Positions 1-64,000 of a stretch of DNA of 64,000 nucleotides are shown piece by piece. The notes beneath the pieces are model-generated. The model did not search any database, had not been told where the DNA came from, and was given only the letters and a program-made list of their open reading frames with translations. The number at the start of each line of letters is the position of its first letter. Positions within the stretch are counted from its first letter, which is position 1. Source of the DNA: an uncultured Candidatus Rokubacteria bacterium (GTDB lineage Bacteria > Methylomirabilota > Methylomirabilia > Rokubacteriales > DASRDR01); NCBI GenBank assembly GCA_963826115.1, contig CAWGVS010000012.1, positions 288,001-352,000 of the forward strand, written 5' to 3'. The translations under genes and the position numbers were made by a program.

Positions 1-93
1 CCCAGCCGGTGCGGGCGTCCGCGACCGGGTGAGCTCCGTCACCAGGAGCGTCGCCAGCACCAGGGCGAGCGCGAGGTTGATCCAGCGCAGCAC
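1..93 (-). CDS. 5' part of a CDS running off the window edge; N-terminal hydrophobic segment (MLRWINLALALVLATLLVTEL), possibly a secretion/pilus-associated membrane protein
   Basis: Read by hand: GTG at 93, open to position 1, 24 nt downstream of the PilX-like stop, same strand. Confidence 0.4.
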   Translation of the reverse strand, partial: MLRWINLALALVLATLLVTELTRSRTPAPAG

Positions 94-117
94 GCGTCGG
101 GACCCGCCCTCAGCGGC

Positions 118-2349
118 CTACTGGAAGATGCCCAGGCGCCAGCTGTAGCTGTCGATCCCGAGCGACGTCGCCGCGGTGAAGTTCGGGAAGCCGGGGAACG
201 CGGGCGGCGACAGCGCGCGGTACCGGAGCCGCTCGTCGTACACCCAGTCGCGCGCGTACCCGGTGTTCGACGACGGCTGCCCGAACGTCCCCATCGTCTT
301 CTGGACGACGCCGCCCAGGACCGTCGAGATGCCGCGGTACGAGCCGTTCGGGTCGTCGAAGCTGAACTGCCCGCTCGGCTCGGCGTTGCCGCTCGAGTTC
401 GCGACGAAGAGCATGGCGTGAGTCTGGAGGTCGCCCGTGAGCGCGGCGGACAGCCGGATGCCGCCCGGCATGCCGAGCCCCCACGACACGACGCCGAGCA
501 CGTTCTGGACGTCCAGCTGGTCGTCGGCGCTCGTGCCGCTCGCGTCACCGGGGATCGGATCGCTGAAGATCAGGTCCGCGCCCCGCGGCTCCACGCGGAG
601 GTTCAGCTGGCCGGCGATGAAGATGTTTCCATCGGCCGCCACCGTCATCCGCATGCCGCGCGTCAGCGTCACCGTGTCCTGGTAGATCGCATACGTCGGG
701 CTCAGATCGATACCGCCGTTGGTGTTGCTGCCGGAGCCGGTCACGGGGCTCACATAGGTGCCCCGCCGGAGCCCGTGGAGCGTGCTCGCGTTCCCCGCCG
801 TCCCCGTTGTGCCGATGTTCCCGGTGGCGAAGATGACGCCGCGGTCGGTAGCCGTGTCGGGGCTGAAGACGCCCGTGAGCGTCTGATCGCGCAACGCCGA
901 GGTGACACCCGTGTCATCCCACCACTGGGTGCCGCTGGCGCTGCACGTGCCGCCAGGCGAGCCCTGCGCACTCGTCTTCAGGCATTGGCGCCGAACTCGC
1001 GTCTGCCCCGCACCCGGCTGACCCTCCTCGATGATGGTCCGCTTGTCCACCGCCGTGTAGATGACGATCGTCTGGCCGGTCGCCGTGCTCGAGAGGAGAA
1101 TCTCCCGCGCGTCGCCGGTCACGAAGATGCCGCCGGTCAGGGCGCCGTTGGCGCACACGTTCGACACGATCACCGGGACGGCGCAGTTCAGCACCGGCAG
1201 GCCCGAGAGATTCGCGGCACCCACGCAGGAAACGGTCGACACGGCCCGCGCCACGCAGGCCTGGGCGAGCCGGTCCGCGGGGTTGTTCCCGCCGGGGAAC
1301 GGAATCGGGTCGATGGCGACCGTGGTCGGGTCGAAGTCGTAGCCGCGCGTGAAGCCCGAGCAGTCCACCGACTTGCACAGGATGCCGGGGTCGCCGCCGA
1401 GAAGCGGCCAGTCGCGGGACGAGCTGTCCCGGCTCAGGTTCGTGGCGCTGCCCGCGTTGTTGAACCGGGTCGTGGTCAGGGTCTGGGTCGCCTCGCTCTT
1501 GAAGACCGGTCCCTCGTTCCCCGCCGTGTTGATGTCGCCGAGGATGCTGAACCGCGTGTTCGTGTGGACGGGCCCCGTGTAGGTGTGCCGGTAGCTCATC
1601 CACGGGTCGCCGGAGCCCGCGTCCTGAAACTGGTCGATGAAGTGCGCGTACTTCACGAACTCGGCGTTCAGCGCGATCCGGAACGAGCCCTGCGTGTTCA
1701 AGGGCACCGAGGAGTCGTGGATGATCCACTGCTGGCGCGCGCGCCCAGACGTGCCGCTCGACTCGATGCGCCACACGTAGGTGAAGACCGCCCCGAGCCC
1801 GCCGTTCGTGATCGCAGGCGGGATCGTCGGGTGCGTGCTCACGATCACCCGCGTCGTGAACGCCAGGTTGGCCGGGCAGCCCCCCGTCCCTGGGCACGTG
1901 ATCGTCATGACCGTCTGCTGCGCGTCCGGGATGCTCCCAACCGCGCTGTAGTTCGGCTCCGCGCAGCCGCCGGAGCAGCTCTGGAACGCCGGGCCGCTCG
2001 AGGGCACCGCGAAGTCCCGGATGAACTGGGCGCCCCCGTTGGCGCTGTTGTACGTCGCCACGAGCGCGGTCTTCATGGCCGGCCGGCCCGTCGCCGAGAC
2101 GGCCGCCGGCAGATCGACGCTCAGCCGCTGCAGGAGCAGCTTCCGCCCCCAGTTGGCCCCGGCCTCGGCGGCGTAGGCCGCCTGCGCCTCGTCCTTGGTG
2201 AGCTGGGCGATCATGGTCTCGTTGCGCGCGAGGATGACGAGCGCCGCGATCATCGTGCTGAGCAGCACCATGCCAGCGATCGCAGCGAACAGGGCCACCC
2301 CCCGCTCGTTCCGGGCCGGAGCAGCGAATCGGACCGCGAATCTAGACAT
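118..2349 (-). CDS. Large PilX-like minor pilin / pilus-tip protein (DUF4900-like C-terminal region), 743 aa
   Basis: Prepilin leader RNERG|VALF without E5 (typical of PilX), QAAYAAEAG PilX_N motif, YTGPVHTN and C-terminal GY..DW.YDERL..LSPPAFP motifs; SD GAAGGAGG before ATG 2349. Confidence 0.75.
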   Translation of the reverse strand: MSRFAVRFAAPARNERGVALFAAIAGMVLLSTMIAALVILARNETMIAQLTKDEAQAAYAAEAGANWGRKLLLQRLSVDLPAAVSATGRPAMKTALVATYNSANGGAQFIRDFAVPSSGPAFQSCSGGCAEPNYSAVGSIPDAQQTVMTITCPGTGGCPANLAFTTRVIVSTHPTIPPAITNGGLGAVFTYVWRIESSGTSGRARQQWIIHDSSVPLNTQGSFRIALNAEFVKYAHFIDQFQDAGSGDPWMSYRHTYTGPVHTNTRFSILGDINTAGNEGPVFKSEATQTLTTTRFNNAGSATNLSRDSSSRDWPLLGGDPGILCKSVDCSGFTRGYDFDPTTVAIDPIPFPGGNNPADRLAQACVARAVSTVSCVGAANLSGLPVLNCAVPVIVSNVCANGALTGGIFVTGDAREILLSSTATGQTIVIYTAVDKRTIIEEGQPGAGQTRVRRQCLKTSAQGSPGGTCSASGTQWWDDTGVTSALRDQTLTGVFSPDTATDRGVIFATGNIGTTGTAGNASTLHGLRRGTYVSPVTGSGSNTNGGIDLSPTYAIYQDTVTLTRGMRMTVAADGNIFIAGQLNLRVEPRGADLIFSDPIPGDASGTSADDQLDVQNVLGVVSWGLGMPGGIRLSAALTGDLQTHAMLFVANSSGNAEPSGQFSFDDPNGSYRGISTVLGGVVQKTMGTFGQPSSNTGYARDWVYDERLRYRALSPPAFPGFPNFTAATSLGIDSYSWRLGIFQ

Positions 2350-2363
2350 CGGGAGTTCCTCCT

Positions 2364-3089
2364 TCAGGGCACGTTGCGCGCACGCGCTTCGGACGTGAGC
2401 GTCTTCGTCACAGCCTGGCCGCTGATGGTCGCGCGGCCCGTCAGGGTGATGACCACCCGTCGGACCCGAGCGCGGTTCGCATCGGACAGGGTCGAGCAAG
2501 CCGTCGCGGAGATAGCCGGCGGCACCAGTTGCGTGTTCGGCGAGGCGTCGTCCGGCCCGGTGAAGTACTGGAACATGTCGACGCCGGCGGGGTTGGCCAC
2601 CAGATCCCGCGCGAGCTCCTCGGCGCCCGTGGAGACGGCCACCCAGGCCGCGCCGGCGTCCGGCTGGCCGCCCAGCGTCCCCCGCGTCTCACGGAGCGGC
2701 GAGCCCGTCGCCGGAGTCGTGGGCCAGAAGAAGAACACGTTCTCGTCGGGGTCCTGCACGTCGGCGTCGCCGTTCAGGTCCGCGTAGAGCCGGACGCAGT
2801 TCCGGCCCGCCTCCCGGAACGCGGTGAACGCCGGGTTGTTGGGCGTCGCGCCGCCGCCCCAGGGCTTGTTCTGCGGGTTGACACCCGCCGCCTGGATGAT
2901 GTGCGTCACCCGGTCCATCGCCACACGCACGTTCTGCTGGAGGTCGGTGACCTCCGAGCTCTGCATGTAGCTCTTCTGGGACTGCTCGATCAGGACGAGG
3001 ACGCCCGCGACCAGGAGGGTCCCGACCGCAAGCCCGACCATGATCTCGACGAGCGTCGTCCCCAGCTGGTTCCTGCCGTGTCTCAGCAT
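2364..3089 (-). CDS. PilW-like type IV minor pilin
   Basis: RNQLG|TTLVEIMV prepilin motif with E5; LQQNVRVAMD helix typical of PilW. Confidence 0.8.
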   Translation of the reverse strand: MLRHGRNQLGTTLVEIMVGLAVGTLLVAGVLVLIEQSQKSYMQSSEVTDLQQNVRVAMDRVTHIIQAAGVNPQNKPWGGGATPNNPAFTAFREAGRNCVRLYADLNGDADVQDPDENVFFFWPTTPATGSPLRETRGTLGGQPDAGAAWVAVSTGAEELARDLVANPAGVDMFQYFTGPDDASPNTQLVPPAISATACSTLSDANRARVRRVVITLTGRATISGQAVTKTLTSEARARNVP

Positions 3090-3099
3090 CGCCGTGCCC

Positions 3100-3525
3100 C
3101 TAGCTTCCCCGCGTGAAGATCATCGTCAGCGCCACCGACTGCTCATCCCCGGAGCTGTTCTTGTAGAACACCGACACGACCACGGTCTTCGTGCCGACTT
3201 CCGGCGCGTCGTTGGTGATGCCAATAGTCCGGCGGTAGTTAGGGTAGCTGATGCTCGAGTACGTGAGGCTGCCGTAGCCGGTCGTCAGCGGGAACGTGGT
3301 CCCGTTGACCAGCTCGTCGGTGTCCAGGTCGTACGCGCGGTTCCGCATGTCCTCGAGCACCCGGCGCGCCAGGAAGGTCGCGGTCGTCGCCTGGTCGCCG
3401 CCCTGGATCGCCATGCTGCCCGGCGCAAACGCCGCGGCCAGCCCCATGAGGGCAACGCCGAGCAGCAGGAGCGCCACCATGAGCTCGACGAGAGAAACGC
3501 CTGCCTGCTGTCGCCGGATGGTCAT
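3100..3525 (-). CDS. PilV-like type IV minor pilin
   Basis: RQQAG|VSLVELMVALLLL prepilin motif; ATG 3525 overlaps the upstream TGA (ATGA). Confidence 0.8.
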   Translation of the reverse strand: MTIRRQQAGVSLVELMVALLLLGVALMGLAAAFAPGSMAIQGGDQATTATFLARRVLEDMRNRAYDLDTDELVNGTTFPLTTGYGSLTYSSISYPNYRRTIGITNDAPEVGTKTVVVSVFYKNSSGDEQSVALTMIFTRGS

Positions 3526-4043
3526 GGACATGTCGCCGTCCCCGTGCACGAGCGCACGCGGCCGGGGGTATTCACCTCCACCCGCCAGGTCGTGCCGCTC
3601 GGATAGGTCACTAGCACGCTGCCGTTGCCGGTCGAGGTGGAGCCCTTGGCGTCGAACCGGATCTCGGACGGCGTCGCGGACACCGTGGCGCCCCCGATGA
3701 CCGCCTCGACGACGTCGGGCGGCCGGTTCGCGGGGCACGTGTTGCCCGTCGGCGTTCCGGCCGTGCAGATCGTGGAGATCTGCGTGCTCGTGAAAATCAC
3801 CCGGTACGTGGCGGTCGTGCCGATGGCGTTCTGCCGGGCGTTCCGGAGGGTCTCGACCACCTGCTCGGCCCCCCCTCGGGTCTTGAGGTCGGGCATGATG
3901 GACCCCAGGAAGGGCAGGCTGGCCACCGCAAAAATGGTGATGATGGAGGCCACGACCACCAGCTCGGTCAGGGTCATCCCTGCCTCCTGGCGCATGGCCC
4001 GGCATCCGCCCACCGCTCGAGTCCGGAAAACGTCAGTCGTCAT
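3522..4043 (-). CDS. FimT/FimU (GspH-like) minor pilin
   Basis: RQEAG|MTLTELVV motif, LRNARQNA helix, IRFDAKG motif; SD GAGGTGA. Confidence 0.8.
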   Translation of the reverse strand: MTTDVFRTRAVGGCRAMRQEAGMTLTELVVVASIITIFAVASLPFLGSIMPDLKTRGGAEQVVETLRNARQNAIGTTATYRVIFTSTQISTICTAGTPTGNTCPANRPPDVVEAVIGGATVSATPSEIRFDAKGSTSTGNGSVLVTYPSGTTWRVEVNTPGRVRSCTGTATCP

Positions 4044-4068
4044 GACTCACCTCGCCGCAGGCAGCTAG

Positions 4069-4086
4069 AGCAACGGTCATGCCAAA
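4069..4086 (-). promoter_or_regulatory. sigma54 (-24/-12) promoter of the minor pilin operon
   Basis: Minus strand TTTGGCATGACCGTTGCT = TGGCA-N6-TTGC with exact GG-N10-GC spacing, 25 nt upstream of the first pilin ATG. Confidence 0.75.
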
Positions 4087-4361
4087 TACCTCCGCCCTCT
4101 GGATCCGATTCAGGCTGCTCGCCAACTGCGCACGGGCCAATAGTAGAGGAATTCCGCCAACAGTATCGAATGGGGATCCCGGGGTGGCGTCCAGACCGAC
4201 GGGACTGGTGACGATCCACGTCAGGGGCCTGCCGTGGCGTGGCAGGAAGGGGGTGTCAACATGGCTGCGTCACAACTCCTCAGATGATGACTATCCGGCG
4301 CCCTTGGTGTCGGCGGCACCGCCGGATCGAGACCCTGGGCCCGCGTCGGGCGCGCGTACTC

Positions 4362-5249
4362 CTAGTGGTGGCAGGTCACGCACTCGAGCGGTCCCCGCCG
4401 CTCGGCGTGGCACGAGACGCACCAGCCCATCGTGAGAGGCGCCACCTGGGCAACGCGCTGCATGCGCTCGACCGGCCCGTGACACGTCTGGCAGGCGAGC
4501 CCCACCTGGACGTGGCGCTTGTGCGGGAAGTAGACGAACCCGGCGAGCTTGTGGACGCGAACCCAGGGGATCGCCTGCTGCCGATTCCAGTGCTCGTGGA
4601 TCTTCTGCACCTCGGGGTTGCCCTGGGCCGCGACGAGCTTGTGACAGCCCATGCACCGCGCGACCGACGGCAGGCCGGCGAACGTGCTACGGCGTGCATC
4701 GGCGTGGCAGAACTGGCAATCGATCCCGTACGAACCCGCATGGATCGCGTGGCTGAACTCGATCGGCTGGGCGGGCGCCGGCGCGATCGGGTGGACCGGG
4801 GGCGCTGCGAGCGGGCGATACGGCGGCTGCGCCAGCGTCCGGATGTACGCGACGACATCCCGGATCTCGCGATCGGTCAGGAGCCGACCGAACCCGGGCA
4901 TCTGGGGCGCGAGGCCGACCGCCGCCGCGCCGTCACGGACGATGGTCGTCAGGAAATCGTCGGTGAGCGGGTTGAGCAGCCGGCCGGCCGTGAGGGGCGG
5001 CGGCTTGATCGGGAGGGCGGCGGCCCCAGGGCCGTCCGCCGTCCCCGTCGCCCCGTGGCAGGTGGCGCAATGCCGCTCGAAGACGGCCCTCCCGGGATGG
5101 GCGGGCCCGGTCGGGGCGGCGGGCTGCCCGGCGACCGGGCGCGCCGCCGGGCCCCACGCGACGAGCGCCCACGCGCCCGCGAGGGCCACCGCCCACCACC
5201 GGCCACCGGGGACCGGGCGGCGGGCTCGTCGGAGCCCGAGTCGGCCCAT
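4362..5249 (-). CDS. Exported hexaheme cytochrome c: monoheme class I domain fused to an ActA/QrcA-like pentaheme domain
   Basis: Six CxxCH motifs (CATCH, CQFCH, CMGCH, CQTCH, CVSCH, CVTCH); QPIEFSHAIHAG, FVYFPHKRHV and LTMGWC motifs; signal peptide. Confidence 0.85.
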   Translation of the reverse strand: MGRLGLRRARRPVPGGRWWAVALAGAWALVAWGPAARPVAGQPAAPTGPAHPGRAVFERHCATCHGATGTADGPGAAALPIKPPPLTAGRLLNPLTDDFLTTIVRDGAAAVGLAPQMPGFGRLLTDREIRDVVAYIRTLAQPPYRPLAAPPVHPIAPAPAQPIEFSHAIHAGSYGIDCQFCHADARRSTFAGLPSVARCMGCHKLVAAQGNPEVQKIHEHWNRQQAIPWVRVHKLAGFVYFPHKRHVQVGLACQTCHGPVERMQRVAQVAPLTMGWCVSCHAERRGPLECVTCHH

Positions 5250-5270
5250 GCCCGGGGTGCGAGGGGGCGG

Positions 5271-6599
5271 CTAGACCGCCCCTTCCGCCTGGAGATCGGC
5301 CACGGCGCGGGTCACCGCCTGCACGGTCTCCTCGATCTCGCGGTCGGTGTGCACGGCGGACACCCAGCCGTGGTTCTGGGACATGTCGACGCCGTGCAGG
5401 ATCAGGGCGCAGCGCCACTTGTGGACGAGCCCCGGGCTCTTCGCCTTCGGCGCGCTCTTGCCCGGCGCCGGCGGCGGCCCGTCGAGCGAGATGTGGACGA
5501 TCGAGACATCGCCGTACGCGACCATGGGCGCGCCCGCTTTCCGGAACACGTCGTTGAAGGCGGTCCGGAGCTCGGCGCCGTTCGCGTTCGCCCGCTCGTG
5601 GTGCTTCCCGTCCGCGATCTGCGAGAGCATCGCGATCCCTGCCGCGGAGACGATGGGATTCGAGTTGTAGGTCCCGTTCTGCGCGACGCGCTTCGACCGG
5701 TTCCACTCGGGATCGTCGCCGAACGCCATCAGGCCGACGATGTCGCGGCGGCCGCAGACGGCGGCGCCGGGCAGGCCGCCGGCCACGATCTTGGCGAGCG
5801 TGGTCATGTCCGGCGTGACGCCGTAGTACTCCTGCGCACCGCCCGGGGCGTACCGAAAGCCGGTGATGACCTCGTCGAAGATCAGCACGGTGCCGCGGTC
5901 CTGGGTCACCTGCCGGAGGTCCTTCAGGAACCCGGGGTCGATCGGGAACACCCCCGCCTGGCCGCCGCTCGGCTCCAGGATGACGGCGCCGATGTCGTTC
6001 CGGCTCGCCAGGAGCTGCTCGACCGCCGCGATGTCGTTGGGCGGCGCGAGGAGGACCTCGCCCAGGACCCCGCCAGGGATGCCGGCGGACATCGGCACGT
6101 CGAACGGCGGATTCACGCCGGCCGAGACGCCGTCGTGCCAGCCGTGGAAGTGGCCGGTGAACTTCAGGACCTTCGGGCGCCCGGTGTACGCGCGGGCGAG
6201 GCGGAGCGCGAGGTGGGTCGCCTCGGTGCCCGACATCGTGAAGCGCACCAGCTCGGCCGAGGGAATGAGCCGGGTGATCCACTCCGCCCACTCGACCTCG
6301 AGCTCGTGGCACGCGCCGTAGTGGGTCCCGCGCGCGATCTGCCGCTGCACCGCCTCGACCAGCCCCGGATGGGAGTGCCCGAGGAACAGGGCGCCGTGCC
6401 CCATCCAGTAGTCGATGTACTCGCGGCCGTCGACGTCCCACTTGCGCGGGCCCGCGGCGCGCTCGATGTAGAGCGGGAACGGCGTGAGATACCGGCCGTC
6501 GTGCGTGATGCCGCCCGGGATCACCCGCCGGGCACGTTCCCAGCGCGCCCACGAGCCGGGCAGGGTCTTCCGGTACCGCTCGCTCACCGTCTCCCGCAT
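5271..6599 (-). CDS. Class III PLP aminotransferase (glutamate-1-semialdehyde aminomutase-like)
   Basis: WDVDGREYIDY, SGTEAT, FHGWHD, FDEVITGFR and TLAKIVAGGLP (PLP lysine) motifs. Confidence 0.85.
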   Translation of the reverse strand: MRETVSERYRKTLPGSWARWERARRVIPGGITHDGRYLTPFPLYIERAAGPRKWDVDGREYIDYWMGHGALFLGHSHPGLVEAVQRQIARGTHYGACHELEVEWAEWITRLIPSAELVRFTMSGTEATHLALRLARAYTGRPKVLKFTGHFHGWHDGVSAGVNPPFDVPMSAGIPGGVLGEVLLAPPNDIAAVEQLLASRNDIGAVILEPSGGQAGVFPIDPGFLKDLRQVTQDRGTVLIFDEVITGFRYAPGGAQEYYGVTPDMTTLAKIVAGGLPGAAVCGRRDIVGLMAFGDDPEWNRSKRVAQNGTYNSNPIVSAAGIAMLSQIADGKHHERANANGAELRTAFNDVFRKAGAPMVAYGDVSIVHISLDGPPPAPGKSAPKAKSPGLVHKWRCALILHGVDMSQNHGWVSAVHTDREIEETVQAVTRAVADLQAEGAV

Positions 6600-7513
6600 C
6601 ACGCAGTCTCCTCTTGGCGCGTCGGGACCACCGGGGCGCGCCGCGTCTTCAGGTGTCCGACCAGTCCTCTCAGCGTCTCGAGCAATGCCTGGTGCAAGCC
6701 CAGCGGCAGGTTGTCGACCGACGGTTGGGCGACCCCCGTGAGGCCGTCCACGCCCCCCGCCCGGACCATCGCCCGCGTCAGTCGGGCCTCGTCCTTGGCC
6801 GTGTGGAGGAGCGCGCGGCCGGTCGCGAGGGCGAGATGCGCCGTCACGCCCCAGGCCCCCCAGTTCGAGGTCCCGGCGACGATCAAATGGTCGGTGCGCA
6901 CCACCGAGGCGATCTTGGCTCCGTTGGGGACGTCGCGCACGACCCGGGCCCGCACGCGCCCCATGCCGATCTCGTTCCCGCCGTCCCCGACGCCGATGGT
7001 CACCCGACCGGCCCGGCGGCGAAGGAACAGCGCGTCCAGCGGGGCGTTCACGCCGGCCACCGAGAGCCCACGGGCGTTGTAGTACCCCCCGTCCCGCGCG
7101 CGCCCGGGCCGCTCGATCGCGACGAGGTGCGTGGGCGCGAAGGTCTCGACCGTCTCGCGCGCCGCGCGGAGGGCCGCCGCCGGCTCCGCCGGCACCGGGA
7201 CGAGGTCCCGGGGCTCCCCGAGCGCGCGGAGGCACGCCTCGAGGAGGGGCGCCACCGGGGGGTCCGCGAGGTACACGACGCGCGCACCGAGACGGCGGAG
7301 GGCCCGGCCAAGCACCACCGTGCCGGACGGCCCGTCCGTCTCCGCCGCCCAGGTCGGCCGCGCGACGAATCCGGTCACCAGGACCACGCGCTCGGCCCGC
7401 GCCAGGCTCTGGGCGGCTGCCGCCATCGCGCCCGGCACGACGAGCCGCCCGATGCCACGCCCCCCCAGATCGAGCGCGCAGAGGGTCTCGACGGGGTCCA
7501 GAACCGGCGGCAT
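6599..7513 (-). CDS. DUF4392 / D-glutamate cyclase-like domain protein
   Basis: VTGF, ETDGPSG, IERPG, GDGGNEIGMG, SNWG and G.VDG motifs. Confidence 0.75.
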   Translation of the reverse strand: MPPVLDPVETLCALDLGGRGIGRLVVPGAMAAAAQSLARAERVVLVTGFVARPTWAAETDGPSGTVVLGRALRRLGARVVYLADPPVAPLLEACLRALGEPRDLVPVPAEPAAALRAARETVETFAPTHLVAIERPGRARDGGYYNARGLSVAGVNAPLDALFLRRRAGRVTIGVGDGGNEIGMGRVRARVVRDVPNGAKIASVVRTDHLIVAGTSNWGAWGVTAHLALATGRALLHTAKDEARLTRAMVRAGGVDGLTGVAQPSVDNLPLGLHQALLETLRGLVGHLKTRRAPVVPTRQEETA

Positions 7514-7958
7514 GGCCCACAAAGCCTAACATCGGGTCCCAGGGCGGACAACGCCGGCCCGACCCGCCGGGGCGTCCCGGCGCGTTCGGCCGGACCGGCA
7601 AACGAGCGCACCGCGGCTACGGGACCTCCCCCCCTCGACACGGGCGCTCGCGGACATGACTCGGGTATCGACGGCCGAGGAGGGGCAGGTTCCCGCCCAC
7701 GTTGAGCGCCCGCGCCGGCGCGATCCCGATGGCCGCACGGACGGGCCGGAAGCCCTCTTCGAGTCGCTCGGTCGATGTCGTCGGACGCGACGCGTGGAGA
7801 CGGCCGGCGAGCGCGGGTGCGGCGTCGCGCGGCGCAGCGGTCGACGGGCGGTCGGCGGCTATAATCGCCTGCGTGAGGTCTGTGCGTCGCGGGTGTCGGC
7901 ACCGGGCCGCTCGACTGATGCCGGAGGGCCCCGGCCGGCCCGGAGCCCGTCGCCTCCC

Positions 7959-8894
7959 ATGACGGCCGAGCCCGGCCAGTACCACCTGAGCCACCTCCGC
8001 TACCTCGAGGCCGAGAGCATTCACGTGCTCCGGGAGGTGGCGGCCGAGGTCGAGCGTCCGGTGCTCCTCTACTCGATCGGGAAGGACTCCTCGGTGCTGC
8101 TGCGTCTCGCGCAGAAGGCCTTCGCGCCCGCCAAGCTCCCCTTCCCGCTCCTGCACGTGGACACCGGGTTCAAGTTCGAGGAGATGTACGCGTTTCGCGA
8201 TCGGATCGCGCGCGAGAGCGGGGCGCAGCTCCTCGTCTGGCGGAACGCGGACGCGATCGCGCGGGGCACGAATCCCTTCGACCTCGGTACGCAGCGGTGC
8301 TGCGGACTCCTGAAGACGGACGCCCTCCTGACCGGGCTCCGCCATCACGGTTTCCGCGCGGCCATCGGCGGCGCGCGACGCGACGAGGAGAAGGCGCGGG
8401 CCAAGGAGCGGTTCTTCTCGGTCCGGGACGCGTTCGGCCAGTGGGATCCCAAGAACCAGCGGCCCGAGCTCTGGAATCTCTACAACGGGCACGTCGGACC
8501 CCGGGAGTCCATCCGCGTCTTCCCGCTCTCGAACTGGACGGAGCTCGACGTGTGGCAGTACATCTACGTCGAGAAGATCCCCATCAATCCCCTCTACTAC
8601 GCCCGAGAGCGCGACGTGGTGGTCCGCGGCGGACAGCTCATCGTGCTGGACGGGCCCTTCGCCCCGGGCGCCCGGTACGGCCCGGCGCCCGGCGAGCGCG
8701 TCGAGCGGGTCCAGTGCCGGTTCCGGAGTCTCGGCTGCGTGCCCTGCTCGGGGGCGATTCGCTCGGCGGCCTCTACCCTCGAGGCCATCGTCGAGGAGAT
8801 GCTGCTGGCGCGGACCTCGGAGCGCGGCACGCGGGTGATCGACCACGACGCCGATGGGTCGATGGAGACGAAGAAGCGGGAGGGTTACTTCTGA
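7959..8894 (+). CDS. cysD: Sulfate adenylyltransferase subunit 2
   Basis: [49 protein letters not shown] and C-terminal KKREGYF. Confidence 0.95.
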
Positions 8895-10792
8895 CCGTCG
8901 GGGCCCTTCTCCATCGGTCCCGGACCCGGGACCTCCTCCGGCTGTCGGTCATGGGCAGCGTCGACGACGGCAAGTCCACGCTCATCGGACGGCTCCTGCA
9001 CGACACGAAGGCGATCCACGAGGACACCCTCGCCACGCTGAAGGCGGACTCCGCCCGCGTCGGCACCGGCCCCGAGATCGACTTCGCGCTGCTGACGGAC
9101 GGGCTCAAGGCCGAGCGCGAGCAAAAGATCACGATCGACGTCGCCTACCGCTACTTCTCGACGCCCGCGCGGACGTTCATCATCGCCGATACGCCCGGCC
9201 ACGAGCAGTACACGCGCAACATGGTGACGGGCGCCTCGACCGCGAACCTCGCCATCGTTCTCGTCGACGCCCGGCAGGGCATCCTGACGCAAACGAAGCG
9301 GCATTCCTTCCTCGCGTCGCTCTTGGGCATCCCCCGGCTCCTCATCGCCGTGAACAAGATGGACCTGGTCGGGTACGCGGAGGCACCCTTCGACCGCATC
9401 GTCGCCGACTACCGCGACTTCGCCATCCGACTCGGTGTCGTCGATCTCCAGTTCGCGCCGATCAGCGCCCTCCACGGCGACAACGTCGTCGAGCGGAGCG
9501 CGCACATGCCCTGGTACCAGGGCGACCCGATTCTGCGATACCTCGAGCACGTCTACTCCGGCGGTGACCGGAACCTGGTCGACTTCCGCCTGCCCGTCCA
9601 GTACGTCCTGCGGCCCAATCCCGACTTCCGCGGGTTCGCCGGGCAGATCGCCTCGGGCGTCGTGAAGGCCGGGGACGAGGTGCTGGCGCTCCCGTCCATG
9701 CGGACGACCCGGATCGCGAGCATCCTGGGCCCGGAGGGCGCCTGTCGTCAGGCCTTCGCGCCGATGTCCGTCGCCGTGACCCTGGAGGACGACATCGACG
9801 TATCCCGTGGCGACATGCTGGTCCACCCCCGGAACCTGCCGAAGATGCAGGCGAGCTTCGAGGGCATGGTCGTGTGGCTGGCCGAGGAGCCGATGCGCCT
9901 GGATCGCCCGTACCTCGTCAAGCACACGACCCGGACGGCCAGGGCCACGATCCGCAAGGTCGGGTACCGGGTCGACGTGAACACGCTGAGCCGCCTGCCG
10001 CCCGCCCCGCTCGAGTTGAACGAGATCGGACGCGTCGCGCTCGAGGCCACCCAGCCGCTCCTCCTCGACCCGTACGCGCGGAACCGGTCGACCGGCAGCT
10101 TCATTCTCATCGACTCCGTCACGGGCAACACCGCGGGGGCCGGGATGGTCATCGACCGGGTGCCCGAGAGCGACCTGCACCCGCGCGGCTCCGCGGCGCC
10201 GCGGGCGCACGTCAGCCCCGAGGTCGGGCGCGTGTCGCCGGACGCCCGGGCCGGGCTCCTCGGCCAGCGCGCCGTGACCATCTGGCTCACCGGTCTCTCG
10301 GGATCGGGGAAATCGTCCATCGCGCGGGAAGCCGAGTGGCGGCTCCACTCGACCCACCGGCACGTCTACGTGCTCGACGGCGACAACGTCCGCTTCGGTC
10401 TGAACCGTGACCTGTCCTTCTCGAAGGCCGACCGCGCGGAGAACATCCGCCGCATCGCCGAGGTGGCCCGCCTCCTGAACGAGGCCGGCATCGTCGTGCT
10501 GGTGCCCGTGATCTCACCGTTCCGCGACGACCGCGAGATGGCTCGGCGGATCATCGGCGCGGACCGCTTTCGAGAGGTCCACGTGGCCACGCCGATCGAG
10601 GTGTGCGAGCGCCGTGACGCCAAGGGTCTCTACCACCGGGCGCGGGCCGGCGAGATCCCGGACTTCACGGGTATCTCCTCCCCGTACGAGCCGCCCGAGG
10701 CGCCGTTCCTGCGGCTCGACACGACGCACCGCACGGTCGACGAGTGCGTCGAGGAGCTGCTGACGCACGTGCGGCCACTCCTCGCACCGTAG
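8891..10792 (+). CDS. cysNC: Bifunctional sulfate adenylyltransferase subunit 1 / adenylylsulfate kinase (start probably CTG 8891; first ATG is 8951)
   Basis: [35 protein letters not shown]; APS kinase [27 protein letters not shown]. Confidence 0.93.
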
Positions 10793-10879
10793 GTTACCGG
10801 CGGGCGGCCCCGAGCGCGGCGCCCGCTCGGCCGGAGCGCGCCACGGCGACCGCGCGATCGTCGTGGCGCCAGGCGGACT

Positions 10880-11392
10880 CTAGGAGCCGCCGGCCGCCTG
10901 CTTGGGGCCGAAGAGCAGAAGCTCCGCCCAGGACCCTGTCTTGTCGAAGATGATCAGGAGCCCCTGCTTTCGGTAGTGGAAGGAGGGGCGGCCGGTCGAC
11001 TCCTCGGTCCCGACCGCGTCCGGCGGTCCCCAGCCGTTCGAGACGGAGCGGAACGAGAAGACGTGGGGCTTCGGATAGAGGGCCAGCGACCGCACCACGT
11101 CGGGGGCGAACCGCCCGCCGGCCTCGAGCCCGAAGCTGATGACCATGCGCTCCAGGCCCTGCGGGGCGCGCTCCCCGGCATAGGTCCATTCCGCCACGGT
11201 CCGGCCTTCCTCGACCATCGACCGCTCGCGGCTCGGGCGGCCGTACAGCCGCTCGACGTCGGCCCGGGTCGTCTCGCTCGGCGCGAGCCCGCCCCAGGTC
11301 TCCGCCCCGAGGTCGGCCGCGCCGACGAGGAGCCCGGCCACGACCGCGATGGCCCCGAGCGTCCGCCGCGCGCCGCGCCCGACGCGCCTCAC
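10880..11392 (-). CDS. Exported hypothetical protein with two SmpA/BamE-like repeats
   Basis: GTG overlapping the upstream TGA; signal peptide; TTRADVERLYGRP...EWTY and a second WGPPD...FHY unit. Confidence 0.6.
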   Translation of the reverse strand: MRRVGRGARRTLGAIAVVAGLLVGAADLGAETWGGLAPSETTRADVERLYGRPSRERSMVEEGRTVAEWTYAGERAPQGLERMVISFGLEAGGRFAPDVVRSLALYPKPHVFSFRSVSNGWGPPDAVGTEESTGRPSFHYRKQGLLIIFDKTGSWAELLLFGPKQAAGGS

Positions 11393-12267
11393 GGCGCGCC
11401 TCCAGCCAGCTGGGCGCGCTCGAGCGTGTCGCGGGCCATGTGGACGTGGACCGCGTCGACGAACTGGCCCTCGAGGCGCAAGGCGCCCCGGCCGCCGCGC
11501 TCCGCGGCCTCGTAGGCCGCGAGCACGCGCCGCGCCTCGGCCACGGCCTCGGCGGACGGGCTGAAGCAGCGGTTGGCCACCTCGATCTGGCTCGGGTGGA
11601 TCAGCGCCTTCCCGTCGAAGCCGAGGTCGGCGCCGAGCCGCGTGTGGCTCTCGAGCCGGTCGGGCTGCCCGAGGTCGAAGCAGGGGGAGTCGATGGCGTC
11701 GAGACCCGTCGCCCGCGCCACCAGGACGATGCGGCTCATCACGTGGAGCTCCGTCAGGCGGCCGGGCACCAGCCGCGCGCGCGTCTCCCGCGCCAGGTCC
11801 CCCGCCCCGTAGAAGAGGGCCGCCGCCCGCGGGACTGCGCGGGCCAGCGCCTCGAGACCGACAACGGCCGCCGCGGTCTCCACCAGGAGGTGGAAGCGGA
11901 TCCCTCCCGGCGGGCGCCCGCTCGCGCCCTCCAGTCGCGCGACGTCCGCGTCGAGTCGCGCGACGTCCACGGCGTCCGAGAGCTTCGGCAGGAGGAGGGC
12001 GTCGGGACCGAGCGGCACGACGGCGGCCAGGTCGACGGCGTGCTCCGCCGCACCGGACGCGTTCACGCGCACGATGCGCTCGCGGCCGCCGAAGTCCACG
12101 CGGCGCAGCGCCGCCACCACCCACTCCCGCGCCTGCGCCTTCTGCGCCGGGGCCACCGCGTCCTCCAGATCGAGGATGACCCCGTCCGCGGCCATCGCCG
12201 CCGCCTTGGCAATGCGCTCCGGTCGGGTCCCCGGCACGAAGAGAAGACTCCGCCGGAGTCGACTCAC
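11389..12267 (-). CDS. CitE/malyl-CoA lyase family (HpcH/HpaI aldolase/citrate lyase) enzyme
   Basis: RRSLLFVPG, ILDLEDAV, VRVN, LPK, LVET and GFDGKALIHPSQI motifs. Confidence 0.88.
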   Translation of the reverse strand: MSRLRRSLLFVPGTRPERIAKAAAMAADGVILDLEDAVAPAQKAQAREWVVAALRRVDFGGRERIVRVNASGAAEHAVDLAAVVPLGPDALLLPKLSDAVDVARLDADVARLEGASGRPPGGIRFHLLVETAAAVVGLEALARAVPRAAALFYGAGDLARETRARLVPGRLTELHVMSRIVLVARATGLDAIDSPCFDLGQPDRLESHTRLGADLGFDGKALIHPSQIEVANRCFSPSAEAVAEARRVLAAYEAAERGGRGALRLEGQFVDAVHVHMARDTLERAQLAGGAP

Positions 12268-12881
12268 GCCCGTCCTCGCCGGTGCGAGAGCACCTCGAAC
12301 CCCGCCGCGCGCAGGGCGTCGATGATGGGCCGCAGCTCGCACGGCTCGAGCCGCACGCTGAACACCGTCTTCCCCTCGGACCCGGGGACCGCACCGACGC
12401 TGATGATCCGGCCGTCGTGGGCGCGAATGATCTCGACGATGCGCTCGTAGGCGTCCGGGCCGCCGGCCACTCCCACGTCGAGCCGCGTGGACTGGGTCAG
12501 GAGCCCGAGCAGCTCCACCAGGACCGCCAGGAGATCGGTCTCCGTGACGATGCCCACCAGGCGTCCTTGCGAGACCACCGGCACGCAGCCGATCTTCTTG
12601 ACCACGAGGAGGCTGGCCGCCTCCTCGACCGGCGCGTCGGGCCCCACGACGGTGAGGTCCTCGCTCATGAGCTCGCGGACCCGGGCCCGGGCCAGCCCCG
12701 GGGAGAGCAGCACGGGCCGGAGATCCCGGTCGGACAGAATCCCCACCAGGTGCCCGTCCTCCACCACGGGGAGGTGCCGGAACCGGTGGTCCCGCATCAG
12801 CCGGTAGGCATGCCGGGCAGTCTCGTGAGGCCGGACCGTCACCAGGTCGGTCGCCATGACATCGCGGACGGCAAGGCTCAT
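12264..12881 (-). CDS. CBS-pair + ACT domain protein (AcuB-like)
   Basis: FRHLPVV..LVGILSDRDL and KIGCVPVV..LVGIVTETDL CBS repeats; C-terminal ACT-like domain. Confidence 0.85.
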   Translation of the reverse strand: MSLAVRDVMATDLVTVRPHETARHAYRLMRDHRFRHLPVVEDGHLVGILSDRDLRPVLLSPGLARARVRELMSEDLTVVGPDAPVEEAASLLVVKKIGCVPVVSQGRLVGIVTETDLLAVLVELLGLLTQSTRLDVGVAGGPDAYERIVEIIRAHDGRIISVGAVPGSEGKTVFSVRLEPCELRPIIDALRAAGFEVLSHRRGRA

Positions 12882-12971
12882 GACCGCGTTCTCCTCTCCC
12901 TACCCTAGCGCGACCCGCGGCCGGCGGCATGACGGTCCGGCGACGCGGGGCCCGCCGGAGCGCGCGGCCGA

Positions 12972-13982
12972 TCAGGCGAACAGGCGCGTGATCTCGTCCT
13001 GGTCGAACCGGGGGAGCGGCCCCGGCTGACCGTTCCGTGTCAGCACGACACCCGCGTCCCGCGGCACGACCCGTCCGATGAAGGCCGCGTCGATCCCTTC
13101 CCGCGCGAACGCGTGGAGCACGACCCCGGCGTCCGCCGGCGCGAGCGCCAGAAGCAGCGCGCCCGACGCGATGGTGCCCAGAGGATCGAGCCCGAACTCG
13201 CGGCAAAGCGCCGCGCCCGCGGAGAGGACAGGGATCCGCTCCGCCTCGACGGCGAGTCCCACGCCGGCCGCGTCGGCCACTTCCCAGAGCGCCGTGGCCA
13301 CGCCGCCCTCGGTGGGATCGTGCATCGAGTGGACGGGCACCAGCGTGGTCGCCAGCCGGGCCTCGGGCACGACGGATAGGTGCGCCGACAGGCCGCGCGC
13401 GCGGGCCAGCCAGGCCTCGTCGTACCCGCGAGCGCGGAGCTCGTCGGCCCGCACCCGCGCGATGATCGACGTCCCCTCCACCGGCACGCCCTTCGTGAGC
13501 ACGAGGGCATCGCCGGGGCGCGCCCCGCCGGTCGTCACGAGCCGCGTCTTGTCGACCTCGCCGAGCATGGTGCCGACCATGATCGGTCGATCGAGCCCGG
13601 GTGTCACCTCCGTGTGCCCGCCGACCAGCGCGACGCCGAGCGTCTTACACGCGGCACCCAGCTGGCCGAACAGGGTTCGCACCGCGTCCTCGGTCGTGCG
13701 GCCCTCCGGCAGGAGGCAGGTGGCGAGAAACCAGCGCGGCGCGGCGCCGCGCACTGCCAGATCGTTGGCGTTGACCACGAGCGCGTACCAGCCGAGGTCC
13801 TCCGTCACGAACGTGATGGGATCCGTCGTGGCCACGAGGTAGCGGTCCCCCATGTCCAGCACGGCGGCGTCCTCGCCGACCCGGGGCCCCACGACAACAC
13901 GCGGATCCGCGCCGGCGTGTTGCGCCAGCAGGTCGCGCAGAAGGTCCGGCCGGAGCTTGCCAAGGGGGAGCGTCGTGGCCAT
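12972..13982 (-). CDS. AIR synthase/PurM-like family protein
   Basis: GKL, GEDAAV, TDPITF, NANDL, GGHTEVT and HDPTEGG motifs. Confidence 0.85.
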   Translation of the reverse strand: MATTLPLGKLRPDLLRDLLAQHAGADPRVVVGPRVGEDAAVLDMGDRYLVATTDPITFVTEDLGWYALVVNANDLAVRGAAPRWFLATCLLPEGRTTEDAVRTLFGQLGAACKTLGVALVGGHTEVTPGLDRPIMVGTMLGEVDKTRLVTTGGARPGDALVLTKGVPVEGTSIIARVRADELRARGYDEAWLARARGLSAHLSVVPEARLATTLVPVHSMHDPTEGGVATALWEVADAAGVGLAVEAERIPVLSAGAALCREFGLDPLGTIASGALLLALAPADAGVVLHAFAREGIDAAFIGRVVPRDAGVVLTRNGQPGPLPRFDQDEITRLFA

Positions 13983-14240
13983 GCGAGCCGGGCCAGTATA
14001 GCAAGCCTCCCCGGAGTGGATTTGCCCGCCCGCCGGGGCATTTCCGCGCGGCCAGTCGATTGGTCTCGCCCGGGGTCGCGACCTCGGGCGCGACGCAGAA
14101 GACGACCTAACCGATCGAGAACACAGGGGTATGGAGGCCCATCTCGGGAGCGGCGTAGGCCGGCGCTCGAGGAGGCAGTGCCCTTGCACCCTGCCGAGGC
14201 AACCCGGTCGCCCGGCGGCCGGAATGAGGGAGGGCTATCC

Positions 14241-15068
14241 ATGCGGACACGGGTGGGGGCGGTCGCCCCCTGGATCGCGCTAGGCCTGATGGCGGGAATC
14301 CTCACGGCCTGCGGCGGGGGCAGCAGCTCGAGCACCGGGCCTACCAGCTTCAGCGGCGGCGGCGGCGGCTCGGGGGCGACAATCCAGGGTCAGGTTCGGC
14401 GGAACGGAAGCGCCGCGCTCCACGAGTCCGCGGTGACCGTCGTCCTCCGTACGGCGCTTGGCGTCGGGATCGCCGAGGCGGCCGTGGGCGACCCGGTCGT
14501 GGGTTTCACAGTCAACCTCCTCAGCTGCACCAGCCCCGCGATCATCACCTCAACCACCACGGACGCTAGCGGTAACTTCCAATTCACGGGACTTGCCGCT
14601 GGGTGTTATGTCGTCCAGGTGGTGGACCTCCCGCCCAGCCTCGTGGTGCTGGGCACCTCCTCAGATGTCGTCGTCGGCGACGGTGACATCGGGACGGTCG
14701 TGGGCACCGCGACGGTGGCCACCGAAACCGGTGCGCCACCGCTCGTGACGATCGCCTCGGTCAACGTGGCGGCCGCGAACGTGAACGACCTTCTCCAGAA
14801 CAACGCTCAGGTGTGCCACGCCATCAGCATCGCCACGGCGGCCGGCGTCAACCCGCTAGATGTGATCAAGGCACGCCAGGCTGGCGGTGGCCACGGGTGG
14901 GGACAGGTGGCCCACCAGTTCGGCGTCCCGCCGAGCGTGCTGGGGAACCAGTCCTGCACGGAGACCCAGATCTCCAACACCGTGGCGCTCGCGGGCGGGA
15001 ACGGCAAGGGCAACGGAAACGGCAAGGGCAAGGGCAAGGGCAACGGGAAGGGCAAGGGCAACAGCTAG
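14241..15068 (+). CDS. Lipoprotein with prealbumin/CnaB-like beta-sandwich, HGWGQVAH helical motif and Gly/Lys/Asn tail
   Basis: SD GAGGGAGG; lipobox ILTA|C; TTTDASGNFQFTGLAAGCY; C-terminal GNGKG repeats. Confidence 0.7.
   Translation: MRTRVGAVAPWIALGLMAGILTACGGGSSSSTGPTSFSGGGGGSGATIQGQVRRNGSAALHESAVTVVLRTALGVGIAEAAVGDPVVGFTVNLLSCTSPAIITSTTTDASGNFQFTGLAAGCYVVQVVDLPPSLVVLGTSSDVVVGDGDIGTVVGTATVATETGAPPLVTIASVNVAAANVNDLLQNNAQVCHAISIATAAGVNPLDVIKARQAGGGHGWGQVAHQFGVPPSVLGNQSCTETQISNTVALAGGNGKGNGNGKGKGKGNGKGKGNS
14998..15062 (+). repeat. Coding hexanucleotide repeat GGCAAS (Gly-Lys/Asn)n
   Basis: gggaacggcaagggcaacggaaacggcaagggcaagggcaagggcaacgggaagggcaagggc. Confidence 0.8.
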
Positions 15069-15088
15069 TCACCCTCCTCGATCCGAAC

Positions 15089-15121
15089 CCGGCGCCGCCG
15101 GCTCCCCGCCGGCGGCGCCGG
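15089..15121. terminator. 14-bp GC hairpin between convergent genes (no U tract)
   Basis: CCGGCGCCGCCGGC-TCCCC-GCCGGCGGCGCCGG. Confidence 0.55.
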
Positions 15122-15185
15122 CCATCCCGCCCTCCCCCGATGTCAGCGACGCTGGGCCGCTATGGTCGAGCCGCGGCTTGGCGGC

Positions 15186-16751
15186 TCAGCGCGTGATGAT
15201 CTCGTACTCGTCCTTGTGGAGCCCGGGCACAGTCTGGACGGTGACCTTCCGCTGAATCCGCCGCTGGAGCACCTCCAGTCCCTCCGACTCCTCCTCCTGG
15301 AGGTACGCCGCCAGGTCCGGGTTCACGCGAATCAGCACCTCCTGCCCCGAGATGTCACGGGTGGCCACCTGGATCTTCCGGTAGATCTCGGCCGTGAGAC
15401 CCGGCGGCGACTTCACCACCCCCGTACCCTTGCAGGTCGGGCAGGGCTGCATCAGCAGCGAGTGCAGGCTCTGGCGCACGCGCTTCCGGGTCATCTCGAC
15501 CAGGCCGAGCTCGGAGATCTCGAGCACGTTCGTGCGCGACTTGTCGTCTCCCAGGGCGCGCTTCAAGGCGCGGAACACCTGGGCCCGGTGATCCTCCTGG
15601 TCCATGTCGATGAAGTCGATGATGATGATGCCGCCCAGATCGCGGAGGCGGATCTGCCGGACGATCTCGCCGACCGCCTCGAGGTTGATCTTGAGGATCG
15701 TCTCCTCGAGATCCCGCTTCCCGACATACTTGCCGGTGTTCACGTCGATCGACACGAGAGCCTCGGTGTGGTCGATGACGAGGTAGCCGCCGGACTTGAG
15801 CCAGACCCGCCGCCGGATCGCCTTGTCGATCTCCTTCTCGATCCCGCGCGCCTCGAAGACCGACTCCCGCTCGGCGTGCAGGTGGATGCGATGGGCGAGG
15901 GCAGGCACGAGGGCCTCGGCGTACTCGAGCGCCCGACGGTACTCCTCCTCGCCGTCGATCAGGATCTCCTCGATGTCGGCGGAGAAGAGGTCCCGGACTA
16001 CCCGGAAGACGAGGTCGCCCTCCTCGTGGAGCGCCGCGCGGGCCGGCGCCTGGGCGAAGCGCGCCTGGACCTGCTGCCAGACGCGGACCAGGAACTGGAT
16101 GTCGGCGCCGAACTCGACCTCGCCCTTCCCCTCCCCCACCGTGCGGACGATGAAGCCGCCGCCCCCGGGGGGCCGGAGGTTCCGGACGAGCTGCCGCAGC
16201 CGGTCCCGCTCCTCCGCGTCATGGATCCGCCGGGAGACGCCGAGGTGGTTCACCTGGGGCATGTACACGAGGTAGCGGCCCGGCAGGCTGATGAAGGAGG
16301 TGATCCGGGCGCCCTTGGTGCCGAGGGACTCCTTCGACACCTGGACCAAGATCTCCTGACCCTTGCGGAGGACGTCCTCGATGGGCGTGATCGCCCGCCG
16401 CTCGCGCTCGGGCGGGGCCTCGGGGGAGCGTCCGCCCTCGCCGCCGGCGCCGGGCTCCTCGCCTTCGAGCTCGATGTCGACGTCCTCGTCCTCGGCGAGC
16501 ATCATTCGCTCGTACTCGCCGAGGTTGGCGATGAAGTCGCCCGCGTAGAGGAAGGCGTCCTTGGCCAGGCCCACGTCGACGAACGCGGCCTGCATCCCGG
16601 GCAGGACGTTCGTTACGACGCCCTTGTAGACGTTCCCGACGATGGACCGGTGGCGGCGGCGCTCGATGAAGAGCTCGGTGAGGACGCCGCCGTCGAGGAC
16701 GGCGACTCGGGTCTCGCTGATACCGGCGTTGACCACGATCTGGCGTGCCAT
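15186..16751 (-). CDS. rng: Ribonuclease G (Rne/Rng family)
   Basis: GNVYKG..VLPGMQAAFVD, SIDVNTG, RLRDLGGIIIIDFIDM, CPTC.G.G; no RNase E C-terminal extension. Confidence 0.9.
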   Translation of the reverse strand: MARQIVVNAGISETRVAVLDGGVLTELFIERRRHRSIVGNVYKGVVTNVLPGMQAAFVDVGLAKDAFLYAGDFIANLGEYERMMLAEDEDVDIELEGEEPGAGGEGGRSPEAPPERERRAITPIEDVLRKGQEILVQVSKESLGTKGARITSFISLPGRYLVYMPQVNHLGVSRRIHDAEERDRLRQLVRNLRPPGGGGFIVRTVGEGKGEVEFGADIQFLVRVWQQVQARFAQAPARAALHEEGDLVFRVVRDLFSADIEEILIDGEEEYRRALEYAEALVPALAHRIHLHAERESVFEARGIEKEIDKAIRRRVWLKSGGYLVIDHTEALVSIDVNTGKYVGKRDLEETILKINLEAVGEIVRQIRLRDLGGIIIIDFIDMDQEDHRAQVFRALKRALGDDKSRTNVLEISELGLVEMTRKRVRQSLHSLLMQPCPTCKGTGVVKSPPGLTAEIYRKIQVATRDISGQEVLIRVNPDLAAYLQEEESEGLEVLQRRIQRKVTVQTVPGLHKDEYEIITR

Positions 16752-16896
16752 GGGTCGGTGGCTCCCGCAGAGACGCCAGGTCCGCCCGGGCCTGCCCGCC
16801 CCCCGCACCGCCCGGGGCGTGGGCGCGCGACCGGCCCATCGGGGCCGGCGCGCCCAGATCCCGCAGGACGGGGCGAACGGAGACGGAGCAGCATGC

Positions 16897-17973
16897 TCAA
16901 GCGAAGCGACGCATCCGCACGTTGGCAATCAGGGCGACGGCGCCGACGGCCGTCAGGAGGGCCGAGCCGCCATAGCTGAGGAAGGGGAGGGGAATTCCCA
17001 CCACCGGCAACAGCCCCGTCACCATCCCCAGGTTGATCAGCGCCTGGGTGGCGAGGAGCACGGTGGCCCCGGTGGCGAGCAGGCTGCCGAGCGCGTCCCG
17101 CGCCGTGGCCGCGACCTCGAAGCCGCGGAGCACGAGCAGGACGTACACGATCAGCAGCGCAATCGCCCCGAGGAACCCCCACGATTCGGCGAAGGCGGCG
17201 AACACGAAGTCGGTGTGGCGCTCCGGCAGGAACGCGAGGCGGCTCTGGGTGCCTCCGAAGAGGCCCTTCCCCGCCAGCTGGCCGGAGCCGATGGTGATCT
17301 TGGCCTGAATCACGTTCCAGGCTGTGCCGAGCGGATCCCGCGACGGGTCGACGTACACGAGGATCCGCTCGCGCTGGTAGTCGCGAAGGAGAAACCAGAG
17401 CGCCGGCAGCACGGCGAGGCCACAGCCGGCGAGCATTCCGAGGTGTCGCCAGCGGGCGCCGCCCACGATGATGAGGGCCGCCGCCACCGGCAAGAGCGTG
17501 AGCGCGGTGCCGAGATCGGGCTGCTTGACGATCAGGCCGACCGCGGGAAGCGTCAGCGCCAGCGGGATGACCACGCGGTCCCAGCCGGGCCGGTACGACT
17601 CCCGGGCGGCCAGGTAGACCGCCAGCGTCCCGATGAACGCCAGCTTGAACAGCTCCGAGGGCTGGAGGCCGATCGGCCCCACCTGGATCCAGCGCCGCGC
17701 CCCGAGGGCGGAGCGACCGGCGATCAGGACGCCGACCAAGGTCAGCAGGCCCAGCCCGTACGCCCAGCAAGCCCAGCGCGCGAGCGTGCGGTAGTCGACG
17801 GCGAGCACGACCATCGCGGCCACCGAGGCGATCCCGAGGGCGATCAGCTGCCGGGCGCCCAGGCGCGGCACGAGGGTCGACACCGTCACGAGCCCCGCGA
17901 CGATCAGGAGCCCGGCCAGCCCGAAGAGCTGCCAGTCGAACTGGACCAGGAGCCGGCGGTCAACGCGCAGCAC
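16897..17973 (-). CDS. rodA: Rod shape-determining protein RodA (SEDS family)
   Basis: GARRW, QPSELFK, QPDLGT, LPERHTDF and PFLSYGGS motifs; follows mrdA. Confidence 0.93.
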   Translation of the reverse strand: MLRVDRRLLVQFDWQLFGLAGLLIVAGLVTVSTLVPRLGARQLIALGIASVAAMVVLAVDYRTLARWACWAYGLGLLTLVGVLIAGRSALGARRWIQVGPIGLQPSELFKLAFIGTLAVYLAARESYRPGWDRVVIPLALTLPAVGLIVKQPDLGTALTLLPVAAALIIVGGARWRHLGMLAGCGLAVLPALWFLLRDYQRERILVYVDPSRDPLGTAWNVIQAKITIGSGQLAGKGLFGGTQSRLAFLPERHTDFVFAAFAESWGFLGAIALLIVYVLLVLRGFEVAATARDALGSLLATGATVLLATQALINLGMVTGLLPVVGIPLPFLSYGGSALLTAVGAVALIANVRMRRFA

Positions 17974-17989
17974 GATCAGGCCCGTCCCG

Positions 17990-19792
17990 TCACGGCAGGT
18001 TCGCCCGCGCGACCTTCTCGAGGAACACGGCCTTCAGGACCTCGCGCGCGATCGGGGCCGCCACCTGGCCGCCCAGGCCGGCCCGCTCCGCGAACACGAC
18101 GACGACGACCTGCGGCTCCTCGAGCGGCGCGAATCCCGCGAACCAGGCGTGGTCCTGGTCCCGCCGCTTGCGCTCGGCGTCGCTCCGGAACTCGTGGGTC
18201 TGGGCGGTGCCGGTCTTGCCACCCACGGTCACGCCCGGCACCCGCGCCAGCTTCCCGGTGCCCTCCGCGACGACCGCGCCGAGCGCGTCGCGCAGGAACT
18301 CGAAGATGACGGGGGCCACGTCGACGCGCCCCTGGATCTGCGGGGCCTCCTCGCGGATCAGCCGGCCGTCCGCCGTCGCGACGCGCTCGACGAGACGGGG
18401 CTTCCAGAGGGTGCCGCCGTTGGCGACCGCGGACATGAAGCGCGCCACCTGCAGCGGGGTGACCGTGATGAGGCCCTGGCCGATCGCCAGGCTCACGGTG
18501 TCGCCGGGGTGCCACTTGTCGTGCAGCGTGTCCCGCTTCCACGCCGGGGACGGGACGAGGCCCGGCCGCTCGCCGGTGAGCCCGCTCTCCGTCACGCGCC
18601 CGAGCCCGAAGGCCTCGGCCATCTGGACGATCTTCTCCGGACCGAGCTTCAGGCCGAGCTGGTAGAAGAACGTGTTGCACGAGTACTGGAGCGCCTCGTG
18701 GAGCGTGAGGGCGCCCCGGTCGTGGTCCTCCCAGTTGTGATAGGGGCGGCCGCCGAACAGCCACTGCCGCGGGCACGACAGGCGGTCGAACGGCGTGATG
18801 GCCTGGGCCTGGAGCCCCGCCGCGGCGACGACGATCTTGAACAGCGAGCCCGGCGGATACACGCCCTGCACGGCGCGGTTCAGGAGCGGCCGCGTCGGAT
18901 CCTGCACCAGCGCGAGCCACGTCTCGCGGTCGAGCGGGCGCGAGAAGCGCTCGACGGGATACGCGGGGTGGGACGTCAGCGCCAGCACGTCGCCGTTGCG
19001 CGGGTCCATGACGACGATCGCCCCCGCGCGGGCGCCGAGCGCGTCCTCGGCCGCCTGCTGGATCCGCCGGTCGATCGTCGTCCACATGTGGGCGCCGGGC
19101 ACCGGCTCCCGCCGATCGAGGACGCGGATCAGCCGGCCGTAGGCGTCGACCTCGACCTCCTCGCCGCCGTCCCGCCCCCGGAGGTGCTCGTCGTGGAGCC
19201 GCTCGAGCCCGGTCTGCCCGACGAGGTCGCCCCGACGGGTCCCGTTCCGGCCGATGTCCTGGTCCGACGCCTCGCGAACGTAGCCGAGCAGATGCGCCGC
19301 AAACCGGACTCCCGGGTACGCGCGCTGGGGCTCGACCTCGACCGTCACGCCGGGCAGATCGAGCCGCCACTCCTCGACGCGCGCGACCTCCTCGAGGGTG
19401 AGCCCGCGCGACAGCCGGATCGGCCACGGGGAGTCCGACGACACGCGCGCCAGCCGATCGCGGAGCTCGCTCTCCGGCACCTGGAGCAGCCGGGCCAGCC
19501 GCTCGACCAAGGCGCCGAGGTCCGGGACGTCCCGCGGCACCACGACGAGGGTGAACGCGGGCCGGTTGTCGACCAGCGGGAGGCCGGTGCGGTCGAAGAG
19601 GATCCCGCGGGGCGCGGCGATGGGCCGGAGCCGGAGCCGGTTCCGATCGGAGAGGGCCGCCAGCCGCTCGCCGCTCAGGATCTGGAGGTTCGCCAGCTGC
19701 CCGCCGACCACGAGGAACGCAATCCCCAGCGCGATGGCCAGGAGCCGCAGCCGGAGCCGCGGCGCGACCGGCGCGGGGCGGGGCCGGATCAT
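17990..19792 (-). CDS. mrdA: Penicillin-binding protein 2
   Basis: APRG..DR, SxxK (PGSLFK), SCN and KTGT motifs; in the mre operon. Confidence 0.93.
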   Translation of the reverse strand: MIRPRPAPVAPRLRLRLLAIALGIAFLVVGGQLANLQILSGERLAALSDRNRLRLRPIAAPRGILFDRTGLPLVDNRPAFTLVVVPRDVPDLGALVERLARLLQVPESELRDRLARVSSDSPWPIRLSRGLTLEEVARVEEWRLDLPGVTVEVEPQRAYPGVRFAAHLLGYVREASDQDIGRNGTRRGDLVGQTGLERLHDEHLRGRDGGEEVEVDAYGRLIRVLDRREPVPGAHMWTTIDRRIQQAAEDALGARAGAIVVMDPRNGDVLALTSHPAYPVERFSRPLDRETWLALVQDPTRPLLNRAVQGVYPPGSLFKIVVAAAGLQAQAITPFDRLSCPRQWLFGGRPYHNWEDHDRGALTLHEALQYSCNTFFYQLGLKLGPEKIVQMAEAFGLGRVTESGLTGERPGLVPSPAWKRDTLHDKWHPGDTVSLAIGQGLITVTPLQVARFMSAVANGGTLWKPRLVERVATADGRLIREEAPQIQGRVDVAPVIFEFLRDALGAVVAEGTGKLARVPGVTVGGKTGTAQTHEFRSDAERKRRDQDHAWFAGFAPLEEPQVVVVVFAERAGLGGQVAAPIAREVLKAVFLEKVARANLP

Positions 19793-20271
19793 CGCCGGGT
19801 CAGGAGCCGGCCCGCCGGCAGGGCCAGGGCGGCCGCCGCCACGATGCCGTTGTACCCCGCCTGGGGGACGATGACGCGCGTGAAGATCTCACCGAGCGGC
19901 GCCGGATAGTGGAAGAGCTGGAGCAGGCCGAAGCGCATCAGCCCGTCGATGATCGTGGCCAGGATGGCGACGCCGATCGGAATGGCCGGCCGCGTCACGA
20001 GGACCCAACGCGGCAGGTCTCCGGCGACGAAGCCGAGCAGCGCCTTGGACAGCGCATGGAGCCCCAGGGGCCCACCGGCTACGGCGTCCTGCGCGAGGCC
20101 GAGCGCGAAGCCGGTGAGGCACCCCGCTTCCGCGCCGTACCGGAGCGCCAGGAGCACCGTGAGGATCACCGGCACGTCGGGCACGATGCCACCGACGCCG
20201 ACGACGGGCACCACCGTGCACTGGACGAGCGCCCCCCCGCTGACGGCGAGCACATAGAGAGGGAAGCGCAC
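19789..20271 (-). CDS. mreD: Rod shape-determining protein MreD
   Basis: Hydrophobic, with PD and GLAQD motifs; between mreC and mrdA. Confidence 0.88.
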   Translation of the reverse strand: MRFPLYVLAVSGGALVQCTVVPVVGVGGIVPDVPVILTVLLALRYGAEAGCLTGFALGLAQDAVAGGPLGLHALSKALLGFVAGDLPRWVLVTRPAIPIGVAILATIIDGLMRFGLLQLFHYPAPLGEIFTRVIVPQAGYNGIVAAAALALPAGRLLTRR

Positions 20272-20274
20272 GGC

Positions 20275-21126
20275 TCAGGACTCGGGGAACGCGGGGGCCA
20301 GATCGCCGCCGCCGGCCCCCCGCGGGAGCACGAGGAGCTCCTCGACGCTCGTGAGATCCACGGCCGGCTCGAGCTCCGCCGTGCGGAAGAGCCCGGTGGG
20401 CGCGTACACGCGCAACACTCGCCCGAGGGGTAGCCCCTTCGGGAAGAGCTCGCCGACTCCGGACGTCACCACGAGGTCGCCCGGCTGGAGCGGGTCCTCG
20501 CTCACGGCCAGCTTGATCCGGAGCCGCCCGCCGGCGACGCCCTCGACCAGGCCCTGGGCCCGGGTCCGGAGCACCGCGCCGCCGATGCTCGAGGCGGGAT
20601 CGGTGAGCACCTGCACCACCGCGGACTGCCGGCGGGCCACCGCGACGCGCCCGACGACCCCGCTCGTCACGATGACGGCCGCCAGGCGCTCCACGCCGTC
20701 GGCGCGGCCGCGGTCGATGGTGAGGCCGCGGGTGAACCCGTTCCAGTCGCGCGCCACGACCTCCGCGCCGAGCGTCCGCTCGGGCAGCCGCTCCCGGAGC
20801 GTCGCCAGCGTGCGGAGCCGGAGGTTCTCGGCCTCGAGCGCCTCCTGGCGAAGCTGGCGGAGTCGGAGGGCGACGGTCTCGGCCCGGAGGCGCGCCACCT
20901 CGGCGCGCAGGTGCTTCCAGTCGAGGTACCCGGCCCACAGTCCGGCCGCGCTCCGGTGCACGCGCGCGAACGCCATCTGGGCGGGCGCCGTGACCGTGGC
21001 GATGCCCTCGGCAAGCCACAGCCCTTCCCCGGGGCGGGTCTGCTGGGCGGTGAGGAGGGCCACAGCCGCCACCACGACGAGCCCCAGGACCGAGTACTTC
21101 CGGTAGCGGACCAGCAAGTCAAACAC
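20275..21126 (-). CDS. mreC: Rod shape-determining protein MreC
   Basis: ENLRLR, IDRG..DG and GDLVVTSG..FPKGLPLG motifs. Confidence 0.92.
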   Translation of the reverse strand: MFDLLVRYRKYSVLGLVVVAAVALLTAQQTRPGEGLWLAEGIATVTAPAQMAFARVHRSAAGLWAGYLDWKHLRAEVARLRAETVALRLRQLRQEALEAENLRLRTLATLRERLPERTLGAEVVARDWNGFTRGLTIDRGRADGVERLAAVIVTSGVVGRVAVARRQSAVVQVLTDPASSIGGAVLRTRAQGLVEGVAGGRLRIKLAVSEDPLQPGDLVVTSGVGELFPKGLPLGRVLRVYAPTGLFRTAELEPAVDLTSVEELLVLPRGAGGGDLAPAFPES

Positions 21127-21145
21127 GCCGGACCCTCCGGAGCGA

Positions 21146-22177
<1,032 letters not shown>

Positions 22178-22442
22178 CTAACCATCGCCTCCTGGGACGG
22201 ACTCAACGTCGGCTTCGACGATAGCACAACGCCGTTCGGGGGACCAAGTCTGGTTCTCAAGATATTTTCGCCTGTGTCCACCATAGGTTACACCCCTCAT
22301 CCGGGGGGTCATGCCTGGTCTCGACGGCGGAGAGCCACAAGGTGGGCCTCGCCTGACCCGGTCACGGGGCCCGCTTGACACCCCGCGCACCGTGCGCCCA
22401 TCCTCGGCCGGCGCCGGCCCACGCCCGGCGCTGCGCCGCACG

Positions 22443-22925
22443 ATGGAGCCCGACGCCGCTCGCCAGGCCGAAGAGTTCTTCCGCGCCGGTCACGCCGCGC
22501 ATCTGCGCGGCGACCTGGACGACGCGATCGAACTCTACCACCGGTCTCTCGCCTGCGTGCCCACCGCGGAGGCCCACACGTTTCTCGGCTGGTCCCTGTC
22601 CGCGAAGGGAGACTACGAGGGGGCCATCCGGGAGTGCCACCGGGCGATCGCGATCGATCCGGACTTCGGGAACCCCTACAACGACATCGGCTCCTACCTG
22701 ATCGCGCTGGGCCGGCCCATCGACGCGGTCCCGTGGCTCCGGAAGGCGATGAGCGCAGGGCGCTACGAGCCCCGGCACTATCCGCACGTGAATCTCGCCC
22801 GCGTCTACGTGAAGCTCGGACACATCGACGCGGCCATCGCCCAGCTGCGCGTGGCGCTGGCGATCACGCCTCAGTACCGGCCGGCTCGCACCGAGCTCCA
22901 CCGTCTGCTCGGCCTGCTGAACTGA
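22443..22925 (+). CDS. Small TPR-repeat protein
   Basis: PTAEAHTFLGW, DPDFGNPYNDIG and consecutive TPR helices. Confidence 0.8.
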   Translation: MEPDAARQAEEFFRAGHAAHLRGDLDDAIELYHRSLACVPTAEAHTFLGWSLSAKGDYEGAIRECHRAIAIDPDFGNPYNDIGSYLIALGRPIDAVPWLRKAMSAGRYEPRHYPHVNLARVYVKLGHIDAAIAQLRVALAITPQYRPARTELHRLLGLLN

Positions 22926-22949
22926 ACTGAGCGCGCGGGACGCGCCGGG

Positions 22950-23215
22950 CCAGAAAATAAGGAGCCCCGAGGGAGTCTGCGGCCCACTGCCGCGTCCGGC
23001 GCAGGCCGCCCCGCAGGTGAGGTCGCGGGACCCTCGGGGCCGGTGGTGCCTGGATCCTCCCAGGCGAGCCACCCTCGCTACTTAACGGGTGCGCACGACC
23101 TAGGAGGTCACCACCTCACAACTCACCGGTTGACTGCCACTCACGGCTGGACCACCTCCTTTCTCGGCGCACCCACCACGCGGGTCCAAGCACCCGCCAC
23201 CGAGAACCGGCCGCC
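22950..23215 (-). ncRNA. Candidate structured RNA with a 21-nt anti-16S element and a 14-codon micro-ORF (family not recognised)
   Basis: Several consecutive inverted-repeat domains, AGAAAGGAGGTGGTCCAGCCG, and a 3' U-rich tail, in a gap with no credible long CDS; boundaries approximate. Confidence 0.45.
23100..23144 (-). CDS. Candidate micro-ORF MSGSQPVSCEVVTS (GTG start)
   Basis: GTG AGT GGC AGT CAA CCG GTG AGT TGT GAG GTG GTG ACC TCC TAG, directly after an extremely strong SD. Confidence 0.35.
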   Translation of the reverse strand: MSGSQPVSCEVVTS

Positions 23216-23335
23216 GATTGCCGGCCCGCGGCTCGATCCGCTCCGCCCGGCTCTTCCGTCGGGTTCGGCGCGCGAGGGGGCTGTGTAAACCCCGATCGAC
23301 TCGCGGACATCCTACGCTCGGCCCGGAAAGATTGT

Positions 23336-23659
23336 CTACGGGATTCTGTCCGCCTCATCCGCCAGGCGCTCGAGGTAGGCGGCCCACTCGACGGGGAGCA
23401 GGTACTTCTTCGCGGCGTTGCACGCGCGGCACGCGGGCACGAGGTTCGACCGGACGGAACGCCCGCCCCGGACCAGCGGGACGCGATGATCCATCGTGAG
23501 CTCCCGCGCCGGCGTGGGCTGTCCGCAGTACTCGCATCGTTCCCGGCCCAGTCGGCGCTTCCACCAGGCGCTCGCTCGGATCTCGCGGGCCCGGGCCTTC
23601 TCGCGCCGGACCTCCTCCGCGGTGACCGGGCTGACGAAGCCGCCCGCGGGCGGCGTCAG
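23336..23659 (-). CDS. Small HNH endonuclease (start uncertain, probably CTG 23659)
   Basis: REKARAREIR..WWKRR, CEYC, TMDH.VP..RGG, NLVPACRACN motifs. Confidence 0.8.
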   Translation of the reverse strand: MTPPAGGFVSPVTAEEVRREKARAREIRASAWWKRRLGRERCEYCGQPTPARELTMDHRVPLVRGGRSVRSNLVPACRACNAAKKYLLPVEWAAYLERLADEADRIP

Positions 23660-24282
23660 CGCGTCAGGACTCGCGCCAGGAGGTCGGACGGGTGGTAGTT
23701 CGTCGCGGGGTTCCATTGCTGGGGGCAGGCCGAGACCACGGCCAGGCAGTCCACGAACGCGCGCAGCAGTACCCAGTCCCCCGCCTCGGTCCGGGGCGGG
23801 CCGAACGTCACGCGCCCGTCCGGGCGCACGGCGACGTTCATGAAGAAGTTCACGGGTTGCGGGACGATCGGACAGCTCGCGCCGAGAGTCCGCAGGGCCG
23901 CGTGGAAGTTCTCGGCGCACGAGGCGTGTCCGGGGACGTGGTACTGCGCGTAGCGGGCCGGGTCGCAGGCCGCGAAGAGCATGTCGTGGACGCCGGGCGT
24001 CCGGTCCTCCTCGAACTGAAGCAGGGGCCGCCGGAGGCTCGAGAAGAACGACTGGCCGACCTCGGGGAACAGCCGGTCGATCTGGACGCGCGTGTGGGAC
24101 GCCGAGAGGTACTCGGCGGGATTCGCGGCGGCGAGCGTGAAGAAGTCCGCGCACCCGCGCCCCTCCACGTCCACGATCTGGACGTACTCGCCGGCCGCCA
24201 CTCGCAGTCCCACGCCGGTCCCGGCGGGGATGGAGAACTCTCGGCCGATCTTCAGGGCGTCGGCGCGCGCCGGATGGCCCAC
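23656..24282 (-). CDS. DUF1989 / urea carboxylase-associated family protein
   Basis: IVDVEG..CADF, HDMLFAACD, SCAENF, PVNFFMNV and SACPQ..NP.N motifs. Confidence 0.85.
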   Translation of the reverse strand: MGHPARADALKIGREFSIPAGTGVGLRVAAGEYVQIVDVEGRGCADFFTLAAANPAEYLSASHTRVQIDRLFPEVGQSFFSSLRRPLLQFEEDRTPGVHDMLFAACDPARYAQYHVPGHASCAENFHAALRTLGASCPIVPQPVNFFMNVAVRPDGRVTFGPPRTEAGDWVLLRAFVDCLAVVSACPQQWNPATNYHPSDLLARVLTR

Positions 24283-24307
24283 GATGCCCTCCCCGTCCCG
24301 CGGGGGA

Positions 24308-25846
24308 TCAGGACGCCGGGCGCGCCGGGCGCTTCTCGAGCGCCAGGTCCTGGGCCCGCCCCGCCGGGACCAGGAACGCCGAGAGGAGCGCCAAGGACGC
24401 GATCCCGAGACCGACGAGGAACACGGCGTGCAGCGCGTTGGCGAGTCCCTGGCTGAACGCGCTCAGCACCGCCGGCGGGAGCGCGCTCCGGAGGGTCGGC
24501 TCGATCAGCGCGTCCGGGTGCGCGATGAGCGCTTCGAGCTGGGTCCGGGCGGGGCCGTCGAGCCCCCCCAGCACGGTCCGGAGCTGCCGGCCAAGCTCGG
24601 CGGACAGCACGGCGCCCATCACGGCCACGCCGACGGCCCCCCCGATCGACCGGAAGAAGGTGGTCGCGGAGGTCGCCGCGCCGAGATCCGCCTTGGGCAC
24701 CGCGTTCTGCACCGCCAGGAGGAGCGGCACCATGATGAGCCCCATCCCCATGCCCGCCAGCAGCATGTTCCGCCACGTGGCGGCCTGGGTCGTGCTGAGC
24801 CCCATGTGGCTCATGAGCAGGAACGCGACCGCGAGGCACATCATCCCGCCGACGACCGGCCAGCGGTAGCCGACGCGGAGCAGAAGCCGCGCCGACACGA
24901 CGGAGAAGGTCACCCACCCGAGGACGAACGGGGTCAGCGCTGTTCCCGCCTCCGTCGCCGTGCCGCCGAGCACGCCCTGGACGAAGAGGGGAATGAAGGA
25001 GATGGTGCCGAACATCGCCATGCCCGCCAGGAACCCGGTGACGGCCGCCGCCCGGAACATGCGGTTGGCGAACAGCCGGAGCGGCAGGAGAGGCTCCGGG
25101 GCGTGGCGCTCCCAGCGGGCGAACTCGACGAGCAGCCCCACCGAGAGGGCGGCCAGCACGGCGTGGCCGAGTCCGAACCGTCCCGCCCGGCCGCCCTCCA
25201 CGAGCGCGGCGAGGAGGCCCGCCAGGCCGGCGGTCAGCAGCGCGGCGCCGCGGAAGTCGACCTTCACCCCGCGCCGCGGGCGGTCGGTCCCGGCCAGCGC
25301 GACCCAGAGGATCGCGCCGGCGAGGAGCCCGAACGGGATGTTGACGAAGAACACCCAGTGCCAGGACAGCCGGTCGGTCAGGAAGCCGCCGATGAGCGGC
25401 CCGACGATCGACGCGAGTCCCCACGTGGCCGAGAAGTACCCCTGCATGCGCGCGCGCTGCTCGAGGCCGTAGAGGTCCGCGATGATCGTCATGCCGAGCG
25501 GGATGAGCGCCCCGCCGCCCAGCCCCTGGAGCGTCCGGCAAGCGATCAGGAACGCCATCGACGTCGAGAGGCCCGAGAGGACCGACCCGACGAGGAAGAT
25601 CGTGAGCCCCGAGAGGTACACGCTCCGGCGCCCGTAGAGGTCCGCGAACCGCCCCCAGAGCGGCATCGAGATGGTCGCGGCGAGGATGTACGCCGAGAAC
25701 ACCCACGAGTAGATGGCGAGGCCCCCGAGGCTCGCGATCACCGTCGGCATCGCGGTCGCGACGGCGGTCGACTCCATGGCGCCGAGGAAGAGCCCCAGCA
25801 TGACGCCCGAGACGACGAGCCCGCGGCGCGGCGGGGCCGCGGTCAT
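24308..25846 (-). CDS. DHA2-type (MDR) MFS efflux transporter
   Basis: GRFADLYGRR motif A, LQGLGGG, GPLIGGFL and WHWVFFVNIP motifs; ATGA coupling. Confidence 0.9.
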   Translation of the reverse strand: MTAAPPRRGLVVSGVMLGLFLGAMESTAVATAMPTVIASLGGLAIYSWVFSAYILAATISMPLWGRFADLYGRRSVYLSGLTIFLVGSVLSGLSTSMAFLIACRTLQGLGGGALIPLGMTIIADLYGLEQRARMQGYFSATWGLASIVGPLIGGFLTDRLSWHWVFFVNIPFGLLAGAILWVALAGTDRPRRGVKVDFRGAALLTAGLAGLLAALVEGGRAGRFGLGHAVLAALSVGLLVEFARWERHAPEPLLPLRLFANRMFRAAAVTGFLAGMAMFGTISFIPLFVQGVLGGTATEAGTALTPFVLGWVTFSVVSARLLLRVGYRWPVVGGMMCLAVAFLLMSHMGLSTTQAATWRNMLLAGMGMGLIMVPLLLAVQNAVPKADLGAATSATTFFRSIGGAVGVAVMGAVLSAELGRQLRTVLGGLDGPARTQLEALIAHPDALIEPTLRSALPPAVLSAFSQGLANALHAVFLVGLGIASLALLSAFLVPAGRAQDLALEKRPARPAS

Positions 25847-26163
25847 GCGTCGGCCCCTCGCCGCGTGGTGGCGCACTGGGCGCAGGGACACCGGCCGCGC
25901 AGCTCGACGTAGGGGATCGTCGACGCGTGATCGTCCTGCCACTGGACGCGGAGCGCCGACGGCTCGCGCCGGATCTCCGTCGGCCAGGCCTCCCCGGCCG
26001 GCGGACAGGCGCCGCACGGGCACGCCGCGCGCAGCATGGTGAACGGGTAGATGCTCCCGTGCCGGTCCTGCCAGGTCACGCCGAGCGCGTAGCGCCCCAC
26101 GAGGGACACGGCGTCGGGGCGATTCGGGTCGGCGCCGACCAGCGGGAGGAGCGAGCGGGCCAT
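25843..26163 (-). CDS. DUF971 / GBBH-like N-terminal domain protein with two CPCxxC motifs
   Basis: VGRYAL..W.D.H..IY...LRAACPCGAC and W.DDH.S..Y..LR..CPCAQC. Confidence 0.75.
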   Translation of the reverse strand: MARSLLPLVGADPNRPDAVSLVGRYALGVTWQDRHGSIYPFTMLRAACPCGACPPAGEAWPTEIRREPSALRVQWQDDHASTIPYVELRGRCPCAQCATTRRGADA

Positions 26164-26174
26164 GGGAGGCTCCG

Positions 26175-27146
26175 TCAGGCGCCGCGGGCCGCCGACGCCG
26201 GCGCGGCGCTCTGGCGGACCCGGGCGTGCGCCGCGAGGAGGTAGTGCGTCGCGAGGCTCCGGTGCGGGCGCCACGCTTTGGCGCGGCGTCGGACCGCGGC
26301 CGCGTCCCGCTCGCGGCCGCGGAAGCAGAGGACCTCGATGGCGCGCCGGACGCCGAGGTCGTCCGCGGGGCAGATGTCGGGCCGTCCGAGCCCGCGCGCC
26401 AGGAACCACTCGGCGGACCAGCGGCCCAGCCCACGGACCGCCGTCAGCCGCGTCACGACGACTTCGTCGGGCGCGGCGGCGAGCGCCGCCGGGTCGAGCC
26501 GGCCGTCCGCGAGCTCCCGGGCCAGTCCCACGATGTACTCGGCCTTGCGTTGCGAGAACTGCATGGCGCGCAGCTCCGCGGGCGGCGCCGCCGCCAGCGC
26601 GGCCGGCGCGGGGAACGCGTGGACCGTCACACCCTCGAACTCGAGCGGCGTCCCGTAGCGGCGCACGAGGCGCGCCCGCGTCGCGAAGGCGAACGCGAGG
26701 TTCACCTGCTGGGCGCTGATCGCACCCACCAGCATCTCGAACGGGTCCGGCGCGAGCGTGGGGCGCAGACCGAACAGCCCGCCCGTCGGCCGGACCAGCG
26801 GCGCGAGCACCGGATCGGCGGCCGCGGCCGCGTAGAACGCGCGGAGGTCCCATCCCTCGCCCAGGAGCCGCGCCGCTTCGTGCCGGAGGGCGGCGCGCCG
26901 CGCCGGCGTGTCCGGCCCCGCAAAGGCCAGCGTCGCCCGCGGCTGCGCGGGCGGGCCCGTAACCGTCAGGCGGAACGGGACCAGCCGGCCATCGACGCGG
27001 GCGACCCGGTGGAGCGTCCCATCACGATAGGGGCTGGCCGGGTCCGGGCCCCAGCGTCCGTAGCGCTCGAGGGTCTGGTGCGCGTTGAGCGGAGCCCGTG
27101 GTCGGAACGCGAAAACTGCCCGTCCGCTTCGTGAAGGCGCCAGCAT
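26175..27146 (-). CDS. alkA: DNA-3-methyladenine glycosylase II (HhH-GPD family)
   Basis: AISAQQV, FP.P, RGLGRWSAE (HhH), PADDLG and WRPHRS motifs. Confidence 0.85.
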   Translation of the reverse strand: MLAPSRSGRAVFAFRPRAPLNAHQTLERYGRWGPDPASPYRDGTLHRVARVDGRLVPFRLTVTGPPAQPRATLAFAGPDTPARRAALRHEAARLLGEGWDLRAFYAAAAADPVLAPLVRPTGGLFGLRPTLAPDPFEMLVGAISAQQVNLAFAFATRARLVRRYGTPLEFEGVTVHAFPAPAALAAAPPAELRAMQFSQRKAEYIVGLARELADGRLDPAALAAAPDEVVVTRLTAVRGLGRWSAEWFLARGLGRPDICPADDLGVRRAIEVLCFRGRERDAAAVRRRAKAWRPHRSLATHYLLAAHARVRQSAAPASAARGA

Positions 27147-27285
27147 CGTGTTGTTCAGAGGGCCGAGCCGCCGAGGGGTGGTCCGGGCTCGACGGAAGTC
27201 GAGTCTAGCACAGGGGCGGGGCCTCGACAGCCGCCGCCCGCCGGCGATGCGGCGATCCCGCCCGCGCCCGGCATCGCGACCCGCT

Positions 27286-29109
27286 CTACCGGTGGAGATG
27301 GTAGGGGACGTTCGTGACGACGACGCCCTTCCGGAAGAGGAGGGCGCCCTTGATGAGGAGCGCCGTCTGGTTGTGGAGCAGGTGCTGCCACCAGCGGGCC
27401 GGCACGAACTCGGGAAGGACGATCGTGACCATCTCGTTCGGCGCCTGGCGCTGCAGGAGGTCGAGGTACTCCTGGAGCGGCCCGGTCACGGACCGGTAGG
27501 GCGACCGCAGCACGGCGAGCGGCATCCCGTCCGTGTACCTCGCCCACCGCTCCTCGAACCGGCGCGTCTGCTCGGGGTCCACCTCGACGTAGACGCCGCG
27601 CGCGGTCGGGGACAGGGCCTGCGCGTACTCGAGGGCCGGCAGCGTGCCTCGGTGGACGTCGCCGACCAGCACCAGCACGGCGTGGCCCGCCGGCGGCGGG
27701 CGGGGCACGACACCCTCCACCGAAAGCTGGACCGCCACGTCGTCGTAGTGGCGGCGGATCGTGATGAAGAGCGCGATCATGCAGGGGATCAGGACGACGA
27801 CGATCCAGGCCCCGTGGCTGAACTTCGTCATCCCGATGATGACCGCCACCACGCCGGTGACGAGCGCGCCCGTCCCGTTGACGATCGCGCGCATCGGCCA
27901 GCGGGGCCCGCGGTGGCGAAACCAGTAGCGCACCATGCTGGCCTGCGAGAGCGTGAAGGAAACGAACACACCCAGCGCGTAGAGCGGGATGAGGGCGTGG
28001 GTGTCACCTCGAAACGCCGCCAGGAGCCCGATCGAAAGGAGCGCGAGGATGATGATCCCGTTCGAGAACGCCAGACGGTCGCCGCGGTTCGCAAACTGAC
28101 GCGGGATGAACCGGTCCCGCGCGAGGAACGAGGCGAGCCGCGGAAAGTCCGCAAAGCTCGTGTTGGCGGCCAGGATGAGGATGAGCATCGTCACACCCTG
28201 GATCATGTAGTAGAGCGGAGACTCCCCGAAGACGATGCGGGCGAGCTGGGAGTTCACCGTCTCCCCTTCCACGGGCACGACGCCGAAGGCGTGCGCGAGG
28301 GCCGAGATCCCGAGGAAGAAGACGATCAGGATGCCGCCGAGGGCCAGCAGCACGCGGCGCGCGGTCTGGGACTCCGGGGGTCGGAAGGCCGGCACCCCGT
28401 CGGAGACCGCCTCGATGCCGGTCATGGCGGCGCAGCCCGACGAAAACGCCCGGAGCACGAGGAAGGCCGTGAGGGCCTCGGTGCCGCTGGCGACCGCCGC
28501 CGGCGCCGCGGCCCCGGCGGCGCCCCGGAACCACTGGATGCCGCCCCAGCCGAGCAGGATGGCGTAGGAGCCGAGGAACAGGTAGGTGGGCACCGCGAAC
28601 AATCGCCCCGACTCCCGCACGCCGCGGAGGTTGCCGACCGCGATGACCGCGACACCGATCACGCACAGCGTCACCCGGTAGGGGTAGAGCGGGCGGATCG
28701 CCGACGTGATCGCCGCGATGCCCGCGGCGACGCTCACCGCGACCGTCAGGACATAGTCGACCTGCAGCGCGGCGCCGGCGACCAGGCTCGGGTAGCGGCC
28801 GAGGTTCTCGCGCGTGACGACGTAGGACCCGCCGCCCGTCGGGTACGCGAGGATCGTCTGCCGGTAGGAGCTCACGACGATCGCGATCAGGACGCCGATG
28901 GCGATCGCGATCGGGAAGGCGAGATTCAACGCGGCCGAGCCCGCCAGCATGAGGATCAGCAGGATCTCCTCCGTCGCGTACGCGACCGACGACAGCGCGT
29001 CGGACGCGAAGATCGCGAGGCCGGTCAGCGGGCCGAGCCGCTCGTGCGCCGCGTGCGCCGTGGCGATCGGCGTGCCCAGGAGGATCCGCTTCACATTCTG
29101 GACGGACAT
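27286..29109 (-). CDS. APC-family KimA/YdaO-like K+ transporter, copy 1 (607 aa)
   Basis: FASDALSSVAYATE, DYVLTVAVS, TGIEAVS, IPLYA and LHNQTA motifs. Confidence 0.85.
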   Translation of the reverse strand: MSVQNVKRILLGTPIATAHAAHERLGPLTGLAIFASDALSSVAYATEEILLILMLAGSAALNLAFPIAIAIGVLIAIVVSSYRQTILAYPTGGGSYVVTRENLGRYPSLVAGAALQVDYVLTVAVSVAAGIAAITSAIRPLYPYRVTLCVIGVAVIAVGNLRGVRESGRLFAVPTYLFLGSYAILLGWGGIQWFRGAAGAAAPAAVASGTEALTAFLVLRAFSSGCAAMTGIEAVSDGVPAFRPPESQTARRVLLALGGILIVFFLGISALAHAFGVVPVEGETVNSQLARIVFGESPLYYMIQGVTMLILILAANTSFADFPRLASFLARDRFIPRQFANRGDRLAFSNGIIILALLSIGLLAAFRGDTHALIPLYALGVFVSFTLSQASMVRYWFRHRGPRWPMRAIVNGTGALVTGVVAVIIGMTKFSHGAWIVVVLIPCMIALFITIRRHYDDVAVQLSVEGVVPRPPPAGHAVLVLVGDVHRGTLPALEYAQALSPTARGVYVEVDPEQTRRFEERWARYTDGMPLAVLRSPYRSVTGPLQEYLDLLQRQAPNEMVTIVLPEFVPARWWQHLLHNQTALLIKGALLFRKGVVVTNVPYHLHR

Positions 29110-29118
29110 GGCGAGCCG

Positions 29119-30942
29119 CTACTGCTCCAGGTGGTAGGGAACGTTGGTGACGATGACCCCCTTGCGGAAGAGGAGCGCCCCCTTGATGAGGAGGGCCGTC
29201 TGGTTGTGGAGGAGGTGCTGCCACCAGCGGGCGGGAATGAACTCCGGGAGGATGATCGTGACGAGCTGATCGGAGACCTGCCGCTGAAGGTGGTCGAGGT
29301 ACTCGAGGAGCGGCCCCGCCACCGACCGGTAGGGGGAGCGGAGCACCGCGAGCGGCATCCCGCCCGCGAACCGGCCCCAGCGCTCCTCGACCCGCCGGGT
29401 CTGCTCCGGCGTGATCTCGACGTAGACCCCGCGCGCGTCCTCGGAGAGCGCCCGCGCGTAGCGGACCGCCCGGAGGACGCCCCGATGGACGTCGCCGACC
29501 AGCACGAGCACGGTGTGCGTGGCCAGCGGGGGCTCCACCTCGGCCCCCTCGATCGAGAGCTGGCGCGCCACCTGGTCGTAGTGCCTGCGGACCGTGACGA
29601 ACGCCACCACCAGCGTCGGGATCAGCACGACGACGATCCAGGCCCCGTGCGTGAACTTCGTGACCGCGATGATCACCATGACCAGTCCGGTCGCGGTGGC
29701 GCCGATTCCCTGGACCGCGACCCCCGACACCCACCCCGGCTGGCGGCGTTTGAGCCAGTACCGGACCATGCTCCCCTGCTTCAACGTGAAGGAGAGGAAC
29801 ACCCCGACGGCGTAGAGCGGGATGAGGGCATGCGTGTCGCCGTGGAACACGACGAGGAGGCTCAGGCTGAGGACGGTCAGGATGAGGATGCCGTTCGAGT
29901 AGGCGAGGCGGTCCCCGCGGTTCGCGAACTGGCGCGGGACGAAACCGTCCCGCGCGAGGAACGAAGCGACTCGGGGGAAATCGGCGAAGCTCGTGTTGGC
30001 CGCCAGGACGAGGATGAGGGCGGTGACGGCCTGCACCAGGTAGTACAGCGGCGACTGCCCGAAGACCGCGCGCGCCAGCTGGGAGTTTGTCGTCTCCCCC
30101 GCAACCGGGACGATGTGGGCCATGTGGACCAGGAACGTGATGCCCACGAATAGCACGATCAGGATCACGCCCAGCGCCGCGAGCACCTGGCGGGCGTTCT
30201 GCGCCTCCGGCGTCCGGAAAGCGGGGACGCCGTCGGACACCGCCTCGATCCCGGTGAGAGCCGCGCAGCCCGATGCGAAGGCCCGGAGGGCGAGAAACAG
30301 GGTCAGCGCCTCGAGCCCGCGCGGAGCGACGCCCGCCGGCGGCGGCTCAAGGTCGCCATTGAGCCACCGGACGAACCCCCATCCGATCATCACGAGGTAA
30401 GCGCCGACAAAGAGGTACGTGGGGCCCGCGAAGAGCCGCCCGGCCTCCCGGACCCCGCGCAGGTTGACCACGGCGATCGCCACGACTCCCGCCAGGCACA
30501 GGGTGACGCGGTGGGGGTAGAGCGGGGGGATCGCGGAGGTGATCGCGTCGATCCCCGCCGCCGTGCTCACCGCCACCGTGAGCACGTAGTCGATCAGCAG
30601 CGCGGACCCGGCGACCAGGCTCGGATAGCGGCCGAGGTTCTCGCGGGTGACGACGTAGGCGCCGCCGCCTCGCGGGTAGGCGAGGATCGACTGCCGGAAG
30701 GACGTGACCACGATCGCGACGAGGACGGCGATCGCCAGCGCGATCGGCAGGGACGCGCCGAGCGCCGCGCTGCCGGCCGCGACCAGGACGAGGAGGATCG
30801 CCTCGGTCGCGTACGCGACGGAGGAGAGCGCGTCGGAGGCGAAGACCGCCAGGCCGGTGACGCGGCTGAGCCGCTCGTGCTGGTCGAGGCTGGTCGGGAT
30901 CGGCCGGCCGACGAGGACGCGCTTGATACGCTGGACGGACAT
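29119..30942 (-). CDS. APC-family KimA/YdaO-like K+ transporter, copy 2 (607 aa)
   Basis: Same motifs as copy 1; clearly paralogous. Confidence 0.85.
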   Translation of the reverse strand: MSVQRIKRVLVGRPIPTSLDQHERLSRVTGLAVFASDALSSVAYATEAILLVLVAAGSAALGASLPIALAIAVLVAIVVTSFRQSILAYPRGGGAYVVTRENLGRYPSLVAGSALLIDYVLTVAVSTAAGIDAITSAIPPLYPHRVTLCLAGVVAIAVVNLRGVREAGRLFAGPTYLFVGAYLVMIGWGFVRWLNGDLEPPPAGVAPRGLEALTLFLALRAFASGCAALTGIEAVSDGVPAFRTPEAQNARQVLAALGVILIVLFVGITFLVHMAHIVPVAGETTNSQLARAVFGQSPLYYLVQAVTALILVLAANTSFADFPRVASFLARDGFVPRQFANRGDRLAYSNGILILTVLSLSLLVVFHGDTHALIPLYAVGVFLSFTLKQGSMVRYWLKRRQPGWVSGVAVQGIGATATGLVMVIIAVTKFTHGAWIVVVLIPTLVVAFVTVRRHYDQVARQLSIEGAEVEPPLATHTVLVLVGDVHRGVLRAVRYARALSEDARGVYVEITPEQTRRVEERWGRFAGGMPLAVLRSPYRSVAGPLLEYLDHLQRQVSDQLVTIILPEFIPARWWQHLLHNQTALLIKGALLFRKGVIVTNVPYHLEQ

Positions 30943-31012
30943 CGCGTCAGGCGGGCCCGGCCGGGGGCCGGACCGCCACCGTCACCACGGGTCGCCGGTC
31001 ACGTGGGCCGGA

Positions 31013-32362
31013 TCAGAATCGCTCGCGCCGGGCCAGCGTGGCGAGGTTGTCGAACCGCGTGTACTCCGCATGGAAGACGAGCTCGAGGCGCCCGGTCGGC
31101 CCGTTCCGGTGCTTGCCGATCACGAGGTCCGTCGTCCCGGGCTCGGCCTCGGGGCTGCCCTCCTTGCGGGCCAGGAACATGATCAGGTCCGCGTCCTGCT
31201 CGAGGGCGCCGGACTCGCGGAGGTCCGAAAGGCGCGGGAGGCCCTCGCCCCGCGCCTCGACCGCGCGCGAGAGCTGGGAGAGCGCCACGACCGGGACGTT
31301 GAGCTCCTTGGCGAGCGCCTTCAGGGAGCGAGAGATCTCCGAGATCTCCTGCTGGCGGTTCTCGGCCCGCCACCGACCCTGCATGAGCTGGAGGTAGTCG
31401 ATGACCACCAGCTCCAGCCGGTGCTCCGCCTGGATGCGGCGGGCTTTGGCGCGCGCCTCCAGGACCGAGAGATTCGCGGTGTCGTCGATGAAGAGCGGCG
31501 CGTCGTGGAGGCGCCCCGCGGCACTAACGATTCGGCCAAAATCCGACTGCTGCATGAAGCCCGAACGCACGCTGCGCGAATCCACACGGGCTTCGGAGCA
31601 GATGAGGCGCTGCACCAGCTGCTCCTTGGACATTTCGAGGCTGAAAATCAGGGCCGGTCGGCGCAGGTCCACGGCGGCATGCGCGGCGAGATTCAGCGCG
31701 AAGGCCGTCTTCCCGGTCGACGGGCGCCCGGCGATGATCACGAAGTCGGCGGGCTGGAGTCCCGACGTCAGCTTGTCCAGCTCGGTGAACCCCGTGGCCA
31801 GGCCGGTGATGTCCTGCTTGCGATGGTAGAGCAGCTCGATGTGCTTGATGGCGTCGTCGAGGATCTCGCGGACCGGGAACGCGCTCCGCTGGAAGCGACG
31901 CTGCGAGATCCGGAACAGCATCTGCTCGGCGCGGTCGAGGAGCGCCTGGACGTCGTCCGTCTCCTCGTACCCCTCCTGCACGATCTCGCGGGCCACCCGG
32001 ATCATCTCCCGGAGGAGCGCTTTCTCGCGGACGACGCCGGCGTAGGCCTGGAACTGCGTGGCGACCGTGCCCTCCTCCTGGAGGGTCGCCAGCAGGGTGT
32101 GACCGCCGACCTCCTCGAACACGCCCTCGCGCCTGAGCGCCTCGGCCACGAGGATGACGTCGGGGGACTCGCCTCGCTCGAACAGCTGGATCATGGCCGC
32201 GAAGATCTTCCGGTGCGCCTCCTTGTAGAACTCGTCCGGCACGAGAAGCTCGACGGCGCGCGGCAGGAGCGCCGGCTCGAGCAGGATCGCGCCCAGCACC
32301 GCCCGCTCCGCCTCGAGGCTCTGAGGCGGGACCTTACCGGGCAGCTCGATCGTCGTGGCCAT
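31013..32362 (-). CDS. dnaB: Replicative DNA helicase
   Basis: PPQSLEAE, AGRPSTGKT, FSLEMS, IDYLQL, LSQLSR and DLRESGALEQDAD motifs; no intein. Confidence 0.97.
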   Translation of the reverse strand: MATTIELPGKVPPQSLEAERAVLGAILLEPALLPRAVELLVPDEFYKEAHRKIFAAMIQLFERGESPDVILVAEALRREGVFEEVGGHTLLATLQEEGTVATQFQAYAGVVREKALLREMIRVAREIVQEGYEETDDVQALLDRAEQMLFRISQRRFQRSAFPVREILDDAIKHIELLYHRKQDITGLATGFTELDKLTSGLQPADFVIIAGRPSTGKTAFALNLAAHAAVDLRRPALIFSLEMSKEQLVQRLICSEARVDSRSVRSGFMQQSDFGRIVSAAGRLHDAPLFIDDTANLSVLEARAKARRIQAEHRLELVVIDYLQLMQGRWRAENRQQEISEISRSLKALAKELNVPVVALSQLSRAVEARGEGLPRLSDLRESGALEQDADLIMFLARKEGSPEAEPGTTDLVIGKHRNGPTGRLELVFHAEYTRFDNLATLARRERF

Positions 32363-32386
32363 GGTCGGGCGGCGGCGCGGGCGGGA

Positions 32387-32830
32387 CTACTCGGCCGTGA
32401 CCGAGACCGTCAGCGTGCCCGTGACGTCGCCGTGGAGACGGACCGGCACCTTGTATTCCCCGATGGCCTTGATGGGCTCGTCGAGCTGCACGCGTCGCTT
32501 CTCGACCGTCACCTCGTGCCGCTCGAGGAACTCCACGACGTCCTGCACCGACACCGACCCGTACAGGCGCCCGTCCTCGGAGGCGCGCTCCTTCCGGGCG
32601 AGCGTGAGGCCGTCGATGCGCGCCGCGGTGGCCTTCGCCGCCTCCAGCGCCCGGTGCTCCTCCTTCACGCGCTGCCGCTTGAGGTGCTCGACATTCTTGA
32701 GGTTGGCCTCGGTTGCCGGCACGGCCAGCTTCCGGGGGAGCAGGAAGTTTCGCGCGTACCCGTTGGCCACCTCGCGGGTCTCGCCGCGGTGCCCGAGCGC
32801 GGGCACGTCCGTCATCAGGATCACCTTCAT
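32387..32830 (-). CDS. rplI: 50S ribosomal protein L9
   Basis: MKVIL..DV..LG, GYARNFLLP and LYGSV motifs. Confidence 0.97.
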   Translation of the reverse strand: MKVILMTDVPALGHRGETREVANGYARNFLLPRKLAVPATEANLKNVEHLKRQRVKEEHRALEAAKATAARIDGLTLARKERASEDGRLYGSVSVQDVVEFLERHEVTVEKRRVQLDEPIKAIGEYKVPVRLHGDVTGTLTVSVTAE

Positions 32831-32867
32831 GGTCGTGGTCTCCTAGGGCCGTCCGACCGGGCCCGTC

Positions 32868-33815
32868 TCACCCGGAGGCGGCGGTCGGCGCTTGGCGGAT
32901 CTTGCGGAAGTCGATCCAGAGGTCCGAGAGCCCGACGCACGACACCGCCACCAGCAGGAGCGGCTGCATCGCGAGCAGCCCGAAGCTCACCACCTGGAGG
33001 AGCCGCGGCAGGCCGATGCGCTGGAAGAAGTGACGGAAGACGGCGAGTCCCTGGATCACGTAGAGCGGCATTAGGACGATGAGCAGGTTGAGGCCGGCCG
33101 CTTCCAGGCGCTCCTCGCGCGACGCGAGGAGCACGCCGGCGCCGATTGCGCCCCAGACGAGGTGGTCGGGAACGGCTTCCTGCGCGAACGGGCGGAACCC
33201 GAACCGGCGGCGGAGGCAGAGCCGGGCGATGGCGTAGTTGGCGACGGCGCCGGCGAAGATCCCGAGCGCCAGCATCCCGGGGGCCGCGACCCGGAGCGTG
33301 GCGACGACGAACCGCGCAGCTTCGTTGGCCCAGCTGGCCTCCTGCCCCGGTGGCCCGAGCCGCGCCGGCCACTGCTCGAGCTCGTGCACCTGTGCGGCGA
33401 CCTGCCGCTCCAGATAGGCGATGGGGCCCATGCCGGCCGGGCTCAAGATCCAGAGCAGCACGAGGACGCCCACGAGGTTGGCGAGCGCGGTCTGGAGCGT
33501 CGTCACGGCCACGGGCAGGCGCCGGACGATCCCGAAGCCGAGGGCGGCGCCGGGGAGCACGTACTTCAGCGCCATCACGAGCATGGCCGGCCAGCCCCGG
33601 AGCGTCCCGATGGCCGCCATCGCGACGGCGCCCGCCAGCGCGGCGGCGACGGGGCCGGTGACCGCGAGGGCCAGCGCCACGGGGACCAGGCCGAGGGTGA
33701 TCGCGACCACACCACCCCACCAGCCCCAGGACGACAGGAGCTCGACGCTCGCGAGCCCGAGGCCGCATCCCGCCCCGAGCAGGACCGCCCGCCGTGCATC
33801 CGGGCTCGCGCCCAC
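32868..33815 (-). CDS. DUF2232/YybS membrane protein
   Basis: Polytopic, with QGLAV and GLSDLWIDFR motifs; canonical position between rpsR and rplI. Confidence 0.85.
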   Translation of the reverse strand: MGASPDARRAVLLGAGCGLGLASVELLSSWGWWGGVVAITLGLVPVALALAVTGPVAAALAGAVAMAAIGTLRGWPAMLVMALKYVLPGAALGFGIVRRLPVAVTTLQTALANLVGVLVLLWILSPAGMGPIAYLERQVAAQVHELEQWPARLGPPGQEASWANEAARFVVATLRVAAPGMLALGIFAGAVANYAIARLCLRRRFGFRPFAQEAVPDHLVWGAIGAGVLLASREERLEAAGLNLLIVLMPLYVIQGLAVFRHFFQRIGLPRLLQVVSFGLLAMQPLLLVAVSCVGLSDLWIDFRKIRQAPTAASG

Positions 33816-33824
33816 CTGCGGGTC

Positions 33825-34061
33825 CTACTCGGCGACGTACGGGATGAGCGCGACCGTGCGGAGGCGCTTGAGCGCGGCCGTCAACTGACGCTGGTGCCGC
33901 GCGCAGTTGCCGGAGATGCGGCGCGGGATGATCTTGCCGCGCTCCGTCATGAAGGAGCGGAGGCGTTTGACGTCACGGTAGTCGACGGCCAAGATCTTGT
34001 CGACGCAGAACTTGCACACCTTGCGTCGGCCGAACCGACGCCGCTTCACGGGCTTGACCAA
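33825..34061 (-). CDS. rpsR: 30S ribosomal protein S18 (Zn-binding C+ form)
   Basis: [25 protein letters not shown]; TTG start after SD GAGGAGG. Confidence 0.96.
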
Positions 34062-34123
34062 CTGTTCGCCTCCTCGCTCTTCGCCTCACGTCTTCGTGCG
34101 GAGCGCCACGCTCCGCGGCACCC

Positions 34124-34537
34124 TCAGAACGGTACGTCGTCGGCGCCGCCCGCCGCAGCCTCCTCGACCGGCTCCGCGTCCGGGGAGCCGCCGGGGCCAC
34201 CCGCGCGGCCGCGCCCGAGGAACTGCAGCCGCTCGGCCACAACCTCCACGACGTTCCGCTTCTGCCCGTCCTTGGTCTCCCAGTCCCGGGTCTGGAGCCG
34301 CCCCTCGACGAGAACCGGGCTGCCCTTGTCGAGGTACTGGGCCCCGCTCTCCGCCTGCTTGCCCCACACGACGACCGTGAGGAAGCACGTCTCCTCGCGG
34401 CGCTCTCCACCCTGGGTGGTGTAGGACCGGTTCACCGCGAGCCGGATGTCCGACACCGCGGTGCCGCTCGGTGTGTACCGGAGCTCCGGCGCACGGGTGA
34501 GGTTGCCGATCAGGAAGACCTTGTTCATGCTCGCCAT
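34124..34537 (-). CDS. ssb: Single-stranded DNA-binding protein
   Basis: NKVFLIGNLT..PELRYTPSG, VEGRLQTR and C-terminal DDVPF. Confidence 0.97.
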   Translation of the reverse strand: MASMNKVFLIGNLTRAPELRYTPSGTAVSDIRLAVNRSYTTQGGERREETCFLTVVVWGKQAESGAQYLDKGSPVLVEGRLQTRDWETKDGQKRNVVEVVAERLQFLGRGRAGGPGGSPDAEPVEEAAAGGADDVPF

Positions 34538-34908
34538 CAACCGACCTCGCTCGCCGCCGGGGCCACCGACCCTGCCGGCGCCGCCGCGGCCGCGGCCTCG
34601 ACAGCCGCCAGCCTCCGCCGTCCCTCGACCTGGCGCATCGTCAAGAAGCGGAGCACCGATTCGTTGAGCTTCAGCTGCCGCTCGAATTCGCGGATGGCCG
34701 ACGGCATCGCACGCACCTGGAGGAGCAGGTAGTGCCCCTCCCGCTGCTTGCGCAACTCGAACACCAGCCGGCGGCGGCCCCAGTCCTCGGCGCTCACCAC
34801 CTCGCCGCCCTGGGCGACGAGGGCCTCCTGGATGCGTCCGCTACGCTCGGCGACCTCCTCGTCCGTGAGCCGGGGATCCACGATCAACAACATGTCGTAC
34901 ATGCGCAT
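34537..34908 (-). CDS. rpsF: 30S ribosomal protein S6
   Basis: MR.Y, WG.RRL and VLRF motifs; first gene of the rpsF-ssb-rpsR operon. Confidence 0.93.
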   Translation of the reverse strand: MRMYDMLLIVDPRLTDEEVAERSGRIQEALVAQGGEVVSAEDWGRRRLVFELRKQREGHYLLLQVRAMPSAIREFERQLKLNESVLRFLTMRQVEGRRRLAAVEAAAAAAPAGSVAPAASEVG

Positions 34909-34912
34909 GCCC

Positions 34913-34999
34913 GATCACCTCCTTCCACGTCTCCGACAGCAACGCCCGGAGCAGGCTCGAAAGCGCTTTAGGATACCAGCGGCCTCGGCGGGGGTGCAA
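34913..34999 (-). promoter_or_regulatory. rpsF promoter (TTGCAC-18-TATCCT, extended -10) and hairpin leader with SD AAGGAGGTGATC
   Basis: Motifs read on the minus strand; CTCCG...CGGAG hairpin just before the SD. Confidence 0.5.
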
Positions 35000-35059
35000 G
35001 CGACCGGCCCCACCCGCGCGCGGGGCCGCGACGGGCCGACGCGAACGCGCCGAACGCGC

Positions 35060-35134
35060 GGGCCCCCGGGGTCGTCCCCCGGGGGCCGGCGGATCGGACG
35101 GAATGAGGTCGGGAGGGCGCGGGCCCTCCCGACC
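35060..35134 (-). terminator. Two GC-rich hairpins downstream of groL
   Basis: GGTCGGGAGGGC-GCGG-GCCCTCCCGACC (35107-35134) and GGCCCCCGGGG...CCCCGGGGGCC. Confidence 0.55.
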
Positions 35135-35147
35135 GAGAGGTCGAGGT

Positions 35148-36806
<1,659 letters not shown>

Positions 36807-36826
36807 TCAGTGGCCTGGAGCCGGAG

Positions 36827-37132
36827 CTAGTCGAGGATGCCGAGGACGTCCTCTTCCCGCAGGATGAGGTACTCCTCGCCGTCGATCTTGACCTCGCTGC
36901 CCGAGTACTTGCCGAACAGGATGCGGTCGCCCGCCTTGACGTCGAGCGGGAGCTTCTTGCCCTCGTCGTTCACCTTGCCGTTGCCCACGGCGACGACCTT
37001 GCCCTCCTGGGGCTTTTCCTTGGCGGTATCGGGGATGATGATGCTGCCGTGTCTTTCGTCCGTCTCCTCGAGACGCTTGACGAGGATCCGGTCGTGGAGC
37101 GGGCGAAGCTTGACCTTGGTAGCCGACGGCAT
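36827..37132 (-). CDS. groS: Co-chaperonin GroES
   Basis: [24 protein letters not shown] and KYSGSEV motifs. Confidence 0.98.
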
Positions 37133-37209
37133 GGTCTGTGCCTCCTCCTAAGCGGTGCTGGACCTGGGGTTGTGCAACCGGCGAAGCGCCGGGATGTCAC
37201 CGAGTGCGG

Positions 37210-37236
37210 TTAGCACTCAACTCAAGCGAGTGCTAA
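37210..37236. promoter_or_regulatory. CIRCE element (HrcA operator)
   Basis: Perfect TTAGCACTC-N9-GAGTGCTAA upstream of groS. Confidence 0.95.
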
Positions 37237-37263
37237 TATAGCGGCCGTCCCGTAGCCGGTCAA
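37235..37263 (-). promoter_or_regulatory. sigma70 promoter of groESL
   Basis: TTGACC-17 nt-TATATT on the minus strand, abutting the CIRCE. Confidence 0.75.
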
Positions 37264-37418
37264 GTCCGGGACCCTACCGACCTCAAGCCCGTCCGGATAC
37301 TCGACACATGGCTCAATATTTTCAATGATTTACGTGCATCTCACGCCCGCTGTCGCGGCGCCGACCGACGACCTGGGGGCGGACGGGCGACGGGCCGATC
37401 GGGGTCGGCCCGCGCGCG

Positions 37419-38144
37419 CTACTTCGGCTGGTACACCCAGATCTTCGCGGCGGCGGCGAGCCCGAGCACGACCGTGCGACCGTCTGTCACGGTCGTGATG
37501 GTACCCGCCCACGGCGCGATCTCCTGGACGGTGAGACGGGTATCCGGGCGAACCCCGTTCCGCCAGAGGTGCTCGAGGAGCTTCCGGTCCGCCTCGGCCT
37601 CCTCGGTGATGCGCTCGACCGTGACCGTGTCCCCTTCCCGGGCCTGGTCGAGCGGGAACGGATGGGTGCCCGGCCGCGGCGCCATGCCGGGGATCGGGTT
37701 CCCGTGGGGGCACGTGCTCGGCATCCCGAGGAGCACCGCGAGCCGGTCCTCCACCCGCGGGGACAGCGCGTGCTCGAGCCGGTGCGCCTCCTCGTGGGCG
37801 TCCATCCAGTCGAGCCCGAGGATGTCCGTGAGCCAGCGCTCGAGGAGTCGGTGCCGGCGGGCCATCACCTCGGCCAGCGTGCGCCCCCGCTTCGTGAGGA
37901 CGATGTGCTTCCCGGGCCCGACCCGGAGGTACCCGTCGCGGGCCATTCGCTGGAGGGCCTCGGTGACGGCGGGGGGCGAGACCTTGAGGTGCCGGGCCAG
38001 ACGGGCCCCGATCACCGGGCCGCCGCTGCCCGTCAGGTCGTAGATCCCCTCGAGATAGTCCTCGATGGAGGCCGTGGTCGCCCCGGCCCGGGCGCGGCCG
38101 GCGCCGCCCGTCGACTTGGTTTTTCGGCTTGACACACTCGGCAT
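37419..38144 (-). CDS. DtxR/IdeR/MntR-family metal-dependent repressor with FeoA-like SH3 domain
   Basis: EDYL..IY, LA..L.VSPP.VT, RRHRLLE, HEEAHRLEH and CPHGNPIP motifs. Confidence 0.92.
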   Translation of the reverse strand: MPSVSSRKTKSTGGAGRARAGATTASIEDYLEGIYDLTGSGGPVIGARLARHLKVSPPAVTEALQRMARDGYLRVGPGKHIVLTKRGRTLAEVMARRHRLLERWLTDILGLDWMDAHEEAHRLEHALSPRVEDRLAVLLGMPSTCPHGNPIPGMAPRPGTHPFPLDQAREGDTVTVERITEEAEADRKLLEHLWRNGVRPDTRLTVQEIAPWAGTITTVTDGRTVVLGLAAAAKIWVYQPK

Positions 38145-38145
38145 G

Positions 38146-38159
38146 TTAGGTTTCCCTAA
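38146..38159. promoter_or_regulatory. DtxR/IdeR-like iron box
   Basis: TTAGG-TTTC-CCTAA palindrome between the divergent regulator and the Fe ABC transporter. Confidence 0.7.
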
Positions 38160-38289
38160 TGTCCATCGGCAGAGGGCCTTCGAAATTATAGCCACGAGCC
38201 CCCGCACGGCGCAACCGCGCCTGGCGGCGATCCCGGCGCGACGGGGGCCCGGGGCCGGACACCTCGCGATCAGGCACAAGGAGGAGCGT

Positions 38290-39303
38290 ATGCCTCATCG
38301 ATTCTGGACCCGCATCGCCGGCGCGACGCTGACCGCCGCGCTGACGCTGGCCGTCGGGGCCACGCCGGCCGCCGCGGCGGAGCTGCTCCTGTACTCGTCG
38401 CGCCACTACCCGAAGGAGCCCGCCTTCGAAGCCTTCACGAAGAAGACCGGCGTCACGCTCAAGGTGCTTCACGCCAGCGACGCGGAGCTCTTCGAGCGCC
38501 TCAAGGCCGAGGGTGACCGCACGCCCGCCGACCTCCTGGTCACCGTCGACGCCGGCAACCTGTGGAACGCCGCGCGCGCCGGATACCTCGCGCCCGTCGA
38601 CTCGCCGGAGCTCGACCGGAACATTCCGGCCAACCTGCGTGATCCGCAGGGCCGCTGGTTCGCACTGGCCGTGCGGGCCCGCACCATCATGTACAACACG
38701 ACCCGCGTGACGCCCGAGGAGCTCTCGACGTACGCGGCGCTGGGCGATCCGAAGTGGAAGGGTCGTCTGTGCCTGCGGAACTCGAGCCACATCTACAACC
38801 AGTCGCTCCTCGCCACGATGATCAAGCGGTACGGCGAGCCCCGGACGGAAGAGATCGTCCGCGGCTGGGTCGCCAACCAGCCGACCCTGATCAACGGGGA
38901 CGCCAAGATCCTGGAGGCGATCGCCGCCGGGCAGTGCGACGTCGGCGTCACCAACACGTACTATCTGGGCCGGGCACTGGCCAAGGATCCCGCCATGCCG
39001 GTGCGCCCATTCTGGCCCGACCAGGCAGGCAACGGCGTGCACGTGAACATCTCCGGCGCGGGTGTGATCGCGCACAGCAAGCACCGCGCCGAGGCCATCA
39101 AGTTCCTCGAGTTCCTGTCGACCCCCGAGGCGCAGGCGACCTGGGCCGAGGCGAGCTTCGAGTTCCCCGCCAATCCCCAGGTCCCGCCGGCGCCGCTCCT
39201 GGTCCAGTGGGGCAGCTTCAAGATGGACGACATCAACGTCGCCGCCGCCGGCGAGTTCCAGGCCGCTGCGACCCGGCTCGCGGACCGCGCCGGGTACCGC
39301 TAG
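38290..39303 (+). CDS. Fe3+ ABC transporter substrate-binding protein (FutA/FbpA-like)
   Basis: YSSRHY, TVDAGNL, YNQSL, NTYY and HVNISGAG motifs. Confidence 0.92.
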   Translation: MPHRFWTRIAGATLTAALTLAVGATPAAAAELLLYSSRHYPKEPAFEAFTKKTGVTLKVLHASDAELFERLKAEGDRTPADLLVTVDAGNLWNAARAGYLAPVDSPELDRNIPANLRDPQGRWFALAVRARTIMYNTTRVTPEELSTYAALGDPKWKGRLCLRNSSHIYNQSLLATMIKRYGEPRTEEIVRGWVANQPTLINGDAKILEAIAAGQCDVGVTNTYYLGRALAKDPAMPVRPFWPDQAGNGVHVNISGAGVIAHSKHRAEAIKFLEFLSTPEAQATWAEASFEFPANPQVPPAPLLVQWGSFKMDDINVAAAGEFQAAATRLADRAGYR

Positions 39304-39313
39304 CCGGCCACGC

Positions 39314-41008
39314 ATGTCCTGGGCGTCCGGGACCGCGGGGATGGTCGACCCGCGGCTCCGGCGCTCCTGGCCCTGGTCCCTGGCGGCCCTCGGCGTCGCC
39401 GGGCTCGTCGCCGTCCCCATCCTCACCGTCGTCTCGTCGCTCGCGCATCCCGCCTGGGCCATCTGGGCCCACCTCTGGCGGACGCAGCTCCCCGAGCTCC
39501 TGGTCAACACGGTGGCGCTCGTGACCACCGTCGGCCTGGGCGTCCTCGTGCTCGGCACGACGCTCGCCTGGCTCGTGGTGACGTGCGAGTTCCCGGGGCG
39601 GCGCGTGTTCGAGTGGGCGCTGGTCCTGCCCCTCGCGCTACCGGCCTACGTCATCGGCTTCGTGTTCCTCGGGATCTTCGAGTACCCCGGTCCGATCCAG
39701 ACCGCCCTCCGGGGCTGGCTCGGCCCGGGGACGCGCCTCCCTGACCTGCGCGCCGGGTGGGGCGTCGCGCTCGTGATGACGCTCGTCTACTACCCGTACG
39801 TCTACACGCTGGCGCGCGCGGCGCTCGCCGAGCAGGCGCCGGAGTTCCTCGAGAGCGCGCGCGGGCTCGGCCGGTCTCGGACGGCCGTTCTCTTCCGGGT
39901 GACCTTGCCGCTCGCGCGACCCGCGCTCGCCGCCGGCACCGCGCTCGCGTGCATGGAGGCGCTGGCCGACTTCGGCACCGTGGCGACGTTCGGTGTCCGG
40001 ACCCTGACCGAGGCCATCTACCGCGTGTGGCACGGCATGTTCGACCGCGCGGCCGCGACCCAGCTCGCGGCCATCCTGCTCGGGCTGGCCGGCCTGCTCC
40101 TGGCACTCGAGCGTCTGTCCCGCGGGCGCGCTCGGTACACCCACGCGCGCCGCCCGGCGCGGCCCCCGGCGCGCCTCGCCCTCGGGGGCGTCCGCGCGGG
40201 CGCCGCCACGGCCCTGTGTCTCGGCACGCTGACCCTCGCCTTCGGGCTTCCCGTCGGCCAGCTCGCCGTCTGGGCCGTCGAGGCGGCCGGGCAAGGCAAC
40301 GTCCCAGAGGGCTTCGGGCGCGCGCTCGTCCAGAGCCTCGCCCTCGCCGGGAGCGCGGCGCTCGTCGTGACGGCGGTCGCCGCGCTCCTCGCCTACGCGC
40401 TCCGGCGTCAGCCGACGTCACTCGTGGCGGGCGCGGCCCGCCTCGCGGGGCTCGGGTACGCGCTCCCCGGCGCGGTCATCGCGGTGGGCGTGCTCCTCCC
40501 CCTCGCGTGGCTCGACCGAGCGCTCGCGACCGGGCTCGCGTGGCTCACCGGCGCCGAGCCCGGGCTGCTCCTGACCGGCTCGGTGGCCGGGCTCCTCTTT
40601 GCCTACCTCGTCCGCTTCCTGGCCGTCGGCGGTCAGACTGTCGAGGCGAGCCTCGCCCGGATCCCGCGGAGCCTCGACGAGGCCGCCCGCTCGCTTGGGG
40701 CACGCGGGCTCCGCACGCTCCGGGCGATCCACTTCCCGCTCGCGCGCCGTGGGCTCGTGGCGGCGCTGACGCTGGTCTTCGTCGACGTGATGAAGGAGCT
40801 CCCGGCGACGCTGCTCCTCCGGCCGTTCGGCCTCGAGACGCTCGCGGTCGCGGTCTGGCGACGGACGGCGGAGTCGCTCTGGGTGGAGGCGGCGGTGCCC
40901 GCGCTGGCGCTGGTTCTCGCCGGCCTGGGGCCGGTCGTGCTCGCGATGCGGGTCGCGGGCGTCGATCCCCGGGACCCGGACCCGCGAACCGGGATGCCCT
41001 CGTCGTGA
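39314..41008 (+). CDS. Fe3+ ABC transporter permease (FbpB-like)
   Basis: Two EAA loops (ESARGLG, EAARSLG); EALADFG and KELPATL motifs. Confidence 0.92.
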   Translation: MSWASGTAGMVDPRLRRSWPWSLAALGVAGLVAVPILTVVSSLAHPAWAIWAHLWRTQLPELLVNTVALVTTVGLGVLVLGTTLAWLVVTCEFPGRRVFEWALVLPLALPAYVIGFVFLGIFEYPGPIQTALRGWLGPGTRLPDLRAGWGVALVMTLVYYPYVYTLARAALAEQAPEFLESARGLGRSRTAVLFRVTLPLARPALAAGTALACMEALADFGTVATFGVRTLTEAIYRVWHGMFDRAAATQLAAILLGLAGLLLALERLSRGRARYTHARRPARPPARLALGGVRAGAATALCLGTLTLAFGLPVGQLAVWAVEAAGQGNVPEGFGRALVQSLALAGSAALVVTAVAALLAYALRRQPTSLVAGAARLAGLGYALPGAVIAVGVLLPLAWLDRALATGLAWLTGAEPGLLLTGSVAGLLFAYLVRFLAVGGQTVEASLARIPRSLDEAARSLGARGLRTLRAIHFPLARRGLVAALTLVFVDVMKELPATLLLRPFGLETLAVAVWRRTAESLWVEAAVPALALVLAGLGPVVLAMRVAGVDPRDPDPRTGMPSS

Positions 41009-42054
41009 CCCTCCTCCGCCTCGAGGGCGTGACCAAGCGCTTCGGCGCGGACGCGCCGCCCGCCGTGGACGCCCTCTCGCTGACCGCGGCGGCCGGCGAG
41101 GTGCTGGCACTCCTCGGGCCGTCCGGCTGCGGCAAGACCACGACGCTCCGGCTCGTGGCCGGCTTCGAGGCGCCCGACGCGGGGACCATCGAGATCCGGG
41201 GCGAGCGCGTCGCCGGACCCGGCCGCGCCGTGCCGCCGGAGGCGCGGGGCGTGGGGGTGGTGTTCCAGGACTACGCCCTGTTCCCGCACCTCTCCGTCGA
41301 GGCCAACGTGGCCTTCGGTCTCGCCGATCTCGACCGGGCCGGGCGCGCCCGGCGCATCCGCGAGGTGCTGGAGCTCGTCGGCCTGCTCGGGCTCGAACGG
41401 CGATACCCCCACGAGCTGTCGGGCGGCCAGCAGCAGCGGGTCGCGCTCGCGCGCGCCCTCGCGCCGGCGCCGGCCCTCATCCTGCTCGACGAGCCGTTCT
41501 CGAACCTCGACGCCGACCTGCGCGCGGCCATGCGGGAGGAGATCGGCAAGATCCTCCGGGCCGCCGGAACGACGGCCGTCTTCGTCACCCACGACCAGCA
41601 GGAGGCCTTCGCGCTGGCCGACCGCGTCGGGGTCCTCAACGCGGGACGCCTCGAGCAGGTCGCCCCGCCCTACGAGCTCTATCACCGCCCCGGGACGCGC
41701 TTCGTGGCGGAGTTCGTGGGCGCCGCCGATTTCCTGCGTTCGATGGTCACCGAGGAGGGAATCGTCTCCGAGCTGGGGACGCTGGCGCGGCCGGCAGGCC
41801 TCGCGCCGGGGCAGGCCGTCGACATCATGATCCGCCCCGACGACATCGACTTCATCCCGCACCCAGATGGCGACGTCGTCGTGGTGGACCGGCAGTTCCA
41901 CGGCGACGAGCATCTCTACCGGCTCCGGCTCACCTCCGGCGCGCGGGTCCACGCGGTCCAGCCGTCCACGACGCGCTATCCCGTGGGGACGCGGGTCCGC
42001 GTCGTCGCGAACCTGCTCCACGTCGTGGCATTCCCGCTCGCGGACGCGCGGTAG
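41005..42054 (+). CDS. Fe3+ ABC transporter ATP-binding protein (FbpC-like)
   Basis: GPSGCGKTT, LSGGQQQR, LLDEPF and VTHD motifs; TOBE-like C-terminus; GTGA coupling. Confidence 0.92.
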   Translation: MTLLRLEGVTKRFGADAPPAVDALSLTAAAGEVLALLGPSGCGKTTTLRLVAGFEAPDAGTIEIRGERVAGPGRAVPPEARGVGVVFQDYALFPHLSVEANVAFGLADLDRAGRARRIREVLELVGLLGLERRYPHELSGGQQQRVALARALAPAPALILLDEPFSNLDADLRAAMREEIGKILRAAGTTAVFVTHDQQEAFALADRVGVLNAGRLEQVAPPYELYHRPGTRFVAEFVGAADFLRSMVTEEGIVSELGTLARPAGLAPGQAVDIMIRPDDIDFIPHPDGDVVVVDRQFHGDEHLYRLRLTSGARVHAVQPSTTRYPVGTRVRVVANLLHVVAFPLADAR

Positions 42055-42077
42055 GGCCGCCCGCGCAGAGCCGGGGG

Positions 42078-43280
42078 TCAGCGCGGAGCCGGCGCGGTCG
42101 AGCGGCCGGCGGGTGACGTGGCCCGCGCGAGCCGCCGCGTCAGTCGCTCGAGCCGTCGCTCGAGCGCGCCCACGAAGTCGTCGCTCCCGAGCTCCCAGCT
42201 CGCGACCACCGCCAGGGCCGTGCGCGTGAGGTCGAGCGCCGCCTCGTAGTCCCGGGCGTGGTGCTCGTGAAGCTTGGCCAGGTCGACCAGGAGCTGGAGC
42301 GGCGGCCGCTCGGCCCGCGCCACCGTGTCCGCCCAGAGGGTCCGCGCCTCGCCGACGCGGCCCGCGCGCCGCCAGAGCCAGCCGAGACGCCAGGCGACGC
42401 CGGGCTCGAGCGACCCCGGAAGGCCGGCGCGGAGGGCGGCCTCGTAGAAGCGCGCGCTCCGGTCGGGCGCCCGGCGCTCGAGCCAGCGCCCGGCGCCCAT
42501 CCACTCGAGCGGGTCGTGGGGGCCGTCGGGCCCGTCGAGGAGCGACGCCGCGCGGGCGTGGAGACCGGCAAGGGCGACCAGGTCCCAGCGGTTGTGGCGG
42601 AACACGCGCGGGAGCGCCCCGGGATCGCGGGTGCGGAGATAGCGGAAGTAGACCTGCGGGGCGAGCGCCCCGGGGAGATCGTCGCCCCGGTCGAGCCCGA
42701 GCAGCGCGCCCTCCAGCGTCGAGAGCCGGCAGTCCGCGCCGCGCCCGCGCCAGAGCGCCCGTGCCACGGGGTAGAGGTCCTGATGCGGGAGGTCCGCGCC
42801 CCACCACGGCGCCCGGGAGAGCAGATACCGCGTCTCGAGGAGCGGCATGTCGAAGGTGCGCCCGTTGAACGTCACCAGCTCCCGCGCGTCCGCGACGGCC
42901 GCCCGCACCGCGTGGAGGAAGGCCGCCTCCTCACCGAGGTCGCCCAGGAAGTACTGGGTCACGGCGAGCGTGCGCGGGGTAGTCCACGTCGCGAGACCCA
43001 CGAGGAAGACGTACGTCCCCGTGCCGCCCGCGAGGCCGGTCGTCTCGGTGTCGAGGAACACCGTCCCGGGGTCCGGCTCGCCGCGGCACGCGATCCCCGC
43101 CGGCACCCGCACGGTCTCCACGCACCGGAGCGCCGGCCCGTGGGGCGTGGGCACCGACTCGAGCGGGAGCGGATCGGACGGCGCCGGGCGCTCGGCCGCC
43201 TGGCGCGCCGCCAGCCGCTGGAGGCGAGCGCGGAGCTGGGCCAGCTCGAGATCGCGATCCACCCGCGTGCCCGAACTCAC
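42078..43280 (-). CDS. mrfB: RNase H-like DEDD exonuclease with TPR-like C-terminus (MrfB/YprB-like)
   Basis: FLDTETTGL, TFNG..FD and HNRWDL motifs; directly after the DUF1998 helicase. Confidence 0.8.
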   Translation of the reverse strand: MSSGTRVDRDLELAQLRARLQRLAARQAAERPAPSDPLPLESVPTPHGPALRCVETVRVPAGIACRGEPDPGTVFLDTETTGLAGGTGTYVFLVGLATWTTPRTLAVTQYFLGDLGEEAAFLHAVRAAVADARELVTFNGRTFDMPLLETRYLLSRAPWWGADLPHQDLYPVARALWRGRGADCRLSTLEGALLGLDRGDDLPGALAPQVYFRYLRTRDPGALPRVFRHNRWDLVALAGLHARAASLLDGPDGPHDPLEWMGAGRWLERRAPDRSARFYEAALRAGLPGSLEPGVAWRLGWLWRRAGRVGEARTLWADTVARAERPPLQLLVDLAKLHEHHARDYEAALDLTRTALAVVASWELGSDDFVGALERRLERLTRRLARATSPAGRSTAPAPR

Positions 43281-43286
43281 CCGCGG

Positions 43287-45704
43287 TCAGCCGATCAGGC
43301 GGTCGACGAGGAGGACGGCCATCGGCTTCGCGCGGCGCCCGACCTCGTTCACCGGTCCGACGCACGACGGGCAGCCAGCGCGGCACGGGCAGGCGCGGAG
43401 CGTCTCGCGCGCGCGGGCGAGAAGGGGCCCGACCAGGTCGAACAGGCGCTCGGTCAGGCCAACCCCGCCCGGCTGGCTGTCATAGAGGTAGATGGTGGGC
43501 TCGAACGCCTCCGCGGCGAGGAGCCGCGCTCGCGTCCGCTCCGTGGTGAGGACCCGCGGGCCCCGGGGCGCGTCGCGACCCGGCTCGGGCGGGGCGGCAT
43601 CCCCGAGCCACGAGCCGAGGTCCCGCACGTCGCACATGAGGAAGAGCGGCGCCAGGTGGTGGAGGAGGTAGGACAGGCCGCGCAGGCCGTCGACGAGCGC
43701 GTCGCGGTCCGGGGAGAGCGCCGCCAGCACGTCGGGGCGCACGGTCAGCCAGAGACCCGCCGTCTGCATCTCCTGCTGCGGCAGCTCCACCTGGCCCGCG
43801 CCCACGTTCTCCATCGTGTCGAACTTGATCTTCTTGAAGCCCACCACCTGCTCGGCCACCAGGAGCTCGCCCTGCTCGGCGCGGCCCGCGGCCGCAGGCC
43901 CGGTGGCGCCGATCTGGAACCGATCGAGCGCCCAGACACCCTTCGCCGTCACCGCGTCCGTGAAGTAGTCGACCTTGACGCGCTTGACGTAGGCGACCTT
44001 CTCCTCGTCCTCCCGGAAGCGCAGCTCCTGCACCTCGAACTGCTGGCCCTCGATGAGGTAGATCGCCTTCGGGTGCACCATCGCGAAGGCGCTCCGCCAG
44101 TCGACCTCCGCGATCACCTCGCGCTTCCGGGTGAGCCGGCGGACGGACTCGACCGACTCGAGCGTCTGGTGGGTCGAGTCGATCACGACGAAGTTGTCGC
44201 TCGCCACACTCCGGAGCGAGAGATGGTCCGCGGGGTAGCTCTCGCTGGTCCAGTGGTAGCGGCCGCCGGTCCGGTGGAGGAGCCCCTCCTCCTCGAGCAG
44301 GTGGAGGTAGCGGCCGACATCCTCGGCGCCGAAGGGCTCGTCCTCGCCGAAGGGCAGCTCGAACGCCGCGCACTTCAGGTGGCTCGCCAGGACGTAGGGA
44401 TTGTCGGGATTGATCAGCCCGTGCTCGGGAGGCGACCCGAAGAAGTAGTCGGGATGGGTGACGATGAACTGGTCGAGGGGCGCCGAGGAGGCCACCAGCA
44501 CCGCCGCCGAGAGGCCCGAGCGCCGGCCCGCCCGGCCCGCCTGCTGCCAGGTCGACGCCACCGTCCCCGGGTACCCGGCCAGCACCGCCACGTCGAGCCG
44601 GCCGATGTCGATGCCGAGCTCGAGGGCGTTCGTCGACACCACGCCCAGGACGTCGCCCGCGCGCAGACCCCGCTCCACCTCGCGCCGCCGGTTCGGGAGG
44701 TACCCGCCGCGGTAGCCGCGGATCACGTCGGTGAACGCGGGCGGGCGCTCCACGGCCGCCTTGAGGTCGGTCAGGACGACCTCCTCCGCGAGCCGGCTCC
44801 CGGTGAAGACGATGGTCGGCACCCGGGCGCGGAGGATCGGCGTCGCGAGCCGGCTTGCCTCCTTGAGGTACGGGCGGCGGATGCCGAGCTCGGCGTTGAC
44901 GACCGGCGGGTTGTAGAAGACGACGACCTTCTCCCCGGCGGGCGCGCCGTTCTCCGCGACCAGGCTCACCGGCGCCCCGATGAGCCGCTCGGCCAGCTCC
45001 TGGGGGTTGGCGATCGTCGCGGACGTGCAGATGAACTGCGGGGCGGCGCCGTAGTGCCGGCAGATCCGCTGGAGCCGGCGGAGCACGTTGGCCAGGTGGC
45101 TCCCGAACACCCCGCGGTAGGTGTGGAGCTCGTCGATGACGACGTAGCGGAGGTTCTGGAACAACCCGATCCACTTCGTGTGGTGCGGCAGGATCCCCGA
45201 GTGGAGCATGTCGGGGTTCGTCAGCACCACGTTGGCCCGGGCCCGGACCGCGCGCCGCGCGTCCTGGGGCGTGTCCCCGTCGTAGGTGTGGATCCGGAGA
45301 GCGGGAAGCGCGCGCGCCAGCTCCTCCAGCTCCGCCAGCTGGTCCTGGGCGAGCGCCTTGGTGGGAAAGAGGTAGAGGGCCCGCGTCGCGGACTCCGTCA
45401 CGAGCGCCTGGAGAACGGGGAGGTTGTAGCAGAGCGTCTTGCCGGACGCGGTGGGCGTCACCACCACGCAGTGGCCGCCCTTCCCGAGAACGTCGAGTGT
45501 CTTCGCCTGGTGGGTGTAGAGGGCCTCGACGCCCCGGGCGCGCAGCGCGACGGCGAGATCGGAGTCGATCGTGTCGGGAATCGGGGCCGTCTCGGCCGGC
45601 CGCGGCGGGAACCGGCGAAGGGCCGTCACGGCCCCGCCCGATTCAGCCACCAGGCGGTCGATCAGGTCGGCGAGGTCGACGCGCGGTTCCCCGGGCCCCG
45701 CCAT
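43287..45704 (-). CDS. mrfA: DEAD/DEAH helicase with DUF1998 (MrfA/YprA/Hrq1-like)
   Basis: LYTHQ, TPTASGKT, PTKALAQDQ, DELH, ALELGIDIG, QQAGRAGRR, YD..PGG.G and CPC..GCPSC motifs. Confidence 0.88.
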   Translation of the reverse strand: MAGPGEPRVDLADLIDRLVAESGGAVTALRRFPPRPAETAPIPDTIDSDLAVALRARGVEALYTHQAKTLDVLGKGGHCVVVTPTASGKTLCYNLPVLQALVTESATRALYLFPTKALAQDQLAELEELARALPALRIHTYDGDTPQDARRAVRARANVVLTNPDMLHSGILPHHTKWIGLFQNLRYVVIDELHTYRGVFGSHLANVLRRLQRICRHYGAAPQFICTSATIANPQELAERLIGAPVSLVAENGAPAGEKVVVFYNPPVVNAELGIRRPYLKEASRLATPILRARVPTIVFTGSRLAEEVVLTDLKAAVERPPAFTDVIRGYRGGYLPNRRREVERGLRAGDVLGVVSTNALELGIDIGRLDVAVLAGYPGTVASTWQQAGRAGRRSGLSAAVLVASSAPLDQFIVTHPDYFFGSPPEHGLINPDNPYVLASHLKCAAFELPFGEDEPFGAEDVGRYLHLLEEEGLLHRTGGRYHWTSESYPADHLSLRSVASDNFVVIDSTHQTLESVESVRRLTRKREVIAEVDWRSAFAMVHPKAIYLIEGQQFEVQELRFREDEEKVAYVKRVKVDYFTDAVTAKGVWALDRFQIGATGPAAAGRAEQGELLVAEQVVGFKKIKFDTMENVGAGQVELPQQEMQTAGLWLTVRPDVLAALSPDRDALVDGLRGLSYLLHHLAPLFLMCDVRDLGSWLGDAAPPEPGRDAPRGPRVLTTERTRARLLAAEAFEPTIYLYDSQPGGVGLTERLFDLVGPLLARARETLRACPCRAGCPSCVGPVNEVGRRAKPMAVLLVDRLIG

Positions 45705-45712
45705 CTCGCGTC

Positions 45713-45748
45713 ATCTTAGGAGTCGCGCGCGAACGTTGTCAACGTTCG
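45713..45748 (-). promoter_or_regulatory. mrfA promoter (TTGACA-18-TAAGAT) overlapped by palindrome CGAACGTTG-T-CAACGTTCG
   Basis: -35 at 45737-45742, -10 at 45713-45718, palindrome at 45730-45748. Confidence 0.6.
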
Positions 45749-45775
45749 GGCGTCGCGGTTGAATAGACGATCGCG

Positions 45776-46411
45776 ATGCGTGCCGACGATCCCGCTCCGC
45801 GCCGCCGCCGCCTGGCCCGCTTCCTGCCGCCGCTCCTCTGGATGGGGCTCATCGCGCTCGGCTCCTCGAGCCTCCTCTCGGGCGGCCGGACCGGTCAGTG
45901 GATGTTGGGGCTCCTGGCACAGCTCGCGCCGTGGGCCAGCCCGGCGCTCCTCGACGCGGCGCACCTCGGGCTCCGGAAGGTCGGCCACCTCGGCGAGTTC
46001 GGCGTCCTCGCGATCCTCTGGCACCGGGCCCTCGCCCCCGCGCCGCGGGCCACGCTGACGGCCTTCCTCCTGACCGCGGCCTACGGCGGCCTCGACGAGC
46101 TCCGGCAGGGCCTCGACCCGAGCCGCGTGCCGGCAGCGACCGACGTCCTGGTCGATGCGATCGGCGCGTGGATCGCCCTCGCCGCGTGGACGGGCGCGGC
46201 CGGGCTCAGGGCGGCGACCCTCCGGGCGGCCGCGTGGGGCGCGGGGGTCCTCGCGGGGCTGGGCGGGCTCGGCGCCGCCCTCGACGTGGCGCTCGGCCGG
46301 CCGGCGGCGGACGTCGCCGTCGCGGCCCTGGGTCTCGCGGCGCTCGCCGTCGGCCTGACGCGGCTCGCGCGCGGCGGGCGGCCGCGCGCTGCGCCTGCCG
46401 GGCGCCCCTAG
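45776..46411 (+). CDS. VanZ family membrane protein
   Basis: LRKVGHLGEFGVL and DELRQ..P.R....DV..D..G motifs. Confidence 0.8.
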   Translation: MRADDPAPRRRRLARFLPPLLWMGLIALGSSSLLSGGRTGQWMLGLLAQLAPWASPALLDAAHLGLRKVGHLGEFGVLAILWHRALAPAPRATLTAFLLTAAYGGLDELRQGLDPSRVPAATDVLVDAIGAWIALAAWTGAAGLRAATLRAAAWGAGVLAGLGGLGAALDVALGRPAADVAVAALGLAALAVGLTRLARGGRPRAAPAGRP

Positions 46412-47775
46412 GCGACGCGGTCCAGGCGGACGACGACCTCGATGTGGGGGGTGTGCGGAAACATGTCCACGGGCTGGACCCTGGTCACCCGGTAGCTCGC
46501 CGCGCACAAGATCGCCAGGTCCCGGGCGAGCGTCCCGGGATTGCAGGACACGTAGACGATGCGGCCGGCGGCGAGTGTGGCCAGGCTGCGGAGCGCCTTC
46601 GGGTGGAACCCCGCGCGGGGGGGATCCGCCACCACCACGTCGGCCCGCACGCCGCGCTGGAGGAGATCCGGGAGCACGTGGCGGACCTCGCCGGGCAGGA
46701 ACGTGCAGTTCGTGATCCCGTTCTCCCGCGCGTTCCGCGCCGCGTCGTCGATCGCGGCCGGCACCAGCTCGATCCCGTAGACCTGGCGCGCGTGGCGCGC
46801 CAGGAGGAGGCTGATCGCCCCCGTGCCCGCGTAGAGGTCGAGGACCGTCTCCTGACCGGTGAGCCCGGCGTACTCCGCCACGATCGCGAACAGGCGCTCG
46901 GCCTGGCGGGTGTTCGTCTGGAAGAAGGAGTTGGCCGAGATCGAGAACACGAGGTCGCCGAGCCGCTCCCGGATCGTCTCGGCGCCGGCGATCGGGTGCT
47001 CCTCGACGCCGACCGCGACCGCGGCCTTCTTCGGATTCACGTTGAGGACGATCGAGGTCACGTGCGGGCACCGCTCGCGAAGGCGGTCCGCGAGCGCCCG
47101 CGCGGTCGCCACATCGGGTGAGGCGGTGACCAGGTTGACCATCGCGTCGCCGGTCTGCCGCCCCTCGCGGAGCATGAGGAAGCGCAGCAGCCCCTCCTCG
47201 GTCGCCTGCCGGTAAACGCTCCAGCGCCGCTCGCGCACGAAGGCGCGCACCTCGGCCAGCACGGCGTTCATGCCGTCGGACTGGAGGAGGCAGCGCTCGA
47301 CGTCCAGAATCGCGTCGTAGCGCTCCGCCTCGTGGAGCCCCACCACCGGCTGGCCGTCGACCTCGGCGAACGTGAACTCCATCTTGTTGCGGTAGCCGTA
47401 GACCTCGGGCGCCCCGAGGATGGGGGACACCGCCACGTCGCCGAGGCCGCCGAGCCGCGCGAGGCAATCGACGACCTGGCGCTGCTTGAACTCGAGCTGC
47501 GCCTCGTAGCGGACGTGCTGGAGGCGGCAGCCGCCGCAGCGCCCGAAGTACGGGCACGGGGGGTCGGTGCGGAGGTCGGAGGCGCGGTCGACGCGCTCGA
47601 TTACGCCGCGGGCGAACCGTGGCCGGACCTGGGTCAGCCGGACGTCGACGCGGTCGCCCGGCACCCCGCCGGGGACGAACACGACGTAACCGCCCGCCCG
47701 CGCGACGCCCTCGCCCCCAAACGCCAGGTCCGTCACGTCCACGGTCAGGAGGTCGCCGCGCCGCGCCGTGGCCAT
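46408..47775 (-). CDS. rlmD: 23S rRNA m5U methyltransferase with TRAM domain
   Basis: CPYFGRCGGC..Q, YRNK, SFFQTN, DPPRAG, YVSCNP and DMFPHTPHIE motifs. Confidence 0.93.
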   Translation of the reverse strand: MATARRGDLLTVDVTDLAFGGEGVARAGGYVVFVPGGVPGDRVDVRLTQVRPRFARGVIERVDRASDLRTDPPCPYFGRCGGCRLQHVRYEAQLEFKQRQVVDCLARLGGLGDVAVSPILGAPEVYGYRNKMEFTFAEVDGQPVVGLHEAERYDAILDVERCLLQSDGMNAVLAEVRAFVRERRWSVYRQATEEGLLRFLMLREGRQTGDAMVNLVTASPDVATARALADRLRERCPHVTSIVLNVNPKKAAVAVGVEEHPIAGAETIRERLGDLVFSISANSFFQTNTRQAERLFAIVAEYAGLTGQETVLDLYAGTGAISLLLARHARQVYGIELVPAAIDDAARNARENGITNCTFLPGEVRHVLPDLLQRGVRADVVVADPPRAGFHPKALRSLATLAAGRIVYVSCNPGTLARDLAILCAASYRVTRVQPVDMFPHTPHIEVVVRLDRVA

Positions 47776-47859
47776 GGTGCCCAGCATGCTACGGCAGGCC
47801 CCCAGTGCCGTCAACGCGCGCGCCCGTATGATACGATTATGGGCCGAGCTTTCGATGGC

Positions 47860-49161
47860 ATGAATGCTCAAGACCCCCCGGCGGTCTCACCGGCTCGCGC
47901 ACGGTACGCGCTGGGAGTGCTGTTCACGATCAACCTCTTCAACTACGTCGACCGGCAGGTCATCTCGGGCGTCCTCCCGCTCGTCCAGCAGGACCTTCGG
48001 CTGTCGGACACCGCCCTCGGGTGGCTCGCCTCCGCCTTCATGATCTTGTACCTGGCGGGGTCGGTCCCGCTCGGCATCCTGGGGGATCGGGTCGCCCGGA
48101 ACCGGCTCATCGCGGTGGGTATCGGGGTCTGGAGCGTGGCGACCTTCCTGTCCGGCCTCGCGCGCTCGTACGGGCAGCTCTTCGCCGCGCGCGCGGTCGT
48201 GGGCATCGGCGAGGCGTCCTACGGTCCCACGGCCAGCGCGATGGTCTCCGACCTCTTCCCGCGCGAGCGCCGCGGCTTCGTCAACGCCCTGTTCAACGCG
48301 GCCATTCCACTAGGCGGCGCGATCGGCGTGATCGCCGGCGGCCTGGTGGGTTCCCGCTACGGCTGGCGCGCCGCCTTCCTCCTAGTCGGCCTGCCGAGCC
48401 TCGCGCTCACCGTCCTGGCCTGGCGCCTCGGCGACCCGATGCGGGGCGCGCAGGACCGGCTGCCCTCCGCGGAAAGCGTGCCGCCCGTCGGGCTCTTCGA
48501 GGGCGTCGTGGGGCTCTTCCGCACGCCGACGTTCGTGATGGTCTGCGCGGTCGGCATGCTGGTCGCGTTCGCGATCGGCGCCTTCAACCACTGGCTCCCG
48601 CTCTACCTCCACCGCGTCAAGCAGTTCTCGGTGACCGAGGCCAGCTTCTGGTTCGGCATCCTGTCGGCGACAGGGGGATTCCTCGGGGTGGTGACCGGCG
48701 GCTACGTCGGCGACATGCTGGCGCGCCGCACCCCGGCGGGGCACCTCATCACGATCGCCGTGGGATTCCTGCTGGCGGCGCCCGCGGGCATCGTGATGAT
48801 GCTCGCCCAGAACCGCGCGATCTTCCTGCCGGCCCTGTTCTTCGCGGTGGCGTTCCTGGTGCTCTACATCGGCAGCGTCAACGCCGTGATCCACAACGTC
48901 GTGCACCCGACGCTGCGCGCGACGGCCGTCGCGATCTTCGTGTTCGTCATCAACCTTGGCGGGACGGCCCTGTCGCCCGCCATCGTCGGGCTCATCTCGG
49001 ACCGGCGCCAGTCGCTCCAGGCCGCCATGCTGATGCTGCCGGTCCTCGTGTTCTTCGCCGGCCTGATCGCGCTGGCCGCCGCGAGCGTCGTCGGCGCGGA
49101 CATGCGCCGGCTCGCGAACGGGCTCCGGCTCAATCCCGAGGGCGACGTGCCCCGTGGCTGA
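47860..49161 (+). CDS. Spinster-like MFS transporter
   Basis: NYVDRQ, G.LGDR..R, VGIGEASY and SDLFP..RRG motifs; start could be 47839. Confidence 0.85.
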   Translation: MNAQDPPAVSPARARYALGVLFTINLFNYVDRQVISGVLPLVQQDLRLSDTALGWLASAFMILYLAGSVPLGILGDRVARNRLIAVGIGVWSVATFLSGLARSYGQLFAARAVVGIGEASYGPTASAMVSDLFPRERRGFVNALFNAAIPLGGAIGVIAGGLVGSRYGWRAAFLLVGLPSLALTVLAWRLGDPMRGAQDRLPSAESVPPVGLFEGVVGLFRTPTFVMVCAVGMLVAFAIGAFNHWLPLYLHRVKQFSVTEASFWFGILSATGGFLGVVTGGYVGDMLARRTPAGHLITIAVGFLLAAPAGIVMMLAQNRAIFLPALFFAVAFLVLYIGSVNAVIHNVVHPTLRATAVAIFVFVINLGGTALSPAIVGLISDRRQSLQAAMLMLPVLVFFAGLIALAAASVVGADMRRLANGLRLNPEGDVPRG

Positions 49162-49492
49162 GCCGGTGCGGGTCGGCGAGCTGCTGGGAAACCTGCCGGG
49201 GCTCCAGGACTGGCTGGCCGAGGCCCGGCTGATCGCGGCCTGGCCGACGATCGCGGGGCCCGCCGGCGCGCGCTCGCGCGCGGAGGTCGTGGACCAGGGC
49301 ATTCTGCAGGTGGCGGTGGACGGCTCGGGCTGGCTCCACCGGCTCACGCTGGAAGAGCCGCGGCTGATCACGCGCTGTCGCGAGATCGCCGCGATCCGAG
49401 GGATTCGCTTCCGGTTGGCTACGCCTCCGGGCGCGGCGGCGCAGGCCGCCCGGCCCCATTCGCCGGAGGTCGAGGGAGAGGTGCGTCCATGA
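49154..49492 (+). CDS. DUF721 / DciA helicase-loader family protein
   Basis: AWPTIAGP, G.L.V.V..S.W...L and I..IRF motifs. Confidence 0.7.
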   Translation: MAEPVRVGELLGNLPGLQDWLAEARLIAAWPTIAGPAGARSRAEVVDQGILQVAVDGSGWLHRLTLEEPRLITRCREIAAIRGIRFRLATPPGAAAQAARPHSPEVEGEVRP

Positions 49493-51240
49493 TGGTGGTG
49501 AGACGGCGAGGAGTCCTGGGCGTGCTCGTCACGCTCCTGTTCCTGGGGTGTGCCGCCGGGCCCAACTCCGGGGGCATCGCCCCCGAGTCCGGCACGGCCG
49601 CGGAGCGCAACCGGGCGGCGATGGAGCGACCGGCGGATCCGATCGCCTACCTCCACCTGGTCCGGGCCCACTACTACGCGGAGGCCGCCGAGTGGCCGCA
49701 GGCCGTGGCTGAGCTCCGCCGGGCCATCGACCGCGATCCGCGGTCGGCGACGCTCTGGCACACCCTCGCGCGCTGGCTCGAGCGCCAGGGCGCCCACACC
49801 GAGGCGGTGACGGCGGCCAAGGAGGCCATCGCCCTCGACCCGAAGCGCGCCGGCGTCTACCTCACGCTCGCCGAGGCGTACCATGCGCAGAAGAACGAGG
49901 CCGAGGCGATCGCCACCCTCGAGCAGGCGATCCGGCTGAACCCGAAGGCCGCCGAGCCGTACGAGATCCAGGCGCGCTACGCGGCGGAGCGGAAGGACTA
50001 CGCCAAGGCCTCGCAGGCCCTCGAGCGGCTCCTCCAGGTCCAGCCCCAGCACGCCCGCGCGCACTTCCTGCTGGGCCGGCTCGCGATCGACCGTGAGGCG
50101 TGGGATGACGCCCTCCCCCACCTCCGGCGGGCGGTCGAGATCGATTCCGACCTGGACGCCGCCTGGGCGGCGCTGGCCTTCGTCTACGAGCAGCAGAAGA
50201 AGCCCGAGGACGCGGTGCGCGTCTACCTGGACGCGATCGACGCGAATCCCGACAATCTCGCGCTCCGCGACCGGCTGGGCGAGCTGCAGGTCCGGCTCGG
50301 CAACCTGGCCGGCGCCGGCGAGGCCTTCCAGGGCATGGTCGACCAGTCGCCCGGCGACCCGCGCGCCTGGATGAAGCTGGGCGCGGTCTACTACGAGCAG
50401 AAGCTCTACGACCGCGCGATCGAGGCGTTTCAGCGGGCCCTCGCGCTCGAGCCGGGGAACCTCCGCGCGCGCTTCTACCTCGCCTCCTCCTACCTCGACG
50501 CCGGCCGCGAGGGCGAGGCGCTCGAGGCCCTCAACGAGGTCCTGCGCTCCGACCCGAAGAACGTGGACGCGCGGCTGCAGCTCGGGTTCCTCCACAGCCG
50601 GGCGAAGCGCTACGACGAGGCGGTCCGGGTCCTGACCGAGGCGGCGAACCTCGACCCGCGCCGGCCAGACATCTTCCTCTACCTCGGCATGGCGCACTAT
50701 CGCGCCGGGCGCTACGACCAGGCGGCCCGGGCGTACGAGGAGGGGCTCGCGCTCGACGAGACCCACAAGGACCTCCACTTCCAGATGGGCGTCGTCTACG
50801 AGAAGCAGGGGCGGTTCGACCAGTCCGTGGCGGAGTTCCGGCGCGTCATCGCGCTCGACCCGAAGCACGCCGAGGCCTACAACTACGTCGGCTACATGCT
50901 CGCGGAAAAGGGCATCCGTCTGGACGAGGCGGAGCGCCTGATCCGGAAGGCGCTCGAGCTCGAGCCCGAGAACGGCTACTACATCGACAGCCTGGGCTGG
51001 GCGTACTACCAGCAGGGGCGCTACGTCGAGGCCGTCCGGGAGCTCCGGCGCGCGGTGGAGCTCACGCGCGGCAAGGACGACGCCGTCATCTACGATCACC
51101 TCGGCGAGGCGTACCTGAAGACCGGCGACACTCCGGCGGCGCTCTCGGCCTGGGAGAAGTCGCTCGAGCTCGACCCCGCCAACGACGCCGTCCGCCAGAA
51201 GATCCAGGGGACCCGCCAGACGCAAGAAGGCAAGAAGTAA
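49489..51240 (+). CDS. TPR-repeat lipoprotein
   Basis: Lipobox FLG|C; many TPRs; NYVGY..A..G..L and DSLGWAYY motifs. Confidence 0.88.
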   Translation: MMVVRRRGVLGVLVTLLFLGCAAGPNSGGIAPESGTAAERNRAAMERPADPIAYLHLVRAHYYAEAAEWPQAVAELRRAIDRDPRSATLWHTLARWLERQGAHTEAVTAAKEAIALDPKRAGVYLTLAEAYHAQKNEAEAIATLEQAIRLNPKAAEPYEIQARYAAERKDYAKASQALERLLQVQPQHARAHFLLGRLAIDREAWDDALPHLRRAVEIDSDLDAAWAALAFVYEQQKKPEDAVRVYLDAIDANPDNLALRDRLGELQVRLGNLAGAGEAFQGMVDQSPGDPRAWMKLGAVYYEQKLYDRAIEAFQRALALEPGNLRARFYLASSYLDAGREGEALEALNEVLRSDPKNVDARLQLGFLHSRAKRYDEAVRVLTEAANLDPRRPDIFLYLGMAHYRAGRYDQAARAYEEGLALDETHKDLHFQMGVVYEKQGRFDQSVAEFRRVIALDPKHAEAYNYVGYMLAEKGIRLDEAERLIRKALELEPENGYYIDSLGWAYYQQGRYVEAVRELRRAVELTRGKDDAVIYDHLGEAYLKTGDTPAALSAWEKSLELDPANDAVRQKIQGTRQTQEGKK

Positions 51241-51241
51241 G

Positions 51242-52024
51242 GTGCGGGCCGGAGGGCGGCGCGGCGCGCGGCGGGCCGCCGCCCTCCTGGCGCTCCCGCT
51301 CCTCCTCGCCGCGTGCGCGACGCCCCGTCCGGCGCCGCCGGCCGCCGCCCCCATCACGGCCAGCCAGGCCGTCGAGCTCGCCCAGCGGTGGGCCGCGGAA
51401 TGGGAAGGCTTCCAGGGTATGCGGGGCGCGATCGACCTCACGGTCAAGAACCGCCGGGAGAGCCAGCGCGTGTCGGCGCTCCTCATGGCGTCGCCCACCG
51501 CGCTCCGCGTCGACGTCATGACGCCGTTCGGGCTGCCCGCGCTGGTCGCGACCGCCGGGCCCGACGACATCACGATCTTCCGCGTGCTGGAGCGGCGCGT
51601 CCAGACCGCCCGGCCTTCGCCGGAGGCCGTCGAGCGATGGCTCGGCGTCCCGGTGGCGCCGGCCACACTCATCCGGCTCCTGGTCGGGAACGTCCCCCCG
51701 CCCGTGGATCCGCGCACGGTCACTGTCGAGGGCGTACCCAGCCCTCACATCGTGTGGACGGAGGGCGGCATCCGGCACCGCGTCTGGGTGACCGGTGAGG
51801 GCCGCCCGGCGCGGCTCCTCCTGGAGGCGCCCGGGGGCGCCGACCGCCTTGCCGCAGAGTACGAGTGGAGCGAGGCGGGCGGCCTCGTCGGCCTGCGCCT
51901 CGATGCCCCGGAGCGCGGAGCCGAGGTCATCGTCCGCTATCTCTCCGCCGAGTACGTCGAAAACCCGCCCGAGTCGTTCCGCCTGGCGCTGCCGTCGGAC
52001 ATTCCAGTCCAGCGGCTCGATTGA
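51242..52024 (+). CDS. LolB-like / DUF4292 lipoprotein
   Basis: Lipobox LAA|C; LR.D..TPFG and WLGVPV motifs; occupies the lolB position before ispE. Confidence 0.6.
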   Translation: MRAGGRRGARRAAALLALPLLLAACATPRPAPPAAAPITASQAVELAQRWAAEWEGFQGMRGAIDLTVKNRRESQRVSALLMASPTALRVDVMTPFGLPALVATAGPDDITIFRVLERRVQTARPSPEAVERWLGVPVAPATLIRLLVGNVPPPVDPRTVTVEGVPSPHIVWTEGGIRHRVWVTGEGRPARLLLEAPGGADRLAAEYEWSEAGGLVGLRLDAPERGAEVIVRYLSAEYVENPPESFRLALPSDIPVQRLD

Positions 52025-52049
52025 CAGGAACTCTGCGTCGTGTTAGGGT
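52021..52049 (+). promoter_or_regulatory. sigma70 promoter for ispE-tRNA-prs
   Basis: TTGACA-17 nt-TAGGGT with extended TG. Confidence 0.6.
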
Positions 52050-52072
52050 TTTCGGCGCTCTCCAGCGGGCGG

Positions 52073-52975
52073 GTGGAGGTCCGGGCGCGAGCCAAGATCA
52101 ACCTGGGGTTGGAGGTGCTCGGGCGGCGGACTGATGGCTATCACGAGCTCCGCTCCGTCATGTGGGCCGTCGAGCTGGCGGATCGGGTCACCCTCGAGAC
52201 CGGTGACCAGGGTATCTCGCTCGAGTGCGAGGCGCCTGACGTTCCCAATACTCCGGACAACCTCGCGTGGCGGGCCGCCGAGCTCGTGCGGCGGGAGACG
52301 GGCACGGTGAGCGGGCTCCGCATTCGGATCGACAAGCGCATCCCGGTAGCGGCCGGCCTGGGTGGCGGGTCGAGTGATGCCGCCGCGGTGCTCGCCGGCT
52401 TCCAGTGCCTTCGGGGCCGGCGGCTCGCCCCTCGGCGGCTCGGGCCTCTGGCGGTGGCGCTGGGGATGGACGTACCCTTCTTTCTGGGACGAAGCCCGGC
52501 ACTGGCGTGCGGACGGGGCGAGGTGCTGCGGCCGGTCCGGACCGGCGGGGACCTGTCCCTGGTGCTGGTCAACCCGGGCTTCCCGCTCGCGACCCGGGAG
52601 GTGTACGGGCGGCTCGAGCCGGGCGACTACGGCGACGGGCAGCGGGTCGCGGCGCTGGCGGCCGCGCTCCGCGGCGGGGCGCGGGCCGTCGCGGCCACCG
52701 TGACGAACGGGCTCGAGCGCGCGGCCGCGCGGCTGTGGCCGGGGCTGGCGGAGGTGAAGGCCTCCCTGCTCGAGGCGGGTTGCCTGGCCGCCCTGATGTC
52801 GGGCAGCGGCCCGACCGTCGTCGGCGTGGCGCCCTCGGGGCGCGCAGCCCTGCGGGTCCGAGACGCGCTGGGGACGCGGCCCTGGCGGCTCTGGGTCACG
52901 CGGACGGTCACGGGCCCGGCCCTGTCGGTTCGGGGCCGGAAGGCCGGGACGACCTGGGGCGTGGCCAAGTGGTAA
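52073..52975 (+). CDS. ispE: 4-diphosphocytidyl-2-C-methyl-D-erythritol kinase
   Basis: [27 protein letters not shown] and MSGSG motifs; GTG 52073 preferred because 52040 lies inside the promoter. Confidence 0.92.
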
Positions 52976-53029
52976 GGCGCGGGACTTTGGATCCCGTATT
53001 CGGAGGTTCGAATCCTCCCGCCCCAACCA
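52955..53029 (+). tRNA. tRNA-Gln (TTG)
   Basis: TGGGGCG acceptor, CGGGA-CTTTGGA-TCCCG anticodon arm, GGTTCGAATCC T-arm, encoded CCA. Confidence 0.95.
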
Positions 53030-53084
53030 TCCGCACGAAGCGCGGACCCGCCAGCGCGGGTCCCGTGAAGGAGTGGCAGGAGCC

Positions 53085-54023
53085 ATGCCATACGAGCTGA
53101 AGCTGTTCACGGGGAACGCGCACCACGCACTCGCGGAGGAGATCGCCGCCTGCCTGGGGGTCCCCCTCGGCCAGGCGGAGGTCACCCGGTTCTCCGACGG
53201 CGAGGTGTTCGTCCAGATCGACGAGAACGTCCGCGGCGCGGACGTCTTCATCGTCCAGCCCACCTGCCCCCCGGTGAACGACTCCCTGATGGAGCTCCTG
53301 GTGATGCTCGACGCCGTGAAGCGGGCCTCGGCGGCGCGGATCACGGCGGTGCTGCCCTACTACGGGTACGCGCGGCAGGACCGGAAGGTGCAGCCCCGGG
53401 TGCCGATCTCGGCCAAGCTCGTGGCCGACCTCATCACCGCGGCGGGCGCCCAGCGCGTCCTCGCCCTCGACCTCCACGCCGGCCAGATCCAGGGCTTCTT
53501 CAACATTCCGGTCGACCATCTCTTCGCGGCCCCCGTCGTGATCGACTACCTCGACCAGCGCGGCCTGTCCGACCCGGTGGTGGTGTCGCCCGACGCCGGC
53601 GGGGTCGAGCGGGCGCGGGCCATCGCGAAACGCCTCCGGGCGGGGCTCGCGATCATCGACAAGCGCCGCGACGGCCCGAACGTCGCCGTGTTCATGCACC
53701 TGATCGGCGACGTCAAGGGCCAGGACGCGATCATCATCGACGACATGATCGACACCGCGGGGACGCTGGTGCAGGCCGCCGACGCGCTCAAGCGCGAGGG
53801 TGCCCGACGCATCCTCGCCTGCGGCGTGCACGCGGTGCTCTCCGGGCCGGCGATGGCCCGGATCGAGGGCGCGCCGCTCGAGGAGGTCGTCGTCACCAAC
53901 TCGATTCCGCTCGGCAAGGACAAGCAGATTCCCAAGATGACGGTTCTCTCGGTCGCGCCCCTCCTGGCGGAGGCGATCCGGCGCATCCACGACGAGGAAT
54001 CGGTCTCCACTCTGTTCGTGTAG
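53085..54023 (+). CDS. prs: Ribose-phosphate pyrophosphokinase
   Basis: [34 protein letters not shown] and DDMIDTAGT motifs. Confidence 0.97.
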
Positions 54024-54052
54024 GCGCCGGACGCGCCAAGGAGAGGTCAGCC

Positions 54053-54751
54053 ATGAACATCCGCGAGTTGTCGGTCGAGCCCCGCGACGCCGTCGGGAAG
54101 GGCGCGGTCGGACGCCTCCGCCGGGAGGGCCGGGTCCCCGCCGTCCTCTACGGGGGCGGTAACGCGCCCGTCTCGCTCTCCGTGTCCCCGCTGGACGTGC
54201 AGCGCACGATCCAGGGTCACGGCGGCGGCGGCGTCCTGGTGAACCTGATGCTCCCCGGGAGCACGGAGCCGCGGACCGCGGTGGTGCGCGAGCTCCAGTA
54301 CCATCCCGTCCGCGACACGCTGGTCCACGTCGACTTCCAGGCGGTGCGGATGGACGAGGAGATCACGGTCGAGGTGCCGATCCACGTGGTCGGCGAGGCG
54401 GCGGGCGTCAAGGACCAGAGCGGCGTGCTCGCCCTCCTGCTGCGGACGGTGGAGGTCGCGTGCCTGCCCTCGCTCATTCCTGATCGGATCGACATCGACG
54501 TCTCCGCCCTCCGGATCCACGACGTGGCGACCGTCGCGAACCTGCAGCTGCCGGACGGCGTGCGCGTGACCGCGCCGGCGTCCCAGCCGGTCGTCACCGT
54601 GGCGCCGCCGATGGCTGAGGAGGTCGTGGCGGCCGTGGCCGCGCCGGCGGCGGAGCCCGAGGTCGTCACCGAGCGAAAGCCCAAGGACGAGGACGAGGCC
54701 AAGGGCAAGGACGAGGGCAAGGGCCGGGAGGAGGGCAAGGCCAAGAAGTAG
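54053..54751 (+). CDS. rplY: 50S ribosomal protein L25 / Ctc
   Basis: GKG...RLR..G.VPAVLYG, Q.HP...HVDF; long Ctc form. Confidence 0.95.
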   Translation: MNIRELSVEPRDAVGKGAVGRLRREGRVPAVLYGGGNAPVSLSVSPLDVQRTIQGHGGGGVLVNLMLPGSTEPRTAVVRELQYHPVRDTLVHVDFQAVRMDEEITVEVPIHVVGEAAGVKDQSGVLALLLRTVEVACLPSLIPDRIDIDVSALRIHDVATVANLQLPDGVRVTAPASQPVVTVAPPMAEEVVAAVAAPAAEPEVVTERKPKDEDEAKGKDEGKGREEGKAKK

Positions 54752-54782
54752 GGCCGGGCCGCCGGCGGCGGGACGTGCGCGG

Positions 54783-55349
54783 ATGGCCCCCGCGGGGGGC
54801 GGCGCGGGCTCGACGGCCCGCCTCATCGTGGGCCTCGGGAATCCGGGGTCGGAGTACCGGGACACGCGGCACAACCTCGGGCACCGAGTCGTCGAGGAGC
54901 TGGCGGAGCGCCTCGACGCGCGGTTCCGTCGCCGGGGGCCGGCCCACGTCGCCGAAGCGGAGTGGCGGGAGGCGCCGCTCCACCTCGCGAAGCTCGTGAG
55001 CTTCATGAACGTGAGCGGCCCGCCGGCCGCGCGGCTGCTGCGGCTCCTCGACGTGACGCCGGCGCAGCTGGTGGTCGTGCATGACGACCTGGATCTGCCG
55101 TTCGGCACCGTGCGGACCCGCCTGCGTGGCCGGCATGGGGGCCATCACGGCATGGAGTCGATCCTGAGCACGCTCGGCACCCAGGAGATCCGGCGGGTCA
55201 AGATCGGCGTGGGACGACCCGCCACCCGGGACGAGGTGGTGGACTGGGTGCTGACGGGCTTCTCGGACGAGGAGCAGTCGGCGCTGCCGGAGGTGATCGG
55301 GCGCGCCGCGGATGCGGCGCTGACGCTGGCCGGCGACGCGCGCGCATGA
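54783..55349 (+). CDS. pth: Peptidyl-tRNA hydrolase
   Basis: IVGLGNPG..Y..TRHN.G, FMN.SG, HDDLDL and IGVGRP motifs. Confidence 0.92.
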   Translation: MAPAGGGAGSTARLIVGLGNPGSEYRDTRHNLGHRVVEELAERLDARFRRRGPAHVAEAEWREAPLHLAKLVSFMNVSGPPAARLLRLLDVTPAQLVVVHDDLDLPFGTVRTRLRGRHGGHHGMESILSTLGTQEIRRVKIGVGRPATRDEVVDWVLTGFSDEEQSALPEVIGRAADAALTLAGDARA

Positions 55350-55375
55350 CGGGACACGGTGAGAGGGTCCGCGCG

Positions 55376-55404
55376 TGGACACCGCGGGGGCCCCGTGCTA
55401 TAAA
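55376..55404 (+). promoter_or_regulatory. rpsU promoter
   Basis: TGGACA-17 nt-TATAAA with extended TG. Confidence 0.6.
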
Positions 55405-55449
55405 CTATTCGTTTACCCAGCCAACCGGGACGGAAGGGGGGACGCGCAC

Positions 55450-55644
55450 GTGACGAAGGTCATCGTGGAGCCCGACGAGTCCTTCGAGAGCGCGCTCAAG
55501 CGCTTCAAGAAGCAGTGTGAGAAGGCGGGGCTCCTCTCGGAGCTGAAGAAGCGCCAGCACTACGAGAAGCCGAGCGTCAGGCGGAAGCGCAAGGCGCTGG
55601 CAGCTCGTAAGAAGGCCAAGCGACGGGAGCGCTACTCGGACTAA
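55450..55644 (+). CDS. rpsU: 30S ribosomal protein S21
   Basis: [16 protein letters not shown] and HYEKPS motifs; GTG start. Confidence 0.96.
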
Positions 55645-55665
55645 TCCCGAGGTCGGACGGACCAG

Positions 55666-58075
55666 ATGGAGCGGATCCGTGGCGACCTCTTGGGCTGGCA
55701 CCCCTTCCGTAATCTGCTCGCGCGCTTCGCGGCGACGCCGGCCGGACGGGATCGCGCCCGCGCGATCGCGCCGCACTCCGTCCTCTCGACCGTGCGCCAC
55801 GCCCTCCAGGAGACGACCGAGGCGCGCCGCGCCCTGACGGCGGAAGGTCCGCCGCCGTGGGACGGTGCGGGCGACGCCCGTCCCATCCTGGCCGAGGCGG
55901 CGCCGGCGGGCGCCGTCCTCGACGGCGCGGCGCTCGTGCAGCTCGGCGGGCTCCTCGCCACCGCCGCGCGCCTCCGGGCGTACGGCCAGCGCATCCAGGC
56001 GGTCGCGCCCACGCCTCGGCGGCGTCTGGGCCGCCCTCCCGGCCTTCCCCGATCTCGCGGGGACGATCGACGGAGCCCTCGGCCCCGACGGCCGCCTGAC
56101 CGACCGGGCGAGCCCGCGTCTCCGCGCGCTCCGTCGCCAGATCGCCGCCGCGCGGGCCGATCTCCAGGCTCGCGTCGAGCGCCTCCTCGACCACCCTCAC
56201 GTCCAGCCGGCGCTCCAGGAGCGGTACGTCACGCTCCGCAACGGGCGGTACGTCATCCCCGTGCGGGACGAGGCCCGGCGAGCGGTGCGCGGCATCATCC
56301 ACGATCGCTCCCAGAGCGGCGCCACGGTGTTCGTCGAGCCCGAGGAGACGATCCCGCTCAACAACGAGCTCACGCGGCTCTGTCTCGAGGAGCGGGACGA
56401 GGAGCAGCGCGTGCTTGCCGAGCTGACGGACGCCGTGCGGCGGGTGCTGCCGGCGCTCGGCGAGCTCGTGGAGGGGCTCGGCGCGCTCGACCTCGTCTTC
56501 GCGCGCGCCGCGCTGGCGGAGCGGCTCCACGCCACCGAGCCCGAGGTGTCCGCGGGCGGCGACCTCGAGCTCCACCAGGCGCGCCATCCCCTCCTGGTCG
56601 CCCAGCGGTGGAGCGCCGGAGCCGGCGCCGGCGACGTCGTGCCGATCGACCTCCGCGTGCCCGCCGACCGGCCGGGTCTCGTCCTGAGCGGTCCGAATGC
56701 CGGCGGCAAGACGGTCGCGCTCGAGACGGGCGGGCTGCTGGTCCTGATGGCCCAGGCCGGCTGCCACATCCCGGCCGCGCCGGGCAGCCGCGTCCCGCTC
56801 ACCGACCAGGTGCTAGCGGTGATCGGCGACGAGCAGAGCCTCGCCCAGGACCTCTCGACGTTCTCGTCGTTCGTGCGCCAGGTGCGGGAGATCCTGGAGG
56901 TCGCCGGCCCGGGTTCCCTGGTGCTCCTCGACGAGCTCGGGGCCGGCACCGATCCCGCCGAGGGCGCGGCGCTCGGCGCCGCCCTCCTCGAGGCGCTGCT
57001 CGACCGCGGCGCCCGCGTGATCGTCACGACCCACCTCGAGCCGCTCAAGGTCTTCGCCCAGGTGGAGCCGCGACTCCAGAACGCGACCGTCGCGTTCGAC
57101 GCCGAGCGGCTCGAGCCGACGTTCCGCCTGGAGTACGGGCATCCGGGGCCGAGCCACGCCCTCACGATCGGCGAGCGCCTGGGCCTCCCGTCCGACGTCA
57201 TCGCGCGCGCCCGCATGCACGTCGGCGAGGAGACCCGGCGGCTCGAGACCCTCCTCGCGACGCTCGAGGCGCGGACGCGGGACGCGGCGACGCGCAGCGC
57301 CGAAGCGGCCCGGCGCGAGGCGGCCGCGGCAACCGCGCTGGCGACGGCCGCGGCCTCGGCCGAGCGCGCCCGCGTCGAGGCGGGCGACCTCCGGCGGGTA
57401 GCGGAGCAGGAGGCGCAGGCGCTCCTCGCCGACGCCCGGCGTCGGGTCGGCCAGGAGCTCGACCGCCTGAAGACCGACGAGGCGGGCCGGCGCCGCGCCG
57501 CGCAGGAGGCCTACCGCCAGTTGCGGGCCGCCGAGGCCACGCTCCAGCCGGTGCCGACCGCGTCCGACCAGCCCGCGTTCGCCGGCGAGGTCCAGCTCCG
57601 GGGGCTCGGGCTCCGGGGCCGCATCGTCGCGGAGGCCGACGGCCAGGTCACCGTCCAGGCCGGGCACCTCACCGTGAAGGTCGCGCGCAGCGAGATCGAG
57701 CCCGCCCCCGCCCGGACCGCGCGGTCCGCGCCCGCCGTCTCCGTGCCCGTGCGGGAGGACGTGCCGCGCGAGCTTCACCTCCTCGGGCTCACGTCGGACG
57801 AGGCGCGCGCGGCCGTCGAGAAGTTCCTCGATGACGCCGCGCTCGCCGGACACCGCGAGATCCGCCTGATCCACGGCAAGGGCACCGGCGCCCTCCGGCG
57901 CGCGGTGGAAGGCTGTCTCCGGGGCCATCCCCTGGTCGGAAGCTTCCGCCTCGCCGAGCCGGCGGCCGGCGGCGCCGGCGTGACGGTCGCGGTCCTCGAA
58001 GGCGCCGAGGCGGCCGACGGCCTCGCGCGCCGCCGCGGGCCGGGCACCCTCTCGGGGCGGAGGGCCAGCCGGTGA
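55666..58075 (+). pseudogene. mutS2: MutS2 (RqcU) with a +1 frameshift near 56008-56015 (sequence error, pseudogene or recoding)
   Basis: N-terminus in the 55666 frame; the rest (HDRSQSGAT, GPNAGGKT, IGDEQS..LSTFS, DELGAGTDP, TTH, Smr IHGKGTG) in the 55865 frame. Confidence 0.85.
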
Positions 58076-59889
58076 AAGTGCCGCCCGAGATCCTCGACGA
58101 GATCCGGGCGCGCGTGGATCTCGTGGATCTGGTGGGGGCGGTGGTGCCGTTGAAGCGCGCGGGCGAGCGCTGGAAAGGGCTCTGCCCCTTCCACCAGGAG
58201 AAGACGCCCTCCTTCACGGTCCATCCGAAACTCCACCTCTTCCACTGCTTCGGGTGCCACGCCGGCGGCGACGCCTTCGAGTTCCTGCGCCGACACGACC
58301 GTCTCGAGTTCCCCGAAGCCGTGCGCCTCCTGGCGGAGCGGGTGGGCGTGCCCCTGCCCGGCCGCGAGGCGACGCCGGAGGCCAGCGCCCGCGACGGGCT
58401 CCTCCAGCTCATGGAGTGGGCGGCCCGCCGCTTCGAGGCCGGGCTCTGGGACGGGCCGGACGCGGCGCGCGCCCGCCAGTACCTCGAGGGCCGCGGCATC
58501 GGCCGCGAGACGGCGCAGGCGTTCCGGCTCGGCTACGCGCCCGAAGGCTGGGACCATCTCCTCGGCGCCGCGCGCAAGGATGGCCATGCCGTCGAGTCGC
58601 TCCTCGCCGCGGGGCTCGTCATCCCCCGGCAGAACGGGCCAGGGCACTACGACCGCTTCCGGGGCCGCCTCATCTTCCCGATCGCGGACACGCAGGGGCG
58701 CGTCATCGCGTTCGGCGGGCGCGGCCTCGCCGGGGAGGAGCCGAAATACCTGAACTCCCCCGAGACGCCGCTCTACCAGAAGGGGCAGACCCTCTACGCG
58801 CTCCACCGCGCGCGCGAGCGCATGACCGACGGGCGGCGCGCGCTCCTGGTCGAGGGCTACGTCGACTGCTTGATGGCCCACCAGTACGGGTTCGGCGAGG
58901 CGGTGGCGGTCCTCGGCACCGCGCTCACGCCGCCCCAGCTCGGGCTCCTCCGCCGCTACGCCGACGAGGCGATCCTCTTCTTCGACGCCGACCGCGCCGG
59001 CCAGGAAGCGGCGCGGCGCGCCGAGGACCTGCTGGAGCGCTCGGCGGATCCCCAGTGGTGGGCGCTCAGCCGGCGCTCGGACACGCTCACGCGCCGGGGC
59101 CTCCGGCTCCGGGTGGCGACCCTCCCGGCGGGCCACGACCCGGACACCTTCCTGCGCGCGGAAGGGGCCGCGGCGCTCGAAGCCGCCTGCCAGGCGGCGC
59201 GTCCTCTCCTCCTCTACGCCCTCGATCGCGTGTTCGCCGAGGAGGACACCGCGAGCCCCCGCGGCCGCGCGACCGGCAGCGCCCGCGTCGCCCTCATGCT
59301 CTCGAAGGTGCAGGACGGCGACGAGGCGATCGAGCTCGGGCGCGAGGCGGCCCGGCGGCTCGGCGTCGACCCGAGCGACCTCTGGCTCCAGGCCCAGCGC
59401 CTGGCCGAGGCGGTCCGCCCCGCGGCGCCGCCGGCCGCGTCGGCCGCGGCCGCGCCGCCGGAGGTCACCTGGTTCGAGCGGGATCTCTGCCAGCTCGTGC
59501 TCCAGGTCCCGGACGCGCGGGCGGCCCTCGTGCCCCTCATCGATCCCGCCGGCATCGCGCACCCGGCCGCGCGGGCGATCCTGACGGCCCTCCGGGACGA
59601 GCCGGCGCTGTCGCCGGAGACCCTCCTCCCGCGCATTCCCGACGAGGGGGCGCGCGTGCTCGTCGCGCGGTGGCTGGTCGAGGAGCGCGAGTGGCCCGAC
59701 CTCGCCGCCGAGGTCGCCGCGCGGCGCCGCCGGCTCGAGCGCCGGCAGGCCCAGCGCCGGGTCCGCGAGATCTCGCAGACGGTGGCCCAATCCGAGGCCG
59801 CCGGCTCCCCGACGGATTTCACCTCGCTTCACGCCGCCATCGGGCAGGAGACGGCTCGCATCCGGGCCGACGCCGGGAGCGGCCCGTGA
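58072..59889 (+). CDS. dnaG: DNA primase
   Basis: CPFH.EKTPSF..C.GC zinc domain, [17 protein letters not shown] and FDAD.AG Toprim motifs. Confidence 0.96.
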
Positions 59890-59930
59890 CACCTGGTTCG
59901 CCCGAACCCCACGACGGAGGACGCACGTCC

Positions 59931-61682
<1,752 letters not shown>

Positions 61683-61801
61683 GCGCCGCCGGGCGGCCGC
61701 CGTCGTTCGATCCATCCCGCGGGGCGGCGCCCGCGCGGGGCGGCCGTGCGCTCACGCCGGTTTGTCGCTCCGTCCGAAATCTGCTAGCATCACGTGCGTT
61801 C

Positions 61802-61877
61802 GGGCCCATAGCTCAATTGGCAGAGCCGCCGGCTCATAACCGGTCTGGTCCTGGTTCGAGTCCGGGTGGGCCCACCA
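61802..61877 (+). tRNA. tRNA with CAT anticodon, most likely tRNA-Ile2 (lysidine)
   Basis: GGGCCCA/TGGGCCC acceptor stem, CTCATAA loop, TTCGAG T-loop, CCA; lacks initiator features. Confidence 0.88.
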
Positions 61878-61884
61878 CTTAGCG

Positions 61885-62592
61885 ATGGATCCACACCTTC
61901 AGCGTCTCCAGGAGCTCCAGGTTCTCGACAGCCGGATCGCCGGCCTCGAGCGGAAGCTCGAGGCGATACCCGGCCGCATCCAGACCATCCGCGACGGACT
62001 CCAGCAGGCGAAGGCGGGCGTGGACGGCATCCGGACCCGGCTCGACGGCGCCCGCAAGGACATGCGCTCCAAGGAGAAGGATCTCGAGTACCAGGGGAGC
62101 CAGCGGAAGAAGCTCGAGGCCAAGCTCTACGAGGTCAAGACCAACAAGGAGTACTCCGCCGCCCTGTCCGAGATCGAGGGATCCAAGGTCGAGAAGAACC
62201 GCATCGAGGAGGAGATCCTGGGTCTGATGGAGCTCCAGGAGCGCCTCGGCCGCGAGGTCGTCGAGGGCGACGCGCGGCTTCGCCCCCATGAGGCGGAGGC
62301 CCGGGTCCAGGAGGCGGCCGCCACCGAGGAGATGCGGGCCCTCGAGGTCGACCTCGAGGGCGCCCGGAGCGAGCGGAAGACCGCGGCCCGCGACGTGCCG
62401 CGGGACGTGCTCGCACAGTACGGCCGGCTCCTCAAGGTGCGCGGCGGGCTGGCGGTGGCGCTGGTCGGGAGCAACGGGATCTGCTCCGGCTGCCGGGTCA
62501 CCCTCACGCCCCAGCGCTTCAACGAGGTCCGGCAGTCCAGCCAGATCTTCGTCTGCGAGAACTGCGGCCGCTTCCTCTACTACCAGCCGTAG
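61885..62592 (+). CDS. Coiled-coil + C4 zinc-ribbon protein (DUF164/CT398/HP0958-like)
   Basis: LQELQ.LD, NKEY.A, CSGC and CENCGRFLY motifs. Confidence 0.88.
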   Translation: MDPHLQRLQELQVLDSRIAGLERKLEAIPGRIQTIRDGLQQAKAGVDGIRTRLDGARKDMRSKEKDLEYQGSQRKKLEAKLYEVKTNKEYSAALSEIEGSKVEKNRIEEEILGLMELQERLGREVVEGDARLRPHEAEARVQEAAATEEMRALEVDLEGARSERKTAARDVPRDVLAQYGRLLKVRGGLAVALVGSNGICSGCRVTLTPQRFNEVRQSSQIFVCENCGRFLYYQP

Positions 62593-62641
62593 CCCGCATC
62601 CCCACGCCCGGCCGCCGCCGACCGGCGAATCCGTGAGGGCC

Positions 62642-64000
62642 GTGGCCGAGACCCTCGGACCCTTCGACTACGTCGTGGTGGGCGCCGGCAGCGCCGGCTG
62701 CGTGCTCGCGAACCGGCTCTCGGCCGACCCCGCGACCCGCGTGCTCCTTCTCGAGGCCGGGGGCCGGGACAACTACTTCTGGATCTGGATCCCGGTCGGC
62801 TATCTCTTCACGATCAACAACCCCCGGACCGACTGGTGCTTCAAGACCGAGTCCGAGCCCGGCCTCAACGGGCGGTCGCTCAACTACGCGCGCGGAAGGG
62901 TCCTGGGCGGCTGCTCCTCCATCAACGCGATGATCTACATGCGGGGGCAACAGAGCGACTACGACCACTGGGCCACGCTCGGCAACCGCGGCTGGTCGTG
63001 GAAGGAGGTCCTCCCCCACTTCATCCGCGTGGAGGACTACGCGCACGGCGCCGACGAGCTCCACGGCGCCGGCGGCGAGCTCCGGGTCGAGGAGCGGCGC
63101 GTCAGCTGGGAGATCCTCGACGCCTGGCGCGAGGCGGCGGCCGAGTGCGGGATCCCGAAGATCGCCGAGTTCAACCGCGGCGACAACTTCGGCAACGCCT
63201 ACTTCCAGGTCAACCAACGCCGCGGCGTCCGCGTCAACATGGTCCGCGCGTTCCTGCGGCCGGTCCGGCACCGGCCGAACCTGACCGTGCTCACCGACGT
63301 CCACGCGAACCGGGTGACGCTCGAGGGGCCGGGCGGCCTCCGCGCGACCGGCGTCGAGATCCGACGTGCGGACGGCTCGACGGCCGTGGCCCTCGCTCGC
63401 CGCGAGGTCGTCCTCGCCGCGGGGGCGATCGGCTCGCCCCAGCTGCTCCAGCTCTCCGGCATCGGCCCCGGCGAGCTCCTCCAGGCCCACGGCATCCCGG
63501 TGGCCCACGCGCTCCCGGGGGTCGGCGAGAACCTCCACGACCACCTCCAGGTCCGGATGATGTACAAGGTCCGGAACGTCCGGACGCTGAACGAGCGCGC
63601 CAACAGCCTCCTCGGCAAGGGGCTCATGGGCCTCGAGTACTTCCTGTTCCGGACGGGGCCGCTCACGATGCCGCCGTCGCAGCTCGGCGCCTTCGCGAAG
63701 AGCGACCCGGCGCAGCCGAGCGCGAACATCGAGTGGCACGTCCAGCCGCTCAGCCTCGACAAGTTCGGGGAGCCGCTCCATCCCTTCCCGGCGATCACCC
63801 CGTCGGTCTGCAACCTCCGCCCGACGAGCCGGGGCTCCGTGCGAATCGCGAGCCCGGATCCCCGGGCGCACCCCGCCATCCGCGTGAACTACCTCGCCAC
63901 GCCCGAGGACCGGCGCGTCGCCGTCGACGGCATGCGCTTCACCCGGCGGATCATGGCGGCCCGCGCCCTCGCGCGCTACGCGCCGGAGGAATGGAAGCCC
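62642..64000 (+). CDS. GMC oxidoreductase (choline dehydrogenase-like), truncated at the window end
   Basis: Read by hand (absent from the ORF track): FDYVVVGAGSAGCVLANRLS, LLEAG, RGRVLGGCSSINAMIYMRG, SPQLLQLSGIG, VGENLHDH. Confidence 0.9.
   Translation, partial: MAETLGPFDYVVVGAGSAGCVLANRLSADPATRVLLLEAGGRDNYFWIWIPVGYLFTINNPRTDWCFKTESEPGLNGRSLNYARGRVLGGCSSINAMIYMRGQQSDYDHWATLGNRGWSWKEVLPHFIRVEDYAHGADELHGAGGELRVEERRVSWEILDAWREAAAECGIPKIAEFNRGDNFGNAYFQVNQRRGVRVNMVRAFLRPVRHRPNLTVLTDVHANRVTLEGPGGLRATGVEIRRADGSTAVALARREVVLAAGAIGSPQLLQLSGIGPGELLQAHGIPVAHALPGVGENLHDHLQVRMMYKVRNVRTLNERANSLLGKGLMGLEYFLFRTGPLTMPPSQLGAFAKSDPAQPSANIEWHVQPLSLDKFGEPLHPFPAITPSVCNLRPTSRGSVRIASPDPRAHPAIRVNYLATPEDRRVAVDGMRFTRRIMAARALARYAPEEWKP

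What the first reader, a model, noticed from the sequence alone, without database searches (positions are those of the whole stretch)
23100..23164. 21-nt complement of the 16S rRNA 3' end driving a 14-codon micro-ORF in a gene-free gap
Seen: plus strand 23144-23164 is CGGCTGGACCACCTCCTTTCT. Known: a common bacterial 16S end is ...CGGCTGGATCACCTCCTTTCT, so this is 20/21 identical. The minus-strand RNA AGAAAGGAGGUGGUCCAGCCG could pair at all 21 positions (the one difference is a G-U wobble), extending beyond the anti-SD into the helix 45 strand. It runs straight into GTG...TAG (MSGSQPVSCEVVTS), which holds a second SD-like GAGGTGGT before its stop, and no long gene follows. The rpsF SD (AAGGAGGTGATC) supports a canonical 16S tail in this organism. 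Inference: an undescribed ribosome-binding RNA (30S sponge, hibernation or 16S maturation antisense) or a highly translated micro-peptide locus. This is the best candidate for a novel system in the window.
Basis: partly seen in the sequence, partly recalled or inferred. Interest (0 to 1): 0.85.

Follow-up and report, generated by a model that had tools for sequence, protein, structure and literature searches.

The report
Ribosome-docking small mRNA, rre/Ms_IGR-5 type
The flagged 21 bases are the ribosome-binding site of a free-standing, folded RNA of about 350 bases carrying a tiny 14-codon reading frame; this kind of RNA is already published in other bacteria, and its function is still unknown.

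Summary
Window 23144-23164 matches 20 of 21 bases of this organism's own 16S 3' end, and the minus strand reads as a giant Shine-Dalgarno (SD) site running into GTG plus 13 codons.

It is not an isolated motif in an empty gap. It is the core of a single-copy RNA gene of about 350 nt on the minus strand (~23302 to ~22950). The gene has a conserved sigma-70-type promoter, 14 helices with strong covariation support and a branched intrinsic terminator. A match was found in 107 of 151 genomes of the phylum.

The reading frame, its length, start and stop are conserved (116 of 117 loci across four phyla). The peptide's first half evolves freely. The SD is folded against an anti-SD-like stretch at the end of the frame.

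The kind is already described:
- rreB/rreR "small mRNAs with an extended SD" (Hahn et al. 2017) bind 30S subunits and are weakly translated.
- Rfam RF02471 (Ms_IGR-5) is the actinobacterial relative. The window scores only ~20 bits against it, and the link runs through intermediates.

Function remains unknown. This scan has found the same family before on other DNA, several times. This copy is a longer lineage variant from a Rokubacteria-like organism.

The parts
23309..23338 (-). Sigma-70-type promoter: TAGACA (23338-23333), 18-nt spacer, TAGGAT (23314-23309), preceded by an A/T-rich tract
   Evidence: the only promoter-like site in 22700-23700 (shuffles give a mean of 0.0); a -10-like hexamer stands at the same distance from the conserved 5' edge in 34 of 34 aligned relatives, counted by eye (TAGGAT 28, TACGAT 5, TACACT 1). 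A TTGGAC/TAGACA-like box lies ~17 nt upstream.
23165..23302 (-). 5' structured domain (helices 1-7) of the RNA; transcription start inferred near 23302
   Evidence: helices 1-5 and 7 each carry 2-5 pairs with changes on both sides. Alignment A1 is conserved up to the ...AATCG edge, 7-10 nt after the -10 box. RNA-library contigs reach 23260 (X3, ending in Illumina adapter) and 23282 (X4).
23144..23164 (-). Extended Shine-Dalgarno block AGAAAGGAGGUGGUCCAGCCG. It can pair with 21 nt of the 16S 3' end (20 Watson-Crick pairs and 1 G-U); its last base is the G of the GTG start
   Evidence: The block GGAGGTGRTCCAG is present in all 37 sequences. The sister family f2 has a perfect Watson-Crick GGAGGTGATCCAGCCG.
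23100..23144 (-). Micro-ORF: GTG plus 13 codons plus TAG (MSGSQPVSCEVVTS)
   Evidence: Intact in 37 of 37 sequences of the order. A qualifying ORF is in the same frame in 116 of 117 loci across phyla and in 0 of 117 in either other frame. Indels inside it are multiples of 3.
23102..23160 (-). Helix 8, the SD-sequestering hairpin. AGGAGGU.G.CCA.CC (23160-23144) pairs with GG.UGG.U.ACCUCCU (23118-23102). The loop holds the first ~9 codons after the start
   Evidence: RNAalifold consensus. 99.1% of cells are paired, 8 of 13 pairs never vary and none changes on both sides. The GGAGG core has an unpaired probability of 0.01 or less in the folded full-length RNA.
23042..23073 (-). Helix 9 (GGUGG with CCACC) enclosing the CCUGG...CCAGG hairpin, whose loop carries a further GGAGG-like motif
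   Evidence: 97-100% paired but nearly invariant, so covariation does not test it.
22950..23041 (-). Branched intrinsic terminator: outer stem GGCCCCGAGGG / CCCUCGGGGCU, two inner hairpins, then a U-rich tail (UCCUUAUUUUCU)
   Evidence: Helices 12-14 carry 4, 3 and 4 pairs with changes on both sides. Relatives have clearer T-runs. The simple terminator scan missed it because the stem is branched.

Best explanation
The 21-nt complement of the 16S end is the ribosome-binding site of a stand-alone, single-copy, structured small mRNA of about 350 nt, transcribed from the window's minus strand (~23302 to ~22950). It is a long, Rokubacteria-type variant of the 'extended-SD small mRNA' kind: rreB/rreR in alpha-proteobacteria and, more remotely, Ms_IGR-5 in Actinomycetota.

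Shown here: own promoter, own terminator, a covarying fold, a conserved frame, start and stop of a 13-15-codon ORF, free evolution of the peptide's first half, and presence in soil RNA libraries.

Inferred mechanism:
1. In the free RNA the SD core is locked in helix 8 against an anti-SD-like ACCUCCU at the end of the ORF.
2. The few unpaired bases just 5' of the SD (GAA) act as a toehold for the extreme 3' end of 16S rRNA.
3. The 16S tail then displaces helix 8 and the RNA docks on the 30S subunit. The predicted duplex energy is -29.9 kcal/mol against -21.6 for the hairpin.
4. The over-long SD and the GTG start keep translation weak.
5. What matters is that a ribosome engages and reads this short frame up to a fixed stop, not the peptide itself. 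That engagement remodels the RNA and probably sets its lifetime.

The downstream biological output is unknown.
For: - Conservation: blastn matches in 39 of 41 relatives. Model R1 hits 107 of 151 genomes of the phylum; in the 107 genome rows with a match, the matches column is 1.
- Promoter: present in 34 of 34 aligned relatives.
- Structure: 83 pairs, 96.9% of cells paired against 33-51% when the partners are slid. 27 pairs change on both sides against 4-15 when slid. 0 of 500 shuffles reach the observed values.
- Strand: conserved G-U pairs fix it.
- ORF: 37 of 37 intact in the order; 116 of 117 across phyla against 0 of 117 in the other frames. Starts ATG 45, TTG 40, GTG 31. Stops TAG 98, TAA 11, TGA 7. 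The stop lies 8 nt after GAGGUGG in 115 of 116.
- Peptide not selected: loop codons show 57 synonymous against 266 non-synonymous pairwise differences (18% against 25% expected). Variable sites by codon position are 11/10/8.
- SD masking and energies.
- RNA libraries: contigs from 4 soil metatranscriptome studies cover 22961-23282. One is a 322-nt contig spanning 22961-23260.
- Published analogue: rreB has a 17-nt SD that includes the first base of GTG and 14 codons. It binds 30S and is weakly translated. It has a 5-nt single-stranded seed followed by a hairpin. Changing its start codon to a stop raises the half-life from 10 to 37 min (PMC5711450, abstract and sections 13, 14, 17, 19).
- Ms_IGR-5: a stand-alone sRNA unit in Streptomyces, with ribosome footprints in M. 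abscessus and M. smegmatis (passages only).
Against: - No binding, translation or stability data exist for this RNA or this phylum. The mechanism is carried over from one alpha-proteobacterium.
- Helix 8 is almost invariant, so covariation neither supports nor refutes it.
- The RNA-library data are assembled contigs. They cannot show strand, ends or level, and DNA carry-over is possible.
- Family scores fail the curated thresholds: RF02471 19.6-20 bits against a cut-off of 45, and RF01867 10.5 bits against 75.
- The order-built model R1 finds only 2 of 68 actinobacterial loci at E<0.01. Convergence on a similar design cannot be excluded for the most distant groups.
- The 5' part of the complement (AGAAA) is not conserved in the sister family, although the 16S tail is identical in the 7 genomes examined. 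The toehold is therefore less than universal.
- The pairwise codon counts are not independent, because the sequences are kin.
Confidence: 0.72

Rival explanations
1. An ordinary small-protein gene. The 14-residue peptide is the functional product, and the RNA structure and long SD only tune its synthesis.
For: - Frame, length, start and stop are conserved in 116 of 117 loci.
- The C-terminal C-E-V-V-[TA]-S is invariant or nearly so in the order.
- Hahn et al. report that RreB and RreR peptides are well conserved within their clades (sections 13 and 18).
Against: - Codons 2 to n-7 show no excess of synonymous change (18% against 25% expected), and variation is spread evenly over codon positions.
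- The conserved C-terminal codons are the 3' strand of helix 8, so RNA constraint explains them.
- Peptides differ between phyla...CEVVTS...TREVAVR...EVADS.
- About 300 nt of covarying structure lies outside the ORF.
- The synthetic RreB and RreR peptides were unstructured.
Confidence: 0.1
2. A trans-acting base-pairing sRNA. Its C-rich stretches (ACCUCCU, CACCACC, the CUCACCUG loop) bind the SD regions of target mRNAs. The RNA's own SD-like motifs act as a built-in lid, and ribosome access to the micro-ORF opens it.
For: - Several invariant C-rich and G-rich motifs lie paired to one another.
- The gene is stand-alone, with no conserved neighbour across phyla.
- Ms_IGR-5 was recovered as an sRNA. 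I did not read the original report, which is not held.
Against: - No target was predicted or tested here.
- The anti-SD-like ACCUCCU is absent from the actinobacterial members, which read GGCUGCCCGCUAG at that place. It cannot be the family's common active site.
Confidence: 0.1
3. A 30S sponge or hibernation-type RNA that titrates small subunits through the long SD.
For: - It has the longest 16S-tail complement in the genome when G-U pairs are allowed.
- Up to four GGAGG/GGUGG-like motifs sit in one RNA.
- It assembles from soil RNA libraries.
- rreB sits on 30S subunits.
Against: - It is a single-copy gene.
- The SD is masked in the free RNA.
- Overproducing the ribosome-binding rreB RNA did not affect growth, and ribosomes greatly outnumber it (PMC5711450 section 19).
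Confidence: 0.05
4. Not a gene: an rDNA relic on the plus strand, an assembly chimera or a chance match.
For: The plus strand literally carries 20 of 21 bases of the 16S end.
Against: - Identity to 16S stops at the 21 bases; the flanks differ.
- The locus is conserved with promoter, covarying helices and terminator on the opposite strand across the order.
- R1 matches 107 of 151 genomes of the phylum.
- Chance expectation is 0.01.
Confidence: 0.01

Closest known systems
rreB / rreR 'small mRNAs with an extended Shine-Dalgarno sequence' (Hahn et al., RNA Biol 2017;14:1353; PMC5711450; abstract and sections 13, 14, 17, 18, 19 read)
   Same: - Stand-alone transcript with its own promoter and terminator.
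- A 16-17+ nt complement of the 16S 3' end whose last base is the G of a GTG start.
- A 14-codon (rreB) or 18-codon (rreR) sORF.
- Most of the complement buried in a conserved hairpin, with a few free 5' bases as a seed.
- Genomic context not conserved between lineages.
- Function unknown.
   Different: - Reported only in alpha-proteobacteria, whereas this organism is Rokubacteria-like.
- rreB is 165 nt; this RNA is about 350 nt. It has a ~135-nt covarying domain upstream of the SD and a branched terminator.
- The complement here is 21 nt with one G-U and reaches 6 bases into the helix 45 strand.
- No sequence homology is detectable: RF01867 scores 10.5 bits, E 9.7. The equation of RF01867 (CC2171) with rre comes from earlier AI notes; I did not check it.
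- 30S binding, weak translation and start-codon-dependent decay are shown for rreB only.
Rfam RF02471, Ms_IGR-5 ('Actinobacteria sRNA')
   Same: - Same order of parts: AAGGAGGUGRUCC near the front, a 12-14-codon ORF, GUGAGGUGG with the stop 8 nt later, then ...CACC(N)CGGCCCCGAG opening a terminator.
- A full-length alignment to model positions 1-184, which is the best hit in the genome.
- Graded scores through intermediates: Mycobacterium 189.5, Micromonospora 98.5, Streptomyces 85.2, Blastocatellia 52.3 and a Thermodesulfobacteriota MAG 34.7 bits. That last one scores 99.5 bits with the window-order model.
   Different: - The window scores 19.6-20 bits against a gathering score of 45.
- Actinobacterial RNAs start ~10 nt before the SD, lack the 5' domain and lack the ACCUCCU anti-SD mimic.
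- R1 finds only 2 of 68 actinobacterial loci.
- None of the papers I could search describes the long SD or the ORF of Ms_IGR-5.
SD-masking hairpins of translational riboswitches and RNA thermometers (general principle, recalled, not tested)
   Same: An intramolecular anti-SD stretch pairs with the SD, so ribosome access depends on opening a hairpin.
   Different: Those elements control a downstream protein gene in cis. Here the only frame is 14 codons and lies inside the hairpin itself, and the RNA ends at a terminator with no downstream gene.

Membership tests
rre-type extended-SD small mRNAs (Hahn et al. 2017) | Free-standing small transcript with its own promoter and terminator | tested here: met
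   Promoter (34 of 34). Terminator helices 12-14 covary. RNA-library contigs cover 22961-23282.
rre-type extended-SD small mRNAs (Hahn et al. 2017) | At least 16 nt complementary to the organism's own 16S 3' end, spanning the canonical SD and ending at the first base of the start codon | tested here: met
   21 nt with 20 Watson-Crick pairs and 1 G-U, ending on the G of GTG. Strictly contiguous Watson-Crick runs are shorter in the window, but the sister family has GGAGGTGATCCAGCCG perfect.
rre-type extended-SD small mRNAs (Hahn et al. 2017) | Conserved sORF of about 14-18 codons, usually with a GTG start | tested here: met
   14 codons with GTG in the window. 13-15 codons in 37 of 37 sequences. 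116 of 117 across phyla.
rre-type extended-SD small mRNAs (Hahn et al. 2017) | Most of the complement buried in a conserved hairpin, with a short single-stranded 5' seed | tested here: inconclusive
   Predicted consistently, and 99.1% of cells are paired. The helix is invariant, so there is no covariation proof. The seed bases vary in the sister family.
rre-type extended-SD small mRNAs (Hahn et al. 2017) | Physical association with 30S subunits, weak translation and start-codon-dependent turnover | not testable with these tools
   Bench properties, known only for B. japonicum rreB.
rre-type extended-SD small mRNAs (Hahn et al. 2017) | Sequence or profile similarity to alpha-proteobacterial rre RNAs (Rfam RF01867 CC2171, as equated in earlier notes) | tested here: not met
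   RF01867 scores 10.5 bits against a gathering score of 75, E 9.7.
Rfam RF02471 Ms_IGR-5 | Infernal score at or above the gathering score (45 bits) | tested here: not met
   19.6 bits, E 0.026 in 601 nt. 20 bits, E 0.05 for the whole genome. In one search the control genomes ring below cut-off in 7 of 14 at E<=10.
Rfam RF02471 Ms_IGR-5 | Shared architecture: long SD, 12-14-codon ORF, GUGAGGUGG with the stop 8 nt later, CACC-CGGCCCCGAG terminator entry | tested here: met
Rfam RF02471 Ms_IGR-5 | Homology supported by intermediates that both models detect | tested here: met
   L053 scores 34.7 bits, E 2.8e-4 with RF02471 and 99.5 bits, E 4e-18 with R1. L103 (Blastocatellia) scores 52.3 bits with RF02471.
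Rfam RF02471 Ms_IGR-5 | Reciprocal detection of actinobacterial members by a model built only from the window's order | tested here: not met
   R1 hits 4 of 80 loci at E<=0.01: L120, L053 and 2 of 68 actinobacterial loci at ~29 bits (default filters).
Housekeeping RNAs (6S, RNase P, tmRNA, SRP RNA) | The element is the genome's copy of one of these | tested here: not met
   All four are found elsewhere in the genome above their cut-offs. There is no gathering-level Rfam hit at the locus.

The most novel reading that the evidence does not exclude
The invariant CCAGCCG extension, which is complementary to the 3' strand of 16S helix 45, may be functional. On this reading the RNA pairs with all 21 nt only on small subunits whose helix 45 is not yet formed or locked (immature or damaged 30S). 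That would make this lineage's RNA a sensor or chaperone of late 30S maturation rather than a mere mRNA. More broadly, the rre and Ms_IGR-5 RNAs would be one ancient, multi-phylum class of ribosome-state-sensing RNAs.
Probability: 0.05. Interest if true: 0.85.

Novelty: new variant of a known kind. Interest (0 to 1): 0.4.

Why it matters
Extended-SD small mRNAs are a published class without a known function, reported so far only in alpha-proteobacteria. Ms_IGR-5 is catalogued as an actinobacterial sRNA, and the papers I could search mention neither its long SD nor its ORF.

This locus and its relatives show the same design in a Rokubacteria-like order, in Acidobacteriota and in a Thermodesulfobacteriota MAG. 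It is single-copy and near-universal within lineages. The reading frame is kept while the peptide drifts.

That points to a widespread, probably old way of coupling an RNA's fate to docking on the ribosome's anti-SD tail. It also offers culturable carriers in which to test this, such as M. smegmatis and Streptomyces. For genome annotation, Rfam's thresholds miss the element in this phylum.

Tried and rejected
- Housekeeping RNA in disguise: rejected, since 6S, RNase P, tmRNA and SRP RNA are all elsewhere in the genome.
- Plus-strand rDNA relic or chimera: rejected.
- Cis-leader of a neighbouring gene: rejected. The RNA ends in a terminator facing a convergent TPR gene. Neighbours differ between phyla: msrA, RNase Z-like, pdxH-like, ABC transporters (I named these by reading translations, not by Pfam). 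Only a small HNH gene upstream is shared within the order.
- Covariation between the RNA's 5' extension and the 16S terminus: uninformative. The 16S tail was identical (CCUCCUUUCU) in all 7 genomes with a real 16S end. One further match (G125) was not a 16S gene. The script then stopped with an error, so 5 more genomes were fetched but not examined.
- The simple terminator scan found nothing; the real terminator is branched.
- The first synteny clustering was muddied by overlapping spurious ORFs in high-GC DNA and by multi-domain links. I used it only for the HNH and mreB observations.
- Coverage outside the element in the RNA libraries was nil for the HNH gene. On the TPR side there were only short, loosely fitting pieces with loose ends. 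I do not use this absence as evidence.
- Literature: the original Ms_IGR-5 report (Li et al. 2013, PMC3527728) is not held, so I did not read it. Two mycobacterial sRNA reviews cite it only in their reference lists. The TRIC-seq preprint on 16S 3'-extension tethering and the S. meliloti small-proteome paper did not bear on this RNA.
- Searches for the conserved peptide strings, for RF02471 and for rreB follow-ups found no paper giving a function or a wider distribution.
The rreB extended alignments (Fig. S1) and the Ribo-seq data sets of PMC4974804 could bear on peptide conservation and translation, and I did not see them.
- I ran no protein database search, structure prediction or complex prediction, because the peptide (14 aa) is below the tools' length limits.

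Unpublished genomes: the tallies (39 of 41; 107 of 151; 104 of 121) include unpublished genomes, G038 in all three and G080 and G119. No alignment, model or figure of mine uses their sequences.

Note: one of the 39 (G001, 70% complete) has only a 28-nt weak match. The two without a match are 79% and 88% complete.
Full report
**1. The observation**

The plus strand at 23144-23164 reads CGGCTGGACCACCTCCTTTCT. The genome holds one 16S gene, and its 3' end reads ...CTGCGGCTGGATCACCTCCTTTCT. The stretch is therefore 20 of 21 identical to the organism's own 16S end. The minus-strand RNA could pair at all 21 positions, with one G-U. It runs straight into GTG AGT GGC ... TCC TAG (MSGSQPVSCEVVTS), and the G of GTG is the last base of the complement.

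This is not chance:
- The 16-mer with up to 2 mismatches occurs twice in the window against 0.01 expected.
- It occurs twice in the genome, here and in the rDNA.
- Among 31,623 GGAGG sites in the genome, this one has the longest Watson-Crick plus G-U run against the 16S tail outside the rDNA: 21, with the next at 17, 16 and 16.

With strict Watson-Crick counting it is not the longest. That script scored a run of 10 for this site, and other sites reach 15, 13, 13 and 12. Long SDs are rare in this genome but not unique to this locus.

**2. What surrounds it**

Gene order along the minus strand (Pfam):
- MFS transporter, 24308-26434
- DUF1989, 23656-24282
- a small HNH gene ending at 23336
- the intergenic stretch
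- a convergent TPR gene, 22311-22925 (+)
- mreB and mreC

The whole intergenic stretch, not just the 21 bases, is conserved. blastn finds it in 39 of 41 relatives, down to ~70% identity across the order. One of the 39 is only a weak 28-nt match. The two without a match are 79% and 88% complete.

6S RNA, RNase P RNA, tmRNA and SRP RNA are all elsewhere in the genome. Rfam gives no gathering-level hit here.

**3. A complete RNA gene on the minus strand**

An alignment of the window with 33 relatives (A1) is conserved from ...AATCG at its 5' edge to a U-run.

- *Promoter.* Upstream of that edge, all 34 sequences carry a -10-like hexamer: TAGGAT in 28, TACGAT in 5, TACACT in 1. About 17 nt further up is a TTGGAC/TAGACA-like box, and before that an A/T-rich tract. 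In the window this is TAGACA-N18-TAGGAT at 23338-23309.
- *Fold.* RNAalifold predicts 83 pairs in 14 helices.
- *Controls.* 96.9% of cells are paired, against 33-51% when the partners are slid. 27 pairs change on both sides, against 4-15 when slid. None of 500 shuffles reaches the observed values.
- *Strand.* Conserved G-U pairs (columns 83/116 and 294/384, for example) would be mismatches on the other strand, so the RNA is the minus strand.
- *Terminator.* The 3' end is a branched intrinsic terminator whose three helices all covary.
- *Extent.* The RNA runs from about 23302 to about 22950, roughly 350 nt.

**4. RNA libraries**

Twelve runs on record as RNA hold 27-41% of the sampled words of a 541-nt query. 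Contigs of four runs from four studies were laid on 22600-23700 and cover 22961-23282:
- X1: a 235-nt contig on 22971-23205.
- X3: a 322-nt contig on 22961-23260, ending in Illumina adapter at 23260.
- X5: 23039-23250.
- X4: pieces from 23010 to 23282.

These are assembled contigs. They show that the sequence is present in RNA libraries as short units the size of the element. They do not show strand, ends or abundance, and DNA carry-over cannot be excluded.

**5. The micro-ORF is kept; the peptide is not**

- In the order, 37 of 37 sequences have an intact ORF of 13-15 codons starting 10-11 nt after GGAGG. All end in C-E-V-[VD]-[TAP]-S-stop.
- Indels inside the ORF are 3, 3 and 6 nt long.
They lie mostly in Actinomycetota, and also in Acidobacteriota, one Thermodesulfobacteriota MAG and one Ca. 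Rokuibacteriota MAG.
- Over 117 loci, 116 have an ORF of 10-20 codons in the GAG-GTG frame, and 0 have one in either other frame.
- All three start codons and all three stop codons occur. The stop lies exactly 8 nt after GAGGUGG in 115 of 116.
- These loci are kin, and they were chosen by the two motifs, though not by the ORF.
- In the loop codons, pairwise single-base differences are 57 synonymous against 266 non-synonymous. That is 18%, against 25% expected from random change. Variable sites are spread 11/10/8 over the codon positions (45 loci, 30 distinct ORFs).
- The conserved C-terminal codons coincide with one strand of helix 8.

I read this as selection for a ribosome reading a frame of fixed length to a fixed stop, not for the peptide.

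**6. The SD is masked**

In the consensus fold, AGGAGGU.G.CCA.CC pairs with GG.UGG.U.ACCUCCU. The latter is the internal SD-like GAGGUGG plus an anti-SD-like stretch that ends at the stop codon (helix 8).

- The helix is 99.1% paired but nearly invariant, so covariation cannot test it.
- In the folded 363-nt RNA, the GGAGG core has an unpaired probability of 0.01 or less.
- The hairpin alone folds at -21.6 kcal/mol.
- The duplex with the free 16-nt 16S tail is -29.9 kcal/mol.
- The bases GAA just 5' of the SD are unpaired, so they could act as a toehold.
- The further CAGCCG complement would need the 3' strand of 16S helix 45 to open. That assignment of helix 45 is recalled from the E. coli numbering and was not tested.

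**7. Relation to known families**

*Rfam RF02471 (Ms_IGR-5).*
- It aligns over its whole length to 23001-23169 (-), but at only 19.6 bits (gathering score 45; E 0.026). This is still the best hit in the genome (20 bits, E 0.05).
- The same model scores 189.5 bits (Mycobacterium), 98.5 (Micromonospora), 85.2 (Streptomyces), 52.3 (Blastocatellia) and 34.7 (the Thermodesulfobacteriota MAG, E 2.8e-4) on loci from the scan. Three further loci (L120, L067, L084) gave no hit at E<=0.1.
- A model built only from the window's order (R1) scores 115.6 bits on the Rokuibacteriota contig and 99.5 bits on the Thermodesulfobacteriota one. It finds only 2 of 68 actinobacterial loci, at ~29 bits.
- The link to Ms_IGR-5 is therefore remote and rests on intermediates and shared architecture. 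By Rfam's own criterion the window is not a member.

*What is known of Ms_IGR-5* (passages only):
- It is RNA-seq validated in S. lividans.
- It is a stand-alone sRNA unit in S. avermitilis.
- It carries ribosome footprints in M. abscessus and M. smegmatis.
- IGR-5 equals ncMSMEG15794c.
- No function is given in any of these passages.

**8. The published kind**

Following a lead in earlier notes of this scan, I read Hahn et al. (PMC5711450: abstract and sections 13, 14, 17, 18, 19). Their findings on rreB of Bradyrhizobium:
- It is a 165-nt mRNA with its own promoter and terminator.
- It has a 17-nt perfect complement of the 16S end that includes the first base of its GTG start, and a 14-codon sORF.
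- It co-sediments with 30S subunits.
- It is weakly translated, because of the long SD and the GTG.
- Its half-life rises from 10 to 37 min when the start codon is replaced by a stop.
- Only the 5 most 5' bases of the complement are predicted single-stranded, and the authors propose them as a seed.
- Overproduction did not affect growth, and the function is called elusive.
- Similar genes (rreR, 18 codons) were reported only in alpha-proteobacteria.

The window's element matches this description feature by feature. It shows no detectable sequence similarity to that group: RF01867 scores 10.5 bits. The equation of RF01867 with rre comes from the earlier notes and I did not check it.

**9. Distribution and lineage**

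- R1 finds a match in 107 of 151 genomes of the phylum; in the 107 genome rows with a match, the matches column is 1.
- By family: f1 9/10, f2 85/94, f4 1/1, f8 11/12, f7 0/18, f11 0/7, other small families 0 (stricter filters applied).
- The named contig L120 (title: Candidatus Rokuibacteriota) has the same length, match coordinates and score as G023:C120. G023 is a genome of the window's order. The window's organism is therefore probably of that candidate phylum.
- These tallies include the unpublished genomes G038, G080 and G119.

**10. What differs from the published forms**

- The RNA is about twice as long as rreB.
- It has a ~135-nt covarying domain upstream of the SD.
- It has an anti-SD mimic closing the ORF.
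- Its complement reaches into the helix 45 strand.
- In the sister family the 5' AGAAA part is degraded (AAUA, AUA, AAAG), while the 16S tail is unchanged in the 7 genomes examined. There, GGAGGUGAUCCAGCCG is perfectly Watson-Crick.

**11. Verdict**

This is a real, conserved RNA gene. The kind, however, is already published and its function is still open. This scan has met the family repeatedly on other DNA. I rate it a new lineage variant of a known kind, of moderate interest.

Noticed in passing
window 34913-34925 (-), ORF 34537-34908 (-), ORF 34124-34540 (-): GAAGGAGGTGATC, a 12-nt exact complement of the 16S tail, sits 4 nt before the ATG of an ORF that reads like ribosomal protein S6. 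An SSB-like ORF follows. Ordinary highly expressed genes here can also carry long SDs. I identified the genes by reading the translations only.
   Followed up: partly
window 16293-16308 (+): GAAGGAGGTGATCCGG is a 13-nt exact complement of the 16S tail. It lies antisense inside a long minus-strand ORF (15186-16928, RNase E/G-like by my reading), so it is probably not a ribosome-binding site.
   Followed up: no
window 23336-~23640 (-); L037 -947..-642 and -2577..-940 relative to the element: A small HNH endonuclease gene (Pfam HNH) sits directly upstream of the RNA's promoter throughout the order. In the sister family an ABC-F-like ATPase precedes it and a DEAD-box helicase lies convergent downstream (by reading). 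A link to translation is possible but untested.
   Followed up: partly
L051 (G024:C401), between the micro-ORF and helix 9: This relative carries an insertion of roughly 80 nt inside the element. I left it out of alignments A1 and A2.
   Followed up: no
G065:C270:1674-1690 and G065:C293:4353-4369: Two antisense-of-element matches occur in one relative, although model R1 reported one match there. This may be a second copy or a split or duplicated contig.
   Followed up: no
G000:C10:366894-366910 (+) and G000:C12:783388-783402 (-): These are the next-longest complements of the 16S tail in the genome: 17 nt with G-U pairs, and 15 nt exact. I did not examine their contexts.
   Followed up: no
L065 (uncultured Actinomycetota contig): This is the only 1 of 117 pattern matches without the micro-ORF; a 49-codon frame stands there instead. 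It is probably a chance match to the search pattern.
   Followed up: no
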